Positions 1 through 64,000 of a DNA stretch of 64,000 nt are shown piece after piece. Under the pieces are notes generated by a model. That model ran no database searches, was not told where the DNA came from, and saw only the letters and a list, made by a program, of their open reading frames with translations. The translations under genes were made by a program, and so were the position numbers. This DNA is from Salpingoeca rosetta (taxonomy: Eukaryota; Protista; Choanoflagellata), in assembly GCA_033442325.1 (NCBI GenBank), contig JAWQFM010000005.1, positions 1,675,665 to 1,739,664 on the forward strand, written 5' to 3'. Position 1 is the stretch's first letter. Each line of letters starts with the position of its first letter.

Positions 1-92
<92 letters not shown>
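1..92. repeat. (GT)n microsatellite in a PP2A-B56 intron
   Basis: Direct observation. Confidence 0.97.
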
Positions 93-96
<4 letters not shown>

Positions 97-102
97 GCGT
101 AC

Positions 103-628
103 GTGGAGGAGGAACTGGGTGTGTTCTGGCTTGAGCGGGGTGGCAAACCCGTTGATGATGCTGCCGAAGATCTCAAGCAGCTCGGCGACGCCGTTGTGGT
201 GCTCCGTCTGACACGATGCACAAGTGGTCGCGGTGAGATGATGGGCAGAAGGTGCAGAATGGCGTGCAATGTGGAGGCGTAGACAGGTCGAGGCAAACGA
301 GGCAATGGCCGAATACATGAGTGGGCACACATGTGTAGACGCACACAGACGCATAGACAGACACACAGAAGGACATACACAACGCACACACACACACGTG
401 CAAGCAGTGGCCGACCTCGTAGATGAACTGGTGGAAGATGTGATAAATGTTGCGGCGAATGTAAGGGCGCAGCGACAGAAACTTGCCGTAGATCCTGTTT
501 GGTCGAGCAGGAAAAGGGAGAGGAGGGGTGAGGAGAGGTGATGCGAATAGCAGTTCAGGACACAACAGCGTAACATCCCGAAACCAGCACGATAACACTG
601 CAGCTCGCCTGGTGAGTGAAGCACCCGC

Positions 629-666
<38 letters not shown>

Positions 667-1301
667 GCACAAAATACATACGCACCTGTGGAGGGTGGTT
701 TTGAGAAAGTCGCGCTCGCGTGGGTCTTCGCTGTCAAAGAGGGAGAGAAGGTTGAAGATGAACTTCTGGTTGATGTGGGGTTTGGCCACGGGCACCTCAA
801 AGTCCTTTGACTCGAGGAAGCGCAGGAACAGCTCGTACACCAGCTGCAGGTGCGGCCACGCAGCCTCCAGTGTCGGCTCATCCTGCGAACCAGTCGAGGC
901 AACGCATGTTGGAGATGACAGGGGGGGGGGGGAGAGGGCATATGCGCGCGCGTGAGTGAATGTGAGAGAGTTTGTGTGTGCGTGCTTTCAACAGTGTGTG
1001 TGTGTGTGTGTGTGCTTGTCGTGGTGGCTTTGTTTTGACTGGCCACGCCCGTGTGCGTGCATGAGCAGGGGAGCGCACCTCCTCCGGGTCAAAGAGGGCG
1101 GCGTTTGGGTCCAGCGGCGGCGAAAGCGTGCGGAACAGGTTTATCGAGAACATGTTCACAATCTCCGGGTAGTAGTCCGGCTGCAGCGCCTGTGATGTGT
1201 CATCACATGTGGTGTCATGAAAGGCGCGCGAGCACGCACACGCACACATGTTTGCGCGCGCGTGTGTATATGAACATATGGAATGCGTGAGCATGCGCAT
1301 G

Positions 1302-1353
<52 letters not shown>

Positions 1354-2059
1354 ATGCACCACATGAAGAGAGAACATGACGAAACCAAAAGAGGGGAGGC
1401 GCAGGCGCACGTTTGGGATCTCGGCGAGGTACGTGATCAGCTCGTTCAGTGCAAAGCGCTTGACCTCCTTGGACTTGAGGTCGCTCAGCGACTCCGTAAA
1501 GTCAAACACGGCGCAGCACTGTCGAATCTGTCGTCGTCGAACGATGAAAGGGGGGGGGGTGGTGGTGGAGATGAGCACTTGTGGCAAAGGGGGTAATGAA
1601 TGGAGGTCACCCGCCCACGCAAAACCTCGACTACTAGACAAAGCAGGCACGCATATACACAAACACAACCACGTGTTCGACCACACAACGCACACGCAAC
1701 TCGCACACACACACACACACACAACACAAAGACACACACACACACACACACACGATAAGCATACCTTCTGAATGAAGAGGGTGGGGCGGTCCTTGAGGCT
1801 GGCGCTCATGAGAGCTGGAAGCTTGGTCAACTCTGTCTTGTTCGTCGAGCGGAATCGGGAGGAGTTTGTGCTGCGCTTAACACATCCGCGCATTGTGCAA
1901 TGGGAGATGCGCCGGTTTTGTGTGAGAGGATGACAGTTTGTAGTCGTGCCACAGCGCTAATCTTCCGCTGACCCGCAATCATCATGTCAATCGTAAACAT
2001 CACCAACACACAAACGCACGGACGCACACACGCACAGACACAGACACACACACGCGCGT

Positions 2060-2091
<32 letters not shown>

Positions 2092-2499
2092 ATACACACC
2101 GGCCATCCTTCTTGACGATGGGGATGCGGTCAGCCGCAATCTTCGGCGGGAAGGTGACTGGGGGAGCAGCATTCTTGCTCTTCTTCCCGTGGATGGACTT
2201 GCGGATTCCCAAACCCTGGCACACCCGAGAGCAATCACGTCACGATGAAACAGAGCACGCAAGCACAACCAATGCACGTGCAGGATGAACAGCAGCGGTC
2301 AGTGTCTCAAGAGGCTCATGTGATCGGCTGCTTGCATGCACGAAAGCACCACTTGCAAACCAAGCTGATGCAAAAGTGCATTTCCCTCAGCAGTGCACGC
2401 ATCCCGCATCTACACGCACTCGAAGGCGAGCACGAGGGTGACCCAACATGTGCTTTGACGCACGGTCAGGGGCTAGCCTGCCTGTACCTTCTTTGGCAT
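103..2499 (-). CDS. PPP2R5: Protein phosphatase 2A regulatory subunit B' (B56 family), multi-exon, 3' end beyond the left edge of the window
   Basis: Spliced exons give MPKK|GLGIRKS...|...LFIQK|[30 protein letters not shown]...|...[13 protein letters not shown]...FDPEE|[25 protein letters not shown]...[19 protein letters not shown]|[14 protein letters not shown]...|[29 protein letters not shown], which are hallmark B56 motifs. GT-AG introns. The ATG at 2499 sits in a GCCACCATG context. Confidence 0.95.
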
Positions 2500-2710
2500 G
2501 GTGGCGGATGGAATGCAGATTTACAAGATGCGGCAGACCCTGGGTCGACTGACAAAGGGAAGGGAGAGGCGCCCACTGACAAAGCTACAATCAGCGATCA
2601 ACGCAAAGGCAGCCACGCAAAGCGAGTGAGTCCACGGTGGCAGTGCACTCGCTGGCTGTGTTTGCACCGAGGATGCCCATATGTGTGTGTTTGTGTGTGT
2701 ATGCCGTGTT

Positions 2711-2800
<90 letters not shown>

Positions 2801-3797
2801 GTGTCGTCAAGACACGCACAAGCACACCAACAACAACAGGGTGCAAGCAGGAGCCCCACCACCACCAGCGCCACCCACAACCAACACCAGGCACAACCAA
2901 CACCACCGACAACAGCAGCGATCAGGATCGGCTGATGTTTTCAGACGCAGAAGAAACCAAACAAGAACCACCCCACCAACCAATACAAATCAAACGCCAA
3001 CAACCACACGTACACACAACAGACAAACACGCACCTGTACGCCCAAAGACTAGCCACACGTACACGCAAACAACACAACACAACACAACACAACACCCAC
3101 ACACACACCTCTCACTCACTCTCTCTTTCTCTGTGTAGATAGAAGGAAGGCGAGCACGTCGGAAGCACAGAAGCCTGGCTGGCTCACCTGCGATGCTGCT
3201 GCGGCTGCTCTGGGTTGTTGGTTGGTCGGTTGCTTCTTCTTCTTCCGTTTGTTGTTTTGGTGCAGAAGAGAGGAAGAGGAATCAAAATATTTTGTTGTTT
3301 TATTCTGCTCCCTGTGATGTTTTGTTGTGGTGGTTGTGTGGGACGGGCCCAGAAGCAGGCCAGCCACACAAGCAACATCGCAAAGACGAGGATTCACGAA
3401 TGCTTTGGGTCATATTTCCGCGTTTCACCCGGGAAGTTCAAACCGAGGATGATGATGACGTTCTGTTGTGTAACTGTGCGTGTGCACGACTGCACGACAG
3501 TCGGGGGTGTTTGTAACACTCCACCAGCGACACATCCCTTCCATCCATGGTGGTGTGCACACACACACACACACCCCTATCACAACTCTGCATTTCCCAC
3601 AAGGCCAGCACAGCTGCCACATTTAACACCAACATACTGTTGTAACACCAGACCAACAAGCAAGCAAGCAAGTCGCAGGAACGCTTGGGAACACCAAGCA
3701 CACCCACAGAACCCTTCCTTCCTTCCCTCCCTCCCCCCTTTTCCTTCCTTCTTTCTCCCCTTTCCTTCCTTCTTTCTGTCCCCTCCCCCTGTGAAAG

Positions 3798-5136
3798 ATG
3801 ACGGGCAGTTGTGGCAAGAACAGCATGAGCTATGCTGCTTGCGTTGGCATTCGCGCCACGGAGCCCGTGAGGCCGCAGCCGACAGGAACACCACCGACAA
3901 CACCACCGACAACTGTGCTGACAAGGCAGACGCAGCGTGTGAGCGCCGCCACCGCCTGGCACCAGCTCCTGCCGTTCTTGGACGCAGTCACGGAATCCTG
4001 GGCCAAGCACGCAACCCATACCTGTCAAGGCAGTGGTGATGATGCCGACTCAGCTTCCACGACATCAAGCTCCGACTCGGACTCAGTCGCCTCCCTCTGC
4101 TTCCACCACCACGACCGCCACCACGACGCCCAATCCCCAAAACACCAGGAACAGCAGGCATGGGAGAAAACCAACAAAACGCTAAACTGCAACGCCGCCA
4201 ACAATGACAAAGTGGATGATGACGATGATGATGACGTCGATGATGACGTCGGTTTGGAAGACGACAACCACGCACCTTTGCTCGGCGAACAGCGCCTGCG
4301 CCAGAGGATTTCAGAAGGCCTGCTCACGGCTGCACTCCGCAATGACCCGCGCTTTGCACCCGAGACCAAACTCCCCCGCCACACATACGCAAGCTCAGTG
4401 ACCAGCTGCAGCACACCCACCGAACAACACACTGAGGACGTGTGTGCGCTGACGGCGGATGCGCTCCTGGTGCTGCAGTCGCAGCTGACGGAGGTACTTG
4501 GCGATTCCCAATGGGCACCGGCAGCGATGAGCGGAGAAGGCTCGCCGTCCACACCGCTTGCTGATGACGCCAACGCAGCGCAGCTGCATGAGGATGATGA
4601 GGATGCCGAGGATGCTGAGGTGGAGGAGACAGCGCAACACAAGTTGTGGGATCGGTGGGATGAGGTGGGCGAGCGATGGGAGGTGCATGCGCTGAACCGC
4701 AAGCGCGGATTCAACGTGTGCCGGTCAACACGCCGCAACAGCCACCTGCGACGCTTCGAGCGCACCGACATCCGCGCAGCACGCTGCAAGAAGCACAAGA
4801 GCGCATGGCTTGAGAAGAAGAAGGCGAGGATTGCCACGAACAAGCTCGAGCACCCACACAAGGGCATTTCTGCCCAGCGCAGGGAATACGATGCATCGCT
4901 CAACTTTGGGTGGCAGCGGGGCCCAGCTACACAGCAGAACGAAGTCAACTGGGTGGATGTGATCCCGTACAACGGCGGCGTTGTTGAGCCAGTCGAGCGA
5001 GTGCAGCGCGAATCACGTGCCATCTATCGCTACCAAGTGCCAGCCGCACGACCAACCACAGCCATCACACGCAACACCGCCCCCGCAGGGTATGCACTTG
5101 TGTGTGTGTGTGTGTGGGGGGGGGGCGACGTGTGTG

Positions 5137-5217
<81 letters not shown>

Positions 5218-6092
5218 ACGTGTGTGTGGACGTGTGTGTGGACGTGTGCTCTGCGTCTACGATTGACTGTGGTTGATATATTCCACAATGTATGCATGCG
5301 TGTGTGTTCCACAGAGCGACACCACTAGAGCGGTTGCTTGTTGACCTCCAATACAGGGACGCGCGACCAGAGGACTACGAGCTCCTGCTCCAGCTCGACG
5401 AATCAGTCAAGCCAAAGTGCGCTTTTGCGGGCCGTGGTTGTGGGCTTGTGTCACACACTCTGCGTATGTGTGTGTGTGTGTGTGAACAAGCAGAGGGGTA
5501 TGTATACGTTCCCGATGAGCGTGAATGCTTGGTGTGAGGGTGAATGGAAAGAGGAACAACTCACTGTAGTGTTGTGCGTTTCGTTCCGTGTGCTTGCACC
5601 GCCACGCTCACCACCACTACCACCACCACCACCATCAGAACGCTGACTCGTGATGCCTTGTCCAAGTTCCGTGACGTTGTGCCCAGCGTCCAAGTGCCAG
5701 CACCGGCACCAACAGCGGCCACCGTCGAGACCCCCACGAGTGACAACCGCAATGGCAGTGGGCCCACGCCAACATCTGGCTCGCCAACCAACACCAGCAC
5801 AACTGCAAAGGGTGACAATGACGCCCCTGCAGCGAGTGCGGAAGACGACGACAACAACAACAACAGCAAGAGCACGACCAGCAGCAAGGTGCGTAAGCGT
5901 GGCGTGGAGCCACGGCACGCTGCGGACGAATGCCCCATCTGCTTGGAGGCGATGGGAGCGTCACAGGTTGTCAAGCAGCTGCCGTGTGGACATGTGTTCC
6001 ACTGCCACTGCATTGAAGCTTGGCTGCTGAACTACGGCATCACCTGCCCGCTCGACAACATCTCGCTCGAGGACATGCTCGAGTCTGCATAA
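3798..6092 (+). CDS. RING-H2 finger protein (putative E3 ubiquitin ligase), about 3 exons (3798-~5089, ~5315-5417, ~5638-6092)
   Basis: C-terminal CPICLE...QLPCGHVFHCHCIEAWL...TCPLD is a C3H2C3-type RING with Asp at the last ligand. It is preceded by an LQYRDARPEDYELLLQLDE motif of the kind often seen upstream of RING-H2 domains. The N-terminus is acidic and low-complexity. Confidence 0.85.
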
Positions 6093-6565
6093 GCGCAGTG
6101 CGTGCGCCGTGTGTTGGCTCTGCCTCTGTGCATATGCGTGCGTGCATGGTTCGTGTGCGTGTGTGCATGATTGTGTGTGTGTGTGTGTGCTGTGACTGTG
6201 TCCCTATGTGTGTTTGTGTGTTTGCGTGTGTGTTACTATGTGTATTTGTGTGTTTGCGTGTTGGCTTCGATCTTCATCGATCTTGTTGAAGTATGTATTG
6301 TCGTTGTCTCCCTGGCTGGCACAGGTGTATGTTGGTGTTTGGTGTTTATTTTGTTATGTTACAGCTTCCGTAACCACCGTCGTATACAACAGCAATGCAA
6401 TCCGCACCATCAGCGCAAACAAAACAACACTCCATGTACAATCAATCACATACCATCTATCTGTCAAGTATGGGTCCACGGGAGGAGCGACCGCAACCCA
6501 CAAATGCGCACGCGTCCACACACGTGCAAGCTTCATGCTTGCGGCAGCGACGAATGCGGGAGCTG

Positions 6566-8174
6566 CTACTTATGTATGACATAGTTGGGGTGCATGTCGT
6601 GCCCCTCTGTGAACAAGCTGGTGAAGGGCGCGCCGCTGTCGTACCGGTACGGCTGTCGTAACAACGGCCCCGCCAAGTCGGCCCATGGGTCTTCGTGCAT
6701 CGTCTCGTATCCGGTCATGAGGGCGATGGCAAACATGGCCATGTCGCAGTGCCGCTGCCATGGCTCATAGCAGCGGAACTTGGTGAACTTCCGCTCCTCA
6801 TACAGCTTGACAACGTGTGTGAGCAGGCGGAGGACAGCGTCGTATTTGCCGCCGACGACACCGCAGTTGAGGGTCATGGCGTCCCCGAACCATGGTTCAT
6901 AGGGCAGCTGCCCATACGCCTCCGCGCACCACTCCAGCACCTCCCACGTGAACCTGTGTGCGTATGTGTATGTGTGTGTGTGTGTGTGTGATGTGCGTAA
7001 GTGTGTGTGTGTGTGTGCGATGTGTGTGCGATGTGTATGCGTGTGTGCGTACGTGTGTGTGTGTGTGATGTGTGTGCGTAAGTGTGTGTTTGCGTGGATG
7101 TGTGCCAGGTCGAGGCATGCAGCGGTACTCGTGTGAAGAGCGGTAGCAGCAACACAGCAGGTGCTCTGCTGTTCATCACCACCAGACGACGTACGGGTTG
7201 TTCTTGTAGGCGTAACGGTCTGCGCCGATGAAGATCTCGATATCCGGGCGCGCGCGCATTGCAGAGAACGGATCGCGGCGAAACCTGCACGGTATGGGGC
7301 GAGGCGGGGCAGTGGATGAGTTGGATGGATGGTCGTTGTGTGTGTATGTACATGTGTGTGTGTGTTACAATCAGGGAAGTTGTGGTGGAAGAGGCGAGAA
7401 CAACGCAGCAGACCAGCAGACAGACACGCATACACACGCACGCATACACACACACACACAGACACACACACAGGCACACACACCTGACGTCGTGGAGGTC
7501 TGTCATGAGCACAAAGTCGTAGACGGCGTCTGAGCGGTCGAGATATTCCTTAAAGAGCACAAAGCGCACGTCGTTGGGCGACTGCTTGAAGTGGATGTCG
7601 GAGCTCGGGTCAAGCTGCACCTTCTCAAACCTGCACACGCGGTTGCACAAGCGAGATCCGGCGGGGTGAGGGACAAATGTGGCACGTGAGTCCCTTTTTG
7701 GTGCACATTGGCGCACGTAGGAGGTACACAGGAGGTACACAAGGGGTCCACGCAGGAGGTACACAGGAGGTACAGAGATGTGTACACATGCACACATACA
7801 CGCGCACGCACACACATACACACACATACACATACATACACATACATGCACATACACATACACATACTCACGCACATACACACACACGTACTTGATGCGG
7901 TCGTTCTGGAGAACGTCGACAATCTCGCGTGGAAGGCAGTCGTGGAGGATGACTCCGTTCAACCCCTGCGTCATCACGCTCTCATACCACCTGAGAATGA
8001 GCAGCCGAAGGCGGCAAAGGAGAATGAGGCGGAGGTGAACGTCATGTGAAGCGTGGCGTGAACGTATTTGGCGAGTTGATGAAGCAGCCTCAGATGCATT
8101 CGCGCGCACGCGCGTGTGTGTATGTGCATGTGTGTGTGTGCATGTGTGCGTGTGTGTGTGCATGGGTGTGTGTG

Positions 8175-8217
<43 letters not shown>

Positions 8218-8278
8218 GTGTGCGACTCTGTGTGTGTGTGTGTGTGTATGTGTGTGTGAGTGTGTAAGTGTGCGACTC

Positions 8279-8310
<32 letters not shown>

Positions 8311-9206
8311 TGTGTGTGTGTATAGCAAGGCGATGACCTGACCTGGAGAGATATTTGATATTCGTGCACGGCTGATCGGGCACTGCAGACTCGCCCGGTT
8401 TGAACTTGAGCCACGACGACAACACCACTGCCGCGCGCTGTATCATGTCATATACGTGTGTGGGAGCTGAGTTGTGTGAGTTGGTGCTTCGTCGCATGCT
8501 CACGTTATGTCAGGAAGAGTAGAGAACACACACGCACACATGCACACACGCACACACACACACATACGCACGAAGGTTTATAAAGACACACGCACACGCA
8601 CAAACACGCACAAACACACACAAGGACACATCACACACGTGTGCGTACGTCTTGAGGGTCGTGGAAGCGCTTGACCCATTGCCACTTGGCTGAGCAACTG
8701 GCGATGAATGCGGACGCCACTTCAACGGCGTCCTGCGTACTGGGCGTGTCAGGTAGAGATGCCTGGCAAGCAGGGAACATGTCTCGCTTGAAGTAGGCAA
8801 AGTCACCAATCCCCTGCGCGCTGGTGTCGTTAACGGTGTGCTGGAAGATGAGGTCCTTGTAGACCTCTGCGTGGTCCCCTTCTGCGTCAAAGGGGTCGAT
8901 GCGCGTGTGTTTGTTGCGCTGCCCCTTGTGCAGGCCCTGCAGGAAGTCGCTATCGGTGGCGCAGTAGCAGTGCTTGCAGCAAGTGGGGTTGAACCCACGC
9001 CCGGATGGCTGATTGTTGTTGTAGAACTGCAGAATCTGCAGTCCACGCGGCTTGTACTCGGGCTTGCACACACAAAAGTCGCCCTTGGACGTCTTCAGCT
9101 TGGTCCCACGAGGCACACACGCCCGGTGCATCGCCTCCACAGCGGCAGGTGCCAAGCACACCACCAGCGCCGTCACCAGCGCCAAAGCACCCGCTTTTCT
9201 CATCAT
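6566..9206 (-). CDS. Secretory-pathway protein, putative GT-A-fold glycosyltransferase-like, multi-exon
   Basis: N-terminal signal/anchor MMRKAGALALVTALVVCLAPAAVEA. Downstream exons give RFVLFKEYL...YDFVLMTDLHDV|RFRRDPF...IFIG, LNCGVVGG, CDMAMF and C-terminal YVIHK. The TDxxDV (DxD-like) and N-x-G motifs fit a GT-A fold; the family assignment is an inference. Confidence 0.6.
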
Positions 9207-9572
9207 TGTTGGTTTTGTTGCCTTGAAGCAAGCTAAATTGCGCTTTCTGCTGTTCATCCACTTCAGCACTCCGACCCCACCACCTTCCAAGCAAATCCCA
9301 AGCCTCTAAAGGAGAGGTCACTGGGTCAGGCTACTAGCAGGCTCTCACTGTCTAACAGTCTAATGAACAGAGAGACAAGGAATATGCTTCTTTTGCGCTG
9401 CATGCAGGAGCGCACAGCTGAGCTATGGCTTCCTTCTTCGTTCCCAGGTTCCCCAAGCCTCCTCGAGCCCTTCAGCCTTTCTCCCTCCAGCCCTCCGCGC
9501 CATACATTGACACATTAACACTGAACTTTCCTTCTTGTGATAACAACCTCCTCTAGTCCTAGAGTCCCCTGC

Positions 9573-11396
<1,824 letters not shown>

Positions 11397-11621
11397 GCCT
11401 TGGACGTGCGAAGGTGCGGGTGGTGCTGTTGTGGTGTGAGTGGAAGGACCAACCAACAAAACAAGAGAAAACAGCGAACAAGGCTGCTGCGACACCACAA
11501 TTCTTTGGAGATAAGTATGCAAAATTATTCGCAAAATATCACCAAGAGCGGCTCGCCCAATCCATGCATTTTCTCCCCCTCGCTCGTCGCACTTGCTGTC
11601 ATATTGGTTGGTGGTGCCCGG
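11397..11621. promoter_or_regulatory. Short divergent intergenic region, likely bidirectional promoter (sulfotransferase / TAF3-like)
   Basis: Head-to-head candidate start codons at 11396 (-) and 11622 (+), only ~225 bp apart. Confidence 0.45.
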
Positions 11622-17625
<6,004 letters not shown>

Positions 17626-17674
17626 CTGTGTTGCACGCGTAAATTGCGCGCATGCACACACATCCGCACACATT

Positions 17675-17767
<93 letters not shown>

Positions 17768-17982
17768 CTCTCTTTGTTGCATCTCTGTGTCTATTTTACT
17801 GCCGCGCGCTGGTTTGGCGAAAAGTTCATGTGCTTCCCTCTTGCTAATGGAACTGTATCGACGAATCCATAAACCGACATTGCAATTTTTAATGTCCAGC
17901 CCACAGCGAAGAGCCAATGGTCGTGATCACAATCGCGCAGACAAAACGAACTCACGCACGTGCGGATGTGTGCATGTGTCCA

Positions 17983-19126
17983 TTACCGCCGTCGCCTGTG
18001 CCGTGATTTTGACGACGACGATGAGGATGAAGACGACGAAGACGACCTGCGTTGCTCCTGGGTGATGAGCAGTGCGGAGGCAGAGCCATCCACGCCCGTC
18101 TGCGCAAACGCTTTCGACTGCAGTGGAGGAGAAGTGGAGGCAGGCAGCAATGAATCAGACCCGTGCTTGGGTAATTGCAAACCAAAGCCCCCCCCCCACA
18201 CACACACACACTTACTTGACGAAGGTGCATTTGCAAGTCTGAGATTTCTGCCTTTGTTGCTTCAATATCACGTTTTAGTTGCGCAATGCTGACGTTGGTG
18301 GAGGTGCGTTCCTGCGACACGCGCGCACCGGCTGCCTCTCGCTCAGCCTGCAATTGCTGGCGCTCCTAGGGACATTCAAGCAATCGCCCAATGCGTGCAT
18401 GAGTCAGGTCCAATGCACACAAATGCACACAGACACACACAGACAAACAAACACACAGACACAGACAAACACACACACACACCAAACATGCGCGCACCTT
18501 CTTGAGGGCAGTGAGTTTGCTCATTTCTTGGCCAAATGTCTCCGTGAGGGCATCCACTTCTGCCTCCATGTTCTTTTCCTGGTGCTGCAGCGCTTGCAGT
18601 TGCGACGACACAGACGCGATCATGGCGTTCATCTGCGAAATGTCCTGCTGAAGCTCGCGCGACTGTAATTGTGTGGGAGCGTGTGTGGGAGCGTGTGTGG
18701 GAGCGTGGGTGGGAGAAAAAAAGCGGGAGTGTGCGTGGGAGTGTGTTTGGCAGTGTGTGTGAGTGAATGTGCGTGGGAGTGTGCGAGTGATCAATCAAAT
18801 CAAGAACAAAGGCGCATTCTCATTCTCAGGAGTGCGCGTGTTGAATGCGTGTGCTCGGGACAGAATGGCGTGTGCAGTGGTGACCACGTACGCCGGTGTC
18901 GAGGTGCCTGTGAAGACGATCGATGCGGCCAATGTAGAACTCGCGTTGCGTTGAGAGCTGGACAGAGAGCAGCGACACGTAATCATCAAGCAGTGCCTCT
19001 TGCTTCTGCTTGTCCTGCACCGCCTCGCACTGAATACGCGCCAGCAGGGGCCCGATACGGTTGTGGGGCAGCTGAGAGCGTGAAATGATACACCGTGCAA
19101 ACAAGGCATGATCGTTTCCTCCCGAC

Positions 19127-19206
<80 letters not shown>

Positions 19207-19688
19207 CGGACGTGCCACCACCGCCTGGCAAGTAGTGCACGTAGCGATCACCACTAAAGTCCCAGATTCGCCCGTTTTCGAGCTGTTGCGGTGGTGTGCA
19301 ATGGAAGGAGTGCAGCGACAGGCAGCCGTTGAGGGCTGAGGCAACAGATCAAGGATGCAAGTGATAGGCTGGCGCGATGACAAGTGGGCGCTTGTGCTTT
19401 CTTCGTCTCCGTCTTCACCCACCTCCAACGCGAATCGATGCAGTGCGTCGGTGTGTTTGAAGTGGGTGACGGTGTGCGCGTTTTTGGTTCGACCGCAGAA
19501 ATAGCGACCGCACAGCAAGCACATGCACACGCCTTGGCCTTCCTTGCACACCTCGCACACGGGTGAGCTGCCATGTAACACGCGCGTTCAGAACAAGGCA
19601 GTTGCTGATGTGAGACTACAGCGTGTGTGTGCATGTGTGGTTGTATGCGAACATCTGCGTCCAATATACGCGACAAACCCGGTGCAAT

Positions 19689-19733
<45 letters not shown>

Positions 19734-19933
19734 GTTGAAGCGGCTGGATCAATGCATGCGACCGGGCTGGCAGTGCCGTCACCGAGCGCTGCGTCTCTTC
19801 TCTCGCGGTACTGGCGTGATGCAAACGGCCATGTAGGTCAAGTGCGTAGCGCGTGTGTGGTGGAAAGAAGGAGAACGGGAAGGTGTTGAGCGTTTGGGAG
19901 CAGTACATCTGGGTGCTCAAGCTAAAAACGCAG

Positions 19934-20008
<75 letters not shown>

Positions 20009-20034
20009 GCACACACACATACATACACACAGAC

Positions 20035-20089
<55 letters not shown>

Positions 20090-20876
20090 ATGGTTGGGAC
20101 GATGTGTGCCACGGGTTCGTCGAGGAGGAGCAAGCAGGGGAGGGCACCGGGGAGGACAGCCCGCAAACTGCTCTCTCGCGCAATCACAGGAACATCCACA
20201 TCGCGCACGAGCATCTGGAAACGACAAGCACATCACCGTACAGCGATGAGCAAAGTGCTGGTTGGGATAACCCTAGTTGTACATGACACACACACACACA
20301 GACACACACAAACACAGACACACACACATTCGCTGCGAGACTCACGCAGTTGATCATTGGCAAGCAGAGGCAGACGTAGCGGGCATCAGCGCCGGGGAAA
20401 CTCTGGCCCGTGTAAGTGTCACAGATGTCCTTGCACGCAGCAGCACCGTCAAGACTGAGGATGATCTGCAGAGGGGGGGGGGGTAATAGTCCAGGATTGG
20501 CAATGTCAGCAAACGGTTGCGTGAAGGGAAGGAGACGCATGCACGCGTGAGTGTGTGCAAACATGACTGAGTGAATGTTCGCAAGACAACGCCACGCGAA
20601 TACAACTGGTTGGCTCACCACTGCGTTTGGGGACTGTGTTGGTGCGTTGCTGAACTGAAGCAAGGTCACAGAGTGGAGTTGACACTCAATTGGGCCCAGG
20701 AACTGAAGGTACTTCTCCCTAAGAACGTGTGGATGCAGGGGATGGTTCGCATGATGACTGGTGAGGTTGAGTGTGGGAAGGCAAACACAAAATGCAACAG
20801 CACAACAGCACAGCAGCACGAGTACATGTGCATCTGTCCCTGCATCCATGCAAGCGTAGACACAGCAGAACCCCCC

Positions 20877-20911
<35 letters not shown>

Positions 20912-21390
20912 TCACTCACTCACTCACTCACACACTCACTCACACTCTCACTCACTCACGGAGGTTGGTTTGGTGGACAGCCCAGTAAGAGGACGTGCTG
21001 TCGGTGTAAGCGGCGGTCTGAAACTGCATGTGCCTCTTCGGCCTGAGAGGCAATGCCACCGCTGCTGCTGGCAGCAGCGACCCTGGTGTGATCTGCAAGC
21101 ATGACGTGCCCTGCAATTGACGCCGGCCCGTGTCTGCAGCCCAGTATGGGCGTGATGGTCACATGTGGTTTCGCAGGCGACACTTCGTCCTCTTGTTCAT
21201 CCGCAACGCTCTCCTTCTCCTTCTCTCTGCCTTGTTCTTCTTCTTCCCCTTCTCCGCCCTGTTCCGCGCTCAGCTGCATCGCCGGCATCATGCACTCCCT
21301 GCACTGCACATCATACCCTCCAACACCGTCTCCTTCCTGCCAATTGTCACCCCCACCACCGGCAACAAGCAGCAGCGAGACGTGAGCCAT
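17983..21390 (-). CDS. BRAP: BRAP/IMP (BRCA1-associated protein)-like: BRAP2 domain, zf-UBP, coiled coil
   Basis: BRAP2-like exons LQFLGPIECQLHSVTLL and IILSLDGAAACKDICDTYTGQSF; zf-UBP CEVC...MCLLCGRYFCGRTKNAHTVTHFKHT...HRFAL (~19420-19560); EALLDDYVSLLSVQLSTQREFY resembles BRAP LLTSQLESQR; C-terminal coiled coil ending SKSRHRRRR. Confidence 0.7.
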
Positions 21391-21667
21391 GCCAAAGCGT
21401 GCGCGCAACGGGCGTGTGTGCTACACAGTCCTTCCAATTCGTTTGTTGTCAATCGCGAGGAAAAAACAAAAGAGAGAAGAGCAGAAGGAAACAACAAGAG
21501 GAGACCTTGATTGCAGTGGTGTTGGGGATCGTGTGTGCGTGTGTGTGTGTGTGTGTGTGTGGTGTCGTGTGGTGTTGTGTGGTGCAGGGCATGCAAGCAA
21601 ACAGCTGCTGTGAAGGGCTGAGGCACACCCAGGCGACGCACAAGAGAACACAAGCACCTTCGTCGCC

Positions 21668-30393
<8,726 letters not shown>

Positions 30394-31158
30394 AGCCGAA
30401 AGGAGAACGTGGAACGAACTGGAGTTGGCATGGCATGCATGATAACTGCGTGTCAAGCGATATTATTCGCTGGGAACAGCTCTGTTTGACTTGCTGTTTT
30501 GTTCATGCGTATTGCATGTGATAGTGTGACCCCTGTGCAATGGATTCTGATTTTTTTTTTTTTTTTGGGTTGGGGGTGGGGGTGGGGACAAAGTGTGATT
30601 GATTCACTCAGACACGTAACGGACTCGCCTGCTTATACTTCCTTGCTTCCAATGCCAATGTGTGTGCCACGTTAGCGGTGTGATCTTTTGACTTTCTCTT
30701 CGCCCATCACCCACATGTGGACCTGCGTTGTTGGCATCGTTTTGTTTCTCTGGTGCGTGGGCTTACACGCACCTCCGTATGCATGAAGAAGTAAATGAAT
30801 GAAAGGGGTTGGCGTGTCACTGTCTTTGTGCAGCACTGAACCACGAATGGTCCGGGTTGCTCTCTATATGTTGTTGCAGCTGCTGTTTACGAAGGCGAAA
30901 GCGAAGCACAGACAGCACGTGCCCATGTCAACATGTGCTGCTGGTCACAAGCAAGGCGACCGTTCAGACGCAAGGGAAGTGCACAATCTGTAAAGACCGA
31001 AAGCTCACACGTCAACTCGAACAAAACATCAAACGAAATGAGGCAACCAAAACGCCGCGCACATGGAGAATGCAAAGACCAAGGGTAGGTTGCCTTGATT
31101 GGTGTACTGGAGTGTTTGAGACAAAAGCAGGGTGATGGTCATGAATTTGATGATGACG

Positions 31159-31214
<56 letters not shown>

Positions 31215-31343
31215 GCTGCTGCAGCTGACAGTAACACACTGTTTGTCAACAGGCGAACAAATCAGCTCACGTTAGACACATGGGTGTGTGTGTGTGACAA
31301 TGCGTGCGTGCACTGACACCCGACTTCGTGGGCTCAGCAGCCG

Positions 31344-35295
<3,952 letters not shown>

Positions 35296-36164
35296 CCTGA
35301 GGGTGAGGTGACGCGTAGGCGGAGGCGTAAAGGAAGAGATATACGGGTTGTCTTGCTGATGGCTGGTTGACCGCGACACAAACAAACTTTGTGTACCTCG
35401 AAGTGTGTGTGTGTGTGTGTGGGTAGGCAAGAGAGGCGTATGTGAGTGTGCGGGTTTGTGTGATGCTGCCGAATACCAACGGTCTGCCTTTTGGTGCGTG
35501 TTGCTCCTCCGTTCGTCTTCTTGCCTACGAACAGATGGGGTGAGGCTGTGCACGGCTTGTCTTGAAAGAAAGATTTCACGCGGTGTTTTGCTGCAGACTA
35601 TTTTGCTCATTTGAAAATGACGTCATGGTGGCGAATTGCGTAAGGAACCGACAATGGGTGTCTGGTCGTGACAGCTCGTGCCGGTTGCGAACCACAATCC
35701 AGCATTAAGTCGTGGGAAAAAGTATTGCTGAAAGTGAGCATCATCTGAGCGGCGCCACGACGTGACTGACAAGCAAGCAAGCAAGCAACTAACTGTAACT
35801 GTAAGCTCGTTCCCAGCTGCTTGTTTTACAACTCAGACCACATCACCAACCAACCAACCAACAACCAACAACCAACAACCAACAAAATCCAAGAAGCAAG
35901 CGAGATCAAAGTGGGGAGACAAAGCAAGCCTCCCTTTCAAAGAAGAGCGGTATTGTGACTGGCTGTTGCACGGCTATGTATGTTACTTTGAGATGCGAAC
36001 TCAGGCAAAAAGAGAAAGAAAGTAATGGAAAAGAGAACAAAGAAACAGAACAGCAGGGCATGCGAATATGCACGGAAGCGTGTGTGCGTGTGGGGGGGGG
36101 GGTGTGGGTGGGGTGGGGCTTAGCTGCTGCTGGTTGCCCGTTCAGGAAGTGTGGCAAGGACAAG

Positions 36165-36333
36165 CTACGACTGCCGAAACACGTACGAGTCGCTGAATGT
36201 GATGTAGCGGACCCAGCGGAATGGGGTGTATGCGCGACCGCGTTCCGTGACACGCAGGAAGCGGAGGTTGATGCCGGAGCACACGTACATGGGCACCTCA
36301 AACTCCACGCTGCAAATGTTGTGAAAGAGCGTA

Positions 36334-36390
<57 letters not shown>

Positions 36391-36808
36391 TGAGGGGCGC
36401 GAATAGACCATGGTTTAGGCCCGGCAGCTGCACGTGCACGCATGTGCACTGAAGGCGAGCATTCACTGCTCCTGCACAGAAAGAAACCCAGCAACACCAC
36501 AACAATGGGGGGGGGGAAGAACCACCACGACGAACAAGCGAAGGAGCAACCAGCCGACCACACGCAACGAGCGTTGACAGTAGCTGCAACTATGTTGCAC
36601 AACACACACATATGACACGATGGCAGACCTGATGGGACCGAGTTCGCGGGCGAGGTTCGTCTGGCCATCGCTCAGGGACAGGCGCAGGCGTAGATAGCAC
36701 GAGGCACCGCCAACGATCTTGGGCACTGTCCACGAGAACGTCTGCATGCGGTGGAATCAGGCGAGAAAGCGGGAGGAGGGGGTTAGAGTGAGGCGGGTGA
36801 CGGGGTTC

Positions 36809-36852
<44 letters not shown>

Positions 36853-37333
36853 ATCGGTGTATTGGTGTATGCAGAAGTTTGATGCGTAGAATAAGGGTGC
36901 TCCAGCACACCGCGCACACGCCCGCTCTCACCTTGTCTTCCTTGTTAAAGGTAAACTTGTGTCCCGATGTGCCAAATTCGTGCCCACAGCTACACAGCAA
37001 CGGTGGCGCGGAGGAAGAATACGCACGACGTGAGCAGCGAGAATGGCAGCACATCGCGTCCAATGCAAGGGTAAACATGTTTGCACATGCAGGTACAGGG
37101 GGGGGGGGGAACAGCAACAGAGAGGAGAACACCAGCGAGCAGCTGCAACGCACCCAACCGTGCCCTTGGGCAATGTTCCTTTGACGACAACGTTGGATCC
37201 AAAGCTGAGAGCGCAAAAAAAGTGTGAGAAAGAATGTGTGAGTGCGAGAGTGAGGGAGTGAGTGAGGAAGTGTGCGTGTGTGTGTTAGACAGTGGGCGAG
37301 CAAATGTGTGTGCGTGTGTTAGTGAGTGGGCGA

Positions 37334-37397
<64 letters not shown>

Positions 37398-37973
37398 AAG
37401 TGAGCGCAATGTATACATGCATGCACGCGTCCTCCACCAATGCCAGAGGGTGGGTGCGGCGTACTTTTTGCGGGGCAGATCTGACTCAAGCTTGATCAGC
37501 ACGTCCTTCCTGTTGCGGCGACAACAGCGACATCAAAAGGGGTGAGTGCATGCATCCGCACCAATGGAATTGCGAGCGCCAAGCAAAGCACAGCCGGCGA
37601 GCACAATAACAGGAACCAAATCAAAACAAACAAACAAACAAAACAAAAAACAACAACAACAAAACAAAACAAAAAACAACAACAACAAAACAAAACAAAA
37701 CAAACTGAGCAAGCAAGCAAACACGTGGACGACACCTCTCTGGACCGGAGCCATCCTCCAGCACCACGGCGACGCGAAACGGCAGCGCGTGCGCAAACGC
37801 TGACGACGTGGTTGCGTAAATGCACACACGCAGGTTGGATTGCAGCAAAAGGTGAGTGTATGTGTATGTGTACGTGCGGAACGGGTGCGACGGGATGTGA
37901 GACAGCGAGCCGCTGACCGGAGCGGCAAAACCATCTCCGAGCCAGAAACACAAGCCAACACGCACACACGCAC

Positions 37974-38018
<45 letters not shown>

Positions 38019-38020
38019 GC

Positions 38021-38055
<35 letters not shown>

Positions 38056-38708
38056 GAACAACAACAACAACAACAAGAACAACAACAAGAACAACAGCAA
38101 CAACAACAACAACAACAACAACAACATACCTCCGCCTTCGCCGCTGATTCTGTAGTTCATGAGGGAAAACTGCAGAGGAGGAGGAGGAGGAGAAGGAGGC
38201 GCCATTGGTGAAGACGGAATGTGAACTCAGCGACCCACAGGCACACGCAGCGGCAAAGGCACACTCAGCAAGCGCAACGCAACACAATGTGTGTGTGTGT
38301 GTGTGTGTACCTCTCCGTCGGGCGGGTTCAGCTTGAGCACTTTCTGGGATTCAAAGCTGTCGAGTTTGACGCACTCGTGGAAGTTGCAGTCGTCAAGAAC
38401 GAGCCCGTACACTGCATGCACAGTGGCGACGCGAATAGGAGACGCAGCAGGAGGTGAGATGTGGGTTGAGTGGACTGAGAGTGGCATTGTGACGACAGGC
38501 AAAATCACACACGCACTCAGGTGCGAACACAGACAGACACACAAGGAGACAGGGCCGTGAGAGAGCGCGCGCGCGTGTGTGTGTGTGATACGTACGTCCG
38601 CGCTCCTTGCCGATCATGAGGTCCTCGTTGAGCCCAATGCTGATCTCGGGGGAGCCGCGCAGGAAACTCTTCATCTGGATGCTGCCGTCAATCTCAGACC
38701 GGATTACG
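36165..38708 (-). CDS. AP4M1: Adaptor complex mu subunit, AP-4 mu-like; only the C-terminal mu-homology domain is present here
   Basis: Exons [30 protein letters not shown]; [29 protein letters not shown]|FSLMNYRI; PFRV; WTVPKIVGG; [20 protein letters not shown]...[17 protein letters not shown]. No longin-domain exons found upstream. Confidence 0.8.
37975..38125. repeat. (CAA)n microsatellite in an AP-4 mu intron
   Basis: Direct observation. Confidence 0.95.
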
Positions 38709-38919
38709 CTGGCGTCGGGGGAGGGAGCGTGGTGGTGGTGGTGGTGGTGGTGGTGGTGGTGGTGGTGTGTGTGTGTGTGTGTGCGAGGGGGAAGGGGAGG
38801 AGCGCAGTGAAACATCATAACAGTGACAAGGCAGAATTACAGGCCATTGCACTTGTAGACAGACAGACAGACACACAGACAGACAGACACACGCAGGGCA
38901 CACACACACACACACACAT

Positions 38920-39007
<88 letters not shown>

Positions 39008-39021
39008 GCAAGCAACCGCAC

Positions 39022-40856
39022 CGCTGCTGGTCTGGGGGAATGCCCTCTTTGTCCTGGATCTTGGACTTGAGGTTTGCAATTGTGTCGCGGAAGGACACGT
39101 CGAGTGAGACGGTCTTGCCCGTGAGCGTCTGAGAGCCATTGTTGCAAAGGAAGCAGAGTGGAGGTCAGCAGTGGTAGTGAGTAAGAATGTGGAGGAAGAT
39201 TGGACGGAATCAACAGGCCGGAAAGACACACACACACACACACACATGCACACTCACACACATGTACACTCACACATGCATACACAGGCATGCGTGTATG
39301 CAAGCAAAAACACAGACACACGCACACACATTCATAAACACACACACATTAACCAGCACACCCATAGACATGCACACCTTGATGAAGATGGCGCTTGAGC
39401 TGCTGTATCCCTTCTTGGTGGCCATGTTCTGCAGCCGCTCCACAGCCCGCTGCGCTTTTTCCGGCCGCGAAGTGTCAATCTTCGTTGGGTCCTCCACAAG
39501 CTGCAGCTCGTTGGCAACAAGGCTGATCTCAACGTCGTTCCAGTCGTAGTCGCTCGTGTTCTGCACGCGCGCCATCACGTGCAGCACAACCAGGTCCTGC
39601 TCACCGGCGGTCTGCCCTCCAACCTGCGCTGTGCCTCCCGTGCCGTCGGAAGCAGTGGCGGTGGTGCTGTTGCTGGCGGTGGCATCATCGTCATCGTCGC
39701 CGTCGTGCGGTTGCATTGCGCGCTTGATGTCCATGACCTGCTGGCCGTGCACGACAACCGTGTCTGCAGACGGCGCCTCCAGCCGGTAGCTGCACGTCCA
39801 CGGCGCGCTCTCGCTCACGTACGACGTGGTGATGGTGTGGGGCGTGCTGGCGTGTGCGTGCAGGTCCGAGGTGATGATGGAGATGCTCGTGTCACTGCCA
39901 ACCTTGGGCTGCGGGAACTTGGACGTGCGGCGGTGCGCCAGCGCCGTGATGAGCTGCGCCTGCAGCTCGGAGTCCTGCATCTGCAAATGCTGGATGGAGC
40001 GGAGCGGGATGCGCAGGATGGCCCCGCCCTCCGTCAAATACACGACGGGAACCTTGGCCTTGGTCACGGGCGGGATGCTCAAGGTGCGGTGCGAGGCCGC
40101 ACCTCTGCCACCCTGGCCGGAAGAGCCACCTCGTCCAAAGAGGTGGAAGGAACCGACATTGTCGTTGTCGTTGTCGTACTCTTCTTCCACGGCTTGCTCC
40201 TGCATGATTTCCTGCTGCTGCTGAATGGGCTCGGCGTTCTGGGCAAAGAGCGGCGCGTTGGCCTGGGCAAAGGGGATGTTGGCAAAGGGCACGGGCACGG
40301 AGGGCGCCTCGCCGCCGTGCTCGGTGGACGCTGCGGGGACAAAGCCGACGGGAAGCAGCTCCTCCTCCTCTTGCACCATGACGATGATGCCCTGGGCACG
40401 CGCTGTAGTGGTGTGGGGCCCCGTGGGGCGGCCGTTCGTGGACGCGGCGCGAGTTGGCGTGGTGGTGCACACGTACGTGACATCGATGCTTGAGCCGACG
40501 CAGGAGCGGAGAAAGCTCATGTAGGTGGAGAAGGAGAAGTCGAAGAAGCGCTTCTGGCTCTCCTCCTGCCGATCCACAAACTCGTCCGCGCGGTCGGCGT
40601 CGAAGTTGACGCGTGGGCTCGCCCCGGTCGCGGTCGACGACACGGTGAGCGTGTCCACAACGACGTCCTTAGTCTTCTTGGGGATGGTGATGTGGAAAGC
40701 GCGCTCGCCATCGTATACCGTCTTTCGTCCGTTCTCAATGGCGCACGAGTGCTCGTAAAAGGCCAGGCCGTTCTTGTACAGCGTCACCTGCTGCAGTGGG
40801 ATGGCTTTGGACGGCACAGCAGTGCCACTGCCGCTTCTTCCTCTTGTGTCGCTCAT
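39022..40856 (-). CDS. DUF4140/DUF4139-like protein (bacterial-type) followed by ubiquitin-like residues 1-42; C-terminus missing or fused
   Basis: 1.48 kb exon 40856-39378: [17 protein letters not shown]...DVVVDTLTV...[15 protein letters not shown]...[19 protein letters not shown], then SAIFIK spliced to exon 39128-39022 [36 protein letters not shown]. Confidence 0.7.
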
Positions 40857-42027
40857 CTTCCTGAGATGCGGGGTGAGGGAGGGGTGTGTGGCTTGGTTGC
40901 TGTGGTTGGTTGCTTTGTTGCTTCTGTGCGATCGTGTTCTTGAATCAGTCAGTGGTTTGCAGGTGTAAATGAATGTGCAGAAACAAAGAGCAAAACGCGC
41001 CTTTCCTCGTTTGTTTGTTTGTTGTGGTTTATTTTTGTTTGTGAAGTTGGTCGACACAGCACGCCAGCTTGGAATTGTGGACAAGGCGATGCACACGCGA
41101 CACACACGTGTGCCTGGTCAGCCAGCGTCCGTGACTCTGACGTGCGTGCTTGTCACTGATTTGCTTGGTGGCTTGTCAACGCGGTCGTGTATTTGGTCAA
41201 GGGGAGAGGGAGAAACAGGGGTGAAAAAACGTCACAGACAACAAAAACAACGCCAAGCAAGTCAACACCATCCAACCACACGAGTGGCCAGGCAGGGCCA
41301 GCGCTCACGGACGCGTCTTGTTGGCAAGGAAAAGCACCAACAGAACACGAACTATTCATTGGAGGCAGACACACCAGTCAAACGGGTGGGAAGAAAAGAA
41401 GAGGGGAGAAAACGAGGGGCAGGGGAGGGGAAGAAGAGGCAAGAGAGGAGAAGGAAAGACAAGACAAAGAGGGGAAGGAGATGGATGAAGTGCTTGCATG
41501 GGGATTGAAACGACATCACACGGCGTGTGACGGAGCCTACACATACACGTACACACATAAAAAAAAAAGAACAGCTGAACACACAAAAAAAGACCAATTG
41601 AACGGAAACAAGAGTCAAGGAACAACGGCTGTTGTTGGGGTGTTGGGGTGTTGGATTGTTGAGGTGTTGGGGTGGGAGTCAACTAGATGCTGGAGCCGTC
41701 AAGGGATTCGGGGCGGGTGCGGCCGTGAAGGCTGCGCAGGGCGCGGGGACGCACAGAGGTGTTGCGTGGCTGAGAAAACGCATACGTGGGCTCGTGCTCC
41801 TCTTCTGTTGGCAGGTAACAAATGGACAAAGGTCGCAAAGACGTGAATTGGGGCAAACGCGAAAACAAAAAAAGGTGCAATACGCAAACGAGGGGACATC
41901 AAACCACCCAAGAAAATGCGGCCGGCATGATTGTCGCACAGGTAAACCAGGGTTCACGTCAACAGCAGCAACAACAGTGGCAACAACTACAACGCTGACC
42001 ACAACACCCATCCCCACACCCCCACAG

Positions 42028-42058
<31 letters not shown>

Positions 42059-42121
42059 CACACACACACACACACACACAGACGCATGGACACAACCACA
42101 CAACCACCACCACAGCCACCC

Positions 42122-45100
42122 TCATCTCGTTTCAAACGCACCATCATCAAACAGCTCGCTGACGAGGCCTTCCTCTTCCTGCGCAGGGGCGTCGCCAATG
42201 TCGTAGTCCGGGTCCGTGTTCATCAGGCCCGTCGTGTCACCGGCAGAGTCGCCCTCAGCGGTGGCCATGTCGTACGCAGGGTCGCGCTCGCCGCTCTCCT
42301 CTGCGCCGGGTGCCTCGTTGCCGAGGTCGTAGTCTGGCTCGTCGAAGCTTGGCAGCGCGCCCAGCACATCGCCATCCCCTTGGTCGTACACAGGCTCGGG
42401 CTCCGACCCGCGGCGCCGCGAACCGTTGCCGCCAAGGTATTGTGGCTCTGCACCATCATCATCGCCGTCATCGTTCAGCCCAGAGGTAAGCATCGTGCGC
42501 ACATCGTACGTCCCGGAGGGCAGTGTGTTGTCGTAGTCTGGCCCGCCGTCCTCCTCCTCGTCGGAGAGGCCGAGGTTGTTGGCGCTGTCGTAGTCGTCGT
42601 CGTCGTGCTCGCCAGGCATGCCTGGTGCGGCGTTGTCGTAGTTGGGCTCACGCACCGACGCCTTGTTGGCGCGCGAGTACATGGCCTCAATCTCCTTCTT
42701 GGACTTGCCACGGCGCACCGCGTTCTGCGTGTCGGCGTCTGCCATGTCGTACGTGGCCTCCTCGTCCGCGAAGTCTTCGAGGTCATCCAGTGCAGCAGGG
42801 TTGCTGGCAAAGGCATACGTGTCCTGCACGCCGCCTTCTCCGTCGCCCTCGTCGTACACGGGCTCGCCAAAGCCGTCGCTGCTGCCGACATCGTACATGC
42901 GCTCGGGCTCGTCACCCATGTTGGCCGTGGAGTATGTCTCATCGTTGTCGTCGTCGCCGCTGAAGGCGCCCATGTCGTACACAAACGCGTTGTCGCGGGC
43001 GCCGCCACGCTGCATCTGCGACTTGCGCATGGTCACGCGGCGCGCCAGGAAGCGCTCCGCCTGCGCAAACGTCAGCGGGCTCACGCTGCCGTCGACAGCA
43101 AACTCGTCGTCCTCAAACTCGCCGCGCAGCAGGCTGGCGTCCTCGTACGCGGGCTCCTCCACCTGGCCCGTAATCGGGTCCAGGTACGCCGCCCAGCGCT
43201 TCGGGATGAGCCCAGAGGCGTCGTTGGGCACGTTGGCGCGGTACGGGCGCGTGCCGTTGCTCTGCTCCTTGGCGGCCGTGTCGATGGCCTCCTCCATGAC
43301 CAGGTCCGCCAGAGCCAGGCTCAGGAAGTCCACCACCTCGTCGAGCGAGCGCTCGTTCTCGGAGACCTTGGCCTCCATGAACATGTTTGTGTCATCCTTG
43401 AGCGTGGGCAGCGTGCGCTTGGGCGGGCGCGGCACCATGAGAATGTCGTACACCGTGCCCAGCTCCTCCGCAGGCTCCGTCAGCACGAGGTCCTTGTTGT
43501 AGCGCAGGAACGAGAAGCACACCACGCGCTTGAACGCCGCCAGGTACTGCGACGCCGGCGCAAACACGGGGTTGCGCATGCTGGTGAGCATGCCGCTGAA
43601 TGGATCCTGCTCGTACTTGACCAGCGCCTCAGACTTGTCGCGGCTGCGGCGGCGAAGCGACGTCACCGCCAGCACCGCCAGCACCAGCAGCGCAAGGCCG
43701 CCCAGCACGCCGCCGACAATGATGCCCAGCGACTCGCCAGTGGCGCTGCTCTGCTGCTGCTGCCGCGACTGCAGGTTGTCCAGGTCCTCGGCCACCGTCG
43801 CCGGGTCGGAGCAGTACGAGCCCGTGTCCGGCAGCGTCTGCAGGGAGCAGGACAGGAAGGTAAAGCCGTCGCAGCACCCACACGCCTGGCCCAACGCACA
43901 CTCGCAGCGGATGCCGCCGGCGTCATTCACACACTGCGAGCCCGGCGCGCACGGGTTCTGATCGCCGAGCAAACCGCACGCGTCGGCATACTCGCACATC
44001 GTGCCCGTGAATCCCGGAGGGCAGTTGCACACAAAGGTGAGCAGCTGCGTGGAGCTGACGCACGTGGCGTTGTTCTGGCAGGGGTCGTTTGCACAGTAGT
44101 CGATGAGGGAGCACTCGCGGTCAGACGTGGCCGTGGGCGCCGCCGTCTCCTCAAAGCCCGGGTCGCACTCGGACACGGGCAGACACACGCGGTCCGTGGT
44201 CAGGGTGAGGGGCACGCTCTCGTACATGTTGTAGTCGCAGGGCGCGTCGAGGCGGCACACGCGGTCCGAGGTGGGCGTGGGCTCCAGCAGCGCAATCTCG
44301 CCCTCCAGGCACACGGTGACGTTGGTGCACGTGCGGTCGGCCGTGGCGTTGCCGGCAGACGACTGGTACTCGACGGGCACGTTGCACACGGTGCGGTTCA
44401 CGCACTCGCGGTCCGTGGTTGCCGTGGGCGCCTCCGTCTCGTACTCCTCTGCGTCGCAGGTGCTGATGGGCATACACTCGGCGCTGGACGTGGCTGTCGG
44501 GGCCGCCGTCTCGTACTCGGATGCCGTGCACGAAGTTGTGGCGTGGCAGCTCGCCGTCGCCTGCTCGTTGGTGAACGTGGCAAACGGGTTGTAGCCGGCC
44601 GTGCGCACAAACTGGAACGGCGGCATCGTTGGCACCGTCAGCTCAAAGTCGTACCCGGCAAAGTTGAAGGGCGGCACGCGCGGGCCGCTCCAGGTGAAGC
44701 TGAGCGCGTCGGTGCTCACGCCAACAAAGCCGCCGCTGCCGCTTGTGGTGTTGACGCTGGTCAGCTGGAACACGGTGATGCCGTGCATGTCCTCCGAGGC
44801 AATGGGGGTGCGCACGACGACACCGTACACGTCGCCGCCGAGGTGCGCCGCCTGCCACAGGCCACCCTGCAGCGAGCTCGAGCCCTTGTCCACGTTGATG
44901 CGCTGGCCAACCTCGACCACAGACGCATCAAACAGGGTGTCAAAGCCAGCGGACATGGACTCCACGTCAAAGAAGACGTGCGTCGAGCCGGGCAGGGCGG
45001 GCACGTTGCCGGCGCCAAACACGCGCACCGCAACCTCGAGGCGGCAGCCGTTGCTCGTGTCCACGGGCTGAACCATGACGTCGCGCACAAAGCGCACGTC

Positions 45101-48100
45101 CTTGGAGAGCACGCGGGACAGGAGATCCACGTCCAGAACGCCGATGGTGCCGTCCTGGTCCGCATCGAGCTGCTCCTGCTGTACAGGAAGCAGCGTGCTG
45201 AAGTAGTTGGGGTCAAGCAGCGTCTCGAGGTACGCGTCCATGAAGAAGGTGACGTCGTCGAGGGTGAACACGCAGTCGGCGTTGACATCGCCTGTCTGGT
45301 GCGTGTCGCCGTTCGGGCACACGGCGCACGGCGGGGTCGGGCAGGCCGTGGTGGCCACGTCACGACGACGGCGGCGGCGGCGACGGTTCATCACCGAGGG
45401 CGCCTCAATCACCGTGGAGATGGACGCGGCGGGTGAGACGATGGGCGTGGACTCGGACGCACCCACGGCAATGGCGCCGCCTGCGCGGGAGGTGAAGGCA
45501 GCCACGCGGCCAGCGAAGAAGACCTGCTCATCAGCCGTGTCGGCCTTGACGGTGAAGGTGATGGTGGCAATGTGGGGCACGCCAGACACGCCGGCGTTGG
45601 GCTCTGCGGTCACGCGCACAAAGTGCGTGGCAAAGGCGGCCTGCTCCTCCTGCGGCAGCGTGGACGAGAAGGCGTTCACGGCCCCAACAAAGTCCGAGCC
45701 GGCGCCCGCCGTGACAAAGTCCACGAGCGACGCGTTGAAGAGGACGTCAAACACGAGGCGGTCAATGTCCGCGGAGCCGGCGTTGGCGCGCACCTCAAAG
45801 CTGAGCAGCGAGCCCGCGGTGGCGCCGGACAGGGCAAGCCCGCTGTTGACGCCAAAGTCCACCTCGCCCTCGGCAGGCAGCAGGTTACAGGCAAACGAGG
45901 CCTCTGCCAGGACCACGGGCGACGTAGCGTCCACGGTGACCAGGAAGAGCGACAACCTCTCGACGCTGTTGCCGAGCAGGCGCACCTCGCCCGTGGCTGC
46001 GCTCAGCAAGCTGGCAGATGCACCGGTCGCGCCAAGCGGCGCCGGCTCCTCCAGCATAAACTCAACCAGGCCGGCAGGCAGGACCGCGGCGCTGTCGAAG
46101 ACGCTGCTGTCCGAGAAGGTGACGGCAGCCTCTGGCGTGACGGACGTCGTCTGCGCGAGTCCACGCAGCTGCGAGGGGAAGGTGAGGGTGGCGCTGGCAA
46201 CGGACACCGGCGTCGAGGACACGGTGAGCGTGAGCTGCGTCGTCACACCGACAACGGAGACGTCCACGGCGGCCTGGCCAAGCACGGGCGATGTCGGGCT
46301 GGCCACGGAGACGATCGTGCCCGTCACGGCAAGCGCACCGCTGACGGCAGAGATGGTTGCGCTGGCAGCCACGTCGTCGGTGGTCTGCACGGCCGTGGCG
46401 CCGCCATCTGTGCTGAGCACACCGCGCACGTCCACGGCGCACGCCTGGAACGTGGCCGGGCTGAGGCCTTGGAAGGGCGCGAGTGAGGCAACCACGCCAG
46501 CCTCGGCCTGTGACGTGTGGCCGTTGGCGTGCAGGCGGCATGTGACGTGCAGGGCGGCAACATCCACGACGGAGATGCTGATGTTGGTGCTGGCCGTCTC
46601 GTAGGTGACCATGGCGTGGTACACGCCCGGCGCGGCGCCGCTGGCCACTGTGACGAGGAGACCCGTCGACGTCTCCGTGACAGCCAGCTCGGAGGGCGAC
46701 ACAATGTCGAGGCTGTCTGTCTCGTCGAGGTCCAGGCGGGCGCCGCCGGTGAGCGTGGCGGTGAGCAAAACGGGCGTGGAAGACGCGTGCATGAACGGCG
46801 CGGCCGCTGCAGCGCTGTCCGGGGCAGCAAGCACGGTGCGCTCCGTGGACGCGGCAATGCTGGCGACGGTGGGCAGGCTCAGCGACACGGGCACGGCGCG
46901 GGAGATGATGGGCTGCGCAGCACAGGCGCCCGACGACCAGGACGCGTCAAGCACGGGCACGCTGGCCGTCTGCACCTGGGAGCGAACCACGAGGGCCAGA
47001 CCTTGCACCTCGATAACCTCCGCGTCATCGGAGACGAGGCGCACGCCATCGGCTGCGGTAAGCTCCAAGCGGGTGGCGTCCGACAGAACGACGCTGGCGC
47101 CAACGGGCGCGTGCTGGTTGGTGGCGGTGAAGGTGCTGGAGACCTGCAGCGTGGCAGCGAGGGCGGCCTGCGACGCAAGCTCCGAGGGCAGGGCAGGGGA
47201 GAAGCCCAGGCTGACCACGGGGGTGATGTCGAGGCGGGTGGCGACGACGGGGGTGCTGGACACGACCACGGAGACGGAGGAGGCAAGGCCTTGCACGGTG
47301 GTCGACACCTGCACGGTGCCTGGCTGGAAGCCCTGCACATACACGCCGGCAAAGTCGTGGCCGGCGTGCGTGGGTGTGGACAGCGTGGCCACGCCGTCGT
47401 TGCTCACGTGCATCGTCACGTATTTGGTCACATCAATGTTGTCAACCACGAGGCCGCTGTCGTCGGAAAAGCTGGTAAACGCGCGCACGCGGGTCTTCTG
47501 GTACAGCTGGCGGCAGTTGCTCGACTCGTCCAGCCAGCCGGTCACGGCGTTGAGCTCGGCGTCATCCACAGTCAGCTGCACAGGCAGGGCAGGGCGCAGC
47601 ACGCGCACGTCAAAGGCGGTGGTCACGCCGGCGTCGGCATCGAGCGTCACGGTGATGGTGGCGGCGTAGGCGTTGAGGTCGCTGGAGGCGCCCAGCTTGA
47701 GGTGGCACGTGGGGGTGACGTCCACGACGGCCGGGTGCGAGGAGGAGCAGGTGACGTCGGCCGCATCCAGGGCCTCCAGGCCGCCAGACTCGCGCATGGT
47801 GAACAGCTCCACGTGGTGCAGGGCAGCCACGCCAGAGATGGTGGGCGTGTATGCGAGGAGCGTGGAGACGGGGGCGGCGAAGATGCTCTGGCTCTGAGCG
47901 CCGCTGACGGTGACAACGCCCTGGTTGGTGGCGTCCGCGCCCTGGCGGTCGACAAACACGACGCGGGCCGGCAGCGCGCGGTCACCAGGGCGGATGCCCT
48001 CGCCCTTGGCGTTGTCCAGCGAGTGCAGGATGATGTCGATACTGGCCTGGCCAGGGGTGGCGCTCGCAGGCACGGAGACGCTGATGGTGAAGAGGAGCTG

Positions 48101-51100
48101 GTCGCCGCCCGCTGGCCCGGAGAGGCGGGCAGAGGCAGAGGCAATGCCCAGCACGGCTGCGGAGGTGGTGGAGGGCGCCTTGCTGGTGCCGGTCCACGAG
48201 GCAAAGTCGAGGCCGAGGCTGTTCACGCGCAGGCGCGAGTCGTCCGAGGTGGTGACGACGGCGGCGAACGAGGCAATGGGGAACGCGGTGCGTGAGAGCA
48301 CCTCCAGCTCGAGCGTCTCGCCCGCGCGGACGTCCCGGTTGGGCAGGCGCACGTACACGTCGTTGTCTGGCACAAACACGGCCGAGGACGCAAGCGTCAC
48401 GAGACGGCTGGACTGACCCTGAACGGCGACGGCGCCCTGCAGCGCGGCCTCCTGGAAGGCGAACGTCACATTGGCCGTGGCGTCCACGCCGGGCGTGTAC
48501 CAGCCCCTCGGCACGCGCAGCGCAAAGGAGCACAGCCCGTGGGCGTTGGTGGTGCAGGAGACGGAGGTAGCGTTTTCGGCGTCGAGGCGGACGGTCACGT
48601 CCATGGCCGTGGCGCGGGGCACCACGTTGGCTGGCGTCGAAACCTGCAGCACACCGCGGACCCACGGGTCGTCCTCGTAGATGGTGCCTGCGGCGGCGAG
48701 CTCAAAGCGCACAGCCGCCGGCGCTGGGCGGGTCGTCTCGAGCGAGGCCGAGGTGGACGCCTCGCCAACAGAGGCGGAGAACACGGGGCCCGTGCCCTCC
48801 TCGCCGTTTGTGGTGCCCTGGAGCAGGACGGCGGTCTGGGCAGAAGTGCTCTCTGCGTATGTGGTCTCGGACGTCAGCGCAAGGCCGCCAGAGGCAGAGA
48901 ATATGGCGAGCGGTGAAAGCGGGGGCAGGACCTGCTCCTCACACTGGCGGTTGCTCGTCGGCGTGGGTGCGACGCTCTCGTACTCCAGTGGCGAGCAGAC
49001 GGTGAGGGGCGCGCAGACGCGGTCACGCGCTGGCCCTGCGGGCACGCTCTCGTACTCTGTCTCCGGGTCACACACCGTGAGGCGCTGGCACACGCGGTTG
49101 GACGTCGTTGTGGGCGCAACAAGCTCAAACTCAGACGACGTGCACTGGCGCAGCGCGCTGCACACGCGATCGCTAGTGGCCGTGTGCGCGGTGCTGATGT
49201 ACTGCTGCGCCGTGCACGTGCTCAGGTCATCGCACTGCCTATCCGTGGTGGCAGTCGGGGCCACAATCTCGTATTGCACATCCGGGGTGCACATGGTGTG
49301 CTGCGTGCACACGCGGTCCTGGAAGCGCGTGGGCTCCTGCGACTCAAACTGGTCCAGGTCGCACGTCGTGTACGGCAGGCACTGCGTGTCGCTGGTTGCG
49401 CTGCACGTCTGCTCAATGTACTCTGTGACGTTGCACACGGTGCAGGGCAGGCACACGCGGTCGTCATGCGCCAAGCACGGCGAAGACTCAAACGTGCTGC
49501 CGTCAACGCACTGCGTGCATGCAGTGCATGTGGTGTCATCCGTCTCGCTGCATGCTGCTGAGGCGTACGTGTCTCCGCTGCACGTGCTGCACATGGCGCA
49601 GGTGGCATCCGCAGACGCCGTGCAGGGGGTCATCTCGTAGTGCGTGCCCCCAGGGCAATCCGTGCACGCCTCACACACCCTACATGCGAAGAATGCAGTG
49701 GACGAGGTGGAAGAAGTGTGGGAGGTGGAAGAAGGGTCAGAAACGCGACAGGAAGCGTTGTGTGTGTGTGGGTGTGTATGCGTGTGTGCGTGTGTGCGTG
49801 CAAGTGTGTGAAATAGGGCATGGAAATATGGGGATCGAAAGTGAACAGACATTGGTGCGCACGAGGGTGATGGCAAGCATAGAGATTGGGGGGGGGGGGA
49901 GCGCCAAAACCAATCACACCATCAACATCAGCAACAACCCAAAGGGGCATGGTTCAAATCAAACAAACAAACAAACACGCACGCTCTGACATGCCATGAC
50001 AAGCACCTGTTTGTTGTGGTTGTGGGAGCAACGGCCTCGAATTGAGTGGCAGTGCACACTGTCAGGTTGGCGCACACGCGGTCCGACACCCTGTCATCAT
50101 ACATTCCGTATTCCACGTCAAGGGTGAGAAGGGGTGTGTTTGCGTGTGTGGTTGTGTTTGGGTGAATGAATGCCTATGCATGTGTGTGCGCTTGTGCGTG
50201 ATGCAACCGCTGATGACGCAGGGCAAGATGCAACAGACTTCGAGTGAAGGAACAAAATCCATGTCACGTTTTATGTGTGCCCAACTTACGATGTGGGTGC
50301 GGTGACTTGGAACTGGGCTGCTGTGCAGTTTGTCCAGTAGATGCATTCACGGTCCGTTGAAGGCGTGGGTGCGCGTGCCTCGTACTGCTGCGCGCGGCAC
50401 GTCGTGAGCTGCGTGCACTCGCGGTCGCTGGTGGCCGTCGGCGCAGCACTCTGTGCACAAAGAAAGAGAAACGTAACCAAGGTGAGTGAGGGCATGTGGT
50501 GTCATGAATGCAAACAACAAGCACAATGGCAATTCACTGCAGGCACTTCGAGACACACACACACACACAAATTAACAAACACACACACACACACACGTAT
50601 TCCCTCGCAGACACGCAACAAACAAACACGCAGACGCACCTCGAATTCGTCCATGCTGCACGCGGCGCGAACGGTGGCGCATTGACGGTCCGTGGTGGCG
50701 GTGGGGGCACGAGTCTCGTACTCGTTGGCCTCGCACACCGTCAGGTTGCGGCACTGGCGATCAGACATGGTTGTGGGAGCAACCGTCTGGTACTGGGTGG
50801 CTGTGCACTGCGTCACGTTGGCGCAGACGGTGTTGCTGGTGGGCGTGTGCGGTTGGGCAACGTACTGCGTGCCTGATGCACACGTCGATGCTGTCATGCA
50901 GTCGTCCTGACCAGCGTCCTCCTTGAAGGTGCCCGCAGCACACACGGTGCACACGCGGTCGCTGGAGAGCGTGGGCTGCACAGACTCCTCTTCGCCGGCG
51001 GGGCAGTCCGACACGGCAACACACGCCGTGAGACCAGATGTCGGTGCAAACGAGACACCGCTACTGCAAGGGGTGCATGCCGTGCTGGGCAGCTGGTCGG

Positions 51101-52095
51101 CGTCGACAGTGCCCGGTGCACAGCGGTATGCGCTGCAGTCGCCGGTGCGGCCCTCGGGCACAAACGTGCCGGCTGGGCACTGCACACATGGTGTTGCGCC
51201 GTTGGCATCGTCGTCCGTGGTGCCGGCTGTACAGTTTTGACACTGGCGGTTGCTGGTCGCTGTTGGCGCCACGGCCTCCTCCTCGCCCACGTCGCACTGA
51301 GCAATGGCGCAGCACTGCCGGTTGGAGGTTTCCGTGGGCACCACGCACTCGTACTGCCCAACGACACACGTTGTCAGCGCAGCACACTCGCGGTCGGAGG
51401 TGTCAGTGGGAGCAACTGTCTCATACTGGCTCGCGGTGCACGTGGTCAGCGGTGTACACTGTGTGTTTGTCGACACGCGGCACTCCTGTGTCTGGTACTG
51501 GTCGGCACCGCACTCTGCGCATTCCATGCACTCAGTCTGAGACACGGACGTGCACGGCGACGACACGAAAAAGCCCGGGCTGCACGTGTCGCAGTTCTCG
51601 CACACGGTGTTGGCGGTCTCCGTGCAAGCGGTGGCCTGTGTCAGGCCCTCATCCTCACACGAGTCGCACAGCTCACACACGCGGTCGCTCGTTGCTGTTG
51701 GTGCACGCTCCTCCCATTCGCCGGTTCCACAGTCTGTGAGCGGGCCGCACTCGCGGTTGGTCGACGTGGTAGGCGCCTTTGTCTGGTACTGCGTGTCGGT
51801 GTCGCACGTGGCGTGGGCCGTGCAAGTGGCCTGGCCCGTGGTGGACTTGAAGGTGCCGGTAGGGCACGCCTCACACTGGCGATCACTCGCCGGTGTCGGC
51901 ACAACAGACTCCTGCACAAAGGGCATGGTGAATGTGGCGATGGGTGCGTGGGAAACGAGGGAGAAGCATGCGTGAGCAACAAAACGGACTTGGAATACGT
52001 GAAACTGGCAGCTGGAGGAGTTGTCAATGCCTTCGTGACGAGGGGTAGGCTGGCATGCAGGATTTGGGCCTCGCGCCACGGCCCCCACCTACAAG

Positions 52096-52152
<57 letters not shown>

Positions 52153-54590
52153 CACACACCACACACACACGCACACACACCTGGAAGCCTGGGGCGCAGT
52201 TCTGGGTGGCGATGCAAGACGTGGCCTGGCCAGCAGCGGCCTTGAAGGTGCCGGGGCCACACGTGGTGCACACGCGATTGGAGGAGAGGGTGGGCGCAAG
52301 CGTCTGCTCCTCCCCAGCCAAGCAGGTGCGCACCGCTGCACAGGTGGTGTTCTGGCCCGGCTGTGCCTTGTACGTGACGCCGAGCTGGCATGGCCTGCAC
52401 TCGCGGTTGCTCACGGCGGTTGGCGCGNNNNNNNNNNNNNNNNNNNNNNNNNNNNNNNNNNNNNNNNNNNNNNNNNNNNNNNNNNNNNNNNNNNNNNNNN
52501 NNNNNNNNNNNNNNNNNNNNNNNNNNNGCACACACACCTGGAAGCCTGGGGCGCAGGTTCTGGGTGGCGATGCAAGACCGTGGGCCTGGCCAGCAGCGGC
52601 CTTGAAGGTGCCGGGGCCACACGTGGTGCACACGCGATTGGAGGAGAGGGTGGGCGCAAGCGTCTGCTCCTCCCCAGCCAAGCAGGTGCGCACCGCTGCA
52701 CAGGTGGTGTTCTGGCCCGGCTGTGCCTTGTACGTGACGCCGAGCTGGCATGGCCTGCACTCGCGGTTGCTCACGGCGGTTGGCGCGTCCTGCTCCTCCT
52801 CGCCAGCCACACACGTGGTCGCCTGCAAGCATGCGGCCTGGCCCGCTGCGGGCTGGAACGACGAAGTGCCATCACACGCCTCGCATGGGGTACTGGCACT
52901 GTTGTCCGTGTCGGCGGTGCCAGCAGGGCACATGTACAGCGAGCAAGGGCCGATGGAGCCTGCGCTTGAAAAGTGGCCCGCCGGGCACGCAACGCACGCC
53001 GTCTCGCTGTCACTGTCATGGTCTGTCGTGCCTGCGGGGCAGCTGGCGCACACGCGGTTCGACGTCGGCGTGGGCTGCGTGGCAACAAACTCGCCCGCAA
53101 CGCACGTCGCCAGGCCCTCGCACTCGCGATCAGACGTCTGTGTCGGTGCCTGGGTCTCGTACTGCGTCTCAGCGTCGCACGACGACAGCGGCGTGCACAC
53201 GCGGTTGCTCGTTGCTGTTGGCGCCTGCGATTCAAACTGCGTCTCAAAGTCGCATGTGGTGAGCGGGGCGCAGGCGCGGTTGGACGTGGCCGTCGGAGCC
53301 TGCGTCTCGTACTCCTGCCCAGCGGTGCACTCGCGCACAGCGCTGCACACGCGGTTGGTGGTGGCCGTGGGCGCGCTCACCTGGTACTGGGACTGGGTGC
53401 AGTTGGTGATGGTCTGGCACAGGGCGTCGGCGCTGGCCGAGCAAGCCACCTGTTGGTACTCGTCCGGCTGGCACGTGGTGCAGCGCGTGCACTGCGTGTT
53501 CGAGCCCTGTGTGCAGGGCGAGGAGACGAAAAAGCCTGCGTCGCACGTGGCGCACGCCTGGCAGTCTGTGTCGCTGGTCGCGGTGCACGCTGCGGCAGCA
53601 AACGAGCCCATGGGGCAGGTGGTGCAGCCATCGCAAACGGTATCGGCGACGTTGCTGCACGGGCTCACGGTGTAGCTGTTGTCTCCGCAGACAGTGCAGT
53701 TGCTGCACTCGCGATCCGAGGTGAGGGTGGCAAGCACGGCCTCAAATTGCGACGCCTTGCACTGGGTGAGGTCCTCGCACACGCGGTTGGTGTTGGCGGT
53801 GCAGTCTGCGCGCTCGTATTGCGTGGAGCCGCACATGGCGCACTCCGTGCACGCGCGGTTGGTGGTTGTGGTTGGCGGCTGCGACTCAAACTCGTGCTGG
53901 AAGCACGAGCGCAGGGCGGAGCACACGCGGTTGGAGGTTGGGGTGGCCGGCGTGGAGATGTACTGCGTCTCAAAGTCGCATGTGGTGAGCGGAGCGCACG
54001 CGCGGTTGGACGTGGCTGTTGGCGCTTGTGTCTGGTACTCGTTCTGCGTGCAGTTGCGGATGGCCTCACACACAGCATCGCTGAAGGGGGTGGCAGCCGT
54101 CTTCTCGTACTCGTGCGCCTGTCACAAAACGGGCAGCAGAAGGAAAATAAAATTCGGGGTGGGGTGAGGTGAGGCGAGATATGCGCACACCATTTGTTCG
54201 TTTGTTTGGTTACAGGAGGGGAAGGGGGGGATGAAATACAAGGGAAAAAGAAAGGACAACATCGAGCGAGCAAATCGTTCAGAGAGGATGAAGTAAGAGC
54301 CCAGACATCCACGTGTGAGGCACGAACCTGGCATTGGGTGATGGGTTCACACTGCCTGTCAGATGTGTCTGTGGGAGCCATGGACTGGTACTCGGTTGCA
54401 GCGCACACGGTCAAGTTTGTGCACTGGCGGTCCGTGGTCGCTGTTGGAGCCATGGACTGCCACTGGTTGGCCTGCAGTAGAGGACCATGAAGGGAAACAG
54501 AGACAAGCAAAACAAAATGAGGAGTAGATGTGAGGGTGACAGTTATGTTGGCAGAGGGGTGATGGCAGAGGACGTGCAATGCTACTGAAG

Positions 54591-54652
<62 letters not shown>

Positions 54653-56534
54653 GGAGACGCACTAAGGACACACACTCACAAGCACCTGCATGCACAATCA
54701 AAGATGCTTACACAAGTAGACAAGTGTACAATGAGACCAACCTTGCACGTGGTGAGGGCCTTGCAGACGCGATCCGAAGTCTCAGTGGGCGCGGTGAGCT
54801 GGAACTCGGCACCAGGTGTGCACTCTGTGAGATCTGTGCACACGCGGTTGGAGGTGGATGTTGGCGCGACAGACTCGTACTGCTCCTGCGGGTGGCACTC
54901 GGCCCAAACAATGCAGATGGCCTGGTTGGAGGCTGGCTGGTACGTGCCTTCTCCGCAATCACCGCAGCGACGGTCGCTGGTTGCTGTTGGCTGCTGAATC
55001 ACGTGTGTTCCTGGCGGGCACATGGTGAGGTCGGAGCATACGCGGTTGTCTGTGCCGCCACACGGGCTGCTCTCGTAGGAGGAGGACGTGTCGCAGGCGG
55101 TGCAGGACACGCAGGTGTTGGTGGTGGCGTTGCCGTACATGCCAGCTGGGCAGGATGAGGAACAGGTGCCACTCGGGGTGAGGAAGAGGACACCCGTGCA
55201 CGAGGTGCACTTGGTGGCGTCGCCAGGCGCAGAGCACGTGGCGCAGCTGCTGTCACAGTTTTCGCACGTGTTGGCTGCCACATCCTCAGCCTGGCCGGGC
55301 GGGCACGAGCTGACGCAGGAACCGACGTTACCAAAGCCAATGCGATCAAGCGCAAGCGTCTCGGGGCAGGCGGTGCAGCCCTGCGCAGTGCCGTCCTCGC
55401 ACTCTGTGCAGCTCGGGTGGCATGGCTGGCACGAGGCGTCCTGCGTCTCTGTGCACACGCCGTCGAGGTAGAAGCCAGAGTCGCAGTCGCCCACCTGTGT
55501 GCAGCGTGTGCACACGCCATCGGTCGACAGCGTGCAGGGCTGCGAGAGGTACTGGTTGAGGTCACAGTCGGAGGATGTGGTGCACGACTGGCACTGCGTA
55601 TCGGCAGTCGCAGAGCACGCAGACACCTCAAACGAATCGCCTTCCGCGCACGGTGAGCACTGCGTGCACACCGGGTTAGACGTGCCCTGCAAAGCGTGAA
55701 ACAAGAACGCAGCATTTGGAGTTCACAAACATAAAGACAGCGAACAAGCGGTAAAATGAGTGCTACAGTGATTGAGAGAGAGAGAGAGTGCGTGTGTGTG
55801 TGTGTGTGCGTGTGACAGACAGACAGAGAACGGAAAAAAGGGGGGGTATATTTTTTCTTCCACTCTCGCAATGTGTTGCACTTTGTTTCTTCGGCGCCGC
55901 CAAGTAGTACACATAGGTATAATTAAATTCAGAAAATAGTAAAGCACGGTTCTTGCAGGCCACTATCTTGGGGAAGCGTCTTGGGAGGACTCTCGAAGCA
56001 TCCAGCGTGTGAACTTTATTGCGGCTTTTTGGGTCGGTACGACAGGATGCATTTGCTTAAAGCTACCAATACGGAGTGTGCAACTGCTTCGACTCTACAT
56101 CCATGCGCAGCTCCATTTAGTTGCGTTCAGGCGGACCATAATTCGATAAAACAGGATAGGATAACACATAATAGCCTGTGTCGTGCCATTGTCTTAAATT
56201 TCCGGTCAGCTTGACGCGCACGTCGGAACCGAGCACATAGGGCAGTACATATTCACCCCCCCCCCCAAATGTTATTGATTGAATGTACGCTGTCATGTTC
56301 CGCTGACGAAAGAAGCCTTCTGGCAGGAGTTCTGTGCATGCCTGTCAAGTAGGCGTTGAAGTGCCGCCACACATACCAGACAGGTACTCGCCCTCAGCGC
56401 AGTCGTCCTCTGCAAATGGCGAATTGCAGGAGCAGGAGCAGGGTTGTGTGAGTGGAACAAAACCATGTTGTCGAGCAGCGAGCTGTAAGTGGAGCGCATA
56501 CACGTGCATGCACACACACACACACACACACACA

Positions 56535-56589
<55 letters not shown>

Positions 56590-59129
56590 ACAAAAACACG
56601 TGCATGAACACACACACACTACCAAGCACACAATACACGCACCTGTGACGCATGGCTCGCAAACGCGGTCCTGTGTGCCGACGTCGAGGTGGGTGCAGGC
56701 AACCGTCTCGTAGAAGCCCTCCTCGCAGACGGTGCAAGGGCGGCAGACCGGGTTGGAGCGGCCGCCACACTCGCCGTCGAGGAAGTGGTTGTCCGGGCAG
56801 GAGGAGGTACACTGCTGGCACGCGGGCGGTGCCCACTGCATTAGGATGCGGCGGGGGCAGGCGGTCACACCAAGAAGCCCGCTGCTGCTGGAGGTCATGC
56901 AGCCGAGCTGCTCGTCGCAGTGGCACGCGTCGCCAGGGCTGAGGGTGGCAGAGTTGGCGGTGGCAAACGCATGCTCGGCACTCACCACAAGGCACGACGC
57001 GCCCCACGGGTGCTGAGCAGCCACATCGCGCGCAACGTCCACGTTGGTGACGAGCGACCAGCCAGAAGGCAAGCTTGCCTGCGCCTGGCAGGACGTGGAC
57101 GTGTCTTCAGGGAAGGTGGCATCGAGGGCAGCGTACGTCACGCCGTCCACAACCACGGTGCGGGGGAAGTCTGCGGCCAGGCTGCCTGGGCAGGCGCCCG
57201 TCAGGAAGTGGCCGTTCGGGCACGCGTCCGTGCACTTGGCGCACTGGCGGTCGGACGTTTCCGTGCAAGGGGCAGCCTCGTACTCGTCACCGGCACACGT
57301 CGTGCACGTGGTGCAGGTGGGGTTTGGGGCATCCGCCGCACACTCGCCGGCGAGGAACTGGTCTGCGCCGCACTGGGAGGTCGTGGTGCACGGCTTGCAG
57401 CGCGGGTTGGACGTGGGCGTGCACTCGCCATCGAGATACTCGCCCTGTGCGCAGGCGTCGGGCGTGGTGCAGGCGGAGCACTGGCGGTCGCTGTTCAGCG
57501 TGCAAGCGCGCGTTTCGTACTTGCCAATGTCACACGTGTCGCACGCCTCGCAGTGCGGGTTGCTGCTGCCCGCGCACTCGCCCTGCAGGAAGAAGCCCTC
57601 AGCGCAGGTGGACGTGCACAGGATGCACGTGGGGGTGGACGTGGCGGTGCAGGTGCCGGAGACGTAGTAGCCCTCGCTGCAAGACTGCACGCACGCCTGG
57701 CAGGCCTGGGGCCCGCTGCTGGGCTTGTACGTGCCGGCGTTGCAGGCGGTGCATTGCGCGTTGTGCGTGGGCGTGCAGGAGACGCTGAGCTCCTGGCCGG
57801 CGGGGCAGGTTGTGGTGCACGTGGAGCACACGCGGTCGCTGGTGGTGGTTGGCGCGGTCGACTGGTACGTGCCCGGTGCGCACTCCGTCCACGCCGTGCA
57901 CACGGTGTTTGAGGTGGTGGTGCAGGCGGCTTCGACAAACGTACCCGAGGGGCACTGGGAGCACGTCTGGCAGCGGCCTGTGGTGGCGTTGGCAAAGGTG
58001 CCCTGCGGGCACGTGGCCACGCACCGGCCGTTGGACAGGAAGGTGTCTGGGAAGCAGGCGGTGCACTCCGTGGAGGCGCCGCCAAAGCAGGCTGCACAGC
58101 TGGGGTCGCAGTCCTCACACACGTTGTCCGCGGCATAGGTGCCAGCGCTGCAGTCTGAGACGCAGCGGCCCGTGTCCGTGTCCAGGCTGAGGCTGCCGCT
58201 GCAGGCAACGCAGTCTGTGGGGGCGGAGCCGTCGCAGCGAGCGCACGAGCCATCGCACGACTCGCACGTTGGGTTCTGGCGACCGTCGGCGCCACCGCAC
58301 TCGCCGCTGACAAACTCGTTCTCTGCGCAGTCCTCTTGCGTGCGGCAGGACATGCACTGCGGCTGCGTGGTGCCCTGGCACATGCCGGTAAGGAACTGGC
58401 CAGCCGGGCACGACGTGCGGCACGTGGCGCACTGCCTGTTCTGCCCAGACCCGAGGCAGGGGGCAACCTCGTACTCGCCCTCCTCACACGTGTTGCACGC
58501 CTCGCACGTGAAGTCCTGGCGGCCCTCGCACACGCCGGTCAGGTAGTGATCGGGCCCACACGACGACTTGCACAGCTGGCACGTGGGCTGGGTGGTGGTG
58601 GAGCACTGGCCCGTGAGGAAGGAGCCGGCCTCGCACGACGTGCGGCAGGCCTGGCACGAGCCTGCACCAGGCTCCTCCTTGAAGAAGCCGGCATCGCACG
58701 GCTCGCACGAGGGGTTGCTGTGTGGCCGGGGGGAGGGGTGTTTGTGTGTTGGTTGTTTGGATTGGGAAGTGTGGGTGAGTGATGGTGAGTAAGTCGGGGG
58801 TGGTGGCTCAAGGACAAGGCTCAAAATAGGAGGAACTGCTGTCACAATACATGCATACACACACACACGAGCAAACGCACCTTGTGCCCTCCGGGCCACC
58901 GCATTCGCCAACGAGTTCAGAGCCTGCTGGGCACGATTGGCGGCAGGCGGCGCACTCGCGGTCACGGAAGGCCGTGGGAGACACAACCTCGTACTCGCCA
59001 ACAGCGCATGGCGTCCACATCTGTTGTGACAGGAAATGAGTGTACAATTGAAGAAACGAGCCGAGCAAGGATGAATCGGGCAGAAAAGGAAGGAGAAAAT
59101 GTGCGACATGACTTGTGAGTGAGCGAGTG

Positions 59130-59179
<50 letters not shown>

Positions 59180-62100
59180 TGCTCGCGAGGAAACACAAGG
59201 TCTCCACCCAAAAACTCACGGTGCAGACAGTGTCCTGTGTGCCATCACAGCCGCCCGTCTTGTACGTGCCCGTTGGGCATTGGCGGCATTGACGGCAAGT
59301 CTGGCTGGTGGTATCGCCAAAGTAGCCCGTGGGGCAGCCAGCAACACACTCCGTGCCAAGAAGGAAGAGCGGGCTGTTGCAGGAGGTGCAAGCAGTGGAC
59401 GTGGCGCCAACACAGTCGCGGCACGACGGGTGGCACAGCTCGCACTCGCCAGAGGCCGTGCTTGGGTAGAACCCGAGGTCGCATTCTGTCCGGCACTCGG
59501 TGCCACTGAGGAAGACGCCGCGCTCGCACGACGTGCAGTTGCTGGCGGAGGGGCCAGAGCAGGTCAGGCACTCCGGGTGGCAGGGCACGCACTGCGTTGT
59601 CTCGGTACCGCCGCATGTGCCGATGAGGACCTCGGTCGACAGGCACGCGTCTGCGGTCGTGCATGGCGTGCACACTGCGTCGGCGTTGGCGGAGCAAGGG
59701 GAAGACATGTAGTGGCCCTCTGGGCACGTCTGCGTGCAGTCGCGGCACACGGTGTTGGAGCCGCCGTTTGCAGAGCTGCACGCCCGCAACACATATTGGT
59801 CCTCGCCACACGTCGAGCACTCCTCGCAGGTGGGGTAGCTGCGGGTGCCGTTGCACGTTCCAGACAGATATATGTCGTTTTCGCACTCGGTCGTGCACGC
59901 CCGGCACACTGTGAAAAGAGAATACACACACACACATGTGGGGGTTGAGGTGGGTGGGGTGTGCGTAGATGTGCGTGCGTGGCAACGTGCGTTAACGTGT
60001 GTGAATGTGTGTTTGTGTGAGTGAACTGGACAAAGAAAGGTTGATGCAGCACATGTCAAACAGCACGACAACGCAAGCAACCCAGGTCAACCAAAATCAC
60101 GCACACGCACACGCACACACACGCATACACACACACGCACGCACACACACACACACAGAGACACACACGCACACAATCCGCATATGCAAGCATGCAAGGG
60201 CTGTCGTACCGGTTGAGGTGGTGACGGTGCACGTGCCGTCCAAATACTCGTTCTGTGCACAGGAGGTGGGGCAAGGCACACACGCCTGGCCTCCGGCAGC
60301 CTCCTTGTATGTGCCTGAAGGGCAAGGCACGCACGTGCGGTCCTCAGTGATGCACTCTCCAGTGAGCTGTTCGCCAGCGGGACAGGACGTCTTGCACATC
60401 GTGCACTCGCGGTCGTTGGAGGGTGTCGGTGTCACAGACTCAAACGACACGCCAGGGACGCACTCGGCGCTCCAGGGTTCGCACTGGGTGTTGGTGGCAC
60501 CCTGGCAGCCGCCCACTTTGTACGTGCCACCAGAGCAGGTCTTGCAGCGACGGCAGACGCCACCGGCAAAGTCCTTGAAGAAGCCGTCGGGGCACACGCT
60601 CACGCACTCCGAGTCGTGCAGCACCAAGGAGGCCGCCGTGTCGCAGGACGTGCACGTGTCACTGGTGCCGTTGCAAGTGAGGCAGTTGCTGGAGCACGCC
60701 TGGCACTCGCCGTCGACAGAGTACGTGCCGAGGGGGCACTCTGAAAGGCACGCGCCCTCGTGCAGGCTGGTGCCGGAGGGGCAGTCGGTGCAGCTCTCGG
60801 GACCGGGGCCGTCGCATGCCAGGCACGACGGGTGGCACGTCTGGCATTCTGGGGTGCTGGAGCCGCCGCACACGCCGTTGTCGAGGTACTCGTTGTCCTC
60901 GCAATCCTCCTCGGTTGTGCATGGCTCGCAGCGCGGGGCGTCGGTGGACATGGGGTTGCACTCGCCAACGAGGTACGAGCCAGCGTCGCACTCCGTGACG
61001 CAGTCGGCGCACTGGCGGTCGGCGTCGTCGGTGCAGTCGCTCACCAGGTACTGGCTTGTCGTGCACACGGTGCACTGCTGGCAGCGTGTGCGGGAGGTGC
61101 CGTCTGCACCGCCGCATTCGCCCGTGAGGAACGCGCCGGGGGCACACGTGTCGATGCACGGCTGGCAGCTGGGGCTGCTGGTGTCTGTGCCCATGGTGCA
61201 CAGGCCGTCAATGTACTCGGTGCCTTGCTCGCAGTCGGCATAGGTGGTGCACGCGCTGCACTCGCGGTTGCCCGTGACCTGGCACGGCGAGGAGATAAAC
61301 TGGCCGGCCTGGCAGGTGGCGCAAGGCGTGCACTCGTAGTTGGACGTGCCGCCGCACGTGCCGCTCAGGAAGTGGCCGCTCGGGCACGTGCTGGTGCACT
61401 GGGCACACTCAATGTCGTGCTTGGGGCTGCACGCGGCCGTCTGGTAGGAGCCAGCGGGGCACTGCTCTGTGCAGGGCGCGCAGAAGAAGGTGTTGGTGCC
61501 CTCGTCCTCGATCTTGAAGTAGCCGTCCTTGCACTCGCAGTCGGAAAGCTGGATGGAGCCAGCCTCGCTATACGAGTACACGGGGCAGCTGCGGCAGTCA
61601 TAGTTGTGCTTGGGGGTGCAGGAGCCCGTGGCGTACTCGCCCTCGCCGCAGCCGCACGGGAAGCAGGTGTCGGCAACGGGGGCGGAGCCGTCCTGGAACG
61701 TGCCGTCGGGGCAGGCCACGCACGGCAGCGTGCCCGTGGCAGAGGCCGTGCCCAGCGGACAGGGCACGGGGTTCACGGTGACGTACACCTTGGCCGTGGC
61801 AGAGCGCACGCCGTCCGAGGCAACCACCGCGAGCTGGTACTCCTGCTGCACGTCGTTGTTGAGCACCTCCGTGGTGACGATGACGCCGCTCGCGCCATCA
61901 ATGGCAAAGGGGACGTTCTGCGTGGCCAGGGAGTACACAATCATGGCGTTGGCGCCAGAGTCGGCGTCCGTGGCCTGCACCTGCAGCACGAGCGTGTTGC
62001 GCGGGCGGCCCTCGTCGACGGCCACCTGGTACAGCGACTGCGCAAACACGGGCGCGTTGTCGTTGACGTCAATCACGCTGACAACAATGTCGATGGCGCC

Positions 62101-63737
62101 GGTGAGGCAGGGGAGGCCAATGGCGCGTGCGGAGATGCGCAGCCTGTACGAGGAGACGAGCTCGTGGTCCAGCGGGCGCGCAATGGACACGGCGCCCGTG
62201 GTGGCGTCGATGGAAAACTGCTCGTCCGTGCGCCCCACGAGGCTGAACTCAAACACGGGCTGCGGGTCGGCGAGCTGCGTGGCCGGCGGCGTGAAGATGA
62301 CGGTGCCAACGGGGCGGTCCTCCGCCACCTGCACAACCGTGTCGGCAACACCGGGGAAGATGTCGCTGTACACGGTGAGCACAAAGTCCACGCCGGCCAA
62401 GGCGGCGTCCTCGTCATCGGCTGAGGCCGCGGGCACGTTGGCCTGCACCGCAATGTACACGGGGTCTGTGTCGTCTGGCGAGCGGTTCAGCGTGAGCCGC
62501 TTCAGCTCGTCCGTGCCCGTGACGGCAAAGTCATAGTCAAAGGGCGACGGGTGCTGGTTGTTGAAAGCGACGTACATGACAGCTGCGCCGCGCTCAGACT
62601 TGAGCTCGATGTTGAGGTTGGTGATCTGGCCGCAGAGCGGGCGGAAGAAGAGCGTCTCGCAGGGGCGGACAACAGAGGACACGGAGTCGCCGGCGGTGAG
62701 GACGGCGGGGGCGTCGCACGTGGTGGCGCTCATTGCGTCGACAATGTCGCCAATGAGGGAGAAGGAGCGCAGGTTGAACACGTGTCGCGCGTCCGGGTCG
62801 CTGGCAATGTCCTCCAGCTGCGACTGGGAGATGGAGGAGCCAACGCCAATGGCAAACACGTTGACGTTCTGGTCGTGCAGGATGGACGCCTCCGTGGCCG
62901 GGTCGTACGACGGCTGCGAGTTACCGTCCGTCAGCACAACCAGCACGCGGGGCACGCCCTCAGAGGCCGGGCGCATGCCGTTGGCCTCCGTGAGAATGTC
63001 CTGGCGCACGGCGCGCAGGCCAAGGGACGTGTACGTCTGGCCCTGCGGGTAGGGGATGTCGGCGATGGCGTCGCGAAGGGCGTCGCCGTCAAAGTGGTCG
63101 TTGAGGCGGATGTTGACGGTGGCGCCGCTGGCAAACGTGGCCACGGCCACGCGCGTGTCGTGCTCGCCAATGGTGAAGTAGGTGGTGACCTGCGACACAA
63201 ACGCCAGCACGCGGTCCTGGAAGGTGCCCGGCGCACCACCGAGCGCGGTGGACTCGATGGAGCCCGAGCCGTCGAGCAGAAACACGAGATCAAGGTTTTG
63301 GCGGCACTGGTCTGCAATCACAGACACGTACAGGGAGTCGCGGCTGGTGTAGGCGACGTAGTCAAAGCCGGCCTCAACAGCCAACCCGCCAAGCACACCG
63401 AGGCGGTCGCTGGCAAAGTCGTCCGGCACGCCCTCAATGGTGATGCGGGCGGCGCGGCCAACGTTGTGCAGCGAGGCCTTCGAGATGTCTGCTGGCGGCT
63501 CGACATACGCCTCCAGCACGCGCACGTAGGCGTCGTCGCCAAACACGCCGCGCACGACCGAGGCCAGCGTGGTGATGTGCCGGCGCAGGCGCTTGCTCAT
63601 GACGCTCGGGTCGCCGTTGGACGTCGGCGGATCGGGCTTGACTGTCTCCGTCGCCGTCAGGTGCTGCAGCGCTTTGAACTCGGGGCACTGCGGCAGAATG
63701 AACTCCAGAATCACGCCGCTCGCGTCAGCCTCGGGGC
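42122..63737 (-). CDS. Giant hedgling-type cadherin receptor (about 6,000 aa visible; 5' end probably outside the window): Hh-N, VWA, 2 cadherin repeats, TNFR/furin-like Cys repeats, TMEM132-like/cohesin, dockerin, EGF, TM, Tyr-rich tail
   Basis: Exons approx. 63737-60210, 59908-59220, 59019-58881, 58717-56643, 56409-(corrupt), 55686-54741, 54471-54328, 54117-52180, 51911-50640, 50450-50290, 50090-50006, 49679-42122; the junctions checked are phase-compatible. Continuity is unverified across 55.7-56.35 kb and the N gap. Confidence 0.8.
43655..43729 (-). other. Single transmembrane helix, preceded by EGF-like domains (~43900-44105)
   Basis: LGIIVGGVLGGLALLVLAVLAVTSL followed by RRRSR; upstream IDYCANDPCQNNATC...FVCNCPPGFTGTMCE. 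Confidence 0.9.
45110..45292 (-). other. Dockerin-type duplicated Ca2+-binding loop domain
   Basis: GDVNADCVFTLDDVTFF ... LDADQDGTIGVLDVDLL: two DxN/DxDGxxxxxD loop-helix repeats. Confidence 0.8.
45480..48900 (-). other. TMEM132-like region (cohesin plus Ig-like domains) followed by a second cohesin-like domain (~45480-45830)
   Basis: PALPVQLTVDDAELNAVTGW...CRQLYQKTRVRAFTSF...IDVTKYV...VATL...GFQPGTVQV resembles the TMEM132 conserved blocks ([20 protein letters not shown]...YQ...DVT). GSLLSFEVRANAG...LVFDVLFNASLVDFV...IATITFTVK fits a cohesin pattern. Confidence 0.7.
48945..61770 (-). repeat. Long coding array of ~25-45 aa Cys-rich repeats (TNFR-like, 'T-C-x3-Y-E-x2-P-T-x-T-S-D-R-x-C', furin-like 'CHPSC..C.G', ephrin-receptor-like 'C..G.FK')
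   Basis: Dozens of CxxC...PTxTSDRxC and CHPSC/CDPSC units in the translated exons. Confidence 0.88.
52428..52527. other. Assembly gap (100 N) with ~250 bp near-identical sequence on both sides (~52176-52427 vs ~52533-52787)
   Basis: Run of n. Both flanks contain cacacctggaagcctggggcgcag...cacggcggttggcgcg; the right copy has two 1-nt insertions close to the gap. Confidence 0.95.
61775..62340 (-). other. Two extracellular cadherin repeats
   Basis: VAEDRPVGT...FSIDATTG...LDHE...VIDVNDNAPVF; VDEGRPRNT...ATDADSG...FAIDGASGVI. Confidence 0.9.
62730..63295 (-). other. von Willebrand factor A domain with intact MIDAS
   Basis: LDLVFLLDGSGSI (DxSxS), TRVAVATF, GQTYTSLGL, VLVVLTDGNS, VFAIGVG, LEDIASDP. 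Confidence 0.92.
63320..63737 (-). other. Hedgehog N-terminal signalling (Hedge) domain
   Basis: ASG...FKAL...DPSVMSKRLRRHITTLASVV...VRVLEAY...SLHNVGRAARIT...LGVLGGLAVEAGFDYVAY...LYVSV aligns by eye with Shh DRLMTQRCKDKLNALAISV...LRVTEGW...SLHYEGRAVDIT...YGMLARLAVEAGFDWVYY...IHCSV. Confidence 0.9.
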
Positions 63738-64000
63738 CTGTTTGTTGGTTGGTTGGTTGGGCAGGGTGGATAGCGCATGTGTGGGTGTGCTTGAATGTGA
63801 GCGAGAGCGAGAACCATCGCGAGTTGGGGGAGGGGAAGGGGGAGTTCATCCCCCCCCCCTTCCTCGAATAGGGAGTGATGTAAGGGCAAGAGGCAACAGC
63901 GCTATGAAGGGACTGCGCACACGAGACGTTGACGATGTGCAAACCACAAAACCCAAGGCGCGTGCGCGGCGCCGTCATTCATGTGCGGACAGAAAAAAGT

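Follow-up and report, generated by a model that had tools for sequence, protein, structure and literature searches.

Cohesins and dockerins form some of the mechanically strongest protein pairs, and nearly all work on them concerns bacterial cellulosomes. Type I pairs of bacteria and archaea, both cellulosomal and non-cellulosomal (as in Clostridium perfringens and Archaeoglobus), feature a jelly-roll cohesin and a dockerin built from two F-hand repeats, in whose loops positions 1, 3, 5 and 12 provide the calcium ligands. The same jelly roll (Z 12–15) and the same duplicated F-hand recur in the choanoflagellate domains described below, and bacterial domains were the first to be retrieved by both the cohesin and the dockerin profiles of the Salpingoeca rosetta family. 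Receptors cleaved by furin and held together non-covalently include Notch (S1/HD), FAT1 and the LAR-type phosphatases, the association being calcium-dependent in Notch. GAIN and SEA domains make analogous joints, cut but still attached, close to the membrane and responsive to force.

In the parts of PMC6030884 considered here, Abedin and King 2008, Nichols 2012 and Peer 2009 are cited for the occurrence of Pfam cohesins in proteins of choanoflagellates and sponges, a TMEM132 module is placed in hedglings, and dockerins are given as undetectable in vertebrates; the same parts contain no description of a dockerin partner, or of a cleavage site, beside the cohesin. The cadherins of choanoflagellates and sponges (hedglings, coherins, lefftyrins) and TMEM132 are the same protein families as those dealt with here, and TMEM132-like Ig domains are found also in the hedgling ORF under analysis. 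In the literature searched, no paper ties cohesin-dockerin pairs to convertase cleavage in eukaryotes.

The window is a 64,000-nt stretch of the S. rosetta genome, identical to PTSG_11806 across the segment of interest. Sequence comparison marks this segment as the copy, in hedgling, of a cassette conserved in holozoans; from the cohesin to a terminal beta-sandwich the cassette constitutes one evolutionary unit. In contrast to bacterial pairs, its modules reside in a single eukaryotic type I membrane protein, where they adjoin in a fixed order and have candidate convertase sites between them.

The cassette and its gene

The cassette is encoded by a giant ORF (Table 1), in which Pfam and the translation identify TNFR repeats and TMEM132-like Ig domains ahead of the cassette, and behind it further TNFR repeats, an EGF domain (residues 1928–1958) and a membrane-spanning helix that leads into a cytoplasmic tail. 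Minus-strand RNA-seq reads over 43200–48900 contained 0 splice joints and 0 indels and left the run of eight arginines (R8) intact; the exon is thus continuous in the mRNA, and the first-pass annotation of this DNA, which had placed the domains within one uninterrupted exon, was right in this respect. The same annotation had set the cohesin on the side of the ectodomain and the dockerin on the membrane-anchored side, an arrangement borne out by the position of the helix. Its 'membrane-bound stub' is indeed anchored in the membrane, but is not small, as it comprises the dockerin, the beta-sandwich, TNFR repeats and the EGF domain.

Table 1. Features of the hedgling-type locus. Positions are those of the window; cassette residues (C41, G127, C223, F302 etc.) are numbered within the 511-residue segment at 44477–46009 (-).
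Feature	Position	Strand	Basis
Giant uninterrupted ORF, 2584 aa; last large exon of hedgling-type gene	42122..49876	-	ORF list, Pfam, RNA-seq
Transmembrane helix, ORF residues 2050–2074, followed by 510-aa acidic tail	43655..43729	-	translation
Whole conserved cassette: N-terminal extension strands, cohesin, putatively cleavable linker, Cys knot, dockerin, C-terminal beta-sandwich	44540..45922	-	phmmer
C-terminal beta-sandwich bearing the dockerin, no family match	44555..45094	-	AlphaFold
Dockerin: two F-hand calcium loops, helix after each	45095..45304	-	profiles, invariant aspartates
Dockerin calcium loop 2, DADQDGTIGVLD	45131..45166	-	
Dockerin calcium loop 1, DVNADCVFTLDD	45254..45289	-	
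Cys knot CxxPPCxxC, start of C-terminal fragment	45305..45343	-	conservation of Cys
Linker, 18 aa, predicted disordered	45344..45397	-	AlphaFold pLDDT, family comparison
R8 run, candidate kexin/furin-type cleavage site	45362..45385	-	sequence
Cohesin domain, nine-stranded jelly roll, ORF residues 1335–1493	45398..45874	-	Pfam PF00963, AlphaFold fold
HH_signal/VWA/cadherin/TNFR-repeat ORF, Hedgehog-N part of presumed same gene	60097..63978	-	Pfam

The protein had also been called a Hedgehog-domain receptor. In favour of the name, an ORF matching the HH_signal (E 1e-14), VWA (E 4.6e-40) and Cadherin (E 8.3e-29) families is located upstream on the same strand, with TNFR-repeat ORFs between it and the cassette ORF. 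Against it, the public model PTSG_11806 maps to 55689–41686 only, and thus starts downstream of the HH_signal ORF and excludes it. On the evidence of the sequence, the Hedgehog-N and the cassette ORFs likely encode one polypeptide.

A phmmer search of the cassette against 1.84 billion representatives identified 174 proteins at E<=1e-3. Most matches span the entire cassette in one stretch, and up to 4 copies were found per protein. In full-length matches cohesin and dockerin always adjoin; their order is constant, and there are as many of the one as of the other. The named organisms among the cassette clusters are all choanoflagellates (S. rosetta, Choanoeca flexa, Barroeca monosierra, Hartaetosiga gracilis); no sponge or cnidarian cassette was found among the named cluster members, most matches being metagenome or Logan contigs. 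A word-based homologue search with the PTSG_11806 region returned 4 proteins only and no added taxa. Searching the PDB with the 511-aa cassette as a single sequence yielded just a chance low-complexity match, and family profiles were therefore needed.

Cohesin, dockerin and beta-sandwich domains

The Pfam Cohesin profile (PF00963) covers ORF residues 1353–1454 (nt ~45515–45820). The isolated segment scored 26.1–26.4 bits against a cut-off of 24.1, and the whole-ORF scan 22.8 bits, slightly below it. The profile was found in 43 of 51 homologues (best E 1.3e-14), and the cohesin family profile retrieves type I cohesins from the PDB (E 3.6e-8). Nine strands extend from residue 46 to residue 204 of the cassette in the AlphaFold model, which aligns to the structure 2vo8 with a VIA Z of 15.2 and an rmsd of 2.2 A over 131 of 135 residues. 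The best 17 matches returned by VIA-align are all cohesins, and Foldseek concurs (target-normalised TM 0.70–0.74). As judged by the Pfam profile, the family profile and the predicted fold, the segment has a bacterial-type cohesin fold, in agreement with the identity and the position first proposed for it.

The S. rosetta hedgling dockerin, when searched alone, matches Dockerin_1 (PF00404) weakly (14.4–14.6 bits, E 0.04, cut-off 22.9). The same family is matched by 47 of 52 homologous segments (best E 3.1e-8), and in a search of the PDB with the dockerin family profile type I dockerins rank first, over both repeats, with E values of 7.3e-7 to 1e-3, and EF-hand proteins follow behind them. The calcium-loop aspartates D241, D252, D282 and D293, which occupy the first and twelfth positions of the two loops, are invariant (51–53 sequences). 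Two helices, predicted by AlphaFold at residues 250–265 and 291–301, begin within the calcium loops. The identification as a dockerin with paired calcium loops, already made in the first reading, is therefore retained at the level of the family profile and of the invariant aspartates, the match of the copy itself to Pfam being weak.

Unlike bacterial dockerins, the hedgling domain is preceded by a Cys knot, is mounted on a beta-sandwich, and bears a conserved Cys in the first calcium loop; any binding by it is putative. The knot residues C223, C228 and C231 are conserved in 88%, 76% and 75% of the copies, respectively. Modelled together by AlphaFold, dockerin and sandwich attain a pLDDT of 95 and a pTM of 0.91, and in this model the dockerin is packed firmly onto the downstream domain. 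Structure searches with the two domains together gave match lists filled by the larger sandwich. The latter has no Pfam match and no Foldseek match at <=1e-3; its best VIA matches (Z 6.9) are to generic FN3/Ig-like folds, and its assignment as a second cohesin or an X-module was rejected on this ground.

A linker marked by basic sites

Cohesin and Cys knot are separated by a linker which in the AlphaFold model has pLDDT values <50 at residues 207–219. The polybasic run reported there at the outset (~45362–45385) is present and is made of eight arginines (CGT CGC CGC CGC CGC CGT CGT CGT), located N-terminal of the transmembrane helix and followed directly by DV. It is the sole RX[K/R]R motif within the 2584-residue ORF. 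Orthologues carry R6 or KSRR at the same position, each again followed by DV. RX[K/R]R was found in 87 of 117 homologous linkers, RXXR in 94 of 117, and most of the others feature dibasic pairs. The density of RX[K/R]R over the 117 copies is 28.6 per 1000 residues in the linkers vs 0.69 in the whole proteins, a ~41-fold difference; linkers make up 1.3% of the residues of these giant proteins, yet hold more than half of all their RX[K/R]R clusters. Being the sole motif of its ORF and a member of a family enriched in such motifs at this very place, the R8 run is, by sequence statistics, beyond chance. The conservation of the polybasic site, on which the initial proposal depended, is thus found in most linkers of the family, and the hedgling linker is disordered by prediction.

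Linkers vary in length and in number of sites. The median length in the family is 38 aa, and 50 of the 117 copies feature two separated basic sites; in contrast, the hedgling linker measures 18 aa and has one fused site, R8. The two sites occupy fixed positions, one just past the last cohesin strand, the other 2–4 residues short of the Cys knot, and the spacer between them varies in sequence; in most copies the last basic site ends 2–4 residues ahead of C223, the first Cys of the knot.

Alternatively, the protein might not be cleaved at all: the arginine run would be a low-complexity or polyanion-binding linker (for sulfated glycans, as an example), and cohesin and dockerin would form a rigid joint within a single chain. 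R8 is a CGY triplet repeat, and part of its length may therefore come from slippage. Moreover, a small subfamily having short linkers without basic sites retains both cohesin and dockerin, and hence cleavage is dispensable for the module. Yet it is the RX[K/R]R or dibasic pattern that is conserved, rather than net charge, and the combination of a specific motif with fixed positions is a signature of processing sites; this, and the concentration of most clusters in so small a share of the residues, speak against an uncleaved linker, which we regard as quite improbable. The two kexin-like convertases reported in Monosiga brevicollis (bioRxiv 10.1101/802215) are counted in favour of a cut at R8 followed by clasping of the two halves.

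A proposed joint between the two halves

The AlphaFold model of the whole cassette has a pTM of 0.60, and in it the cohesin is not confidently placed against the dockerin. Covariation was analyzed by direct coupling, which with ~150 effective sequences is noisy; the strongest pair of the entire cassette joins cohesin G127 to dockerin F302. Among 13 pairs that are independent in the phylogeny, these residues change together in ~9, and no pair shows changes of opposite sense (p ~0.004); they are also mutual best partners among 100 variable columns (z ~4.3). A second pair (cohesin 84, dockerin 243) was dropped, because of a p of ~0.06 in independent pairs and because neither column is among the best partners of the other. 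At the level of residues, couplings are not significantly enriched on the canonical 8-3-6-5 face of the cohesin (p 0.06), and show no enrichment on the canonical recognition positions of the dockerin (p 0.82); with both tests not significant, the canonical interface is not claimed. The one robust covarying pair is the sole positive sign of a cohesin-dockerin contact.

Covariation within the cassette argues for pairing inside the module. Cut and released halves may instead bind in trans, cohesins and dockerins pairing with other molecules to build a combinatorial surface or matrix network similar to a cellulosome. Roughly 20 other cassette-bearing proteins in the S. rosetta genome are possible partners, and many proteins carry several cassettes. 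Dockerin positions 10, 11, 17 and 18, which set specificity in bacteria, vary between paralogues, and bacterial pairs usually act between proteins (PMC6030884). Trans binding would also fit the failure of the cohesin to dock on its own dockerin in the model (pTM 0.60 vs 0.91 for dockerin plus sandwich). It is at variance, however, with the G127-F302 pair, and with the constant adjacency, order and equal numbers of the two modules in full-length matches. The seeming dockerin-only proteins (P0029, P0051, P0071) look like fragments and are devoid of signal peptides, so that dockerins acting on their own gain nothing from them. On balance, we consider binding in trans unlikely.

The halves could also be held together by other means, either by a disulfide involving C41 or by contacts between cohesin and sandwich, the dockerin acting as a calcium-dependent stabiliser of the stub. 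Cohesins have at most one Cys, C41, present in 51% of the copies and in the hedgling one. On the C-terminal side the number of Cys stays even, at ~6, with C41 or without it, and consequently no conserved disulfide spans the cut. A conserved cross-site disulfide was rejected on these grounds; as the hedgling copy retains C41, it may nonetheless have a disulfide specific to itself. Coupling signals suggest disulfides between C223 and C246, and between C322 and C488, both inside the C-terminal fragment; these signals, like the tight integration of dockerin and sandwich, are points in favour of such an arrangement. Couplings between cohesin and sandwich are nevertheless weak, reaching at most 0.87, as compared to 1.68 and 1.54 for the strongest cohesin-dockerin couplings. 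A joint of this kind is judged very improbable.

The layout of the cassette, common to ~200 related copies, is the ground on which the protein is read as probably cut at R8 and then held by a calcium-dependent cohesin-dockerin clasp, a reading drawn from sequences and models in which we place roughly even confidence. A proprotein convertase of the kexin/furin type would cut past the arginine run, before DVATT, in the secretory pathway. The N-terminal chain would be a large ectodomain (TNFR repeats, TMEM132-like Ig domains) ending with the cohesin, and the Hedgehog-N, VWA and cadherin domains encoded upstream would probably belong to it as well. The C-terminal chain, anchored in the membrane, would have the Cys knot at its start, then the dockerin, rigidly mounted on the beta-sandwich. 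The chains would be joined non-covalently through the calcium-dependent contact of cohesin and dockerin, and either force or calcium loss could open the joint. We infer the cleavage, the contact in cis and the dependence of the joint on calcium and force.

As proposed, the hedgling protein resembles Notch S1/HD, FAT1 and LAR-type phosphatases in being a large type I receptor that is cut by a convertase at an exposed loop and has its halves joined non-covalently. The resemblance is functional only, no Pfam match to Notch, NOD, LNR, GAIN or SEA having been found in the cassette ORF. Notch S1 is cut inside one folded domain, whereas the hedgling site is between two autonomous domains with partner homologues in bacteria; again unlike Notch S1, family copies with two sites would often lose a spacer by excision upon two cuts. 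In GAIN and SEA the cut is autocatalytic and falls inside a single fold, with an embedded strand; the hedgling linker features instead a motif for an external protease in a predicted disordered region.

The clasp might be extended, with considerable reserve and as a somewhat doubtful generalization, to a cut-and-clasp joint of holozoans at large. Giant receptors for adhesion and signalling would be split by convertases into chains joined only by calcium-dependent cohesin-dockerin contacts; force or loss of calcium could then free the Hedgehog-N ectodomain of hedgling or allow its exchange, providing a Hint-independent, pre-animal route to a diffusible ligand of the Hedgehog type. Transfection and gene editing are possible in S. 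rosetta, and therefore the idea is directly testable in this organism. If true, a holozoan clasp acting after cleavage would represent a third independent design of force-sensing receptors cut yet attached, beside Notch S1/HD and GAIN/SEA, and in hedgling would be relevant to the way in which a Hedgehog-N domain bound to the membrane could first have become a releasable signal.

Gene architecture and transcript

The cohesin-dockerin cassette (44540..45922) comprises a cohesin, a linker, a Cys knot, a dockerin and a beta-sandwich, and is encoded by a long minus-strand open reading frame (ORF). Over the 511-residue segment containing it (ORF residues 1290-1800), this ORF is identical at 511/511 positions to the public Salpingoeca rosetta gene model PTSG_11806. 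Features are listed in the table below. TNFR repeats are found by Pfam also in ORFs upstream, on the same strand, and the architecture of the gene is that of a hedgling. The gene looks split in the public annotation: PTSG_11806 spans 55689-41686 only, starts in the middle of the TNFR-repeat array, and lacks the upstream HH_signal/VWA/cadherin ORF, which likely forms one polypeptide with the cassette ORF. G+C content is about 53-60% over positions 1-42000 of the window, versus 57-69% (mostly >62%) across the hedgling gene region (42000-64000).

Features of the hedgling region
Feature	Position (nt)	ORF residues	Strand	Basis or remark
HH_signal, VWA and cadherin ORF, upstream of the cassette ORF	60097-63978		minus	Pfam
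ORF holding the cassette	42122..49876		minus	single stretch of 2584 codons
TNFR_c6 repeats	within ORF		minus	Pfam
Three TMEM132-type Ig domains (4th, 5th, 6th)	about 47003-47850	676-958	minus	Pfam
Cohesin match		1353-1454	minus	Pfam
Eight-arginine run (R8), context [11 protein letters not shown]	45362-45385		minus
Two calcium-loop motifs	45254-45289 and 45131-45166		minus
Beta-sandwich carrying the dockerin	44555-45094		minus	no Pfam family
EGF domain	within ORF		minus	Pfam
Transmembrane helix		2050-2074	minus
Acidic cytoplasmic tail, 510 residues	42125-43654	2075-2584	minus

Earlier literature describes cohesin domains in the cadherins of choanoflagellates and sponges, among them the hedglings, and has noted the TMEM132 module there as well (PMC6030884). 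In the ORF, the TMEM132-like module and the cassette are separated by ~330 residues, as the Ig domains stop at residue 958 and the alignable cassette unit begins near residue 1290; the homologous protein P0013 features the same combination. The cytoplasmic tail contains 13 x-Y-D motifs (e.g. PVYDEG, PDYDLG, PAYDMA, PDYDIG), which resemble a series of sites for tyrosine phosphorylation or docking.

Coverage of 43200-48900 in three stranded RNA-seq runs is roughly 5-40x; nearly all first mates map to the plus strand, which fits an mRNA read from the minus strand. No splice joints or indels were found in this interval in the three runs, and R8 is therefore present in the message. The first-pass annotation had placed cohesin, R8 and calcium loops in one uninterrupted exon; the Pfam match, the R8 and loop coordinates and the unspliced reads bear this out. 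In one run (X22) a minority of reads carry G>A at 46650 (8/33) and C>A at 47167 (6/56); at each position these reads begin at just two places, and the differences are probably duplicates or errors.

Cohesin, dockerin and their conservation

The proposed cohesin identity holds. With 26 bits the isolated segment passes the cut-off set by Pfam (24.1), 43/51 homologous segments match Pfam Cohesin (best E 1.3e-14), and the family profile finds type I cohesins in PDB (E 3.6e-8). In the AlphaFold model of the cassette (mean pLDDT 88.2; numbering within the 511-residue segment), residues 46-204 superpose on the solved cohesin 2vo8 (Z 15.2, rmsd 2.2 A); the best 17 VIA-align matches are all cohesins, and Foldseek concurs.

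Taken alone, the dockerin sequence matches Pfam Dockerin_1 weakly (14.4-14.6 bits, E 0.04); among homologous segments 47/52 match, the best with E 3.1e-8. The family profile ranks solved type I dockerins first, with both repeats aligned (E 7.3e-7), and calmodulin-type EF hands below them. In the homologues, the aspartates that open and close each of the two 12-residue calcium loops are invariant, and the predicted helices begin within the loops, F-hand style. The dockerin-like loops seen at first pass are thus sustained. Dockerin and beta-sandwich are modelled as one rigid body (pLDDT 95, pTM 0.91). No specific structural relative of the sandwich was found, the matches being generic FN3/Ig-like sandwiches only (Z <=6.9). 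Coupling signals for C223-C246 and C322-C488 suggest disulfides which would tie the Cys knot to the dockerin loop and close the sandwich.

Scanned in full with HMMER (query, ORF residues 1290-1800; E<=1e-3), 1.84 billion representative proteins yielded 174 matches, most aligning in one stretch across cohesin, linker, dockerin and the next domain. Some giant proteins carry three or four copies. All sources with names are choanoflagellates, the others metagenome contigs. The consensus order is cohesin end - RxRR - variable spacer - RxRR - CxxPPCxxC - GDxNGDCxFDxxD - gap - LDxDxNGxxDxxD; the cohesin-polybasic-dockerin arrangement noticed at first pass is conserved among these copies.

The linker as candidate cleavage site

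Within the linker, nothing is better conserved across 117 full copies than the cleavage motif, found as RX[K/R]R in 87 and as RXXR in 94; two separated sites occur in 50, and most copies lacking the motif have KR or RR pairs. The last site typically ends 2-4 residues ahead of the first Cys of the knot. Motif clusters number 28.6 per 1000 residues in linkers versus 0.69 over whole proteins, and the linkers, 1.3% of the length of these proteins, hold over half of their motifs. R8, the sole RX[K/R]R of the 2584-residue ORF, resides in a region of pLDDT <50 in the model. DV follows R8 as well as R6 and KSRR, its counterparts in two metagenomic orthologues. The hedgling lineage has a single site, into which the two have fused. 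Judging from these orthologues, the length of the arginine run is evolutionarily labile; the codons of R8 form a CGY trinucleotide repeat (CGT CGC CGC CGC CGC CGT CGT CGT), so slippage may have had a part in its exact length.

Monosiga brevicollis, another choanoflagellate, is reported to have kexin-like convertases (bioRxiv 10.1101/802215), and the crowding of motifs in the linker speaks for a cut. The rival reading, that cleavage does not occur, can point to a small subfamily of ~7900-residue proteins (P0027, P0061, P0072, P0096), whose cassette linkers are short (19-29 aa) and free of basic sites, so that the module can exist uncut. The second calcium loop is degenerate in at least one of these proteins, and in their cassettes the joint may stay uncut.

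Possible association of the two halves

In the best reading, to which we give an even chance, a convertase would cut the protein in the secretory pathway, and the resulting two chains would be held by calcium-dependent cohesin-dockerin contact. The halves could instead be attached by other means after cleavage. No conserved disulfide crosses the proposed cut in the cassette copies: the cohesin part offers a single cysteine at most (C41, found in 51% of copies), and about six are kept on the C-terminal side, with or without C41.

According to another rival, the cut releases the halves, and cohesin and dockerin pair in trans. AlphaFold does not place the cohesin confidently, since pTM is only 0.60 for the whole cassette versus 0.91 for dockerin plus sandwich; with regard to a clasp in cis, this result is neutral or speaks mildly against it. 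Mean-field direct-coupling analysis of 153 copies, although noisy, points to proximity of the two domains. The top coupled pair overall joins cohesin 127 (beta5-beta6 loop) to dockerin 302 (end of the last helix) at 1.68, whereas cohesin-to-sandwich control couplings peak at 0.87. On a tree made without these two columns, 127 and 302 co-change in ~9/13 independent pairs, never in the opposite direction (p ~0.004), and they are mutual best partners among 100 variable columns (z ~4.3). A second candidate cohesin-dockerin pair was not robust in the tree-based and best-partner checks. The couplings show no significant enrichment on either the canonical 8-3-6-5 face or the dockerin recognition positions, and hence proximity is claimed, a canonical interface is not.

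The first-pass observation is thus confirmed, and its interpretation, a cut followed by a calcium-dependent clasp, partly supported. The literature searched contains nothing on an adjacent dockerin with convertase sites, nor on a cut-and-clasp model. In this hedgling a cohesin-dockerin pair apparently serves as the joint in a eukaryotic receptor that a convertase would cut.
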